Shown: piece by piece, positions 1 through 64,000 of the stretch
Position numbering within the stretch: position 1 is the first letter of the stretch
How the letters are laid out: every line of letters starts with the position of its first letter
From: a virus
Lineage: Duplodnaviria; Heunggongvirae; Uroviricota; Caudoviricetes
Virus record (IMG/VR): IMGVR_UViG_2617271072_000004
Coordinates: 32,001-96,000 of that record
Length of the DNA stretch: 64,000 nt
Strand: one strand, 5' to 3'
Program-made: the position numbers and the translations under genes
Notes under the pieces: generated by a model
Seen by the model: the letters and a program-made list of their open reading frames with translations, nothing else
Told to the model about the DNA's origin: nothing
Database searches by the model: none

Positions 1-222
1 ATGAGTGGACACTTTAGCAGCTGAATATCCCATTTTTCACCTCTGATTGATTGGTGGTGCTAAGTGCGCTACGCGAAATCTGGAGCACTAACACTGCCAA
101 CATTTCGCAGATTTTACGTAGCGCAACCTTGATCAAATGATCAAGTGATCACTATTTAACCTGATAAGGTATTGAACTGTATGGATTTACAGGTAAATTG
201 ATCATGTTCAATAACCCTTAAG

Positions 223-256
223 ATAACTTCGTATAATGTATGCTATACGAAGTTAT
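223..256. other. loxP site-specific recombination site (34 bp)
   Basis: ATAACTTCGTATA-ATGTATGC-TATACGAAGTTAT: two 13-bp inverted repeats around an 8-bp spacer that is the reverse complement of the canonical GCATACAT. Confidence 0.95.
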
Positions 257-299
257 TAGGTCCGAAGAGGAGTTTACGTCCAGCTGCGCATAAAAATCA

Positions 300-316
300 A
301 GAATTATTAGAGCAAT
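300..316 (-). promoter_or_regulatory. C1 repressor operator (c1/coi promoter region)
   Basis: minus-strand ATTGCTCTAATAATTCT, near match to the 17-bp operator consensus ATTGCTCTAATAAATTT. Confidence 0.75.
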
Positions 317-382
317 AAATTTTGAGAGAAAAATCCCACTCCACCAGCCAAAAACTGGATTGTTTTTCATAGTTGTTTGACA

Positions 383-399
383 ATTGCTCTAATAAATTA
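383..399 (+). promoter_or_regulatory. C1 repressor operator (c1/coi promoter region)
   Basis: ATTGCTCTAATAAATTA, 16/17 match to consensus; divergent to the operator at 300-316. Confidence 0.8.
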
Positions 400-637
400 T
401 AGTTTTGCCGCCGTTTCGTAATACGACTTTGGATTCACTATTTAATGTGTCTTCAGCGTTGTAGAGCGGCTCAGAAGGAAATGAGCAAACAGGGAAACCT
501 TATACAACGGCATTACAGCTATGCATTGCTCATCTTACACACAGCGCAATGTTGTTAGATTACCCCAGCATGGATCATGGGTGAAACAGTAGGTCAGAGC
601 TTCAGGCTCTGTGTTGTCAATACAGTGAGGCATAATT

Positions 638-847
638 ATGGCTTTCATTCCACCAACCATCGACGACGTTAGACATTGCTCTAACGCTTTATCTGTAGAC
701 CCCGCCGAAACCGACGCTGCCCGCGCCATTGCTGAACACTACTCAAAGATATCCAATCAGGAGTACCGCATCACCCAAGACGACCTGGATGATCTCACTG
801 ACACAATCGAATATCTCATGGCCACTAACCAGCCAGACTCACAATAA
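638..847 (+). CDS. coi: Coi, C1 inactivator (69 aa)
   Basis: 69-aa ORF immediately upstream of c1; size and position match P1 Coi. Confidence 0.85.
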   Translation: MAFIPPTIDDVRHCSNALSVDPAETDAARAIAEHYSKISNQEYRITQDDLDDLTDTIEYLMATNQPDSQ

Positions 848-957
848 ATGCACTAATAAATCTATTATTTTCGTTGGATCCTTCTATAATGGTGGCCAAC
901 AACTCCCAGTGTAATCCGCTGTGAGTTGTTGGCCATGTCAATTCTGGAGGAGGATCA

Positions 958-1809
958 ATGATAAATTATGTCTACGGCGAACAACTGTACCAGGAGTTCG
1001 TCAGCTTCAGGGATCTCTTTCTAAAAAAAGCTGTTGCACGCGCCCAACACGTTGATGCCGCCAGCGACGGTCGTCCTGTTCGCCCGGTTGTCGTTCTGCC
1101 GTTCAAAGAAACGGACAGCATTCAGGCTGAAATTGATAAATGGACTTTAATGGCGCGGGAACTGGAACAGTACCCAGACCTCAATATCCCAAAGACTATT
1201 TTATATCCAGTGCCTAACATCCTTCGCGGTGTGCGTAAGGTTACGACTTATCAGACAGAAGCTGTGAACAGCGTCAACATGACCGCTGGCCGCATTATTC
1301 ATCTGATTGATAAGGACATTCGCATCCAGAAAAGCGCGGGGATCAATGAGCACAGTGCGAAATACATAGAGAACCTGGAAGCAACAAAAGAGCTAATGAA
1401 GCAGTACCCGGAGGATGAAAAATTCCGTATGCGTGTACACGGCTTTAGCGAAACAATGCTGCGCGTCCACTACATTTCCAGTAGCCCTAACTACAATGAT
1501 GGTAAATCAGTTAGTTACCATGTGCCGCTGTGTGGTGTGTTTATCTGCGATGAAACTCTCCGTGATGGAATCATCATCAACGGTGAATTCGAGAAAGCAA
1601 AATTTAGCCTTTATGACTCTATAGAACCGATCATCTGCGACCGCTGGCCGCAGGCAAAAATATATCGCCTGGCAGATATTGAAAATGTAAAAAAACAAAT
1701 TGCCATCACTCGCGAAGAGAAAAAGGTCAAATCAGCCGCATCAGTTACGCGCAGCCGTAACACTAAGAAGGGGCAGCCAGTAAACGACAACCCCGAAAGC
1801 GCGCAATAG
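958..1809 (+). CDS. c1: C1 repressor of lysogeny (283 aa)
   Basis: 283-aa ORF (MINYVYGEQLYQEF...) matching recalled P1 C1; operators upstream and throughout the window. Confidence 0.93.
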   Translation: MINYVYGEQLYQEFVSFRDLFLKKAVARAQHVDAASDGRPVRPVVVLPFKETDSIQAEIDKWTLMARELEQYPDLNIPKTILYPVPNILRGVRKVTTYQTEAVNSVNMTAGRIIHLIDKDIRIQKSAGINEHSAKYIENLEATKELMKQYPEDEKFRMRVHGFSETMLRVHYISSSPNYNDGKSVSYHVPLCGVFICDETLRDGIIINGEFEKAKFSLYDSIEPIICDRWPQAKIYRLADIENVKKQIAITREEKKVKSAASVTRSRNTKKGQPVNDNPESAQ

Positions 1810-1833
1810 TTTCTATCCGGCATGGTCAATGAG

Positions 1834-3318
1834 TTATTCATTAAGCCATGCCAGAGCTTCATCAACCTGCGCTTCGTCTTCGACGCTAAGCACTTCATCC
1901 TGGGGAACATAATCAGCCAGCATAGCGAAACAATATGTATCCCAATGGTCTGGTGAGTGCAGGTTGAGTTTTTTCTTCATATCCTCCTTACTCATCACCT
2001 TCCATTGACCTGCGGAGTTAATCCCTACAGGGATTTTCGACGCTTCCTCAATAGTTTCATTACCCTTATCCAGTCTCATACGACCAGATTTTACGGCCTC
2101 TGCGGCTTGAACGTTGGCATAAGCACGTTTATCAAAGTACAGGCTCTTATCTTCACGGCTATGCATCTTTTTACCCCAGCGTATACGCTGTACGGTAATA
2201 CCATAATACTCGTACATCAGATCCGCCGTTGCTTTACCCAGGCCATCGCCGTCTATCGCTATGGTGATATTGGGGAATCGCTCAGGATTACATTCTGCGA
2301 AAATTTTGGCGGCAAGCTGCGTTTCTGTAACGTCTGTGTATTCCAGCATTCGATAGTTGATTACACGGCGTTTATTTCGCTGGCCGGACACCATCATGAT
2401 ATTGATAACGGACTTATCCCGTCCCGTACCACCAGCAACGTCCACACATGCAAGCCAGCCCCATCCTTTTGCAATCTTGACTTTCCGCCGCGTTGCACGT
2501 TCAACCTCATCACGCCCAAGAAGGAAGCCATCCTGTGATTTAGGGAATAGGCCGCGTACCTTAATCATGTACATAGGGTTATCACGCCCGCCGTACTCCG
2601 CCAGCTTCATTTTGATAAATGCTGGCGTTACCAACGGTGATTCCTCACTGTTAAGCGTGATCGCCGTATAAACGCCATCAGGGTTACCAGGACGCTTGGC
2701 CAGTTTATGGTGTGTATCGTAGAAATAGCCGCTTGGGCGTGTAGGCTGTGACAGCAATAAGATGCGGTTATCCTGTCCGGTAAGAGCACCGGTGATGATA
2801 CCGAAAGCTCTATCACTGACACCGGAGGCTTCATCGATAATATACAGAAGATGATCTGCGTGTTCACCGGCGAGAGCTTCTTCACTTCCCAGACGAAAGC
2901 CCTTCGGTACTACAGTCCATACACCTTTACCAGTAATCTCATAGAAAGCGGTTTCTGTCAGAACAAAATAATCAGCAAGCCATGGGAAACGGCTGGTGGC
3001 AGTAGCCCAGTTTATCTTGATGTACTTGAATATACCGGTCATTACCTGCTGAATTTTGTTCGCAACGATAATGGCACGGGCACCTGGATACATGATTATG
3101 AACAACATGATCATGATAGAAGTCATGTCTGATTTCCCGGTACCGTGACCAGACGAAACAGATGTCTTGCTACCCTGTTCCTGCACAGACTCAATAATCA
3201 GATCCTGCTGCCAGGTAGGTGTTTTGCCGAACAAAACATCAGCGGCAGCAATCCAGTCATAACGATATAGCGCCACCAGCTCGCGCCAACGTGGATCCGT
3301 TACGCAACTTCTGGCCAT
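1834..3318 (-). CDS. pacB: PacB, terminase large subunit (494 aa)
   Basis: 494-aa ORF overlapping pacA stop by ATGA coupling; position next to c1 as in P1. Confidence 0.88.
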
Positions 3319-4511
3319 TAATCATCATCCCCGTATAGCTTGCGGGTAACTTCTTCGTCTTCCTCCTCGTCTTCGTCCAGGTCTTGTTCCAGCCATGGGT
3401 CGTTTGATACACCTTCAGTATCAACATCTCCATAACCGCCTGTATCAACGATATCGGCGATTTCTTCCCTACGCTGCTCAATCCACAATGCGGCATCGGC
3501 GCGGCGGTTGGCGGCCCGTTCTCGCGCAACTTTGTCCAGATCTTCAAGAGAAGGGCCACCGACGGCTGTTTGCCTTTCCTCATCATCGGTATTGGTCTTA
3601 GGAGCACGCAGATCGGCTTTGATTTGCTCCAGCATCAGGGGCGGTACTTTCCCTCCATGCGCCTCGATGAATTCAGCTGCCTCCAGCACTGACCAGTTGT
3701 TTTCACGCTTTCGTTCGTATGCCAGCTTAACAATGCCAGCTTGCCCCATAGACAAAGCGTGCTTTTCCGCCTCCCGGCTTTCTTTTCGATAGTTATTCCG
3801 GATGCTGTAAATGGTGTTGATCAGGCTGCTTATCTGCGCGGAACAGCTGTTTAGCATGCTCGCGATACGGTATTCAGGCGGAGTTCCTTCATCATCGTCT
3901 TTTTGCTGATCGCGCATTTCCTGAACCAAGCGAATACACGTATCCCTGGCGTTCTCCAGCATAAGGAGATGAGAGAGAGACTTTTCCAGAAGAGTGGTTT
4001 CCAGAACATCAGCCCCGGACCGACGCAACATAGCGCGCGCGGCCTTCCGCGCTTCAACGTTATCTATCAGGTAATCGCCAGCTTCGAATTCAAAGCGTTC
4101 ACCATCATCATCCAGGGTGTCGCGTTCCAGGCGATCACGTAAGGTCCGGTGGGCGCGGGTGATCACGTCATGATCATCAGAACGATCATTTATGCGCTTA
4201 TTCTGGCGCTTCGCGTTCTCGACTGCGGCACTGACAACAGCATTAACTCTTTGTTTTTCAGCCATTTCAGCCACAATGTGATCACCTGCACGTTGATCAT
4301 TAGCGTGATCAATGATCATGCTTTTTAGTGGTTTTCTGACAGGCTTATTTGGCTTACGGCTGTCCGCTGTTCCGGTGTCTTCTTTGAATGCACGGAGATA
4401 ACGACGTGCGGTGTTTGGGTTGAGATTAAACTCGGCGGCATATTGTGCGATGGTGTAACCACCATCTCGCGCCAGGCGAGCAAAATTCTTCTTGTGATCG
4501 TCCCAGGTCAC
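3318..4511 (-). CDS. pacA: PacA, pacase subunit containing the pac site (397 aa)
   Basis: 397-aa ORF with acidic C-terminus; contains the TGATCA hexamer cluster. Confidence 0.88.
4131..4319. other. pac packaging site (clustered Dam-methylatable hexamers TGATCA/TGATCG)
   Basis: four hexamers at 4131-4190 and four at 4278-4319 flanking a hexamer-free core, inside pacA. Confidence 0.85.
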
Positions 4512-4597
4512 TTATGCTTCCTTTCGTATAAAACTCTTTTTGACGCGAGGGTAACGAAAGTCACATGTCAAAAGGCCCGGAACGGGCAAGCAATCAA

Positions 4598-5050
4598 TCA
4601 GATACGTGCGGATGTGGCATTACCGTAATGACGGTGCTGACGGACCACCTTATTGAAAAGTTGACGCGCCATCACCCAAGGCTGGTGCTCCCGGCGTTCC
4701 TTTTCGTCCTGCGTCATATAGAGTTCGTTCTGGAGTTTTTCATCAAACCGGCGCGGAGCGCGGCTGCGGCGAAAGAATTCAGGATTCAGAGAGTGGATCT
4801 GAAATCTACGTGGGCGTGTACTGTCATCAATCAAAACAGACGAATACTTAGACACAGCGATAGCCTTTAAGCGCAGATAAACATCGCGCTTATCGACATC
4901 CAGATGCGGGTATTCCTTTTCAAGAATTGCTGCGAGTTCTTTCGCTGATAGAAGAGATTTAGTGCGGATCATGTAATCCGCAATCTCGTACGATGTTATT
5001 CGTGAGTGATTTATTTCCATGAAGTGGCGTCCCTGCCAGTTAAGTAACAT
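4598..5050 (-). CDS. lpa: Lpa, late promoter activator (150 aa)
   Basis: 150-aa ORF directly upstream of pacA, as P1 gene 10. Confidence 0.8.
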   Translation of the reverse strand: MLLNWQGRHFMEINHSRITSYEIADYMIRTKSLLSAKELAAILEKEYPHLDVDKRDVYLRLKAIAVSKYSSVLIDDSTRPRRFQIHSLNPEFFRRSRAPRRFDEKLQNELYMTQDEKERREHQPWVMARQLFNKVVRQHRHYGNATSARI

Positions 5051-5120
5051 CCTGTCACCTACTGATTAGCCCATGTCAACTAATCAACGTGGAATATAAT
5101 ACCCTCGATTAAAGAAATAG

Positions 5121-5137
5121 CAATACATTAGAGCAAT
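5121..5137 (-). promoter_or_regulatory. C1-operator-like half site upstream of lpa
   Basis: ATTGCTCTAAT core (11/17) between the lpa start and the upstream gene. Confidence 0.4.
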
Positions 5138-5138
5138 T

Positions 5139-6182
5139 TTATCTAACGCTCGACGAGTGACTTGTGATAGCGCCGACTCCAAGCGCGTAATCAAAGAACA
5201 ATCGTTGATGCATCGCCAGCCTACCGTGCGTCTTCTCCCAATTATCGCGGTCACGCTCAATATCACGCTGGCATGACTGGCACAGAGGAATAGCATAAAT
5301 GTCATGCGCGCATAATCGACTATGACGAACGATATAAGGCGTAATGTGAGCGCCAGCTCCCGCAGCTCCACAGCCACAGCATGGACGGGAAGCCACAAAG
5401 TCCATGTACTCGGGCAATTTTAGCGATTGAAGTTTTGGTATTTTGAAATGCGCCATACCTGGGTCGGAGTCAACATCCACAGGGCATACTTTTGCACGCA
5501 TCGGCGCGGCGCGTTCTTCCATCATCTGAACATATGCTGTAGCGCGATCGTCATACGGGCGAATATCCGCCTCTTTCAGAGGTCCGCTATCCTGCGGAGT
5601 AGCCTTCATCTTATTTATTGATATGCGGCAGACTTCTTCCGGCATCAGGTGCATCATGTTGCGCATGAAAGCCCACCAGCACAGCTCCTGAATACTTAAA
5701 TCATGGCTATTTGAAAGGCCCATTTCCTGACGGGCGACATCCAGTATCCAGTTAACGCGATTATTGTGCAGCGTTTCTTTCAGCTCATTAAAACCACGCA
5801 TCCGGTAATGGTTATCGTGATGCCAGCACAACAACACCGCGCTATTGTCTCGTTCAGCGTGGACAATATGGTTGTCACACCAACTACGATCTGCGGCCTG
5901 GCATTGACCCTCTTTCCTACGCAACCACGCCACCAGCGCGTCAATTCCACCAATACGGCGAAACAGTTCATCGCTGTTAAAAAACGGCTGCAACGCCTCA
6001 TTTGTTGCCATGGTTTGCTCGGTAACAACGAGGCCGTCTTCCATGTGCTCGATTAACTCACGCGGCACCGGCTCCATGATAAATTTACGGCCAGCCTCCA
6101 CCAGTTTTCTGACCTCCTGATCCACTTTGAACGTGGCGAGGCCAAGCTCTTTCTGTACAAAGGGAGTAATTACGGCTTTCAC
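5139..6182 (-). CDS. hypothetical protein with two Cys/His-rich zinc-binding modules (DUF968/HNH-like)
   Basis: 347-aa ORF; CxxC...HxxH...PLCxxC motifs repeated in the middle and at the C-terminus. Confidence 0.6.
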
Positions 6183-6209
6183 ATCACACCTTTAATCACT
6201 GATTGGGCT

Positions 6210-6389
6210 TTATCTGCTGCCCGGCATTCTCTGTTTAAGCACAACCATTTCCTGACGGCATAACACAGCAATAGCGGTCCTGACTCCAATTTGCTTACCA
6301 ACCAGGTATTGCTTTACCTTGCGGCGACTCACGCCATCAAGAAGCATCTTTAACGCTTCAAGGGACAATTTGTTGTATTTGCGTGCCAT
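6210..6389 (-). CDS. small hypothetical protein downstream of doc (59 aa)
   Basis: ATG with GGAG ribosome-binding site 7 nt upstream; the longer ORF-track start at 6410 would overlap doc. Confidence 0.5.
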   Translation of the reverse strand: MARKYNKLSLEALKMLLDGVSRRKVKQYLVGKQIGVRTAIAVLCRQEMVVLKQRMPGSR

Positions 6390-6393
6390 TAAT

Positions 6394-6774
6394 CTACTCC
6401 GCAGAACCATACAATCTACGTAACGTGTCGGCGACAGAAGATACAGATATCTCGCCAGTCGCAGCGCCTACAGTAAGGTCTGCCAGTTCAGGTGAATCAA
6501 ATACCTGCACCCCGTTACGGCGTAGAAATAGCAGCGCGCTGTTTAGCGCGGTACGCTTATTGGCATCATTGAATATATGCCCTCTCGCTGTAGCCACCAG
6601 GTAGGTGGCGGAGACTTCGAAAAGGTCGGTGATCTCTTCGTAGGCAACTCTGGCCTGAACTCTCCCGATAATGGCCTCTGCCCTGCCCGGATCTGACATG
6701 CCAGGCAGGCCGCCGTAGCGGCTTATATTCGCATCATGAAGCGCAATAAGTTCTTCCGGTGATATATGCCTCAT
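6394..6774 (-). CDS. doc: Doc toxin (Fic-family kinase, 126 aa)
   Basis: 126-aa [25 protein letters not shown]..., matches recalled P1 Doc. Confidence 0.95.
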
Positions 6775-6995
6775 TATCGGTTAACCAGTTCCTTGTTGGT
6801 GGAGTCCAGGGTGTCAAACAGGGATGCAAATTCAGCATCCAGCGCCGCTTTTTTGTAGGCTTCGAAAGTAGCCTTGCTGACAATTACTGCTGGCTCACGG
6901 CCTCTGCGGGTGATTTCAACCTCTTCCCCGGCTTCAACATTGTTGAGCACTTCAGAAAGGTTGCCGCGCGCGGTACGGAAGTTAATGGATTGCAT
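6774..6995 (-). CDS. phd: Phd antitoxin (73 aa)
   Basis: [32 protein letters not shown]...; stop overlaps the doc start. Confidence 0.95.
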
Positions 6996-7067
6996 AAACA
7001 CCTCGTGTACTCGTTATGTGTACACAATTATAAACCTCACAGGCATAAAGCACCAGCCCTTTGCAGC

Positions 7068-7457
7068 TTAAATAACCGGACAATCATCAAACTCCCCACT
7101 TCGGGCATCATTGATGACATGAGTGATCACACCAAAAACAGCATTACTGCCCGTGCATCCATCGTCATCTACTGGTAACGCCTCTTTCTTCCCGGTGCTT
7201 AAATCCTCCAGGTGCTGGCGCGGATACTTCCTGTATCTCTTTATGCGATATTCACCCTCCATAGCGCACACAAGCAGCGAACCATCAACTGGAGTAAGCG
7301 AAGAATCAACCACCAGCAAAGCACCCTGCAATATTCCCTCACGGTGATGGCTATCAGCTGCCCGCATGAAGTAGGTTGCTGATGGATGTCTAATTATCTG
7401 CTGATCAAGAGAAATTCGGCTTTCAACATAATCCGCCGCAGGAGAAGGGAAGCCCAT
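7068..7457 (-). CDS. humD: HumD, UmuD'-like mutagenesis protein (129 aa)
   Basis: 129-aa ORF with a LexA box immediately upstream. Confidence 0.85.
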   Translation of the reverse strand: MGFPSPAADYVESRISLDQQIIRHPSATYFMRAADSHHREGILQGALLVVDSSLTPVDGSLLVCAMEGEYRIKRYRKYPRQHLEDLSTGKKEALPVDDDGCTGSNAVFGVITHVINDARSGEFDDCPVI

Positions 7458-7475
7458 AGCGTTTTACCTCAATGA

Positions 7476-7495
7476 TACTGTTTATTCATACAGTA
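7476..7495. promoter_or_regulatory. LexA (SOS) box
   Basis: TACTGTTTATTCATACAGTA = CTGT-N8-ACAG perfect palindrome upstream of humD. Confidence 0.8.
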
Positions 7496-7580
7496 TACAT
7501 TGAAAAGGCATAGTTTGTGAAAGCGGGGTTTGTAGGCGCGCCACGCTGGGGGCTAATCACATTTCTCCCCCATCTTGCCG

Positions 7581-7832
7581 TTATTTTTTTGGTGCATCCT
7601 CGTTCTGATACACCGGATCGCTCCCTTTTGGCAACTGGAGGCTTAACTGCCGGTAGTGCCGTAGCCGTTCCATGAAATAGGCGCGCAGGTTTTCCGGTTG
7701 CTCACGGGCCACCTGCTCTGCAATCACAGGTATATTCAGCCGTTCTTTGTAAGCAACGCCGCTGGCGGCAAGGTCTACGTTCACCTTGTCTCGCTCTTCC
7801 TGGCTTTTAGCTGCTATATTTCGATCTGACAC
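7581..7832 (-). CDS. hot: Hot, homolog of DNA polymerase III theta subunit (83 aa)
   Basis: 83-aa ORF upstream of humD, P1 synteny. Confidence 0.8.
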
Positions 7833-7864
7833 AAGAAACCTCCAGGAGTTAGTGGATCAGGCAC

Positions 7865-8215
7865 ATGCACAATAACGTTCTCAATGTTAGCCGTTCAATT
7901 CAGACAATCAGAGACTGCACCAGTGTGGTGGCATCAATCCCATTGCGAAACAGCATAGACGAACTGCAAATTCGTGTATTGAATCCGAATCAGGCTAATA
8001 AGCAATTGCGCTTTATTTTGACGCTGAAAAGTGAAACAGAGGGGATAAAGCACAGCGTAAAAGTGTTTTCTGAGGCCATTCTGCTTAATGGGAAGCTCCG
8101 GCATCTGGTAAGGCCAGAACGTCAATATCCTGACGTCCTGGCGCGTGAAAAAGACCTTCTTTCTGAAGTTCAGGATAGGGTGATCGATTTCGTCAAATGC
8201 TATCCCCTGCATTGA
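7865..8215 (+). CDS. hypothetical protein (116 aa)
   Basis: ORF only; overlapped by an antisense ORF, so coding strand is uncertain. Confidence 0.3.
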   Translation: MHNNVLNVSRSIQTIRDCTSVVASIPLRNSIDELQIRVLNPNQANKQLRFILTLKSETEGIKHSVKVFSEAILLNGKLRHLVRPERQYPDVLAREKDLLSEVQDRVIDFVKCYPLH

Positions 8216-8415
8216 GGGCAGGTGTTCCCTTCCGCAAAGTAGGGAAAATTGCTATCAAGTTCATCACACCATCTGCGATGGTCGTAGCACCAAAAAGCCT
8301 CCCACGGTAAACCAAAAGACTTCATCCACTGGGACACTCGATCTAGTATATCTGCTGGTGGCAGTTCTTCTGGCAATAATTTGCCTGATAATTCCCTTTC
8401 CGCCCGCGACAGCAT
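8200..8415 (-). CDS. hypothetical protein (71 aa)
   Basis: ORF only. Confidence 0.4.
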   Translation of the reverse strand: MLSRAERELSGKLLPEELPPADILDRVSQWMKSFGLPWEAFWCYDHRRWCDELDSNFPYFAEGNTCPQCRG

Positions 8416-8466
8416 TTTTTTGAGGCTCGCGTTCTCTTTTTCAGCTCATCTACGCGCACCTGTAAT

Positions 8467-9117
8467 TCAGCTTTCGTTGGCATGGTCCACCTCATGCTTT
8501 TCAGCCACCAGCGGCAATAAAGCCCTGGCCATCTTATGAACCAATAGTGCATCAATAATGCCAAGCGTATGCCCCGGCTTAATGTTTAATGCCGCCTCAA
8601 GGTGACACCTTTCCAGGTCACTTTTCTCGGCTTGTTTATGATGATCTGGTGTAATAACGTCGCCCAAAACACGGCTAATTCTTTCTCGTAATTGCTGGGT
8701 GCCAGCACACTTGATCGCTGTATCGTGGAGACGGTTAACCAGTTCGCGATAAACATGCGGCTTAATGCGGATACGTTCACCGGTGACGCCCTTTCCTGGC
8801 GCTGGCACCGAACTATCCGGAATATCCGGATAGTTGCCAGCCTCGTAAGCTACCCGCAGCCAGTGCATGAATGTTTCAGTGGACACACAACCACAGTCCA
8901 CATCGATTTTTCCGCGTTGCTGTTCCAGCCAATGCTCAAAATTCAATCTACACGTATTACTTTCATGTTGCTCTTTTTGTCTCAAGGCCAGCATCTGCTG
9001 GGCTATTTCCAATACTTCATCTGCCGTATATCCAGCACCGTGACCATACATTTCGATACGGGAAATAATCTCTGATATGCGCTCTTCAGTGATTCTGGTC
9101 ATTTCTTTTTGCGCCAT
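8467..9117 (-). CDS. hypothetical protein (216 aa)
   Basis: ORF in co-directional minus-strand gene string. Confidence 0.6.
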   Translation of the reverse strand: MAQKEMTRITEERISEIISRIEMYGHGAGYTADEVLEIAQQMLALRQKEQHESNTCRLNFEHWLEQQRGKIDVDCGCVSTETFMHWLRVAYEAGNYPDIPDSSVPAPGKGVTGERIRIKPHVYRELVNRLHDTAIKCAGTQQLRERISRVLGDVITPDHHKQAEKSDLERCHLEAALNIKPGHTLGIIDALLVHKMARALLPLVAEKHEVDHANES

Positions 9118-9473
9118 TTCTTTTCACATTCCTTAGTCCATTCTTCAATGTTCATTTTGGCAATATCAGTCATTCCATCACCTAAGAAATACTTTTTCCG
9201 GTATGTCTTGCACTTAAACCACACTACAACAGCCACCAGCCAGAAAATAAAAGGCCATACAGCAATACCAACGACAGCCGCGATAAAGCCCAATAGCCAT
9301 AAATGAAGCTCTCCAACTTCTGTTTCCGGCAATATTCTTAAAGAATTAAACAGCAGGATGAACGAATGGTCGTATGCATTGGCAGTATAAGACATGCAAT
9401 CCATATAATTAAAGTCATAGCCTGCGGCTGCCGCCCATAATGGGCGGTCAAGAAAATGTTTTAGTGTCATCAT
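9099..9473 (-). CDS. hypothetical membrane protein (124 aa)
   Basis: hydrophobic segment LLGFIAAVVGIAVWPFIFWLVAVVVWF. Confidence 0.55.
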   Translation of the reverse strand: MMTLKHFLDRPLWAAAAGYDFNYMDCMSYTANAYDHSFILLFNSLRILPETEVGELHLWLLGFIAAVVGIAVWPFIFWLVAVVVWFKCKTYRKKYFLGDGMTDIAKMNIEEWTKECEKKWRKKK

Positions 9474-9479
9474 ATAAAT

Positions 9480-9869
9480 TTAAGGTTCAGACCAGTTATC
9501 TTCAATAGCAATGCTTAATCTTTGTAGCCATTCTGCTAATTTCAGCATTGCTTCTCTTTCGCTTAAACCACGAGGAAAATCATCAAGCGAAATTGTTGGC
9601 TTGAATCCCCCGCAATTATCCATTTCAACTGTCAGATTTTGTTCCAGCACGGTATTTCTTACGCGGCTATTGTGCCGGAGCAAATATACTGAGCGTGATT
9701 TATTGGTTTTGTGGTCTAGCTTATATTCGGTAAGTATCATCTGGCTTTTGCCATGATTATTACCTCTCCACATACTTACCTCACTTAATAAAACAACTCC
9801 ATGCGTAGTTGATGATTTTTTCCCACGTAATATAAATCTGCACTCCGGCAGTAAAACCAAAGCCAACAA
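9480..9869 (-). CDS. hypothetical protein (129 aa; start uncertain)
   Basis: ORF only. Confidence 0.45.
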   Translation of the reverse strand: MLALVLLPECRFILRGKKSSTTHGVVLLSEVSMWRGNNHGKSQMILTEYKLDHKTNKSRSVYLLRHNSRVRNTVLEQNLTVEMDNCGGFKPTISLDDFPRGLSEREAMLKLAEWLQRLSIAIEDNWSEP

Positions 9870-9952
9870 TTGCTGAAAAAATCAAAAACATTTACTTTTG
9901 ACATTATAAATTTTCTCTCGGTGTCGTAGGTGATAGCACCATAATTGATAAT

Positions 9953-10189
9953 TTAGTGAGTTAGCAGTTCCAGTTCATTTTTGATGATTTCCGCATGAGC
10001 ATCATCGTTATCAACACTTAGCTCGTTTAATGCTTCTCGCACTACATCAACTTCTTCAGGCTGAAAGAAGTCGTCGCGGTAATCACCAAATAGAACCGAA
10101 ACCAGCCTGCCACCAGCAACATCAAGATTGGCGCTAACAGGTGGCTCTTTGCCATCCTCAAATTCGACTACAAAAGTTAATTTTCCCAT
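9953..10189 (-). CDS. hypothetical acidic protein (78 aa)
   Basis: ORF only. Confidence 0.5.
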   Translation of the reverse strand: MGKLTFVVEFEDGKEPPVSANLDVAGGRLVSVLFGDYRDDFFQPEEVDVVREALNELSVDNDDAHAEIIKNELELLTH

Positions 10190-10265
10190 CGTTACCCCCA
10201 GAAGATAAAAATAGCGGCAATCGCCATAGCTACGCCTACAATCGCAAATGCTTCAGGCCAGCTTA

Positions 10266-11465
10266 TTACCTCACCTCCAGTCTCCATACCGCCTGACCAA
10301 TCCGGCTGGCATGGGTATCTTTGGATACTGTTCCATCTTTAGCCAGCTCCATAAGAATTTTGCGCAAATCTGCCGACCGCCATTCTTCATCAGGAAATTC
10401 CTTCTCCATTGCCAACCGCAGATTCCAGGTTGCCATCCTGAATGGATATTCCCCGCCGAGAGCTTTATCTTGCAGGGCAGCCCGGGAACGCATCACCTGC
10501 AAAACCTTCTCTTTTACATCCATCATTTCGCCTCCTGCGGCGGTTCTGGTAGCGGCATCCAGAACAAGGCGTTCCCTACCCTGAAGCATGGCAGCGTGGC
10601 AGGCATCCTCTACGCCTTTAACTGCATCTGCGCAGTAGTTATAGCGATTGCATTCCACTAACTTCTGCTTGAGATTTTCAATTGCTTGCGCGACATCATC
10701 CTGTATTTCCGGAACTGGCGGAACGGCTGTCTGCTGCTCTCGAACGTCATTAGTCGCTATCGGTTCTGCTGCCAACTGACTGGCATATTTGTTAATGGTA
10801 ACGATAAGCTCTTGCTCAGCCTCATCCAGACAATCACCGATACCTCGCCTGTCACCGTCAAAATCATCGAAATCGGCACGAATCCTGGCAACCTTCAGGA
10901 TTGCGGACAACACCTCACTAGGAATTGCCGGATAGTTGGTTGACGTTTCCGCGATTTCCCGAAAATTATTGGTTGACGAATTCTTGTTTTCCCGAAAGTT
11001 TCCGGACTGAAGCATGGCGGCGCGGCAGGCGTTAAGCGCGTTTTGCACGCGTTTAGCGTTCTGTACTTCGTATTTAGGTGCGGCTGCCAATGCCCATAGC
11101 CAACCAATTTCATAGCTATCAGCTTTTGATAGAGCACATTCCATTTCCAGTGTTATTTTCTTAGGTACGAGTTGCCAATCATCTGGCACTACCGGTGCTG
11201 GCAGCTCGCGATACAGCGAGATTACACGACGCGGGTCCGCATATTTATCTGGCGGACACTGAAATATCTCACCGAAACCATACTTCCTGACATCGCGCAG
11301 TTCCTCTTCATCAGTCCATGCCACCGGTTCTGCTTCCAGCGATGCCAGAGCAATCCGTGCCAGCTCTTCCGCTTCTTCTGCTGGCAGTACAACGTTGCTA
11401 CCAGGTCCGTATGTTTCGCGCCACTGCTTGATTGTCAGCAGTCGCTCTTTGGTAATAGTGATCAT
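10266..11465 (-). CDS. hypothetical protein (399 aa) with internal duplicated motif AC(R/H)AAMLQ
   Basis: long ORF; internal repeat suggests a duplicated domain. Confidence 0.65.
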   Translation of the reverse strand: MITITKERLLTIKQWRETYGPGSNVVLPAEEAEELARIALASLEAEPVAWTDEEELRDVRKYGFGEIFQCPPDKYADPRRVISLYRELPAPVVPDDWQLVPKKITLEMECALSKADSYEIGWLWALAAAPKYEVQNAKRVQNALNACRAAMLQSGNFRENKNSSTNNFREIAETSTNYPAIPSEVLSAILKVARIRADFDDFDGDRRGIGDCLDEAEQELIVTINKYASQLAAEPIATNDVREQQTAVPPVPEIQDDVAQAIENLKQKLVECNRYNYCADAVKGVEDACHAAMLQGRERLVLDAATRTAAGGEMMDVKEKVLQVMRSRAALQDKALGGEYPFRMATWNLRLAMEKEFPDEEWRSADLRKILMELAKDGTVSKDTHASRIGQAVWRLEVR

Positions 11466-12166
11466 GCCGCGTTTCCTTCTTTCTTATTAACAATTACACC
11501 GTCATATATTTCATTAAGGTGCCCTCTCAACTCCATGCGCCTTAATGCAGATAACATGTAATCGCATTCAACCTGCTTATTTCCAGTAAATGGCTTATCG
11601 TCAGGATTACCCCAACAGCAATTACCCTTGGGCCACCCATGTACTTTCCGTACTCTTCCGTTAACAACGTGAAGTAATCCCCAGCCAGGTGGTAAATCCT
11701 CAATTGAAATAATTCCCGGCTCACTAATAAAGAATCGCCAGTCGCCCATGCCAAGTGAGGGATTTTTACGGAAACGCTTTTTTCTATCTGCCAACAAGTC
11801 AGCACGAGAACACTTCGCCTCTATCAGGCATGATGCTGAATTTCTGAACCCCATAGCATCTGGCTGTTCTCCGGTACTGGTTACAGCTATAAAGCGGTCA
11901 TGAAAACAAACCTTGAACCCGTTGCGCTTAAGGAACTTGTACGCAATTTGACAGAGTTCGCGGTGTGTTAACGCCATATCACTCTCCTTTAGTGCGCAAA
12001 TGGTTTTTCCAGCGGTTTTGCGCCGCGCTGGGCTTTTGCAAAAACCACAATCCATCATCCCGTAATATTTCATCAACCCCATCCGTCGGTTGCTGAGTCT
12101 CACCCACTGCCAGACGCCAGGAGCGTTTCTACGAACTAACAGAATCTTTGCTTTACGGTTTTTCAT
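11462..12166 (-). CDS. putative PD-(D/E)xK-type nuclease-like protein (234 aa; start uncertain)
   Basis: motif QPDAMGF...CLIEAKCS consistent with a D...ExK catalytic core. Confidence 0.5.
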   Translation of the reverse strand: MKNRKAKILLVRRNAPGVWQWVRLSNRRMGLMKYYGMMDCGFCKSPARRKTAGKTICALKESDMALTHRELCQIAYKFLKRNGFKVCFHDRFIAVTSTGEQPDAMGFRNSASCLIEAKCSRADLLADRKKRFRKNPSLGMGDWRFFISEPGIISIEDLPPGWGLLHVVNGRVRKVHGWPKGNCCWGNPDDKPFTGNKQVECDYMLSALRRMELRGHLNEIYDGVIVNKKEGNAA

Positions 12167-12512
12167 CTTACAGCGTACCCTTTCTTCCGCCTGTTCTGTG
12201 ACGCAGTAGGCTTACGCTTTGCGGCAAAAGCCACCTGACCAAATGGATGGAGTACCGCTATCTTATGGTTGCTAATAACCAGCTCCACCACACGCACAGG
12301 TCGCTGTAAAAAAAAGTCGTTTTGCCTTACGGTTTTTCATCGCTTTGCTCTCCTGCGTCTCTTTGCTGCTCGTCGTGCCGCTGCAATACCGGTATGGCGG
12401 CGCTTTGGTGCCGGGATGATGTTGTCAGCCATCAGGACATGTGGCTTTGCAATTAGCGCAGAAGCCCAAAAACGAGTCGGGTACGGTAACAAGCCGATAC
12501 ATGCCACACGCA

Positions 12513-13211
12513 CTACTCACCTCCGTTGATGCGAATGCCAGCGGCACGGGAATCATTCCATCGCTTTACTTCTTCACGAATTACGTCAATGCATTCTTTC
12601 GAATCCATTAGGTAATCTTCATCAAAAAGCCTTTCCTGTTCGTTTTCTATCGCAACAATGATTGCTTCAACTAACTTTTGTGCCTGAGAACCACTTTCTA
12701 ACTCTGCAATGCGCTTCTCTGCGGCTTCCAGCTTCTCGCGCATATCGTCAACGTACTCGACCAGAGATCCGCCAGCAGGAATTTCGCACTCCTCGACCAG
12801 TTGGAAGTAGATATCAGCTGCGGCCCGTGTGTTGCTATGCCTAGCGTCGCCCATCTCACCTTCACGAAGAGCATCGCGTTCGGCGGTAAGATTGGCTATT
12901 TTGCTGTCTTTGCCTTCCAGCTCAACGCGAAGCCTCCCTACCGTTAGCGCAATTTCCTCGTTCTCCTGGTCACGGCGTTTGATGTATTGCTGGTTTCTTT
13001 CCCGTTCATCCAGCAGCGCCAAGACGGTAGCCGGATTGGCTGCGGCGATGAATTCAGCATCACGAGATTCGTTTTCACTGAACACCATAGCTATTTGCTC
13101 ATGCTTTATGCCGTCAGTGGAGTAAATCTCATCGTCGAATTCAACAGCCCACTTACCTTTCGTAGCCTTCTCCGCCGCCTCGCGCAGTTCTTGATAGTTA
13201 ATTTTGCTCAC
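12513..13211 (-). CDS. Ead/Ea22-like protein (232 aa), paralog 1
   Basis: GTG start with AAAGGAGG ribosome-binding site; N-terminal SKINYQELREAAEKATKGKW. Confidence 0.65.
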   Translation of the reverse strand: MSKINYQELREAAEKATKGKWAVEFDDEIYSTDGIKHEQIAMVFSENESRDAEFIAAANPATVLALLDERERNQQYIKRRDQENEEIALTVGRLRVELEGKDSKIANLTAERDALREGEMGDARHSNTRAAADIYFQLVEECEIPAGGSLVEYVDDMREKLEAAEKRIAELESGSQAQKLVEAIIVAIENEQERLFDEDYLMDSKECIDVIREEVKRWNDSRAAGIRINGGE

Positions 13212-13275
13212 TGGTTGCCTCCTTTGCGAAGCTGGGCAGCAAAGTCAACTAACCACTCAGTCATTTCAACCTTCC

Positions 13276-13920
13276 CTACCAGGTCTGAACCAGGGTGCAT
13301 ACAGCAATCACTCTGCGCCGCTTTGAAATCCTTATACTCATATTCTTGGGCCACCAGATTTTTGCAGCTTCTATAGCAGCATCCACCCCCTGCGCCCGAA
13401 CTTCAGCCAGGAAAGCGTCGGTGGCTGGAATTTGCGGCATCCCTCCGTCTGTTGCGCAGATATACGCATCAGATATTTCATCCTGCTGGCCATCAAACAC
13501 GTAGCAACAGCCCCTGATAAACAGCTTCATTGAGGCATTCTCCACTGCCAGCGCCGTGCGATTACCATCCAGCTCTGCAATGCGCTGTTTTGCGGCATCC
13601 AGTTCAATCGACAATTTTTCCAACTGCTCTTGATGCTTCTTGTATTCCTGATATGCGTGCCAAGACTGACCTTTGCGCACACTATCAGTGATATCAGTAA
13701 TCTGTTCTGGTGTTAGCGTGGTCAGTGGCTGTGATGGGAAAATAAGCACTTTCCCGGAATCCCAATCAAAACCAGCGTGAATTGACTGAACCTCAACTGA
13801 AGGTGTTGAACCAATGCTGCCAGGCGAATGAACAACGATTGTTACATCCATATCGCGACGATGGCTGTGGTTGTTGGACAAAATACGATTCACCAACTCA
13901 GAAAATTTGGAAAATTTCAT
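13276..13920 (-). CDS. hypothetical protein (214 aa) sharing motif PATDAFLAE(V/I)RA with the gene at 14204-14905
   Basis: ORF; shared internal motif; C-terminus may be frameshifted at an A5 run. Confidence 0.5.
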   Translation of the reverse strand: MKFSKFSELVNRILSNNHSHRRDMDVTIVVHSPGSIGSTPSVEVQSIHAGFDWDSGKVLIFPSQPLTTLTPEQITDITDSVRKGQSWHAYQEYKKHQEQLEKLSIELDAAKQRIAELDGNRTALAVENASMKLFIRGCCYVFDGQQDEISDAYICATDGGMPQIPATDAFLAEVRAQGVDAAIEAAKIWWPKNMSIRISKRRRVIAVCTLVQTW

Positions 13921-14240
13921 GCTGATTCCCCTTTCTCTGCTCTCTCCTGTCGGAACATCACTATCATCAGGTCGCCTTTTGTCGCTATCCTGGCTGTTGT
14001 ACCTGGTTCAATGCGGCTAAGCTCAAATGCGTCATAGAACGCTTCTAATGCCTTCTGGCGTAGTTCCTGTTTGCGCCGTTTTTTCCACTGTTTTAGGAAA
14101 ATGGAACCCAGCCATCGCCATGTACGGGACATGATGTAAAGCCAACCGAGAAGTGCCAGACCGGTATTTAGGAGCGTATCGATCGTTATTGTCGTGTCGA
14201 TATTCACTGGCTGCTTCCTTTGCGAATCTGTTCCGCCCAT
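13917..14240 (-). CDS. hypothetical small membrane protein (107 aa)
   Basis: ORF with a hydrophobic segment; overlaps neighbours. Confidence 0.3.
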   Translation of the reverse strand: MGGTDSQRKQPVNIDTTITIDTLLNTGLALLGWLYIMSRTWRWLGSIFLKQWKKRRKQELRQKALEAFYDAFELSRIEPGTTARIATKGDLMIVMFRQERAEKGESA

Positions 14241-14905
14241 TCTTCAAGGGATTTCTCCGCATATTCACCAGACAGGCCATCAATCGGATGCGCTTCATTA
14301 GCCAACTCTTCTTTCGCTGACAAAATCATGCGTGTAACGTCGAAAACTTCACGCAAAGACTTATTGATAAATCCGTGATTGAACGCAGCAGCAAGACGGC
14401 TGGCGGTATAGTTAATCCCCTCGTTGCGTGCTTCCGCACGAATTTCAGCCAGAAAAGCATCGGTAGCTGGAGTTTCGCTGTGGTGTAGGGCATCGTTGAT
14501 AATCATTGCAGCAACACCAGCCTGCCCTGCATCCGTGACCGACACATGCTCAAGAGTTACGGCCATTGCGTGTTTCAGCCCGGCGTTCTCTGCCACCAGC
14601 GCCGCGAGCTTAGTCTCAAGCGGTGCTATTCGGCACATAGCATCAATATTTGTGTCCTCCAGGCGCTTAATTTCACCAAGTAGCGCCAGTGCAACCTTTG
14701 GGTTGAATGCGGCAACATAACGAGCGTTGTTCTCTGCGTTTTTCAGCCCATCAAAGCCGGTCCATTTGATAACATCTTCACATCGTTTATCACCGGGCGT
14801 ATGCACCGCATACGTACCAGTACCCGGCGAAATAAATGCGACCCATTCGCCCTGTGTTGCCTGTTTTGCTATCTCACGCAGTGCCCGGTAATTAATTTTG
14901 CTCAC
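14204..14905 (-). CDS. Ead/Ea22-like protein (233 aa), paralog 2
   Basis: GTG start at 14905 with AAAGGAGG ribosome-binding site; N-terminal VSKINYRALREIAKQATQGEW. Confidence 0.65.
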   Translation of the reverse strand: MSKINYRALREIAKQATQGEWVAFISPGTGTYAVHTPGDKRCEDVIKWTGFDGLKNAENNARYVAAFNPKVALALLGEIKRLEDTNIDAMCRIAPLETKLAALVAENAGLKHAMAVTLEHVSVTDAGQAGVAAMIINDALHHSETPATDAFLAEIRAEARNEGINYTASRLAAAFNHGFINKSLREVFDVTRMILSAKEELANEAHPIDGLSGEYAEKSLEEWAEQIRKGSSQ

Positions 14906-15134
14906 TGGCTGCCTCCTTTGCGGAGTTGCGCTTCGATGCACGAAAAAAAAGACTCCCGAGTATGACTGTTAAGAGCTGGTGCGAACGCCGCGTTAAGAAC
15001 GGCAGCATCACAGCCGTCATCAATATAGAGCGCAATTTTTTTTCTCCAGGCGCGCTTTGGCTTCCTGCAACTGCATACCCCGGCACGCACGCGGGATATA
15101 ATCAGCAATTTGAGCGATAGCTTTTTCGTTCTGT

Positions 15135-15338
15135 TTAAACATGCTTCACCTCGATAGGCTTGATGGTGTCTAACAGCAGTCGACGGCGCGTATTTTCTGC
15201 AAAGTGGCGGCGTCCGGTATCTTTGTGGTAAAACTCATTTTTGCCGACGACCCACATCCGCTCTGTTTGGTGCAGTTTTTTTACCTTCGGGCCATCTTTG
15301 GTGATCACGGTACCGGTATGGGTTTTTACGATTGTCAT
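15135..15338 (-). CDS. hypothetical protein (67 aa)
   Basis: ORF translationally coupled to the PAPS-reductase-like gene. Confidence 0.45.
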   Translation of the reverse strand: MTIVKTHTGTVITKDGPKVKKLHQTERMWVVGKNEFYHKDTGRRHFAENTRRRLLLDTIKPIEVKHV

Positions 15339-16213
15339 TCCACTACCTCTTCGAATTTCAACTCCAATTGGTCACCCCAGATTTCACATGATTCGGAACA
15401 CGAACCAGTATCAAACCGCTTGGCCAGCACCATCGCCTGATACAAATTTCTGTAGTCACTGTCGGCATACATTCTGGCAATCCCGTCAAGCGTCAGGTGG
15501 CCACGGTACATAACGTCTTTACCTGTTCTGCGATGACCATCCCTGACGTGTTTGCCTGTAACCAGTTCATTAAAAACCCGCATCAGACCTGGTTCGTCTT
15601 TACATGCAAGCCCCAGCTTTTGCGTTGACTTTTTGATGCAAAAAACACAGTTCCCGAGGTGCTCCGGGATTTGCAAATCAAAAGGTTGTTTTCGCCACCA
15701 CCGGATAACATCCGACTTATCAAAATCTGACAGTTCGGCAAGATACCGGACGCCCGGTTTCGGTTTCAGCCTACGGGGTTCGTCCGCACGAATACCCAGC
15801 CATGTGATGTAATTCCCTCGCCCAAAATGGTCATCGCAATATTTCGTGAAAGGGGTGAGTTTTAGCCTTTCAGTACAGAACGCGCCGCCGATGTATGGCG
15901 TACCGTACTTTTTAACCATGTCCATAAACGGTTTAAGCACCGGCATTCGCGTCTGAATATCCTTTGGTTCCCATTCCGTATAACCATTTGGCTTCCCAAT
16001 TTCTGGATTTATATCGACCTGCAACACCGTTAGCGGTACGTTCCAGAACTTCACAACCTCACGAATAAAGCGATACGTCAGAGGATGTTCACAGCCGGTA
16101 TCCATAAAAATGAAATGGACGCTAGCGCCAGCTTTTCGCTGTGCTTCCATCAGATGAACGAGATAAGCCGATGTTCGTCCACCTGAAAAGCTGACGACTT
16201 GATGCATACTCAC
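15335..16213 (-). CDS. phosphoadenosine-phosphosulfate reductase family protein (PP-loop ATP pyrophosphatase fold, 292 aa)
   Basis: N-terminal PP-loop SFSGGRTS; CysH/DndC-like family. Confidence 0.8.
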   Translation of the reverse strand: MSMHQVVSFSGGRTSAYLVHLMEAQRKAGASVHFIFMDTGCEHPLTYRFIREVVKFWNVPLTVLQVDINPEIGKPNGYTEWEPKDIQTRMPVLKPFMDMVKKYGTPYIGGAFCTERLKLTPFTKYCDDHFGRGNYITWLGIRADEPRRLKPKPGVRYLAELSDFDKSDVIRWWRKQPFDLQIPEHLGNCVFCIKKSTQKLGLACKDEPGLMRVFNELVTGKHVRDGHRRTGKDVMYRGHLTLDGIARMYADSDYRNLYQAMVLAKRFDTGSCSESCEIWGDQLELKFEEVVE

Positions 16214-16216
16214 GGT

Positions 16217-16795
16217 TTATTCCTGAATGCGCTTAAACTCGATTACCCATACCAACGGGTTAGATAGCCAGTTATCCTGCCCGTAAATACTGCGCCAGAT
16301 ATCACCAAAACCAACGCGATAAACAGCTTCAGATGGCGTAATCTTGTACGTCGCCGGAGTTGCGCCTTCTGCTTTAGCATCTGCCTCGCTCATGTCATGC
16401 AGCCGTTCCACACGCACGTCGGTAATTTCCAGAAGAATGCGCGATGCCCAGCGCGGCATGTGAATTGATGGCGTCCACTTTTCTGATACTGGTTTATTAC
16501 AAACCTCGACCGGAACCCGGTGCGTTTGTTCTGTCCAGGAGTTACGCACGCTTGCGCGATAAACCAGCGTTGCGACGTCCGTCGCTTTGCCATGTACCCG
16601 GTAGGTTTCGCGAACCCAAATACGATCGCCCGGTTGACCATATGGACAATGCTTGGCAAGCAACTCTGCGGCCACTGCCCGTCCATAGAATTTTTCTTCA
16701 ACAATCCTGCGAGTCTGTGTTTTATTCCCGCCAAGAATTGCCCGGACCATCTCATCGTTAAAAATCATGCCGCGCTCTTTCACTTCGCCTTTCAT
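16217..16795 (-). CDS. ASCH/PUA-like domain protein (192 aa)
   Basis: motif ILGGNKTQTRR resembling the ASCH GxKTxExR signature; strong ribosome-binding site. Confidence 0.5.
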   Translation of the reverse strand: MKGEVKERGMIFNDEMVRAILGGNKTQTRRIVEEKFYGRAVAAELLAKHCPYGQPGDRIWVRETYRVHGKATDVATLVYRASVRNSWTEQTHRVPVEVCNKPVSEKWTPSIHMPRWASRILLEITDVRVERLHDMSEADAKAEGATPATYKITPSEAVYRVGFGDIWRSIYGQDNWLSNPLVWVIEFKRIQE

Positions 16796-16809
16796 ACATC
16801 CCCCTTACC

Positions 16810-16896
16810 CATGTGCGACGATGCCGCCAAAAGTGATAGAGAACAGCCAGAAATAGATCGCGGCCATAATGATTTTGAATGCCGTGTTCATATTTT
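16810..16896 (-). CDS. possible small hydrophobic peptide (28 aa)
   Basis: ATG with AGGAG ribosome-binding site; MNTAFKIIMAAIYFWLFSITFGGIVAHG. Confidence 0.25.
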
Positions 16897-16973
16897 CAGC
16901 TCCTGTGATTGATTGGATACATGCCGCGCCTTGCGGCATGTTTTAATTTTCACTTTCTCTGTTTTAAAAATCA

Positions 16974-16990
16974 AGATTTATTAGAGCAAT
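16974..16990 (-). promoter_or_regulatory. C1 repressor operator
   Basis: minus-strand ATTGCTCTAATAAATCT (16/17). Confidence 0.75.
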
Positions 16991-17496
16991 TATTGTTGAT
17001 GAAGAAGTGCATTTTCATATTCCCTGACCATTAACGTAAGTACGCCGTGACTCCTGAAAACACGCGCCACTTCAATCTTATCTTCCAGCGCGAACGCAAT
17101 TTTACTTAGACCAATTTTCTTCAGGAGATCAATCTTTGCAGGGCCGTCATTTCTGTCATCGGTGGCAGGACGCATAGATAGCAAAGGCTCAGCCCCATTT
17201 GTTACGTGCTTACGCAGCCAGGCTCGTGTTTTATCCCTTGCGATCTCACAGCGCCCGGTTACAAACCAGACCGTGTAAACGTTAAATAACTGGCGCACCA
17301 TATCAATAACCGGAGTGATGGGAGTATCGGTGTCACAGGCGAGATTAAACTCGTTCCAGTCCTTTGTTAATGCACCTTTACCTGGTGGCGGAAGCAAATG
17401 CAGTCTGTCTTCAGTTGCCTCTGATATTGTTCCATCAATATCGACTATGACGATATACGGACGTTCCTGGTGTGCGTGTTTATTGAAAATACTCAA
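16990..17496 (-). CDS. HAD-superfamily phosphatase-like protein (168 aa)
   Basis: motif I VDIDGTIS (DxDGT) near the N-terminus. Confidence 0.65.
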   Translation of the reverse strand: MSIFNKHAHQERPYIVIVDIDGTISEATEDRLHLLPPPGKGALTKDWNEFNLACDTDTPITPVIDMVRQLFNVYTVWFVTGRCEIARDKTRAWLRKHVTNGAEPLLSMRPATDDRNDGPAKIDLLKKIGLSKIAFALEDKIEVARVFRSHGVLTLMVREYENALLHQQ

Positions 17497-17569
17497 ATGC
17501 CCTCCTCATTGGACGAAAAAAAATGCTGGTGGGCGCACTCCACCAGCATTAAAAGTGACGCTGTAACTA

Positions 17570-18832
17570 TCAGCGGACGTAAATAGTGCCGCCGTTCTCT
17601 TTTTCCCATGCATCGCTACGTGCATAGCAAACATCGAGAAGTCTTCTTGCCGCTGTTTCCTCTAAACCCAATTCGACAACCAACTGCTCATGACGGCGGG
17701 TAACCACATCAAACAGGGTATGCAACCCTTTAGTTGCCAGATCATCAATGAATTCCGGTTCGAACGGCAGCTCTGCATCTGCCAACATAACCTCTTGCGC
17801 CCACTCAACTCGACGGACCAATTCCGGGCGGCGGCTTTCCATCTCTTTACAGATCAATTCATGGAAGAACTCTACCCAACCTTCCGGCTGGAACTCGCGG
17901 AAAATTGCCAACGGCTGGAAGTTTGGCATCAACCATTCGTTGATTCGGATATCAATGGCATAGCCCATGTCGCAGCAGAACTGATAAGCAAAGTCCAGCT
18001 TAGAAACGATATAAGGACGCTCGTTATTGAACTCTTTAGGCGATGAGATCCCATAAGCCAGGAGGCGCGGGAAGAAGGAGATTTGCCCTAACGTCGGATG
18101 AAGTTTGCTTGCAGGGAAACGGCGCTCAGTAATGCCATACATTTCCTTCTTGAGCGTCGCAAATTTGGCATTCTCATTAACCAGCGCGGTAACCTCTGCT
18201 TTTTTATTAGCAAATGCCACGCGCGCTTCGCTTGCATCTTTAATAGTTTTTTTGAGCTGTTGGTTAAGGTCGGCGACCTGCTTACGCAGTTCCTGTCGCT
18301 CGCTTTTAGCTTTGTTATAGCGTTTCTCAAGGTTAAAAGGATCAAGTTTCATGATCTCTTTATATTGAGATTTTAGCGTTGAAATCTGTGAGTTCCGCAG
18401 TTCAACCATCGCGGTCATTTCATTGAGTTTTGTTTCCAGCTCAATGCTTATACGTTCGGCATTATCAGCACGCTGGTTGGCGTCATGCGTCGCATCGTCG
18501 ATCGCGTCCTGTTGCTGGCGTTTCAAATGTTCAATTTGTAGCTGAAGCTCTTCAATTTCTTTACCCTTCAGACCGAGATCCAACTGCATATTTTCAGCTG
18601 CATCTACCAGGGAGTTATGGCTATCAGCTTCTGCGTTATAAACATCAATAAGCTGTGCGTGAAGCATCTCCGCTGACTGAACCGCATTATCAAAAAAACG
18701 CGCTGTGAGGTCATCACAACTAACGCGGCGTTGCGCGGCCCGGATGTTCTGGATAATGGCCGGGATACCGGCATTCAGGACGTCAGGGATAGATACATTT
18801 TCGATTGATTGGTTTTGTGCTGAAGTGATCAT
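17570..18832 (-). CDS. hypothetical protein with long N-terminal coiled coil (420 aa)
   Basis: long ORF; heptad-rich N-terminal half. Confidence 0.65.
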   Translation of the reverse strand: MITSAQNQSIENVSIPDVLNAGIPAIIQNIRAAQRRVSCDDLTARFFDNAVQSAEMLHAQLIDVYNAEADSHNSLVDAAENMQLDLGLKGKEIEELQLQIEHLKRQQQDAIDDATHDANQRADNAERISIELETKLNEMTAMVELRNSQISTLKSQYKEIMKLDPFNLEKRYNKAKSERQELRKQVADLNQQLKKTIKDASEARVAFANKKAEVTALVNENAKFATLKKEMYGITERRFPASKLHPTLGQISFFPRLLAYGISSPKEFNNERPYIVSKLDFAYQFCCDMGYAIDIRINEWLMPNFQPLAIFREFQPEGWVEFFHELICKEMESRRPELVRRVEWAQEVMLADAELPFEPEFIDDLATKGLHTLFDVVTRRHEQLVVELGLEETAARRLLDVCYARSDAWEKENGGTIYVR

Positions 18833-18833
18833 T

Positions 18834-19103
18834 TCAAAGTTCCGTATTAGCTTGTGCTTCGGTCATTTTTCCTAAGTATGAAGGAGGAAGGACTACGCAA
18901 TTTGTATCCAGTCCCTCACCTATGGCAGCCTGTAAAATTCTGGCTAAGGTGAGTCTCTTGTTGCGATACCTGGTGATGACATGCCTGATACCGCCGGTCG
19001 GCGTAACAAAGGCGATCAGCCAGTAGTGATATTTCCGTCGGAATGGCCACATAGTGCACCTTGTAGATTGCTCTAATAAAAAAACGTGATGAGTGTACAT
19101 CAC
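18834..19103 (-). CDS. hypothetical protein (89 aa)
   Basis: ORF between the operator pair and the 420-aa gene. Confidence 0.4.
   Translation of the reverse strand: MMYTHHVFLLEQSTRCTMWPFRRKYHYWLIAFVTPTGGIRHVITRYRNKRLTLARILQAAIGEGLDTNCVVLPPSYLGKMTEAQANTEL
19067..19083 (+). promoter_or_regulatory. C1 repressor operator
   Basis: ATTGCTCTAATAAAAAA (14/17). Confidence 0.7.
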
Positions 19104-19116
19104 GTTTTAAAAATAT

Positions 19117-19133
19117 GGAATTATTAGAGCAAT
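19117..19133 (-). promoter_or_regulatory. C1 repressor operator
   Basis: minus-strand ATTGCTCTAATAATTCC; paired with the operator at 19067-19083 around hairpin AACGTGATG-N7-CATCACGTT. Confidence 0.7.
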
Positions 19134-19134
19134 A

Positions 19135-19836
19135 TTATTCTAATTCTCGCTCAAAAAATGAGCTGATAAGGGGAAGCCAATCCTCTGACACTTCGCGAGG
19201 TCGCGGTTTGCCGTGGAAAAAGATTATTCGGCAGTCTTTTGGTAATGCCCCATTCCCCCTGGAGTAACGCGCGCTCGCATATTTTGAACCAGGTTCCACA
19301 ACATCGGCCTTGTAACTTACAAACCATCCTGGATACAGATCCTGAAATGCTGGTGTATCATCGCCCATAACCTTTCGTAAGAACCCCTGGTCACCCCAGC
19401 ACTCAGTAGTGACACAACGAGAAATCCAACCTTCCGGATCTTGCCAGAATGAACTCCAGATATGCGCTTTAACACTATTTGGTATCCACAGGGCACCGCT
19501 GCCACGATATTGTGGATGGTAAAAATCCCTAAGCATGGTGAAGCTGGTTGGTGGATGCTCTAGGATTGGGCGTATATCACCGGCAATAACCGTGTCCAAA
19601 TCCAGATAGAACAGATCATCGGTTATATCCGGTCGGAACAACTCGATTTTCGCCCACCAGCCACGGCACTTTTGCCACTGGTTGATCAATGGGATAACTT
19701 TGACGCCAGGTACATGTAAACACTTCAGGTCTGTCAGGCAAATAATTTCATAGTCTTTTGGCAGTTGATTAACCAGCCACTGCACATCGGAAGCGTTATA
19801 GTCACCACCAGAGCGAAGAACTAAAGCAATCTTCAT
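19135..19836 (-). CDS. hypothetical protein, possible GT-A-type nucleotide-sugar transferase (233 aa)
   Basis: DxD-like [11 protein letters not shown] motif after an N-terminal beta-alpha segment; weak assignment. Confidence 0.45.
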
Positions 19837-43676: not shown

Positions 43677-43698
43677 GAAAGTCAACAAGTTGACTTTC
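43677..43698. promoter_or_regulatory. perfect palindrome upstream of the head gene (candidate regulatory site)
   Basis: GAAAGTCAAC-AA-GTTGACTTTC. Confidence 0.35.
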
Positions 43699-43787
43699 AA
43701 TAAATCTCTTCCGAAAAGGGATTCACACAAGTGCCTTGTGTTTAAGGAAGAGTAAATTGAGTAACTTACGCGAATACCAGAATCGTA

Positions 43788-45464
43788 TTGCAGATATCGC
43801 AAAAACGCTCTAAAGCTGTGCTTGGCTGGGCAAGCACTGCGCAGTTCGGTACTGATAACCAATTCATTAAAGATGATGCCGCGCGTGCCGCATCTATCCT
43901 TGAAGCTGCACGTAAAGACCCGGTTTTTGCGGGTATCTCTGATAATGCCACCGCTCAAATCGCTACAGCGTGGGCAAGTGCACTGGCTGACTACGCCGCA
44001 GCACATAAATCTATGCCGCGTCCGGAAATTCTGGCCTCCTGCCACCAGACGCTGGAAAACTGCCTGATTGAGTCCACCCGCAATAGCATGGATGCCACTA
44101 ATAAAGCGATGCTGGAATCCGTCGCAGCAGAGATGATGAGCGTTTCTGACGGTGTTATGCGTCTGCCTTTATTCCTCGCGATGATCCTGCCTGTTCAGTT
44201 GGGGGCAGCTACCGCTGATGCGTGTACCTTCATTCCGGTTACGCGTGACCAGTCCGACATCTATGAAGTCTTTAACGTGGCAGGTTCCTCTTTTGGTTCT
44301 TATGCTGCTGGTGATGTTCTGGACATGCAATCCGTCGGTGTGTACAGCCAGTTACGCCGCCGCTATGTGCTGGTGGCAAGCTCCGATGGCACCAGCAAAA
44401 CCGCAACCTTCAAGATGGAAGACTTCGAAGGCCAGAATGTACCAATCCGAAAAGGTCGCACTAATATCTACGTTAACCGTATTAAGTCTGTTGTTGATAA
44501 CGGTTCCGGCAGCCTACTTCACTCGTTTACTAATGCTGCTGGTGAGCAAATCACTGTTACCTGCTCTCTGAACTACAACATTGGTCAGATTGCCCTGTCG
44601 TTCTCCAAAGCGCCGGATAAAGGCACTGAGATCGCAATTGAGACGGAAATCAATATTGAAGCCGCTCCTGAGCTGATCCCGCTGATCAACCACGAAATGA
44701 AGAAATACACCCTGTTCCCAAGCCAGTTCGTTATCGCGGCTGAGCACACGGTACAGGCGGCGTATGAAGCACAGCGTGAATTTGGTCTGGACCTGGGTTC
44801 CCTACAGTTCCGCACCCTGAAGGAATACCTGTCTCATGAACAGGATATGCTGCGTCTTCGCATCATGATCTGGCGTACTCTTGCGAACGACACCTTTGAC
44901 ATCGCTCTGCCGGTTAACCAGTCCTTTGATGTATGGGCAACCATCATTCGTGGCAAATTCCAGACTGTATATCGCGACATTATTGAGCGCGTTAAATCTT
45001 CTGGTGCGATGGGGATGTTTGCTGGTGCTGATGCAGCATCTTTCTTCAAACAGTTGCCGAAGGATTTCTTCCAGCCAGCCGAAGACTATATCCAGACTCC
45101 GTATGTTCACTACATCGGTACCCTGTTCGGTAACGTGAAAGTGTACGAAGTACCTGCTGGTATTTGTAAGAACTTAACGACAGAGAACATTCAGTTCAGC
45201 TCGATGGATGTGCTGTGCTACGTCCGTGATGAAAATCCGGGTAAAGCAGGCTTCGTGACTGGTGATGCTGTCCCGGCCATCCCGTTCCAGCATCCGACCA
45301 CTCCGGCGCTGGTCAACCGTACCACGCTGTGGGGTTCGGCTATCAACGATATGCACCCACGCAACGGCGCTGATTACTTCACTCGTGTAACGCTGACAAT
45401 GGCCAAAAAAGGCGGGCTTAACTTCATTAGCGGCGACACGATTGATGCCGGTGACTCTGAGTAA
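43788..45464 (+). CDS. putative major head protein, gp23-like (558 aa; start codon uncertain)
   Basis: large ORF first after parS; size matches recalled P1 gp23; ORF-track start is TTG. Confidence 0.5.
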   Translation: MQISQKRSKAVLGWASTAQFGTDNQFIKDDAARAASILEAARKDPVFAGISDNATAQIATAWASALADYAAAHKSMPRPEILASCHQTLENCLIESTRNSMDATNKAMLESVAAEMMSVSDGVMRLPLFLAMILPVQLGAATADACTFIPVTRDQSDIYEVFNVAGSSFGSYAAGDVLDMQSVGVYSQLRRRYVLVASSDGTSKTATFKMEDFEGQNVPIRKGRTNIYVNRIKSVVDNGSGSLLHSFTNAAGEQITVTCSLNYNIGQIALSFSKAPDKGTEIAIETEINIEAAPELIPLINHEMKKYTLFPSQFVIAAEHTVQAAYEAQREFGLDLGSLQFRTLKEYLSHEQDMLRLRIMIWRTLANDTFDIALPVNQSFDVWATIIRGKFQTVYRDIIERVKSSGAMGMFAGADAASFFKQLPKDFFQPAEDYIQTPYVHYIGTLFGNVKVYEVPAGICKNLTTENIQFSSMDVLCYVRDENPGKAGFVTGDAVPAIPFQHPTTPALVNRTTLWGSAINDMHPRNGADYFTRVTLTMAKKGGLNFISGDTIDAGDSE

Positions 45465-45524
45465 TCAGGGGAAGTTCTCCGTTTAACATAGCGCCCCCGT
45501 GCGGGGCGCATAACAGGGAAAGTT

Positions 45525-47114
45525 ATGTCTCAATATTCAATTCAACAGTCATTAGGTAATGCATCCGGCGTCGCGGTTAGCCCGATCAATGCCGATGCGA
45601 CGTTATCTACCGGTGTTGCATTAAATAGCAGCTTATGGGCTGGTATTGGCGTATTTGCGCGTGGCAAGCCGTTTACTGTTCTTGCGGTTACTGAGTCCAA
45701 TTACGAAGATGTTCTCGGCGAACCGCTGAAGCCGTCTTCCGGCTCACAGTTCGAACCAATTCGCCATGTATACGAAGCTATTCAGCAAACGTCTGGTTAT
45801 GTTGTTCGCGCTGTTCCGGATGATGCGAAGTTCCCGATTATTATGTTCGATGAATCAGGCGAACCGGCTTACAGTGCGTTGCCATACGGTTCTGAAATTG
45901 AACTTGATAGTGGCGAAGCCTTTGCTATCTACGTTGATGATGGTGATCCGTGTATTTCACCTACCCGTGAGTTAACCATCGAAACGGCAACAGCGGACAG
46001 CGCGGGTAATGAACGCTTCCTCTTAAAACTGACCCAGACGACTTCGCTCGGCGTGGTAACGACCCTGGAGACACACACTGTGTCTTTGGCGGAAGAAGCG
46101 AAAGATGACATGGGCCGCTTGTGTTATCTGCCTACGGCTCTGGAAGCCCGTTCTAAATATCTGCGCGCGGTTGTTAATGAAGAGCTGATTTCGACAGCGA
46201 AAGTAACAAACAAAAAATCGTTGGCGTTCACTGGCGGTACCAACGGCGATCAGTCGAAAATCTCAACCGCTGCGTACCTGCGTGCGGTTAAAGTGCTGAA
46301 TAATGCGCCGTACATGTACACCGCTGTTCTCGGCCTGGGTTGCTATGACAATGCGGCGATCACCGCGTTAGGTAATATCTGTTCTGATCGCCTGATTGAT
46401 GGCTTCTTTGATGTCAAACCGACATTGACGTATACGGAAGCGCTCTCTGCTGTTGAAGATACCGGTTTACTTGGTACCGATTATGTAAGCTGTGCTGTCT
46501 ATCACTTCCCGTTCTCCTGCAAAGACAAATGGACCCAATCCCGTGTGGTCTTCGGTCTGTCTGGCGCGGCGTATGCGGCGAAAGCTCGTGGCGTCAAGAA
46601 AAACTCTGATGTCGGCGGTTGGCATTACTCACCGGCTGGTGAAGAACGTGCCGTCATTGCTCGTGCGTCAATTCAACCGCTGTATCCGGAAGATACCCCG
46701 GACGAAGAAGCAATGGTCAAGGGCCGTCTCAATAAAGTATCTGTTGGCACCTCTGGCCAGATGATCATCGACGATGCTTTAACTTGCTGCACGCAGGATA
46801 ACTATCTGCACTTCCAGCACGTCCCATCCCTGATGAATGCAATCAGCCGTTTCTTTGTCCAGTTAGCCCGACAGATGAAGCATAGCCCGGACGGTATTAC
46901 TGCGGCTGGCCTGACTAAAGGGATGACCAAACTTTTAGATCGCTTTGTCGCCTCCGGCGCTCTGGTGGCTCCTCGTGATCCTGATGCTGACGGTACAGAA
47001 CCGTATGTGCTGAAAGTTACGCAGGCGGAATTCGATAAATGGGAAGTAGTCTGGGCCTGCTGCCCGACTGGCGTAGCCCGTCGTATCCAGGGCGTACCGC
47101 TGCTTATTAAGTAA
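45525..47114 (+). CDS. putative tail sheath protein, gp22-like (529 aa)
   Basis: size and position upstream of tube-like genes. Confidence 0.55.
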   Translation: MSQYSIQQSLGNASGVAVSPINADATLSTGVALNSSLWAGIGVFARGKPFTVLAVTESNYEDVLGEPLKPSSGSQFEPIRHVYEAIQQTSGYVVRAVPDDAKFPIIMFDESGEPAYSALPYGSEIELDSGEAFAIYVDDGDPCISPTRELTIETATADSAGNERFLLKLTQTTSLGVVTTLETHTVSLAEEAKDDMGRLCYLPTALEARSKYLRAVVNEELISTAKVTNKKSLAFTGGTNGDQSKISTAAYLRAVKVLNNAPYMYTAVLGLGCYDNAAITALGNICSDRLIDGFFDVKPTLTYTEALSAVEDTGLLGTDYVSCAVYHFPFSCKDKWTQSRVVFGLSGAAYAAKARGVKKNSDVGGWHYSPAGEERAVIARASIQPLYPEDTPDEEAMVKGRLNKVSVGTSGQMIIDDALTCCTQDNYLHFQHVPSLMNAISRFFVQLARQMKHSPDGITAAGLTKGMTKLLDRFVASGALVAPRDPDADGTEPYVLKVTQAEFDKWEVVWACCPTGVARRIQGVPLLIK

Positions 47115-47123
47115 GGGAATACA

Positions 47124-47941
47124 ATGAGCAAAAACTTTTTTCAATCCGGGGCATTTTTGGGGAATGGACTGTCCCGTTTCGCTTTGAACTCTGATCCTGT
47201 GCAGCTGATGGAGTCTGCCCGAGCAAGCGCCGAACCGCCAACAGATCCGGTTATTAATAATAATCCGGAACCGGCGGCACAGACTAACGATAACGTTCCA
47301 TCTGCCCCGGCTCCAGAGCAAATCCTGGAAGGGAAAGACGGTAAAGAATGGACCGTCGAACAGGCGCACCAGATGATTCTGGAAGCTGCAAATCGAAGTG
47401 CTATGCAGAATGCGTTGAGTGATGCGGCCGACGCCGTTTTCTCCTGGGCTGATAGCGGTGATCTGACTTTCGACTCCCTTGATGGTTTCGTTCAGGCTAT
47501 CGCTGGTATCTCTGATGACGACGACTCCGAAGTTACAGAAGAACAGGACGATGCCTATAACGAAGCATGGGCAAATGTTGCTGACTTCCTCGCAGCATGC
47601 GGTGTAGATGATGACCTGATCGAAGCACTGGCTGACGATGAAGACGACGACGCTGCTGCTGATGTTGGTGCCTCTATCGCTGGTTTAGATAGCGACGACC
47701 GTGACGAACTGGAAGCGGCGTTTTGTTGTTGCTGGCACTTCTGATGAAATGCTGACTGAAGCATTTAAGAAGGTTGTTCGTAACGGTGAGATCAAACTCA
47801 TCCGTAAACGCCTGCGTAAAAAAACGTCTGACTGCGGCTCAAAAATCGGCGCTGAAAAAAGCGCGTCGAAAAGCCCAGACCGGCGCGGCAAAACTTGCCC
47901 GCAAAAAGTCAATGAAACTGCGCCGTAAGCGCCTTGGCTAA
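47124..47941 (+). CDS. hypothetical virion-associated protein (acidic core, basic C-terminus), frame interrupted at T4 (47721-47724) and A7 (47818-47824)
   Basis: three successive frames join into one ORF ending in RKRLG if one base is removed at each run. Confidence 0.5.
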
Positions 47942-47976
47942 AGGAGGGGGCCGGAGAACTCCGGCCTTTAACTTGA

Positions 47977-48558
47977 ATGGCTCCTATAGCTTATGGGGTT
48001 TACAGCCAGGCTGACGGTGTATCGCCATATCTGAAAGTTACTTTAACGAACTCTCAGTACCAGGTTACCGGATATATCAGCCAGGGAGCGGCAATGAACA
48101 TGGCCCAGAATTGGGAAGCGCCATTTACCGGTATGTCCATGGGATCTGTTTCTGGTGCTCTGGGTGGTTTTGTGCAAGTAGGTACTGAAACAACGTCTGT
48201 TGCCCGTTGGAATAGCTTAATGGTTTGGGAAGGGGGGACTCCGCCGACGTTCACGCTGCCCGTAACTTTCATTGCTTTGAACAATCCATTCATTGAAGTT
48301 TCAGGCGCTATCGCCGCGTTGACAGCCATGATTAGCCCGGAACTAAAAGCGGCCAATGTTGGTGGTCGAATCCCGGAGCGCGTGACGCTAAACATTGGTC
48401 GCCGGATCAACATCACCGATGTCGCCATCCAGGACTTAAGTTTTGATCTCGATGCGCCAAGGGACAGTAATGGATATTTCCTGAAAAACACCGTCAACCT
48501 CCAGTTGACCGGTTCTTCGATATATAACAGCTCCGATATTGTTCGGGCGTTCCAGTAA
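47977..48558 (+). CDS. putative tail tube protein (193 aa)
   Basis: size and position after the sheath gene. Confidence 0.5.
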   Translation: MAPIAYGVYSQADGVSPYLKVTLTNSQYQVTGYISQGAAMNMAQNWEAPFTGMSMGSVSGALGGFVQVGTETTSVARWNSLMVWEGGTPPTFTLPVTFIALNNPFIEVSGAIAALTAMISPELKAANVGGRIPERVTLNIGRRINITDVAIQDLSFDLDAPRDSNGYFLKNTVNLQLTGSSIYNSSDIVRAFQ

Positions 48559-48569
48559 AAGGATTTTAT

Positions 48570-49079
48570 ATGGGGCACAATAACACTAAGGGAAACCGTA
48601 AATTTATTAAGGGCCGCTATACTGCCAACGCGGCCAAAGGCGAACGACTGGTATCTTCTGAATTCCAGCTCACTTTTGCAGGCTATGAAGATATCAGCGT
48701 ACTGGTTCGCACGTCGCAAATCCCTGAAATGACCCGCGAGGATGTGGAGGACTATGGCCCAAATGGTGTGAAGTTCAACCAGCACGGTCCAATCCGTAAC
48801 TCCGGGGAAATCCAGGTCCAGTGCGTGGAGACTATCGAAGGCGATATTCTTCAGTTCATTAAAGATCGCATTGCGGCGAAGGACTATGTTGATATCACGA
48901 TGGCTGCGACCCCTGAATCCAAATCTTCCGGGGTTAACGCTGTGACAAAAGCTGCTACAACAATTGAAATGTTGGACTGCAAAATCTACAGTGATGCAAT
49001 CGACTTTAGTACCGAAGATGTGACTGCCGCTGTGCGCCCGTCACTTCGTATCGTCTACAACTGGATTGAGTGGGATTAA
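48570..49079 (+). CDS. putative tail tube-associated protein (169 aa)
   Basis: operon context; followed by a terminator. Confidence 0.45.
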   Translation: MGHNNTKGNRKFIKGRYTANAAKGERLVSSEFQLTFAGYEDISVLVRTSQIPEMTREDVEDYGPNGVKFNQHGPIRNSGEIQVQCVETIEGDILQFIKDRIAAKDYVDITMAATPESKSSGVNAVTKAATTIEMLDCKIYSDAIDFSTEDVTAAVRPSLRIVYNWIEWD

Positions 49080-49098
49080 GAGTCATCCCTTGTATTTT

Positions 49099-49123
49099 AA
49101 AGCTCCTTCGGGAGCTTTTTTTA
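49099..49123 (+). terminator. rho-independent terminator
   Basis: AAAGCTCC-TTCG-GGAGCTTT followed by T7. Confidence 0.75.
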
Positions 49124-49250
49124 TAACTATTTTATATAAACATGCATCGATAACATTGTCTGGAGTTTTATGTTAGATTATTAATGTTCTAATAAACTAC
49201 AATTATTGAGGTAGCTGTTTGTGCCTGTACTGTTAAAGGGGGACTCTAAA

Positions 49251-49847
49251 ATGGCTGTGATTCCAATGTCGTACTCCCCGGGTACTGTCGCTCGTCGATT
49301 TTCGATCCTGGACGGAGTTACCATCCAAGGTGTGCTTTACCAGGTTATATGGGATTCCAAAACCCCATTTGCAGCTGTAATAGAGGCTGCGCCTTCTATT
49401 ATCGATGGTGATATGCGCCATAAGGTTGTCGCTACTCTTGAACTTCAACGTCGCCCGCAGCTTGAAGGCGTACTGGTAAGGAAGTTCTGGGAGGATAGCG
49501 ATGTTGCCCAGATTGAAGGTATCGTGGTTGATGGAACCGTCCGGGATGTCGGTTTAGCTACTTTTGTTTACGAAACCGTAGCCTCAAAAGCTGGTGTTGT
49601 TTTGCTCAGTGATAATGAGCAATACGAAGGTGGAAAAGCTCTTTGGCAACACATCGCCCGTCGCTCTTCCGAGCTAAAAGTGTTTATCCTTGACACCGAT
49701 GCCGCTCAGTATTACCCGTTTGACGGCGAACGTGTTTGCTATGACGGGGTAAGTATTCCTGAATCCGAGATATGGAGTGAACACCCAGATCGAAGTAAGC
49801 ATGGGGTTGTTCTGGTCGCTGAATCCATAATTGGAAATGCGGCATAG
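49251..49847 (+). CDS. hypothetical protein (198 aa)
   Basis: ATG with AAAGGGGGA ribosome-binding site. Confidence 0.55.
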   Translation: MAVIPMSYSPGTVARRFSILDGVTIQGVLYQVIWDSKTPFAAVIEAAPSIIDGDMRHKVVATLELQRRPQLEGVLVRKFWEDSDVAQIEGIVVDGTVRDVGLATFVYETVASKAGVVLLSDNEQYEGGKALWQHIARRSSELKVFILDTDAAQYYPFDGERVCYDGVSIPESEIWSEHPDRSKHGVVLVAESIIGNAA

Positions 49848-50029
49848 CAGTAAAAAATTCCTTGCTCCTTAAAAGGGGAGAGGGTTAATCTACGTATGCT
49901 AAGCATAGATATGGCCTCAGATTAATGTTAAGCGTCTTGCAGGACGCGTAATGTTATCTGGGGCTTTCTTCTATCTGCTTTTCGGGTAATGCCTGAAGCA
50001 GATAGCCTCAAGCACCCGCAACGATTGTA

Positions 50030-50275
50030 TCAATGTCTGGCTTTTTTTCTATAGAAATCACCTGGAAGGGTGAATATCCACATCAGAAGAAATGTTGCAG
50101 CAAACATGATCCCTAATGGCCAGACCGCGCCAAAGAAAATCCATTCTAAGATCTCCTCTGCTTGTTCTTTGCGGTCGATATCGACAAGCATTTTTCGGCT
50201 GATCATGTATACACAGAAGCCAATACAAACATATCCTGCAAAAGCGATCGCTAACTGTAAAAAATCAGATTGCAT
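50030..50275 (-). CDS. hypothetical membrane protein (81 aa)
   Basis: two hydrophobic segments; start placed downstream of the operator-like site. Confidence 0.45.
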   Translation of the reverse strand: MQSDFLQLAIAFAGYVCIGFCVYMISRKMLVDIDRKEQAEEILEWIFFGAVWPLGIMFAATFLLMWIFTLPGDFYRKKARH

Positions 50276-50305
50276 CTCCGACCTCAAACTGAAAACGCCA
50301 GGTGA

Positions 50306-50322
50306 CTCCAGATTAGAGCAAT
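50306..50322 (-). promoter_or_regulatory. C1-operator-like half site
   Basis: ATTGCTCTAAT core (11/17). Confidence 0.4.
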
Positions 50323-50325
50323 CTA

Positions 50326-51172
50326 TCACCCTCTGAATCCTGCCGGTATACCCCATTGTTCGTTATCTTTATTTTTGGCTAAAACCGCATTAAGAGCTTC
50401 GTTTACCGTCATGCAATGCGGCAAATTATCGAAGTTTGATACCCCGCCAATATCAGGAGAACGCTTGTTCTTCAGGTAAGCATATTTCCGCGCTGCCGCC
50501 TCTACTTTCTGCTTGAACTCATGTTTTTGAGCGCGCTTTTTGGATAACCGCAGATTGTCAGCCTTTGCTTTTGCCTCAGCGATCCATGAAGTCAATTTTT
50601 TGAGTCTGCTCGTTCCGGCACCGCCGGAAACTGATCTTTTTGTTTTTTTAACTTGTGACTTCTTATTCTTTATTGCCACGTCATCCTGACAGGGGGAGGG
50701 GGTATCATTTTGACATGGGGGTGTGGATAAAAAATTAAATAAAGCCAATGTCTTAGCGAGAACAGCTTTAACCTTGGTTGCCGCTGAAGAGATCTTTAAT
50801 TTGCTTTCAATCAGCGCATTTTTTGGCTTGTTGTGCGAAGGCCAAAAAGGATGGCGTAAACCGGTACAGGTTAGCGCGACGTTCACGGTGATCGCCGATA
50901 ACAATCTCTACAGACAGAATTCCTTTGTTTACAGCTTCACGGAATGCACGAACGACGGTTGATTGGCTATAACCAGTTTCTGCCGCGATCAGGCGGTGAG
51001 GCTTGTGAATGAAGTATTCACTGGTTGTTGCCGCGAGATTTGCACATTGCGACAGGATATGCCCGGTGCTACGGGATAGACCGGAGTGTGTTACAAAGCA
51101 GGCCAATTCATAGCCAGAAAAAGTAAAATCGCTCATCGTTATACAGCTCAGGAAAGTGACTTTAGCCAGCAT
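50326..51172 (-). CDS. repL: RepL-like lytic replication protein, frame interrupted at an A6 run (plus-strand T6, 50819-50824)
   Basis: HTH-containing ORF (50807-51172) and ORF 50326-50904 join as ...AQQAKNALIESKLK... if one base is removed; possible ATG start at 51136. Confidence 0.65.
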
Positions 51173-51201
51173 TACAATGCTGGTGGTTCTTACTACGTCT
51201 G

Positions 51202-51771
51202 TTAGCGCGTTGCCGCGACAGGTACCAGCACACCAGCATCAAGCAATCGCTTCATCAGCCACTGCTGACCTTTGCCGGTTATACGAGTCGTGAAAGAAAT
51301 CCTGCTTCCATTGCTTGTATCGATCACGGTTTCTTTAAGGGTGAAATACCCACGGGATATGTATTCTTGTTTGGGGACGTTCCTGCGTTCACCGGTTGCG
51401 ATCAGAATTCCGTTATCACGCAACCAGGTGAAGAGATAGTTTTGGCCCAGGCCGAGCACTTTGGCATAGTTGCCGATTAGAACCCCGCTGGCGGTAGCAA
51501 CGCGTTCGGCGAATTCGACTTTAGGTGCATCCATAAGCATTTTTTGCTCCAGCCGTTGCTTTTGCTCTGCCAGGTCGGCAGCCAAACGGAGAGCTTCAGG
51601 GAGACTCTGCGGAATAGCAGGTTGTAATCTTCCGGCTCGATAGTCGATAAATGTCTGGTTTACCTTCAGCCGAAACGCGGGAGAAATCCAGCCTGCGTAC
51701 TCCACAGCGAGCAATTCATGGGCAAAAGTGCCGCCGCCACGGCCTTCGAACGAAACTATGCAATTCTGCAT
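51202..51771 (-). CDS. kilA: KilA-N plus KilAC domain protein, kilA-like (189 aa)
   Basis: N-terminal LAVEYAGWISPAFRLKVNQ; C-terminal IGNYAKVLGLGQNYLFTWLRDNGIL...GYFTLKE antirepressor KilAC pattern. Confidence 0.6.
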   Translation of the reverse strand: MQNCIVSFEGRGGGTFAHELLAVEYAGWISPAFRLKVNQTFIDYRAGRLQPAIPQSLPEALRLAADLAEQKQRLEQKMLMDAPKVEFAERVATASGVLIGNYAKVLGLGQNYLFTWLRDNGILIATGERRNVPKQEYISRGYFTLKETVIDTSNGSRISFTTRITGKGQQWLMKRLLDAGVLVPVAATR

Positions 51772-52072
51772 AGTTTCTTTTTCAAGCTCTTCGATGAGCT
51801 GTTTTGCTGACAGCGTTCTTAGCCATTGAGCTGGCGCTTTATGGGCACCGAGTCCGCTCGCTCTGTGTAGAGCATTAAGGTTGTAACGGCCAGCGCGGTC
51901 GGTCGTAATTTCAACACCACAAATAACAGGCAGAGTGGTTGAAGGATCGACATTTTTGATGAAGGTTTGATATATTCATATCCGCATTGAATGTTTGTTG
52001 CATTTTTTCTCCAAATTTGCATCAACCTTCAATCACCAGCTCGAAATGGTGATTCTTTGCACTTAGAAAACG

Positions 52073-52089
52073 AAATTTATTAGAGCAAA
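52073..52089 (-). promoter_or_regulatory. C1 repressor operator
   Basis: minus-strand TTTGCTCTAATAAATTT (16/17). Confidence 0.7.
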
Positions 52090-52166
52090 TTTTTCTGACT
52101 CGATCCAGATCGGGTTGGTCGATCTGCTCAGAAACCTGCCAGTTTGCTGGCAGGTTTTTTCTTTTG

Positions 52167-53212
52167 TTAACCTATTGCTACTGGTTTTAACAAACCAGCA
52201 TCAAGTAGCTTGCGAGTTAACCACTGCTGGCCTTTACCCGTTAATTGGGGCGTCAGCCGTATCTGGTAGCCATTTTCATCATCCAGCACCACTTCTTTCA
52301 CCGTGAAATACCCGGCGTTAATGTACTGCTGGCGCGGTACGTTTTTTGCGCGCACCAAAAGCCATGAGAATGCCGTTCTGGCGCAACCATGAGAAAAGGG
52401 CGTTTTGCTTAAGTCCAACGACCTTTGCAAAGTTCCCGATCAGGATTCCATTAGCCACTGATACCCGGTCGGCAAAATCGACTTTAGGGGCTGCGGCCAC
52501 CAGCTGTTGTTCCAGCTGCAATTTCTGTTCTGCCAACTCGGCAGCCAGGCGTAGGGCTTCTGGTAATGTTTGGGGGATCGATGGGGTAGGGGAGTTTGCC
52601 TGCTGCAATTCTTCCAGTTTGTCGATCAGCGAACGGCGGACCGCTTTCGATTCGCGCGCGGCGACTCGCAGGGCTTGTTTGTAGGTCATGGTTATGACAA
52701 CCATAGGCGTACCGCCACCTGGCGGCACGGTTGCACTTTTTTGTGTAACCGTCCTCACCTTCTAATTCGTCGAGTATTTTTTCGATGAATTTGTTGTTCC
52801 GAACCTCTGGTTCCCCACATAACTTACGCGCTTCATTGACCATCTTTAACAGTGTCAGGCTGTCGATTGTGTCTCCGGTGGTGGGGATGACATTCACGGC
52901 TGGTGCTGGCGTTGCTGAAGCAACAGGTGCTGGTTTTTTAACATTCAAATTATTACTGGTCATTCTATGTGCCTCCTTTCTCATTTCTGCTGCCACCGTT
53001 GCGTAACGTAGACGTCCTTGTTCAATCAAATAATCCCTGATCTCGGCTATCAGTAGCCTGTTGATCACAGCCTTATCTGTTCGGGTATAAAAACGCCTGG
53101 TTATCATGAAATAGTTGGCAATTGCGCCGGGGATCTCCCGTGTCGGTATACAGGCAGTATGCAGGGCGATCGCTTCGGCTATGTCATTACGGGTGACGAG
53201 AGGTTTTTTCAT
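52167..53212 (-). CDS. ant: antirepressor-like protein with C-terminal KilAC domain (ant-like), frame interrupted at two A6 runs (plus-strand T6 at 52332-52337 and 52737-52742)
   Basis: three ORF fragments join as ...EDGYTKSATVPPGG... and ...MAFGARKNVPRQQYINAGYFTVKE... if one base is removed at each run; start overlaps the icd stop (ATGA). Confidence 0.65.
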
Positions 53213-53430
53213 AAACCCCCCTGAACGTCGGCAGAGAAGGGGAGGCTCCAGTAACTAAGTGAATTGCGCGAGTTAGTTGAAAAACGGGCAGTAAAAATGC
53301 AGGGGCCATCAGGCAATTGAGAGCGTGCTTCGTCTTCAGTTGCTGCGATAACGAAGTGATAGTGGTGTTTTTTACAGGAATAGAAACGCCAGATGAATTC
53401 TGGGCGTGCGCAAGGATTGGCATTAACCAT
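53209..53430 (-). CDS. icd: small protein translationally coupled to ant, icd-like (73 aa)
   Basis: 73-aa ORF with GAGG ribosome-binding site; position between the c4-like region and ant. Confidence 0.5.
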   Translation of the reverse strand: MVNANPCARPEFIWRFYSCKKHHYHFVIAATEDEARSQLPDGPCIFTARFSTNSRNSLSYWSLPFSADVQGGL

Positions 53431-53464
53431 AGTTACGGCCTCACAATCAGGTTTAACAACCTGC

Positions 53465-53570
53465 TACCCGCTGCTAAACAGGTGGCAGGACGTGACGGGG
53501 TTAGCAGACTGGCGATTGTGAAACCAGCAGGCCGAAGCCTCCCCATCACGCCCCACCATAATTTGGGCGT
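53465..53570 (-). ncRNA. candidate c4-like antisense RNA region
   Basis: contains TCACAATC complementary to GATTGTGA at the icd ribosome-binding site (53447-53461) and to an upstream copy (53625-53641); exact ends not determinable. Confidence 0.3.
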
Positions 53571-53744
53571 AACGCGGTTTTACGGACACAAAAATACCGC
53601 AATATCGGATATCTGCGGCTGTCCGCACAATCATTCAGGCTGCTAAACCCGGTCGCAGAATTTGCTACGACGGCGGAACTATAAGCCTGAACGATTAAAA
53701 GGTCAATATGATGCGAAAAGATAGCATTCGTGACTTAAAAATAC

Positions 53745-53761
53745 AAATTTATTAGAGCATT
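53745..53761 (-). promoter_or_regulatory. C1 repressor operator (Op51-like)
   Basis: minus-strand AATGCTCTAATAAATTT (16/17). Confidence 0.65.
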
Positions 53762-53857
53762 ATCTGCTTAATAAATACACAGTTGGATCTAATAACCTCT
53801 TTTTTTTAAAGGCGAAAATATGTACCCTAAATGGGTTATAAGGCAGGTGAGGTTATA

Positions 53858-53989
53858 ATGAGAAAACTATTACTATCGTTATTATTTATGGCTGGGACTG
53901 TTAATGCAGCATCAAGCGTAAAGGAGATTTGTACCGATTATACGAAATACCTTTGGCAAGTTTACGCCTTTGCGATCAATGACTATTAA
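53858..53989 (+). CDS. small secreted peptide (43 aa precursor)
   Basis: ribosome-binding site GGTGAGG; signal peptide MRKLLLSLLFMAGTVNA; AT-rich. Confidence 0.4.
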   Translation: MRKLLLSLLFMAGTVNAASSVKEICTDYTKYLWQVYAFAINDY

Positions 53990-54010
53990 TCCATGCGTAG
54001 GAGTGGATTT

Positions 54011-54329
54011 ATGCTGATTCGTTTGTTTTTAGTGCTTTCCTTTTTAACATTTAAATGTTTTTGCTGATGAAGTTGACTTTTCGAAGGTAGATTGTAATTC
54101 AGTGGAAACAAGAAAAGCTCTTATTGAAGAATATAACGAAATATTATCGTCATATGGAATAACAGTGGTTGATTCTTATAATCAAAAAACTATTCAGAAA
54201 GGAATAAATAAACTGGTCTGTTATGGGGTTTACCAATATTCAGATGGCTCTTCGGAGTATGTTATTTATAAAGCATACCCAAATAGTCTTGGTGAATTAA
54301 TTAGTGAGTTTAAACCGATTAATGAGTGA
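54011..54329 (+). CDS. small secreted protein, frame interrupted at a T5 run (54058-54062)
   Basis: GGAG ribosome-binding site and signal peptide MLIRLFLVLSFLTFKCF join ORF 54102-54329 if one T is removed. Confidence 0.45.
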
Positions 54330-54336
54330 ATGAAAA

Positions 54337-55116
54337 ATGAAATTATTTAATGTAATAACATTTTGTTGTGCTATTTTTGCTGGAAGCGCGATAGCTGATA
54401 ATAAATTGCCAGATTGGCTTTCTACCTCAAAGAAAGATTATGATTTAGTAAGGGCATTCTATTTGTCTGGATTTGCTTCGAAAGCAATGAACAATCAATT
54501 TGGTTATCATTTGCCATCTGAGTTGGTTAATGATTTTAAAGATAATGAATTTGCTGCTCAGGAAAAATGGAACACAATTCCAATTGTGTATGGTGAAATA
54601 AAATCCATAAGAATGGTGAATAATAAACCAATTGTAGAGTTATTTACTCCAGGGGAAAATGCAACGCCACTAAATTATATCAAATTGAAAATATTGGATT
54701 CAAAGCAAGACTCTCTGTTAAAACTAAAAAAAGGGGATGATATATATGCAGTGTGCTCAGGTGCTAATTTTAGCTTAGTGCCAATTCTGAGCAACTGCAC
54801 TCCTGCAACAGACGTCATTGATGCTGCACTCTCTTTTTCTGGTGAATATATGTTCCCTGCTTTTGATTCTTTTTCGCCTACTAAGCAAAACGTCAAATAT
54901 ATATTCACAAATCAAGATCCTGTTCAGATGATGAATTTTATAGGGTACCTATCCTTAGTCGATACAACGAAGGATAAGAAAAAAATGGATATGGTTCGTA
55001 AGTGTACGCCTTGGAAGCCGGAATGTTCACAACAATTCGTTGATGTAATGGAAGGATTTGATAGCATCATGTATAAATATGAGGGAGAATTTAAAAATTA
55101 CATAGAATTAAAATAG
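54337..55116 (+). CDS. secreted/periplasmic protein (259 aa), AT-rich
   Basis: signal peptide MKLFNVITFCCAIFAGSAIA; AT-rich codon usage unlike flanking phage genes. Confidence 0.65.
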   Translation: MKLFNVITFCCAIFAGSAIADNKLPDWLSTSKKDYDLVRAFYLSGFASKAMNNQFGYHLPSELVNDFKDNEFAAQEKWNTIPIVYGEIKSIRMVNNKPIVELFTPGENATPLNYIKLKILDSKQDSLLKLKKGDDIYAVCSGANFSLVPILSNCTPATDVIDAALSFSGEYMFPAFDSFSPTKQNVKYIFTNQDPVQMMNFIGYLSLVDTTKDKKKMDMVRKCTPWKPECSQQFVDVMEGFDSIMYKYEGEFKNYIELK

Positions 55117-55144
55117 TATTTGAAAGGATAGTCAATTTAAGTTT

Positions 55145-55176
55145 AAAAAAAACGCCCATTAAAGGGCGTTTTTATT
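55145..55176 (+). terminator. rho-independent terminator
   Basis: ACGCCC-ATTAAA-GGGCGT followed by T5. Confidence 0.75.
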
Positions 55177-55286
55177 GTTTTACTCAAAACAACCTGATTA
55201 TGTGATAACCATATCATATCCCTCATTCCACCTACACTGATTACCCCCCAGACAACAATATTCCTACTCAATGAACAAATGACTAC

Positions 55287-55893
<607 letters not shown>

Positions 55894-55903
55894 GGGGGCT
55901 GAT

Positions 55904-56515
55904 ATGGGGCTTAATGTTGCTTCAGTAAAGTCTTATGTATCTTCGGCATTAACGACGACATTATTTGGCTCCGGCGTTGGTGAGCGGGAAGTTGGTAAGC
56001 TGACGTCAATCATCATGAACAAAATGCTGTTCGCGCAAGGATGGCAGTTCTCTGTCGAAGTTGATGGTCTGGAGGGGGCAGACTTCTTTGCTAAAGACAT
56101 TACCTACCACGATTACAGCATCGAATATGAAACGATTAAAATCGGCGGAGGGAATATCCTTCAACCAACGGAGCGTTCGCCAGGGCAGATAACAATGATG
56201 GTCAGGGATACCGTTGATGGCCTCGTTTTGGACTGGTTTAAGACGGCAAAAAGTCGGGTGATTAATCCAGACGGTACCGGGAATATACCGTCTAAATATT
56301 TGCTCAATGTGCGTATTTATCGGTTGCTGTCTTCCGGCTTAACCAAACTGGAAAATGAGATGACTGTATTCCCGGTCACTACCGGCGATGTCACCTATGC
56401 GCGGGATCAGGTTACGGAATTTAAGTCATTCCCAATGACCTTCGCATTGCACAGCACGTTTAACCAATCCTCAAGTTCTTTGGCTTCCCTTCTGGGCTTT
56501 AGTTTTTCTCTTTGA
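55904..56515 (+). CDS. putative tail protein (203 aa)
   Basis: operon context. Confidence 0.55.
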   Translation: MGLNVASVKSYVSSALTTTLFGSGVGEREVGKLTSIIMNKMLFAQGWQFSVEVDGLEGADFFAKDITYHDYSIEYETIKIGGGNILQPTERSPGQITMMVRDTVDGLVLDWFKTAKSRVINPDGTGNIPSKYLLNVRIYRLLSSGLTKLENEMTVFPVTTGDVTYARDQVTEFKSFPMTFALHSTFNQSSSSLASLLGFSFSL

Positions 56516-56529
56516 ATTAAGGAGCAAGG

Positions 56530-57468
56530 ATGCTTTTACCCCTTTTCCCGCTACCATCGCGGCCAACTGAATTGATCCAGTTCCGTCAGCCAAATATTGC
56601 TGATGCGATGCGTTTCAACTCGATAACACCGGAGGAACAAGAACAACAGACAACGGCGTATTTAAAAGCCTTGCTGGCTGAACCCGCGAAACATGATCCC
56701 CTGACATGGACGGCGCAGGACCGGATTACCGCGTTATGGTGGATATTTACCGGCTCCCGTGAAACACCGGTCGAGACATTCACTTACACCTGTAAACATT
56801 GCGGTAAAGAGCATTATTACGATTGCGATATGAATGCTCTGGCTGAAGATATCCAGGTCCTGGAAGTGGAACCTTTCATTGACGATATTGAGGTGTCTGT
56901 AGAGGGAGTACCTTATCAATGGCGTATCGTGCCGCTTGATGGTTGGGCAATGGAAATGCTGGAGATGCGCCGTGCAGCATTGCCACCTGAAGACGACGCG
57001 GAATTCAAAGAAGCGATCGTTGATTTGCGTTTTTGGGAATTCGCTTATCAGTGTGAGCTTTATAACGATGTTAGCGGTACTCGTGAAGATCAGGCTGAGC
57101 GTCGTTATGAAACGATTAAACGGATGGCCATTGATACTGAATTTATGAAGCTGGCGGCACACATCCGACTGGCTCATGAAAAGCTCGAACATGGTTTACC
57201 GTGCTACATCGATAAAGGTGAAATGCGTCTTCGTCTCCCGCCGCATAAATGCCCAAATCAGGATAAAAAGGAGTCCACAGAGGGTGCGTATACCCGTCTG
57301 TGGGTGCCTTTCGGGCTACCGACTTCATTCCACAGGTGGGGATTGAAAAGCTATCAGACCTTAGTGTCCAACCTGGTTTTGTATGGGGGTATACCGATTC
57401 AGGACGCTGAAAGGCTTACTGAATCCTATGCGTTTTTTCCTGTTGGAGAAACTGGAAGAAAAACTTAA
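56530..57468 (+). CDS. putative tail protein (312 aa)
   Basis: operon context, upstream of sit. Confidence 0.55.
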   Translation: MLLPLFPLPSRPTELIQFRQPNIADAMRFNSITPEEQEQQTTAYLKALLAEPAKHDPLTWTAQDRITALWWIFTGSRETPVETFTYTCKHCGKEHYYDCDMNALAEDIQVLEVEPFIDDIEVSVEGVPYQWRIVPLDGWAMEMLEMRRAALPPEDDAEFKEAIVDLRFWEFAYQCELYNDVSGTREDQAERRYETIKRMAIDTEFMKLAAHIRLAHEKLEHGLPCYIDKGEMRLRLPPHKCPNQDKKESTEGAYTRLWVPFGLPTSFHRWGLKSYQTLVSNLVLYGGIPIQDAERLTESYAFFPVGETGRKT

Positions 57469-57492
57469 ACCGAAACGGTAGGCGATAAGATC

Positions 57493-60400
57493 ATGGAAAG
57501 AAAAAAACGCCAACATTGACGATGTTATAAGGACAGTTGAAACCGCCAGTGCAAAAGAGCTGGAAGAGCTTGCAGGTATCCGGGAAGCTGTTGAAGATTT
57601 GAAAGGGGGACGCGTTGCAACTGTTGATCCTGTCTCTCGCAGTGTGTCGGCATTAAATCGCACAATCGAAAATTCCCGGCCAGACTTTGTGGCCAATGCG
57701 CCATCAGTGGACCCTATTGTTGAGGCAATGAAACGGCTTAATTTAGGGGACGTTTCTCGTGTAGTTCAGGAAGATGTTGCTCAACAGGAACAGCGGGCCA
57801 AATCAACCACACCAAAGGGTAAAAAACGACGCAGGAAGGCTATACCAGAGGATGTAAAGGCACAACGGACCGAAGCAGCCGAACACGCTCGCGAAATGTT
57901 CGGTCAAAAAGGCGGTGCGCAAAAAAGCCAAAACCAACGCGATGCGCGTGGTCGTTTTTATTGGAAAGTCAGGGAGTAAGGCCGCAGCGGAAGATGCCCG
58001 TGCTGAACGAGCAGAAAAGGCCAGGCGAAAAGAGGATGATGAGCGTCTAAATGCTGAATCAGGTTTATTAAAAAAACTGTCAAAAGTAGCTGAAGGCATA
58101 GGTAACCCTTCAGAGACTCGTGCTGTCGATGCGTTAGGTTATGCCGTTGCAGGTCCATTGTGGGCAGCAGGGAAGGAGCTTGGCGGGATATCAAAAGAAG
58201 TTGGCGGATCGCTTAATGGTGCCAGAAAGTCTATTGCCGATGTGATTCGTGGCAATGACGATAACAGCCGTAGAAAAGGTTTTTTTAGGCGTAAATCGCA
58301 AAATAGTGCCGATGTCGTTCAGGTTAACACCCAAAAACGGACGGTTCAGGAACTTCAGGAGCAGACCAGCGAAATTAAAGAGGGCAATGACAAGATTCTC
58401 AGCGCCCTTGATCAGATAGCCAAAAACACCGGGAAAAAGAAGGGCGGCTTGCTGTCCAAACTATTTAGCCTGTTAGGGAAGGGGGCCGGTGGCGTCGCGT
58501 CGTTGTTAATGGGGCGTGGCATGCTGAAAAAAGCTGGAGCACTCGCTTTTGGCGCTCTGGGGGCAAAGAAACTTGTAGGAATGCTACGCGGTGGTGGCAA
58601 GAAGACTCTCGCTCATGAAGGCGGAGATTTGGCTGCCCGGGCAGCAGGTAAACTTGGATTAAAGGCAGTTGGTAAAGGGGCGTTACGCGCAATTCCCCTA
58701 GTCGGCACAGTGGCTGGAGGTATTTATGATGCGGTAACCGGTTGGAATGATACAGAAGCGCAACGTCGAGCGTTTTGGGCTTAAATCAGGACAAGATCCA
58801 TCATTCCAGCAAAAAGCCGCTTATACGTTAGCCAATGTTCTTGATTTGGGGGGACTGGTATCTGGTATTAGCAGTGCTATTGGTGATGTTCTCAAATCAC
58901 TTGGATTTGAGGATATCGGCAATATGTTGCAATCATTTTCGACGGAAAGTATTGCCCAGGCCATTGATAGCGGGGTTACCAACTTAGAAACATATATTTC
59001 TAACCTTGGCGACACCATTTCTACCAAGTTCGATGATTACACAGCAAAGATTGGTGATGCTGTTTCAGCATGGTTTAGCGATACATCTAATAAGTTGCTT
59101 GAAAAGCTGGATGCCATAAAAGACTTCTTTACTGTCGATAACCTGAAACAGGTTTTCAGTGATGCAATTGATAGTGCAATTGACTTCATTAAGAACCCAG
59201 GGAAACACATTAAAGAGGCGGCTGGTAATATTTGGGATGGGGTTAAAAATTTACCCGGTAAAGCATTAGATGCAGCGGTTGATGCCGTTAAAAATACCCC
59301 TGCGGCAATGATTGTATCAAAAATACCCAATCCGATCGGCGAGGCTAATGCAAAAGAAATCACTCCAGAGTTAAAAGCTCCGGTTAATAGCCACCAGGAG
59401 ACATCTGATTCTAAAACTGAATCCGATGCTAAACAGACTAATATTGCTACCCGCGTGATAAATGCGGCACTGGACACGGCGAAAGATAGCAATAAAACAG
59501 TTAAAGAAACTGCCAATCAGATTATCAATGCAAATGCCGTAGAAACGGGCAATAGCGCGGTGCGGAAAATTGATTCAGCTATTGGACAAAATAGCTCGTC
59601 ATCATCGTCGCGTAATACCACCGGCACTGGGAATGACATTCAGAAAGCTGCTGATACCTACAATAATGGCAACTTAGATGTAAAAGTCGGAAGCTTGGCG
59701 CTGAAGGTAAGGCAAATCTCGATAAGTTAGCTCCGTATTTTGCTGAACTAGAGAATAAATATGGTCTTCCTGAAGGCACTCTTTACGCGATTGCTGCAAC
59801 TGAATCTGGTGGTAATCCATACGCAAAATCCCAAACTGGTGCTCTAGGAATGTTTCAGTTCACGGGCATTGCTCGTGAAGAGACTGGCTTAGCTGAAGGT
59901 GAATCGTTTGATCCTGTGAAATCGGCAGAAGCTGCGGCTCTTCTCATGAGCAAGTATCTGAAGCAAGCCAATGGAGACTTAAACGAGGCCATCACTGCAT
60001 ATAACGCTGGGTTTGGCACTATTAATAAGTGGAAAAAAGGCACCGGTGACTTATCGAAGGAAAACCGTGAGTACGCGATCAAGGTCAATACTCATCGTGC
60101 TCGCTATTTAGGTGGTGAAATCTATACACCTGGGGCAGGAGCACAGGGTGGGGCGCAATATGGAGTGAGGGGACAACTGCCTGATAACGCCGTTATCGAT
60201 CAGTCTACTGGTCTGGCGTTTACCCCTGGTGATAGCCCGTTTGAGAAAGGCGGTCTGGTAGACAAAATCGGCAATGCTGTTGGCGTTAACGATCTGGTCA
60301 ACAAATTCATGAATGGCCGGGGTATGCGTCGGGAAGTCGTTCAGGGAACGCTCGAAGAACGTGCACGAGGGAAGGGGACCGCAACAGCAGCTGGCAATGT

Positions 60401-60887
60401 GTATGTTGATACTCCGATGCCAGTTGAAGAGGCGCGTCCGGTGGCCAGCAACTCAAGTTACTTTGACCAACTCGGCGCACAAATGGGGATTGATGGACTA
60501 TTCGATAAACTCCGCAACTCGCCGGGGATGCGGAAAAATAATGCGCCTGAACCAGCCTCCACGTCCCAGGTGACGACTGCCGCCAACGATTTGCAGCAAC
60601 CAACCGGTCGTATGCAGATAGACGGGCAGGTTATTAGTGACCTTGGCGGTTCCGGTGCCAAGCCGACAATGCAGTTGGCTGATAATACCGTTTCACTTGA
60701 TGGTGAAACGAAGCGGCTGTTTGCGCAGATGACCTCATTGCTTGCCAGGATTGAAGAGCACACCAAAGACTCGGCGAAAGGCCAGGGAACTGTCGTAAAG
60801 GTCAGCACGCCTCAGCCGGGCGTTATGCGCACGGTACCACTGTCAATTGATGATCCGTTGATGAATGACTACGCGAGAGTTGATTGA
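57493..60887 (+). CDS. sit: Sit-like tape-measure/injection transglycosylase (about 1130 aa), frame interrupted at four sites
   Basis: Gly/Lys-rich tape-measure segment plus soluble lytic transglycosylase motif AATESGGNPYAKSQTGALGMFQF; frame breaks at A7 57501-57507, A6 57919-57924, T4 58773-58776 and about 59697-59710. Confidence 0.75.
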
Positions 60888-61243
60888 TGGCCAACAATAA
60901 CGAAATTGATCCTTTGCTGACGCTGGAGTTATCCGGCGTAAAAACGTATGAGTCCCAGGAGGAGGCCTGGGGCGCTCGTTTATATGAGTGGCTAAACACT
61001 TATCAGGGTGAGGTATACGGAGATCCGTCATGGGGCAATGTTTTACCGCAGTTTAAACACGAACCGACCAACTTGTCGCATGTTCAAATTGCGGTTGAGG
61101 CAATGCTGTTGCAAAAACTGACGGTAGATTTACCTGACATACCGATTTCTGGCTTGTCAGTAGCCGAGGGAGATGCTTTTGATAAGTTGAAAATATCCAT
61201 TCGTATCATGGATATAACTATCACACAGGACGTGGTGCTATGA
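60884..61243 (+). CDS. baseplate wedge protein, gp25/gpW-like (119 aa)
   Basis: GEVYGDPSWG motif resembling the gp25-like family; coupled to sit. Confidence 0.55.
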   Translation: MMANNNEIDPLLTLELSGVKTYESQEEAWGARLYEWLNTYQGEVYGDPSWGNVLPQFKHEPTNLSHVQIAVEAMLLQKLTVDLPDIPISGLSVAEGDAFDKLKISIRIMDITITQDVVL

Positions 61244-62673
61244 GTAAAACAACACCGACTAAAGACAGTATTCGTGCAGAGTTTGAAGAGCTTGTCGAGA
61301 AAGATTCATTCTGGTCGAAGTTTGTCGGCTCTCAATTTGTCTCGATGCTGACATTGTTTATTACCCAGATTGTCTACAGGTGCTTTCAGTATGCCGATGC
61401 GGCACTGGCTGAAGGCTTTATATCGACCGCGACGCGGCGTTCCTCTATCCTGGCAGCGGCAGAAACGAATAGTTACGTTGGTACCAAGCCAACACCGTCA
61501 TCCGGGATGGTTGAGATCACAGCCACAAGTGAAGATGCTCCAGCGGTAATCCCCAAAAACACGCCTTTAATATCTGACGACCAGTACCCTTACATGACTA
61601 TGGATGTATGCAGGTTGGTTGACGGCACCGGTACGGTAGAAGTGGCACAGTTGGAAATCCAGGAGGTGACATATACCGTTACGGCAGCCAAAGAATTTCT
61701 GGAAGTCGTGTTATCAAAGGCTCTCACTGCTGTCTGCTATAAGCTGGAAGTATTCGTGACGACCGATGGTAAGACCACGCAGTGGTCTTCCAGCACAATG
61801 TTCCGGTTAGCTGGTAGTAAAAGCCAGGTCTACGTTGAGTTTTATAAACCATCCGAACAGTTGGGTGTTCGATTCGGCGATGGGCTAATTGGGCAAATAC
61901 CGCCAGAAGGCTCGACAATTACGCTTAAGGTATGGTGCACCAACGGCGATATAACCCTGGTTGCTGGCCAAAACCTGACGCCTGTCGATTCTGCGGCTAA
62001 TTTAGCTAATTTGATTTCAGTTAAGACAACGACACCTATAACCGCAGGTACCGATGCTGAAACAACGGAGATCACACGTAACCGTGCACAATATTACCTT
62101 GCCTATGATGATCAGGTTGTATGGGGCGGGGACTATACGTATTTTCTGGTTCGTAACATCCCGGGGCTGTCCTGGGTAAAGGCATGGGGCGAAGGCCAGC
62201 AAGAGAAATTAGATGGTGCTTATAATGTTCAGAATATCAATAAGATATTTATTTCAGGATGGCATCCAAATAAAAGCCAGTCAGAGCTTGAAGAAATGAT
62301 CCTGACTGCCTTTAAGAAGGTACCGAATGAACTGAACAAGAAATTCTCTTATAAAGAGGTCAGAAAACTACCATTTAAGATAACCATCACCGGACGGATA
62401 TCGGCAAGCCTGACCATTGAGAACGTGACCGATGAGCTGAAGTCGGCACTGGAAACAAAATTTGGGCGCGACTCAACTTTCTTTGATCCGAACCGCGTCG
62501 GAAAGTACATCCTGATTAAGAAAAAAGACGTTTGGGCGTTTATCGAAACGTTGGGCTATTTCCGCGACTTTTATCTGGAGTTTGTCGAGTGGAATGAGTC
62601 CAACGGCTTTTACGATTTCGTTTATCTGGATACAGGAAACTCCACCTTCAATATTTCGTATGAGGAGGAGTGA
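61240..62673 (+). CDS. putative baseplate J-like protein (477 aa)
   Basis: position after the gp25-like gene; size. Confidence 0.5.
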   Translation: MSKTTPTKDSIRAEFEELVEKDSFWSKFVGSQFVSMLTLFITQIVYRCFQYADAALAEGFISTATRRSSILAAAETNSYVGTKPTPSSGMVEITATSEDAPAVIPKNTPLISDDQYPYMTMDVCRLVDGTGTVEVAQLEIQEVTYTVTAAKEFLEVVLSKALTAVCYKLEVFVTTDGKTTQWSSSTMFRLAGSKSQVYVEFYKPSEQLGVRFGDGLIGQIPPEGSTITLKVWCTNGDITLVAGQNLTPVDSAANLANLISVKTTTPITAGTDAETTEITRNRAQYYLAYDDQVVWGGDYTYFLVRNIPGLSWVKAWGEGQQEKLDGAYNVQNINKIFISGWHPNKSQSELEEMILTAFKKVPNELNKKFSYKEVRKLPFKITITGRISASLTIENVTDELKSALETKFGRDSTFFDPNRVGKYILIKKKDVWAFIETLGYFRDFYLEFVEWNESNGFYDFVYLDTGNSTFNISYEEE

Positions 62674-63062
62674 TGCAACGTTCCTGGTTTAATAACCGGC
62701 TTACATCAGCTAAGCAAAAGTCATTGCTCTATAAATCATTGGCTGATTTGGTTCAGTCAATGATGGACACCTTTGTTGACCCATGGTTGGAGCGAATTAC
62801 CAACCGGAAGTCTATTTTCTCCATGAGCAAGGAGGATCTGGAGACCAGGACAAATGAACTTGGCCAGTTTTTTACTATCAGAACGTCGAATTCATCTTCC
62901 GTTCCGATGTTGTTACAACAGCGGTTTGATGAGATCCATTTTAAGGGTACTGAACGCCCTATAAACCAGACAATTTATCGCGAATTTAACGGTATATCGG
63001 TTTATGGGATCCCATATATGCTCCGGTGGACTTTGAACGTCATCCCTATGGCACGGTCCTGA
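62670..63062 (+). CDS. putative baseplate/tail fiber assembly protein (130 aa)
   Basis: operon context; may be continuous with the next ORF. Confidence 0.45.
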   Translation: MMQRSWFNNRLTSAKQKSLLYKSLADLVQSMMDTFVDPWLERITNRKSIFSMSKEDLETRTNELGQFFTIRTSNSSSVPMLLQQRFDEIHFKGTERPINQTIYREFNGISVYGIPYMLRWTLNVIPMARS

Positions 63063-63508
63063 TTCCAGAAAGCACACTGGAAACCACCGGCGGCACATTC
63101 GGTGAGATGTTTCTGACTTCCAGAGGAATGATCAGTATTCCCATAAACGACCTGGCCCGGACAATGGGTATTACTGGAACGATAGATCAGTCCGCAATTA
63201 CAGAAGAAATTCTCAGAAAGTTTAATCAGTTCGTAAAGCCTCTACTGCCACTGCATATAGTGTTTGATGGGCTTACGCTCTATTTGTCGGTTGTTGTAAA
63301 TGAACAGGCCGACATGATCACTTTGAATGAGATTTCTGATACCGAAAAAGCATTCTGCTGGTTTGAAACTTCGGATACAACTTCGCTTACTGAAGTTACG
63401 TCGATTAACGCCCCGATCACTGCAACGCCGGGCGGCACTATTGTGAAAGCAACGCCTACGTTTGATCGCACCCGCGCAGATGATTTGCTGTTGGATAGCG
63501 ATGCGTGA
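63026..63508 (+). CDS. putative baseplate/tail protein (160 aa, GTG start)
   Basis: operon context. Confidence 0.45.
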   Translation: MDFERHPYGTVLIPESTLETTGGTFGEMFLTSRGMISIPINDLARTMGITGTIDQSAITEEILRKFNQFVKPLLPLHIVFDGLTLYLSVVVNEQADMITLNEISDTEKAFCWFETSDTTSLTEVTSINAPITATPGGTIVKATPTFDRTRADDLLLDSDA

Positions 63509-63586
63509 CAATCACCCCGTCCGCAGGGCGGGGTGACAAGTTACTTATCTTACAATGAGGCTTCACAACATTGATTAGGGAAAATC

Positions 63587-64000
63587 ATGTCTGACGTCTC
63601 AACAAACCTCTATAAGAGTCAGTTGTTGGACTATTACTATCAGCGGCGCGCTGAATCGTCCATTAACAAAGGCTCTCGATTTTTAATCAGCAAGGCCGTT
63701 TTCGGTACCAGTTCACTGGTTACTAAGAAAGGAGATGGCACTTATGAGATTGGAGAACTGCCAAAGGCTTTCGATCTGGCAGAACTGACCAGTCAATTTT
63801 GCACCATCAACCTCGTTCCAACCTACTCAGGCGGGATAATTACTGTCCGAATGGACCTTGATCAAAGTCAGTTGCAGGAAGGGAAAAACTACCCATTCAA
63901 CACTCTGGTTGTTCTGGATAACGAGAATAAGCCAATCGCCATTATTTGTGTCCAAGAAGACTCGCTGTATGTGGGCAAAACATATACCGCAGTTATGGCC
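63587..64000 (+). CDS. putative tail fiber or baseplate protein, 5' part (continues beyond the window)
   Basis: ATG with AGGG ribosome-binding site; open to the window end. Confidence 0.5.
   Translation, partial: MSDVSTNLYKSQLLDYYYQRRAESSINKGSRFLISKAVFGTSSLVTKKGDGTYEIGELPKAFDLAELTSQFCTINLVPTYSGGIITVRMDLDQSQLQEGKNYPFNTLVVLDNENKPIAIICVQEDSLYVGKTYTAVMA

Follow-up and report, generated by a model that had tools for sequence, protein, structure and literature searches.

Probably independent accessory genes of the PmgT (ASCH-like) and NinC families behind a predicted C1 operator in a P1-like phage-plasmid

Described relatives of the locus

In bacteriophage P1 (GenBank AF234172), the pmgT operon lies directly after pap, behind an operator named OpmgT (formerly Op88) which is annotated in that record as a C1 binding site. 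It contains pmgT (309 aa), pmgU and pmgV, and no PAPS-reductase gene. Another relative of the locus analysed here is the ninC gene of phage lambda. In lambda and P22-like prophages it is flanked by ninB and by ninD/ninE and precedes the gene of the Q antiterminator, and it is found on the exo/RecT side in Stx phages. Both lambda ninC and P1 pmgT are non-essential (PMC10695390), as expected if they are accessory or anti-defence genes, and no functional study of NinC, of pmgT or of the combination of an ASCH protein with a PAPS reductase was found in the literature.

Experimental data exist for related modules. The p0018 and p0019 genes of Vibrio phage 44E38.1, when transferred together, allow escape from the Dnd system (preprint 10.1101/2021.05.05.442762; Piel et al. 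2022), a result to which PMC13551039 refers as what is currently known. The anti-Dnd insert is composed of two genes, encoding a PAPS-Dam fusion and a DUF6475 protein, and the contributions of the PAPS module, of the Dam domain and of p0019 were not separated in that work (preprint 10.1101/2021.05.05.442762). On the ASCH side, the residues K21, T24 and R26 of the N4-acylcytidine amidohydrolase YqfB are essential and E74 matters (PMC6972931), and 19 of 19 ASCH proteins assayed deacetylate the ac4C of tRNA (bioRxiv 10.64898/2026.02.27.708502).

Operator, leader and mosaic structure of the operon

The window, i.e. the whole stretch of 64,000 nucleotides that was analysed, carries the following features around the predicted operator:

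16974-16990, minus strand: predicted C1 repressor operator, ATTGCTCTAATAAATCT, matching 16 of 17 positions of the consensus ATTGCTCTAATAAATTT, equivalent to P1 OpmgT (former Op88)
16946-16989, minus strand: predicted sigma-70 promoters equivalent to P2pmgT (TTGCTC..TAAAAC) and P1pmgT (TTGATT..GAAAAT), by transfer of the P1 annotation
16919-16941, no strand assigned: GC-rich hairpin with a perfect 10-bp stem, ACATGCCGCGCCTTGCGGCATGT, located in the 5' leader; a T-run comes after it on the plus strand
16805-16891, minus strand: hydrophobic ORF of 28 aa, MNTAFKIIMAAIYFWLFSITFGGIVAHG, with a single transmembrane-like segment and AGGAG 8 nt upstream
16704-16785, no strand assigned: recombination joint within the conserved N-terminal coding part of pmgT (blastn)
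16217-16795, minus strand: PmgT-family ASCH-fold protein of 192 aa, with a GxKxxTxR motif (G23, K25, T28, R30) and a conserved E143
15335-16213, minus strand: lambda NinC ortholog of the PP-loop/PAPS-reductase superfamily, starting at GTG 16213 or ATG 16207
15135-15338, minus strand: ORF of 67 aa (orf67), phrog_1226 (E 3e-42), with translational coupling to NinC through an ATGA overlap
15020-15142, minus strand: 40-aa remnant of a 79-aa gene (phrog_1344), cut short by A8 versus A7 in the homopolymer at 15036-15043

The C1 operator proposed by the sequence-only reading is present, with one mismatch to the asymmetric 17-bp consensus when read from 16990 to 16974. Thirteen matches to this consensus with at most 3 mismatches were counted in the 64-kb window, versus 0.30 expected from shuffled sequences. 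The operator and its flanks share 96% identity with the P1 region annotated as OpmgT/Op88, P2pmgT and P1pmgT (AF234172), and the position directly after pap is that of the annotated P1 operator. This homology makes control of the operon by C1 probable, and it is the 96% identity to the Op88 region that suggests C1 binding and repression at this site. Both predicted promoters overlap the operator and their hexamers align with those of P2pmgT and P1pmgT; they were not called at 16946-16989 by a generic promoter scan, so that their assignment is one by homology only. The leader hairpin looks like a terminator on the plus strand only.

Downstream of the leader, the possible hydrophobic peptide of 28 aa was recovered as an ORF preceded by a ribosome-binding site. 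This ORF has no annotation in the P1 record AF234172. Among 21 haplotypes, it contains 4 variable sites in 87 nt versus 20 in 104 nt for the upstream leader, and its frequent nucleotide changes are synonymous. The predicted peptide is 96-100% identical (mostly 100%) across all pap-carrying P1-type loci.

The minus-strand ORFs behind the operator are separated by 9-nt gaps or joined by the ATGA overlap and an 8-nt overlap, in agreement with the coupling that had been proposed for them. The 67-aa ORF was also found as described. Of 80 close loci, 38 have it after NinC, and elsewhere it also occurs without NinC; its identification as lambda NinD was tested and ruled out. Contrary to the sequence-only reading, the operon extends past 15135, through the frameshifted 79-aa gene and many more ORFs on this strand, as far as about 8.5 kb; the earliest large one, at 14204-14941, is Ea22-like.

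Compared with the P1 operon, the locus shares the class of operator and the position behind pap, and its flank, leader and first ~30 pmgT codons are 96% identical to those of P1. The body of pmgT is that of another allele (192 aa), followed here by NinC, orf67, the 79-aa gene, the Ea22-like gene and further same-strand ORFs. In blastn comparisons with P1 (L003) and a non-P1 viral contig (L012), the P1-type segment 16704-18000 overlaps the lambdoid-cassette segment 14901-16785, and an array of ~7.9 kb is found in place of ~0.6 kb in P1. The segment is an array of lambdoid cassettes that entered the locus by recombination at the conserved 5' end of pmgT. As judged from sequence comparison, the longer PmgT of P1 (309 aa) is itself a deletion or recombination joint to pmgU; a simple frameshift was rejected because no frame restores the family C-terminus. 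The adjacency of the ASCH gene and NinC is best explained by mosaic recombination, and our verdict is that both are accessory genes of the ordinary mosaic kind, each a new member of a family already known.

The PmgT-family and NinC proteins

The ASCH-like gene is not a new gene, being a divergent allele of P1 pmgT whose product has 43% overall identity to P1 PmgT. The window protein scores 15.3 bits with the Pfam ASCH model (PF04266), below the gathering threshold of 21.2, and other family members reach 17.7-19.3 bits against the same threshold. Neither this protein nor orf67 has a match in NCBIfam or PADLOC. A profile search with the PmgT alignment against PDB sequences gave nothing meaningful (best E about 1, STN1), so that a fold search was needed; the predicted structure, a model of moderate confidence (pLDDT 68), matches an ASCH-type beta-barrel. 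The motif proposed for this protein reads GGNKTQTRR, and none of G23, K25, T28, R29 and R30 varies among diverse homologs. The motif residues G23/K25/T28/R30 align to K21/T24/R26 of YqfB. The residue E143 is invariant as well and probably corresponds to YqfB E74, an equivalence drawn from the motif (DAxAEG versus HAEQEN) and not from structural superposition.

The GxKxxTxR residues and the ASCH fold are thus common to the PmgT-family protein, YqfB and other ASCH N4-acetylcytidine amidohydrolases. Compared with YqfB, the PmgT-family protein is about twice as long, has an insertion of ~50 residues and an extra conserved HMPR motif, and is phage-borne. These features were anticipated as those of an ASCH/PUA domain binding modified nucleic acids: the link to nucleic-acid modification is plausible, but the protein looks, from its sequence, more like a catalytic hydrolase of the YqfB type than like a mere binder. 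PmgT would be a small hydrolase which takes an acyl-type group off a cytosine-like base, be it that of a nucleoside, of RNA or of DNA; it is the conserved Lys/Thr/Arg(+Glu) constellation of YqfB that makes a hydrolase probable.

It had also been considered that both genes could be P1 morphogenetic genes devoid of catalytic residues. The first half agrees, for the ASCH gene, with P1, where pmgT is annotated as a "putative morphogenetic function", and one homolog is labelled "virion protein" in a Yersinia phage record; the second half does not, since the catalytic-type motif is invariant in very diverse members. That PmgT acts in virion morphogenesis, with an incidental resemblance to ASCH proteins, is barely credible: CRISPRi knock-down of pmgT leaves P1 plating unaffected (PMC10695390), the homologs are located in early, recombination and integration regions and not in structural modules, and the family, clustered at 50% identity, comprises >50,000 representatives, most of which are stand-alone proteins 200-240 aa long. 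Among the best 150 of the >50,000 representatives, almost all are stand-alone, and three longer ones contain no additional Pfam domain. Methyltransferase genes of the MT-A70, Dam and C5 types adjoin PmgT-like genes.

The PP-loop gene is the ortholog of lambda ninC. Translation more likely starts at ATG 16207, for a product of 290 aa as in the CP098993 annotation and in lambda NinC, than at the GTG, which would give 292 aa. The identity to lambda NinC is 78.9% over residues 3-287. Its assignment to the PAPS-reductase family, already made from the SFSGGRTS motif, is supported by Pfam PF01507 (PAPS_reduct; 37.7 bits versus a threshold of 22.5, on residues 6-72 only, the PP-loop region), by the invariance of SFSGGRTS in 47 homologs and by a predicted Rossmann-like PP-loop fold. 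Homologs exceed 5,000 in a word-indexed search, and those aligned share invariant cysteines and a C-terminal motif of the CSESCE type; the tail reads TGSCSESCEIW in the window protein.

A true assimilatory PAPS/APS reductase, CysH-like and boosting host sulfur assimilation as an auxiliary metabolic gene, would be compatible with the Pfam score above cutoff, with the PHROG category "moron, auxiliary metabolic gene" and with the top structural matches, which are APS and PAPS reductases. The Pfam match is however limited to the PP-loop region, and the NCBIfam models of CysH, PAPS and APS reductases give 13-22 bits for cutoffs of 154-254 (NF002537, 22.1 versus 154; TIGR00434, 14.6 versus 165; TIGR02055, 15.1 versus 235). 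CysH carries its catalytic cysteine in a C-terminal ECGLH motif. This motif is absent from the tail of NinC, where the invariant CSESCE-type motif takes its place. Furthermore, Dam (PF05869) is fused to some NinC-family proteins, which suggests that the target is DNA and not sulfate, and we consider the reductase reading highly improbable.

The PP-loop superfamily domain at the N-terminus is common to NinC and to DndC, SspD and BrxP. With PADLOC models, NinC matches SspD (E 1.6e-13, model positions 2-121 of 277), DndC (3e-4) and BrxP (1.7e-4) over its first ~145 residues only, and the DndC equivalog TIGR03183 gives 17 bits for a cutoff of 290. The proposed link of this protein to nucleic-acid modification is plausible on account of methyltransferase fusions and neighbours, but not as a full-length DndC or SspD. 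No DndA/D/E, SspA/B/C or BREX partner gene is present near NinC here, and we know of no phosphorothioate production by a lone DndC/SspD-like enzyme lacking DndA/D/E or SspA/B/C. In this locus NinC is surrounded by pap, PmgT, small ORFs and the Ea22-like gene; in lambdoid contexts nin genes or methyltransferases are found around it. The nin-region location, seen in L250-L255 and phage Oslo, is replaced here by the pmgT operon of a P1-like plasmid prophage, under probable C1 control, which also differs from the exo/RecT side of Stx phages. Dam or MT-A70 genes adjoin NinC in phage Oslo and in Pantoea, Citrobacter and Serratia prophages. By analogy, the invariant set of cysteines suggests a Fe-S or persulfide centre, which would probably serve sulfur or group transfer.

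NinC is also related to the N-terminus of p0018, with 55% identity over about 280 aa (283 aligned, E 9e-110). All the invariant NinC motifs are kept in p0018, including the C-terminal DTGSCSESCE. In contrast to p0018, NinC has no Dam fusion here (it ends at residue 292, counted from the GTG) and no adjacent DUF6475 gene. The p0019 protein was examined as a possible PmgT-like partner and rejected: it belongs to DUF6475 and is unrelated to the ASCH-like gene.

Another reading assigns tRNA targets to both proteins: ac4C, such as that of the wobble position in elongator tRNA-Met, would be erased by the ASCH protein, the PP-loop protein would modify tRNA bases in the manner of TilS, TtcA or NcsA, and together they would reprogramme tRNA or shield it against defences that attack tRNA. 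It agrees with the tRNA ac4C deacetylation by every ASCH protein assayed, with a NinC fold about equally similar to tRNA thiolases and TilS, and with the neighbour pap, whose polynucleotide-kinase-type 3'-phosphatase domain is typical of RNA repair. Against it, there is no tRNA-binding domain and no above-threshold match to a tRNA-modifying family, the genomic neighbours are DNA methyltransferases and recombination genes, and the sole genetic evidence for the family concerns Dnd, a DNA-based restriction. We regard tRNA targets as quite unlikely.

Linkage of the two genes and their proposed role

The sequence-only reading suggested that the two genes could be a module of nucleic-acid modification or its sensing, expressed on prophage induction. 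Such a pair would work on one nucleic-acid substrate, one protein installing or activating a modification and the other reading, editing or removing it. The very tight ASCH-NinC spacing (3-9 nt) speaks for it, with an identical junction in ten loci carrying four different ASCH alleles. Methyltransferase neighbours are common to both families, and independent co-localisations of ASCH and NinC-family genes were found four times: in the E. coli lineage; in L066, where a NinC-family gene merely 28% identical is directly juxtaposed; in Photorhabdus (L256), with the order NinC-DUF3268-ASCH; and in Clostridium phage Maintenon, where a PAPS reductase lies 1.1 kb upstream of the PmgT-like gene.

The counts are nevertheless against a pair, and each gene is usually found without the other. 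A NinC-family gene lies within 5 kb in only 9 of 165 PmgT-like loci. Conversely, a PmgT-like gene is directly upstream of NinC in only 10 of 80 close loci, all of one NinC lineage. An ASCH allele 97-98% identical occurs without NinC in L011 and L013-L015; NinC has been deleted and ASCH retained in L001, L009 and L010; NinC exists without ASCH in lambda, Stx phages, phage Oslo, Vibrio phages and six further contexts. Moreover, the partner of the experimentally implicated PAPS-Dam fusion is not ASCH-like. A dedicated pair is thus unlikely in our view, and the four independent co-localisations leave room for a looser functional link. A more specific form of cooperation, in which NinC would adenylate and modify, for example by thiolation, a cytosine or the backbone of phage DNA or tRNA and PmgT would prepare or edit the same site by de-acylation, in a hitherto undescribed pathway blinding host defence, is compatible with this recurrent loose linkage and with the shared methyltransferase neighbourhoods; we hold it to be very unlikely.

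The reading that we prefer, with confidence slightly better than even, is that of a P1-like pmgT operon start into which independent accessory cassettes were recombined, PmgT being a hydrolase and NinC an enzyme of DNA-level counter-defence. The locus represents the beginning of the pmgT operon of P1, carried by a P1-like (IncY) phage-plasmid. Transcription would proceed from the promoters overlapping OpmgT/Op88, and because of this overlap one expects the operon to be silent in the lysogen and to be switched on early once infection or induction takes place. By homologous recombination in the conserved 5' end of pmgT, the gene body and the following P1 sequence have been swapped out for an array of small cassettes, 7.9 kb long and similar to those seen in the early regions of lambdoid prophages, and the first of these cassettes would be independent accessory genes and not a two-component system. 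Besides the deacylation suggested above for PmgT, NinC would perform the ATP-dependent adenylation of a substrate oxygen. For NinC, counter-defence, by self-modification of phage DNA or by interference with phosphorothioate-dependent restriction, is the most likely role because of its methyltransferase fusions and neighbours and of the 55%-identical module in the insert that allows escape from DndFGH.

These results do not reveal a new kind of system: the two genes belong to known families and are widespread, separately mobile phage accessory genes. Lambda ninC and P1 pmgT have been known for decades in two of the best-studied phages. PmgT is identified here as an ASCH protein of the YqfB type in which the catalytic-type residues are preserved, and the PP-loop gene of the window as lambda NinC, whose family also includes the one phage PAPS-reductase module that has so far been implicated in counter-defence (anti-Dnd). 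Both families circulate among methyltransferase-associated early cassettes, and pmgT and NinC probably help the phage to evade DNA-based defences of the host.

Operator, promoters and genes

Every gene considered here lies on the minus strand. The sequence-only reading had placed a C1 operator at 16974-16990 followed by a tight series of 28-aa, ASCH-like, PP-loop and 67-aa ORFs, and all of these were located on that strand.

Features of the pap-NinC segment
17496..16990, minus: pap, 168-aa HAD phosphatase (Pfam HAD_PNKP, E 4.5e-12)
16990..16974, minus: C1 operator ATTGCTCTAATAAATCT, 16/17 match to the P1 C1 operator consensus
16941..16919: perfect, GC-rich 10-bp hairpin in the pmgT leader, 3' of the operator
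16891..16805, minus: 28-aa hydrophobic ORF with an AGGAG ribosome-binding site
16795..16217, minus: ASCH-like (pmgT) ORF, 192 aa
ending at 15335, minus: NinC ORF, 292 aa from GTG or 290 aa from ATG at 16207
15338..15135, minus: orf67, 67 aa, ATGA overlap with NinC
15142..15020, minus: 40-aa ORF, 8-nt overlap with orf67

The operator lies directly 3' of the pap stop codon. At the matching position, the P1 record AF234172 carries a 'monovalent C1-controlled operator OpmgT; former Op88', with which two predicted promoters, P2pmgT and P1pmgT, overlap. The window is 96% identical to P1 over 16704-18000, and all four promoter hexamers are in place. Thirteen C1 operator matches with at most 3 mismatches were counted in the window versus 0.30 expected from shuffles, so that it bears a genuine set of C1 operators. 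Further matches, close-set or overlapping on opposite strands, occur at 33078-33105, 300-399 and 19067-19133; in the first, a plus-strand site (33078-33094) overlaps a perfect minus-strand match (33089-33105). These pairs presumably represent the bivalent operators described for P1. On the plus strand a T-run comes after the leader hairpin, which there resembles a terminator of antisense transcription; in the mRNA the hairpin would be a 5' stem-loop overlapping the upstream ATG of a 44-aa version of the small ORF.

The protein encoded by the 28-aa ORF, which is without annotation in AF234172, is 96-100% identical (mostly 100%) across all P1-type loci having pap. Among 21 distinct operator-to-pmgT leader haplotypes, 4 of its 87 positions are variable versus 20 of 104 upstream, and both recurrent changes are synonymous third-position ones, which is modest evidence for a real, constrained small membrane peptide. 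Pap, a putative acid phosphatase in the P1 annotation, hits PF25109, the polynucleotide kinase-phosphatase phosphatase domain, at E 4.5e-12 and also falls in phrog_415 'polynucleotide kinase'. Instead of a generic acid phosphatase, these matches suggest a protein acting as a nucleic-acid 3'-phosphatase or in an RNA-repair-type role.

The operon limits first proposed, 15135-16990, hold at the start, where the operator lies, and not at the end, since same-strand genes go on to ~8.5 kb, the first encoding an Ea22-like protein. The NinC start is annotated at ATG 16207 (290 aa) in plasmid CP098993. The 40-aa ORF is a cut-down 79-aa gene (orf79; phrog_1344, 14892-15142), shortened by a minus-strand A8 run (15036-15043) where three relatives have A7; a sequencing error, a recent mutation or a tract prone to slippage could each account for this. 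Between 12513 and 14941 (minus), several consecutive ORFs have Ea22-resembling N-termini (e.g. MSKINYQELREAAE...), an apparent array of Ea22-like paralogs of the kind seen in lambdoid early-left regions; the only member checked against Pfam, ORF 14204-14941, matched Ead_Ea22 (E 3e-26).

Identity of the PmgT and NinC proteins

By tblastn, the ASCH-like protein is 43% identical to P1 PmgT and has homologs in 347 phage records from many hosts, and by sequence its gene is a pmgT allele. It belongs to phrog_874, of unknown function (PHROGs, E 1.8e-83), and an exhaustive profile search gathered 52,173 representative clusters of PmgT-like proteins, nearly all stand-alone and of 200-240 aa. The Pfam ASCH model remained below threshold (15.3 bits vs 21.2), as for other members, and the PmgT sequence profile matched no solved structure. 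With hhalign, K25, T28 and R30 of the N-terminal GxKTxTRR motif correspond to YqfB K21, T24 and R26; together with G23 and E143 (in DAxAEG), they do not vary in PmgT-like alignments extending to Myxococcus, Vibrio, Salinibacter, Clostridium and Paracoccus phages. In YqfB, K21A, T24A and R26A abolish activity, and E74A slows the enzyme 100- to 1000-fold (PMC6972931). A 2026 preprint reported tRNA ac4C removal by 19 of 19 ASCH proteins tested, the octapeptide Lys and Thr/Glu being essential (10.64898/2026.02.27.708502). The ASCH assignment made from the sequence was thus right; the conserved residue constellation favours a hydrolase over a passive reader of modified bases. P1 plating does not need pmgT in a CRISPRi screen (PMC10695390), which disfavours the 'morphogenetic' label, and a morphogenetic role has little likelihood.

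The PP-loop protein matches Pfam PAPS_reduct over residues 6-72 (37.7 bits) and phrog_424 over its full length, and shares 78.9% identity with lambda NinC and 94-95% with Stx-phage 'NinC'. Across 47 homologs down to 51% identity, conservation is complete or almost complete for SxSGGRxS, D38-T-G, E42-H43, C113, C126, C189xxC192 and C272xxxC276-E277. AlphaFold gave a good model (pLDDT 87) in which the C-terminal tail, bearing the CSESCE motif, is disordered. In agreement with the family first assigned, these data predict that NinC is an enzyme of the PAPS-reductase clade with a PP-loop ATP-pyrophosphatase fold; its cysteines hint, purely by analogy, at an Fe-S or persulfide centre. A CysH-like metabolic role is unlikely: NinC scores far under the cutoffs of the curated CysH and APS reductase models, as of the DndC model. 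The PADLOC SspD model matches its N-terminal half only.

Some NinC homologs (P0094, P0107 and P0118) are fused to the phage Dam methyltransferase PF05869, and a Dam or MT-A70 gene lies directly upstream or <1 kb from NinC in phage Oslo and in Pantoea, Citrobacter and Serratia prophages, a context pointing to DNA. A tRNA-directed role appears quite improbable. One such fusion, the PAPS-Dam protein p0018 from Vibrio phage 44E38.1, shares 55% identity with the window NinC over 283 residues; moved with the adjacent p0019 into a sister phage, it conferred plating on a dndFGH host (Piel et al., 10.1101/2021.05.05.442762), a transfer cited in a September 2026 paper as the sole functional evidence for phage PAPS reductases (PMC13551039). 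In three Photobacterium loci (L261-L263), a NinC homolog at 5001-5939 adjoins TraN and a UvrD-like helicase; the setting looks like a conjugative element, and the family is thus not confined to phages.

Linkage and origin of the two genes

The two genes had been proposed to form a functional pair, to be sought across P1-like genomes. In 165 loci from IMG/VR and phage records (PmgT-like gene with <=5 kb flank), a NinC-family gene was present in 9: six P1-like or related loci and L098 (one common junction), L066, where it is only 28% identical and directly behind the PmgT-like gene, and Clostridium phage Maintenon, whose PAPS reductase lies 1.1 kb upstream. Other neighbours, on either side, include Ea22-like, MT-A70, Dam, C5 methyltransferase, RecT/ERF-type recombinase and ParB-like genes. 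Conversely, in 80 loci with a NinC 91-99% identical to that of the window, the upstream gene encodes a 182-aa YfbR-like HD protein (37), a Stx-phage 147-aa protein (12) or a PmgT-like protein (10), the last with an identical 4-nt junction and four different ASCH alleles (192, 230, 232 and 242 aa). For ten further NinC lineages, from the E. coli nin-region type (P0112) and from Moritella, Oceanimonas, Pantoea (two), Serratia, Photobacterium, Citrobacter and Photorhabdus prophages, a PmgT-like gene was near only in the Photorhabdus prophage, as NinC-DUF3268-ASCH.

Three further observations disfavour an obligate pair. An ASCH allele 97-98% identical to the window's occurs without NinC in four loci (L011, L013-L015). 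Only a 23-39-aa NinC stub stands behind ASCH in the P1-like relatives L001 (5447-5515), L009 (3158-3274) and L010 (5583-5651), lineages in which NinC was lost by internal deletion. The p0019 protein that accompanies the anti-Dnd fusion belongs to DUF6475 and has no relation to PmgT. ASCH and NinC are thus independent cassettes, now and then adjacent. Four independent co-localisations make a loose functional link possible and nothing demands one; a true functional pair is improbable.

P1-type sequence runs from 18000 down to 16704 and a 98% match to the non-P1 viral contig L012 from 16785 down to 14901, which places a crossover inside 80 nt coding the conserved PmgT N-terminus, catalytic-type octapeptide included. 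Stx-phage sequence (92%) covers 16212-14856 only, that is NinC, orf67 and orf79. P1 homology returns only at 8848-8502, in pmgU, and ~7.9 kb of cassettes (8849-16703) stand for ~0.6 kb of P1 (L003 4093-4694). The P1 pmgU product (111 aa) corresponds to the C-terminal part of the window's 216-aa ORF (8467-9117), and the C-terminus of the 309-aa P1 PmgT matched no family member in any frame; the P1 reference arrangement looks like the scar of a reciprocal deletion. The slot behind the C1-controlled pmgT promoter is thus a variable accessory-gene region in P1-like plasmids, and at least 14 IncY plasmids carry exactly this segment. In Stx phages (VT2phi_272, L002 4435-5313), NinC-orf67-orf79 belongs to the early-left region, with exo/RecT and an Ea22-like gene close by, whereas lambda keeps ninC in the nin region; the NinC cassette thus moves between operons.

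Likely function

Counter-defence gives the best overall picture for NinC and PmgT and is, on balance, somewhat favoured: expression should be early and under repressor control, the genes are dispensable and move as cassettes, methyltransferase genes recur nearby, and there is the Vibrio precedent. Judging from motif and fold conservation, NinC would most likely act on DNA, affecting phosphorothioate-related restriction or another modification-dependent kind, and PmgT would most likely be a small base-deacylating hydrolase whose target may be DNA, tRNA or the nucleoside pool.

P1 annotation already covers the operator and pmgT, NinC is named in lambda, both families are in PHROGs, and many database records use the name 'PAPS reductase family protein', while 'ASCH domain protein' is given to part of the homologs. 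What is new is the genomic combination of known gene kinds, sound as an observation and ordinary as biology, with the exception of the question of what NinC and PmgT do.

Follow-up and report, generated by a model that had tools for sequence, protein, structure and literature searches.

The closest described systems to the locus examined here are the immI operons (c4-icd-ant) of the plasmid prophages P1 and P7. In both, the 5' end of c4 is made by RNase P, and it is a classical result that an icd'-lacZ fusion without its own c4 is repressed when c4 is provided on a plasmid. The C4 precursor was reportedly found to be a substrate of RNase P by Hartmann et al. in 1995. According to a passage in the supplement to PMC2864571, c4 is believed to regulate ant through pairing of its a' and b' sequences with a2 and b2, one of which overlaps a ribosome-binding site, and a1 and b1 are proposed in the same passage, with reference to Citron & Schuster 1990, as competitors for c4. 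Full repression of ant needs C4, and Icd inhibits cell division (PMC8198154). The heteroimmunity of P1 and P7 rests on small differences in immI (PMC6906374). A second system that bears on this locus is that of the Salmonella prophage Gifsy-1, where the small RNA IsrK activates the translation of AnrP in trans by more than 100-fold, and where a processed RNA of ~80 nt (STnc1160) is complementary to IsrK (PMC4825925).

We analyzed a window of 64,000 nt, the whole stretch of viral DNA introduced above, with a focus on positions 53431-53761. With a probability of about 95%, we assign the minus strand of this interval to a P1/P7-like plasmid prophage, as the leader of its immI operon (c4-icd-ant), the transcription of which would start at the promoters P51a and P51b under the control of the C1 repressor. 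The original prediction, a c4-like antisense architecture upstream of icd, was borne out, as the interval aligns to the c4 regions of both P1 and P7 and matches the corresponding Rfam models. Its wording was too weak, since the c4 switch of the window is an already known and previously described feature, namely the P7 specificity allele of c4 itself.

Identity of the locus and layout of the leader

To place the locus, the interval 53150-53850 was used as a megablast query, and P1-family phages were the sole matches, with 99.3% identity to P7 from the operator onward and 95.9% identity to P1 across the whole query. A 4.2-kb query around the locus was 99.6-99.7% identical to many P1-like plasmids of 80-130 kb, the hosts of which are E. 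coli, E. albertii, and Salmonella. The window contains 13 C1-operator-like sites against 0.3 expected (consensus ATTGCTCTAATAAATTT, ≤ 3 mismatches), and the Rfam scan of the window gave a single C4 match and three tRNAs. The P1-family matches, the C1-operator-like sites, and the tRNAs together therefore define the context as a P1/P7-like plasmid prophage. The features of the leader, of the genes that it precedes, and the tRNA genes are as follows.

53745..53761, minus strand: C1 repressor operator Op51 (Oc4), AATGCTCTAATAAATTT, with one mismatch to the consensus; equals the P1 feature 'Oc4; former Op51'
53718..53747, minus strand: promoter P51a (P2c4), -35 at 53747..53741 and -10 TATCTT at 53723..53718; placed by base-for-base homology to NC_005856
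53678..53706, minus strand: promoter P51b (P1c4), TTGACC, 17-nt spacer, TATAGT; 10/12 consensus positions, at the position of P1c4 in P1
53632..53684, minus strand: c4-a1b1 two-hairpin motif (RF03163), 55.5 bits against a gathering threshold of 46.7, E = 2.9e-12
53590..53618, minus strand: terminator-like hairpin between b1 and c4, a homologue of the terminator of IsrK, CCGCA (53618..53614) and TGCGG (53601..53597), then TATTTTT
53481..53557, minus strand: predicted mature 77-nt c4 antisense RNA (P7 allele), equal at 77/77 positions to the c4 annotated as misc_RNA in NC_050152
53209..53430, minus strand: icd, 73 aa, first regulated gene, an intact ORF that carries the name icd in the records of P1, P7, and the nearest plasmid
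52167..53212, minus strand: ant1/ant2 antirepressor gene, the ultimate regulated target, by alignment to P1 and P7 ant
30560-30632, 32272-32344, and 32350-32422, minus strand: three tRNA genes (Rfam)

At the sequence level, the predicted Op51 is accompanied by P51a and P51b as in an immI region, and these elements are identical to the annotated P1 features. The promoter scan made no independent call at P51a. Transcription from P51b would start near 53671, as judged from the position of the promoter. Downstream of this point, the a1b1 motif folds locally into two hairpins (-14.4 kcal/mol), the second of which carries a1 in its loop. The CCGCA/TGCGG hairpin that follows is nearly invariant among 90 distinct related sequences, and together with its U-run it may act as a terminator. 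The hairpin is of modest local stability (-6.5 to -9.1 kcal/mol), and a simple terminator scan made no call at it because its loop exceeds 8 nt. The sole call of that scan in the region was a weak hairpin inside icd (53403..53389), which we disregarded. The icd gene starts with the ATG at 53430, its stop codon overlaps the start of ant1 (ATGA, 53212), and the ant-like gene is followed by a kilA-like gene.

Alignment of the leader with those of P1 and P7, the first check that the original prediction had called for, showed that every base is equal to P7 (AF503408 / NC_050152) from 53759 to the ATG of icd. P7 also has the same b' and a' specificity alleles and the same icd-ant1/2-kilA order downstream. 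Upstream, however, P7 carries upf50.x genes where the window has sim genes like those of P1, and the first two bases of the operator (53761 and 53760) as well as everything upstream of them follow P1 and not P7. P1 (NC_005856) shares this sim flank and has the same order of elements, Oc4-P2c4-P1c4-a1-b1-c4-a2-b2-icd-ant, in one-to-one agreement with its GenBank annotation, and its leader is ~94% identical to that of the window (20 differences in 331 nt). In the interval 53731-53850, a mosaic junction is seen, P1-like on the sim side of the operator and P7-like from 53759 onward; the changeover from P1 to P7 falls within 53760-53731, at the C1 operator or just inside it. The element is a mosaic of P1 and P7 that combines a P1-like sim flank with a P7-type immI.

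Several side observations were made on the wider window. The C1 operator matches include those at 33089-33105 (minus), 52073-52089 (minus), and 53745-53761 (minus), and among the 13 sites, an Op53-like one precedes kilA, and two divergent ones overlap each other at 33078-33105. The three tRNAs fit the tRNA cluster of P1-family genomes. A match to the sok antitoxin RNA (RF01794, 94.7 bits) at 49843-50017 (minus) points to a toxin-antitoxin module of the hok/sok type, located downstream of the lytic replicon region.

The ant gene of the window differs from that of P7 in having two homopolymer frameshifts: at 52742 and again at 52347, a run of A's contains one additional A, which interrupts the frame. 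The plasmid NZ_CP065205, which is 99.7% identical, lacks both insertions, and its Ant is intact. Compared to this plasmid, the window has six +1 insertions, at 55173, 55152, 54055, 52742, 52347, and 51957, all of them in runs of A or T; the insertion at 51957 frameshifts kilA, the one at 54055 lies in a sim-region gene between simA and simC, and the c4 leader is free of all six. From their sequence context, the six insertions are probably sequencing or assembly errors rather than signs of decay, and it is unlikely that ant and kilA are real pseudogenes because all six indels are single-base insertions in A or T runs. If the frameshifts in ant were real, c4 would control icd only.

Fold of the c4 RNA and its antisense boxes

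The Rfam C4 model (RF01695) matched the window at 53563..53478 (minus) over its full length (1-87/87) with 69.6 bits, above the gathering threshold of 45. Matches to STnc370, rimP, STnc350, and ctRNA_p42d (E 0.3-0.7, far below gathering) were regarded as noise. The minimum free energy (MFE) structure of the 77-nt c4 (-44.9 kcal/mol) consists of a 17-bp closing stem, a UUCG-capped hairpin, a second hairpin, and three unpaired bases (ACC) at the 3' end, and it includes the GCUUCGGC tetraloop hairpin. The second hairpin holds b' in a 9-nt loop and a' lies in a single-stranded joint, and in the c4 ensemble the mean unpaired probabilities of b' and a' are 0.96 and 0.94, respectively. The RNA therefore shows the long closing stem, the UUCG-type hairpin, the second hairpin, and the two exposed antisense boxes of the C4 family. 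The tRNA-acceptor-like 17-bp stem with its free 3' ACC is a hint, at the level of the sequence only, of excision by RNase P.

The second check that had been proposed, RNA folding, likewise gave a stable structure. A 77-nt segment that is offset by one base from the mature c4 (53558..53482) has a folding energy of -45.3 kcal/mol with z = -5.87 against shuffles. Thus, neither of the two outcomes named in advance as grounds for abandoning the prediction, a missing alignment to c4 and a missing stable structure, was observed. The whole leader folds with -126.4 kcal/mol (z = -7.6).

This high stability of the full leader and the presence of c4 and its targets on one transcript would suit a c4 that works chiefly in cis, by switching between alternative structures of an unprocessed leader, instead of a processed antisense RNA acting in trans, and the homologous isrK-orf45 locus of Gifsy-1 has been read in this manner, as a cis structural switch that is opened by IsrK (PMC4825925). 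We consider a mainly cis-acting c4 very improbable, however, because annotations and citations treat the c4 of P1 and P7 as a 77-nt processing product and RNase P substrate, because c4 sets the immunity specificity between co-resident P1 and P7 (PMC6906374), which requires action in trans, and because the c4 module folds independently, taking in the MFE structure of the whole leader exactly the same shape as the isolated RNA. The two boxes of c4 and their four targets are located as follows.

53640..53646, minus strand: a1 box TTAGCAG, exact reverse complement of a'; counterpart of the P1 'putative a1 target site'
53626..53632, minus strand: b1 box GATTGTG, exact reverse complement of b'; counterpart of the P1 'putative b1 target site'
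53514..53520, minus strand: b' box CACAATC, P7 allele, in the 9-nt loop of the second c4 hairpin; read from 53521, it is the 8-mer TCACAATC
53501..53507, minus strand: a' box CTGCTAA, P7 allele, in the single-stranded joint of c4
53471..53477, minus strand: a2 box TTAGCAG, 3 nt downstream of the 3' end of c4; counterpart of the P1 'target site a2'
53439..53448, minus strand: b2 feature with the b2 box GATTGTGA (53448..53441), overlapping the icd Shine-Dalgarno sequence GAGG (53442..53439)

In this arrangement, a1 and b1 lie upstream of c4 with the two-hairpin a1b1 motif (RF03163), and a2 and b2 lie downstream of c4, with b2 on the ribosome-binding site of icd, the GAGG of which is 9 nt before the ATG. 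In the annotation of P1, the counterpart of b2 is called 'target site b2 ... repression of icd ant translation'. The sequence TCACAATC, which had been predicted in the region of about 53505-53520, is found at 53521..53514 on the minus strand, within one base of that region. A copy of GATTGTGA is indeed present at the icd Shine-Dalgarno sequence, but the interval originally given for it, 53447-53461, overlaps 53448..53441 by two bases and is ~6-13 nt too high. The upstream copy, at 53632..53626, also exists, but it reads GATTGTG followed by C and is therefore a 7-mer (7/8 bases) and not an 8-mer. The proposed a1/b1-c4-a2/b2 logic matches the leader; the prediction had described only its b'/b1/b2 half and had missed the second set, a'/a1/a2.

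Complementary motifs of this length may also occur by chance in a non-functional intergenic leader that encodes no regulatory RNA. We therefore generated 5000 dinucleotide shuffles of the 331 nt and searched each for 7-mers with two reverse-complement partners. At least one such triple was found in 627 of the 5000 shuffles (12.5%), so that the b set by itself is not beyond chance, whereas two independent triples were found in only 57 (1.1%). The signal of the boxes is decisive only when it is taken together with the structural and comparative evidence, that is, the unpaired state of the boxes, the compensatory changes, and the matching across 113 loci described below. On the structural side, an origin by chance is opposed by the C4 and c4-a1b1 covariance models, which both score above gathering, and by the fold of the one-base-offset 77-nt segment (z = -5.9 relative to shuffles). 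When flanking bases were included, stem nucleotides distorted the RNAduplex energies (for example, P1 a' against the a1 of the window gave -11.6 kcal/mol), and for this reason we did not use these energies to quantify the discrimination between P1 and P7.

Co-variation of the boxes among natural alleles

If the boxes pair with their targets, differences in one would be matched by differences in the other. Among the 20 differences between the leaders of the window and P1, 12 fall within the six 7-nt boxes, two in each box, and all 12 are compensated in the partner boxes; P1 thus has a different specificity allele, with b' CACUAAC (CACTAAC in DNA) and a' CUGUCAA (CTGTCAA). By analogy with P1/P7 heteroimmunity, the c4 of P1 should not repress the icd and ant of the window, nor should the c4 of the window repress those of P1. 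A third b allele is found in D6 (NC_050154), with b' CGUAAGU and ACUUACG at both b1 and b2, while its a allele is of the P1 type. The c4 region of D6 is ~87% identical to that of the window, matches Rfam C4 with 69.6 bits and a1b1 with 55.9 bits, and has the same order of elements upstream of the icd homologue, but the antirepressor downstream is of a different type.

A degenerate pattern, in which the c4 scaffold was fixed and the boxes were left free, retrieved 113 complete loci from IMG/VR (the L005-L123 set). These carry at least seven b' alleles and two a' alleles in 12 combinations. The b' alleles in P1-like elements are CACAATC, CGTAAGT, CACTAAC, CATTCGT, CATGTAC, CACAAGT, and CTTGAAC, and the P7-type combination of the window is the commonest (28/113 loci). 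In all 113 loci, a1, b1, a2, and b2 are exact reverse complements of their boxes, at near-constant offsets, and among the 90 distinct sequences the variability per column peaks at exactly the six boxes while the remaining leader is nearly invariant. The boxes and all four targets therefore co-vary between natural specificity alleles, as in immI.

These comparisons bear directly on an origin of the motifs by chance. Chance would have to account for boxes that are matched in 113/113 loci with 12 allele combinations and for the compensatory nature of all 12 box differences from P1. Transfer as a single recombining block might in principle keep unrelated matches together, but this is opposed by the interleaved order of the boxes and the independent assortment of the a and b alleles: because the order is a1-b1-b'-a'-a2-b2, and because the a and b alleles assort independently, a single crossover cannot yield matched sets. 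Apart from the frequency at which shuffles give one matched triple, the evidence is against chance, and we give this explanation practically no weight. All six boxes, including a1 and b1, appear to be under selection, since the matching of a1 and b1 is kept in all 113 loci across 12 independently assorted combinations.

The same set of loci is informative about the coding potential of c4. An ATG-initiated ORF of 56 codons (53634..53464) spans the region, and the old GenBank record X15639 lists 'c4: CDS', in line with the early view that c4 is a small protein repressor. However, 35 of the 113 loci have ATA at the position of the start codon, the length of the frame varies from 17 to >69 codons among related loci, and the variation sits in mutually complementary boxes and not in third positions of codons. 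The RNA structure model fits the region, and the current records of P1 and P7 annotate c4 as misc_RNA. A protein product as the c4 repressor is thus extremely improbable.

Proposed mechanism and the parallel with IsrK

In the mechanism proposed for this leader, a single transcript would carry the a1 and b1 boxes in the two-hairpin motif, then the terminator-like hairpin and the 77-nt c4, and finally a2 and b2 ahead of icd-ant1/2, and c4 would be cut from this very transcript, which it also regulates. The unpaired b' and a' boxes of c4 would then pair with b2 and a2 on the mRNA. As b2 covers the ribosome-binding site of icd, this pairing would block the translation of icd, and as ant is coupled to icd, the synthesis of the antirepressor would be blocked as well. 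The C1 repressor would stay active and the prophage would remain immune. For this leader, the analysis itself shows the homology and the structure, the co-variation and unpaired state of the boxes, and the overlap of b2 with the ribosome-binding site; the processing of c4, its action in trans, and its effect on ant are taken over from published work on P1 and P7. Because the boxes are those of the P7 allele (b' CACAAUC and a' CUGCUAA), we predict that the prophage of the window has the immI specificity of P7 and not that of P1.

The upstream half of the leader resembles IsrK. The segment 53671..53590 of the window aligns to the Rfam isrK model (RF01394) over its full length with 43.7 bits, below the gathering threshold of 50, and with a 12-nt insertion in the terminator loop. 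The score of D6 is 46.5 bits, and those of lambdoid loci and Gifsy-1 are 53.8-79.3 bits and pass the threshold. In Gifsy-1 of Salmonella, the isrK match (79.3 bits) overlaps a c4-a1b1 match (48.1 bits), a C4 match (69 bits) starts 25 nt after isrK, and an antirepressor-like gene, STM2616, follows. Its boxes, a' ACGCCAA and b' CGGUGA, are matched in the loop and tail of IsrK and again at the ribosome-binding site of anrP. The layout of IsrK, 'orf45' (STnc1160), and AnrP is thus that of the window, with a promoter, the a1b1 hairpins, a hairpin with a U-run, and a C4-family RNA; as in the window, a2 and b2 lie at the Shine-Dalgarno sequence of the antirepressor gene, which has an AUGA-coupled upstream frame. 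Stx2/O157 prophages show the same tandem: isrK and c4-a1b1 overlap, a C4 RNA and an antirepressor gene come directly next, and the a and b boxes are matched. The lambdoid isrK-C4 loci have the same CCGC...GCGG and U-run as the window. The isrK-C4 tandems are located at 34131-34329 (minus) in L127 (Gifsy-1), 1124-1325 in L126, and 501-709 in L124. Sub-threshold matches to the OrzO-P antitoxin RNA (39-42 bits against a gathering threshold of 60) were seen just upstream of the tandem in two short contigs of O157 and Salmonella phages (L124, 369-447; L125, 1272-1350).

Unlike the leader of P1 and P7, IsrK is reported to be an sRNA activator that binds Hfq and belongs to a lambdoid prophage, and a short terminated leader RNA is annotated in neither the P1 nor the P7 record. 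The paper on IsrK does not mention c4 or cite the work on c4 (PMC4825925), and an APSE paper presents both RNAs side by side without a link between them. In the annotation of P1, the role of a1 and b1 is still 'putative'. From the sequence comparison, IsrK looks like a terminated a1b1 leader, and 'orf45'/STnc1160 looks like a homologue of c4. We tentatively suggest, as a reading with rather less than even odds, that the a1b1 hairpins of P1 and P7 and the hairpin with its U-run (53671..53590) give a terminated leader RNA of ~80 nt, a counterpart of IsrK, which would serve as a decoy that titrates c4 and thereby releases icd and ant.

The window serves as a positive control, as a textbook antisense-RNA immunity switch was recognized from the sequence alone in the original prediction and the computation agrees with it. 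Its c4 allele is the commonest among at least 12 box combinations that circulate in P1-like elements. The natural variation points to a selection on a1 and b1 as strong as that on a2 and b2, which goes slightly beyond the existing annotation, as does the likeness to IsrK, 'orf45', and AnrP, which would link two literatures. If the decoy reading is true, the 'orf45'/STnc1160 of Gifsy-1 would be a c4 homologue, and the activation of AnrP by IsrK would be the c4 circuit seen from the other side.

Follow-up and report, generated by a model that had tools for sequence, protein, structure and literature searches.

The segment 53762-55176 of the window (the whole stretch of 64,000 nucleotides that was analysed) raises the question whether its three genes for apparently exported proteins constitute a new periplasmic module or a system already known from P1-like phages. 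The segment is set apart by its composition, as the original prediction had pointed out. Its GC fraction is 0.328 as compared to 0.478 in the rest of the window, and when the GC content of the 64 kb was followed in sliding segments of 1415 bp (mean 0.475, sd 0.029), the minimum was recorded at 53801, making this the most AT-rich part and the lowest 1415-bp level of the window. The placement of three plus-strand genes between an Op51-like operator and a terminator was likewise borne out by the analysis (Table 1).

Megablast of positions 53650-55300 against phage records revealed 98.7% nucleotide identity over 1651 bases, with 100% coverage, to phage P1 (NC_005856 46603-48251), and the P1 features annotated beneath the matched stretch are simA, simB and simC; the sim operon of P1 itself occupies NC_005856 46786-48070. 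The 'sim region' record of 1990 (M34382) is 97.8% identical to the window. Among P1-like plasmids, the best match to 53650-55300 displays 99.8% identity, and 136 plasmid records match it with at least 80% query coverage. At the protein level, SimA and SimC agree with their P1 counterparts to the extent given in Table 1, and SimB agrees in 111/111 residues after the deletion of one base (A54053). Of 5,426 complete E. coli genomes, 126-129 contain the simB-simC pair, at 132 places in all, of which 131 lie on plasmids. Judged by its nucleotide and protein sequence, the cassette is the long-known simA-simB-simC (superimmunity) operon of a P1-like phage-plasmid. All the sequence-testable defining features of the P1 sim operon are present, except for a probably artefactual break in simB; the genes, their order and orientation, the operator, the terminator and the neighbours are all as in P1. 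The window differs from P1 by four substitutions in SimA, by one extra A in simB, which is a probable artefact, and by the longer runs that flank the terminator. The combined reading, namely a simABC operon in the layout of P1, a SimC that would exclude superinfecting phage from the periplasm, and a simB frameshift due to sequencing error, is assigned a probability of about 0.97.

Table 1. Features of the sim cassette and its flanks, in positions of the window
Feature	Position	Strand	Remarks
C4 antisense RNA	53478-53563	-	Rfam RF01695, 69.6 bits
c4 a1b1 target element	53632-53684	-	Rfam RF03163, 55.5 bits
C1 repressor operator Oc4 (former Op51)	53745..53761	.	mapped from the P1 annotation (L001 4596-4612) by alignment
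simA	53858..53989	+	43 aa; ATG after GGTGAGG Shine-Dalgarno; 48/52 vs P1 SimA
simB	54011..54329	+	105 aa from second ATG (RefSeq); one-base insertion interrupts frame
extra A	54053..54053	+	A3 run vs A2 in P1 and relatives; frameshifts simB
simC (sim gene proper)	54337..55116	+	259 aa; 258/259 vs P1 SimC; PHROG 14355, E=3.6e-187
intrinsic terminator of sim operon	55148..55173	+	GC-rich hairpin; 10-pair stem, 5 GC pairs, T tail

The arrangement around the cassette further supports this identity. The window is collinear with P1 across 9.5 kb at 97.5% identity, with repL, kilA, ant1/2, icd and c4 on one side of the cassette and pmgC, tub, pmgB and sit on the other, as in P1; in the window, repL, kilA, ant1/2 and icd lie on the minus strand, and pmgC, tub, pmgB and sit on the plus strand. 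The C4 antisense RNA and its a1b1 target element, which adjoin the cassette, confirm the immI context. The sequence of the Oc4/Op51 operator, AAATTTATTAGAGCATT, is unchanged between the window and P1, and it marks the point at which the c4-icd-ant operon (minus strand) and the sim operon (plus strand) diverge. In P1, this operator is flanked by the c4 promoters, on one strand, and by PsimA, on the other; PsimA is only a prediction in P1, and it was not recovered in the window by a consensus promoter scan. At its other end, the sim operon stops a short way ahead of pmgC and the late promoter LPsit. The original prediction had set the cassette apart from sim on the premise that the sim genes of P1 are co-directional with c4. 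That premise is wrong, as evident from the P1 annotation, in which simA, simB and simC are divergent from c4-icd-ant and point towards LPsit, pmgC, tub, pmgB and sit. The cassette appeared novel in the first reading because a wrong orientation had been assumed for the P1 genes.

If the cassette were instead a periplasmic or envelope module of a new kind, other than sim and acquired horizontally into the immI neighbourhood, this would account for the low GC content and the sharp compositional boundaries, and also for the absence of a family name, since searches of Pfam, NCBIfam and PADLOC returned no significant named family for SimA, SimB or SimC; the PADLOC-DB models of defence-system proteins gave no match to any of the three at E<=1, and their PHROGs matches are to families of 'unknown function' only. 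The genes are moreover named 'hypothetical protein' in the RefSeq records of P1-like phage-plasmids, a label under which the sim identity is easily missed unless the phage record is consulted. However, the cassette is the P1 sim operon base for base, with homology over the full length of the proteins and in the arrangement found in P1 itself, which refutes its description as a new module and leaves that explanation with next to no credibility. Its low GC content is already in print as well: P1-like phage-plasmids have eight variable regions of low GC, and simABC is among them (PMC9603915). The sim genes belong to the textbook knowledge of P1. They were first described in 1982, their sequence dates from 1990, and both their low GC content and their variability among P1-like phage-plasmids are published; at the level of the cassette the finding is already known and nothing new. 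The functional part of the prediction, that the cassette is exported, low in GC, horizontally mobile and possibly concerned with entry exclusion, fits well with the literature on sim (PMC8546580, PMC9177967, PMC9603915).

The break in simB calls for separate consideration. In P1, simB is annotated with 111 codons, corresponding to a start at ATG 53993 in the window, and SimB matches PHROG 14329 over its full length (E=2.6e-71). The original prediction was right that the frame carries an error and that mending it yields a protein of 105 aa, but it placed the extra base in a T5 run, and the alignments place it at A54053: the site reads TTTAAATG in the window and TTTAATG in P1 and plasmid NC_017653. 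Deletion of A54053 restores the exact SimB of P1, with its signal peptide ending in ...LTFNVFA|DEV, and deletion of a T from the T5 run instead would give ...LTFKCFA. A probe of 80 bases across 54053 matched 141 plasmid records, every one of them at 95-99% identity and short of 99%; each of the 12 plasmid matches listed is 98.8% identical over 79 bases, which corresponds to the sequence lacking the extra A. When positions 49879-59303 were compared with NC_017653 (99.5% identical), 12 one-base insertions were detected, of which 11 lengthen A or T runs, together with one deletion at 57306. The insertions (49882, 50819, 51953, 52342, 52737, 54053, 55145, 55169, 57433, 57501, 57955 and 58773) are private to the window and absent from P1 also, and the genes broken by the indels of this stretch are repL, kilA, ant1 (twice), simB, pmgB and sit. 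The ORF coverage of the window likewise shows long genes broken up in several places, sit for example lying in four pieces over 57.6-60.9 kb.

These observations suggest that the simB frameshift is most likely a sequencing or assembly artefact. Between 51.8 and 58.6 kb, the window and NC_017653 differ by 9 one-base indels and a single substitution, a ratio that fits homopolymer sequencing error and does not fit mutational decay. A true frameshift, in an element that is naturally simB-null or is a defective prophage-plasmid in decay, and that continues to express SimA and SimC, would take the extra A of the window at face value, and such a variant could live with it, as simC has its own start codon and may still be translated, and simB is non-essential (PMC10695390). 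Such an allele is, however, found in none of the 141 matching plasmid relatives, and the extra A is only one among 12 insertions in 9.4 kb that break several genes, with the excess of indels over substitutions being typical of homopolymer error; a real simB-null allele is accordingly regarded as improbable, at roughly one chance in ten. Programmed -1 or +1 ribosomal frameshifting, by which full-length SimB could be made from the sequence as written, is less plausible by far. The site does lie within a T/A-rich stretch, TTTAAATGTTTTTG, but P1 and the 141 matching relatives encode SimB in a single frame without the extra base, and similar indels break unrelated genes in the neighbourhood; we know of no stimulatory frameshift structure in simB. 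With sequencing error as the preferred explanation, the many homopolymer indels mean that frameshifts in this window are not to be taken as biology. Read strictly as written, on the other hand, simB is broken and this copy would yield no exported SimB.

The claim that all three proteins carry cleavable N-terminal signal peptides agrees with the anatomy recognised by a heuristic script, which is not a dedicated predictor. Each protein has an N-terminus bearing K or R, a hydrophobic core averaging about 2.7 on the Kyte-Doolittle scale across 9 aa, and a site of the AXA type, the predicted cleavage sites being VNA|A in SimA, VFA|D in SimB and AIA|D in SimC. In SimC, a K at position 2 is followed by the core VITFCCAIF, and cleavage is predicted by the same script at AIA|DN, after residue 20. 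This site is of the signal-peptidase-I type and lacks a lipobox, and the prediction for the mature protein is accordingly a soluble periplasmic form.

The start of simC is clarified by the window itself. A G to A change at 54333, as compared to P1, makes the stretch 54322-54336 read ATG AGT GAA TGA, and this places a stop codon within the 5-codon extension (MSEWK-) with which P1 is annotated. The start of the 264-aa simC annotated in P1 is consequently unusable in the window, and this supports the 259-aa start at MKLFNV adopted by RefSeq, which bears the signal peptide.

SimC belongs to a small family. An exhaustive HMMER search of 1.84 billion representative proteins returned 15 hits at E<=1e-3, and few of these are full-length relatives (84%, 39% and 29% identity); an indexed homologue search recovered SimC itself, one relative of 83% identity and fragments, and nothing else. 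No significant match to SimC emerged when the PDB was searched by sequence, the best E being 0.65. Residues 62-154 of SimC match the Pfam family PF12869 ('tRNA_anti-like', an OB fold) with 19.1 bits, which is below the cut-off of 23.5 (E=1e-3), and PF12869 is matched by 4 of 9 sequences of the SimC family, at best with E=2e-14. Alignment of the two revealed a common motif, NDFxxNExAAxxK...G-x-I, in the region of about 60-156 of SimC.

Structural modelling of SimC points in the same direction. The AlphaFold2 model was built from an input alignment of 9 sequences, and the best of the five models has a pLDDT of 75.6, with the other four at 38-48. At this moderate confidence, the model comprises two helices, a five-stranded OB barrel (beta1-3, a helix and beta4-5, at about 60-156) and a helical C-terminal domain, so that the layout of SimC would be a signal peptide, a probable OB-fold domain and a helical C-terminal domain. 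The best domain-sized match in the PDB by Foldseek is 3f1z, a 'putative nucleic acid-binding lipoprotein' of Klebsiella, with a target-normalised TM of 0.70-0.73 and an rmsd of 2.6-3.2 A over 113-117 columns, and the remaining PDB matches fall on OB anticodon-binding domains of lysyl-tRNA synthetases. Among viral models (BFVD), Foldseek matched phage proteins that bear the names tRNA_anti-like and 'host cell surface-exposed lipoprotein'. The moderate-confidence model and the alignment together suggest that SimC probably holds a periplasmic OB-fold domain related to PF12869, with which it shares both motif and fold over about 60-156. It differs from the proteins of that family, 3f1z included, in scoring below the Pfam cut-off, in having an extra N-terminal helix and a helical C-terminal domain of about 100 aa with two conserved Cys residues, and in not being a lipoprotein. 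The papers searched contained no reference to an OB fold in SimC. To our knowledge, the PF12869 family has no demonstrated function.

The role of the operon in exclusion is known from P1. Adsorption of phage to Sim+ cells is normal, the Sim block is bypassed by transfection, and the processing of Sim needs the Sec pathway. The Sim phenotype depends on SecA, and in its strong form it was observed with multicopy clones, so that the contribution of a single-copy prophage is uncertain. The sim genes are described as giving P1 superinfection exclusion and are thought to block the injection of DNA into the cytoplasm, according to the passages of two papers that cite Devlin 1982 and Kliem & Dreiseikelmann 1989 (PMC8546580, PMC9177967). 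The title of Maillou & Dreiseikelmann 1990, as cited in PMC2409434, calls simC a superinfection exclusion gene and refers to the purification of the processed protein. In a CRISPRi study, simA, simB and simC were found to be non-essential and dispensable for lytic growth (PMC10695390). Given its near-identity to P1, in which the phenotype is established in the literature, the cassette of the window would be expected to confer exclusion as well.

A mechanism may be proposed from these elements. SimC would be exported by means of a Sec-type signal peptide, with cleavage after about residue 20, and would act in the periplasm, where it would halt a superinfecting P1-type phage after adsorption and before the arrival of its DNA in the cytoplasm. 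Its predicted OB fold may bind a component of DNA entry, and candidates are the tail-tip or tape-measure/transglycosylase complex once it has been ejected, a factor of the envelope, and the DNA itself. SimB would be an exported accessory protein. If SimC does act through this fold, PF12869, a widespread family of OB folds that are exported or lipoproteins and in many cases encoded by phages, would gain its first function, the blocking of phage DNA entry.

Phage-encoded exclusion proteins that block DNA entry are known from other systems, namely Imm and Sp of T4, SieA of P22, Ltp of the Streptococcus phage TP-J34, Llp of T5 and Cor of phi80. These resemble sim in outline, being located in the envelope and stopping a second infection at or just after adsorption; no sequence relationship between them and the Sim proteins was detected in the Pfam, PHROGs, NCBIfam and PADLOC searches. 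SieA and Imm reside in the inner membrane, and Ltp, Llp and Cor belong to the lipoproteins, whereas SimC is predicted to be a soluble protein of the periplasm and to be neither.

The first gene of the operon appears to have a different history. simA is annotated with 52 codons in P1, corresponding to a start at ATG 53831 in the window, and its product matches positions 1-41 only of the 213-position PHROG 3933. The gene is collinear with about the first 36 codons of a gene for a 215-aa exported protein, which is intact in phage Ro157c2YLVW (L004 3209-3856) and in a metagenomic contig (L005 1921-2568). The stretch shared with the gene of Ro157c2YLVW comprises the same start codon, the signal peptide and a few mature residues, and the nucleotide similarity between this phage and the window fades just upstream of the simA stop codon. 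These observations suggest that simA is probably no accessory superimmunity gene but the 5' stump of a displaced gene for the 215-aa exported protein, which remained at a recombination junction. SimA would in that case be a probably non-functional remnant of a different exported protein.

The interval from Oc4/Op51 to LPsit and pmgC holds differing cassettes of exported proteins in different punaviruses. In P7 (L003 3894-4958), it contains upf50.5, which encodes an outer-membrane lipoprotein, and upf50.0, the products of both being signal-peptide proteins. In Ro157c2YLVW (L004 3209-4384), the 215-aa gene is followed by a gene for a 158-aa exported protein of the YfjT family (PF27224). The metagenomic contig (L005 209-3109) carries, in order, a gene for a 107-aa membrane protein, simB, a simC of 83% identity, the 215-aa gene, the 158-aa YfjT-family gene and pmgC, and thus has simB-simC and the 215/158-aa pair side by side. 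The cassettes of P7 and Ro157c2YLVW resemble sim in their position between Oc4/Op51 and LPsit/pmgC, in their plus orientation and in encoding proteins with signal peptides or lipoprotein signals; they differ in that the proteins are unrelated to Sim, except for the 5' end common to simA and the 215-aa gene. This slot therefore looks like a site at which exported proteins are swapped, consistent with the published variable region (PMC9603915).

A wider proposal, that the punavirus slot is dedicated to exported proteins always aimed at the envelope, that simA is a stump, and that SimC excludes phage by way of its PF12869-type OB fold, is doubtful when all of its parts are taken together, with the odds against it. 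The OB-fold assignment and the observation of a simA remnant provide small, testable leads on the mechanism of Sim.

The terminator of the operon shows a further feature. A scan of 53500-55400 for terminators returned the hairpin listed in Table 1 as its sole match, and this hairpin is conserved in P1. In the window (55140-55183), it is preceded by an A8 run and followed by a T5 run, flanks with which it could act as a terminator in either direction. The closest plasmid has one base fewer in each run, a difference that may reflect homopolymer error, and the flanking runs of P1 are likewise shorter than those of the window.
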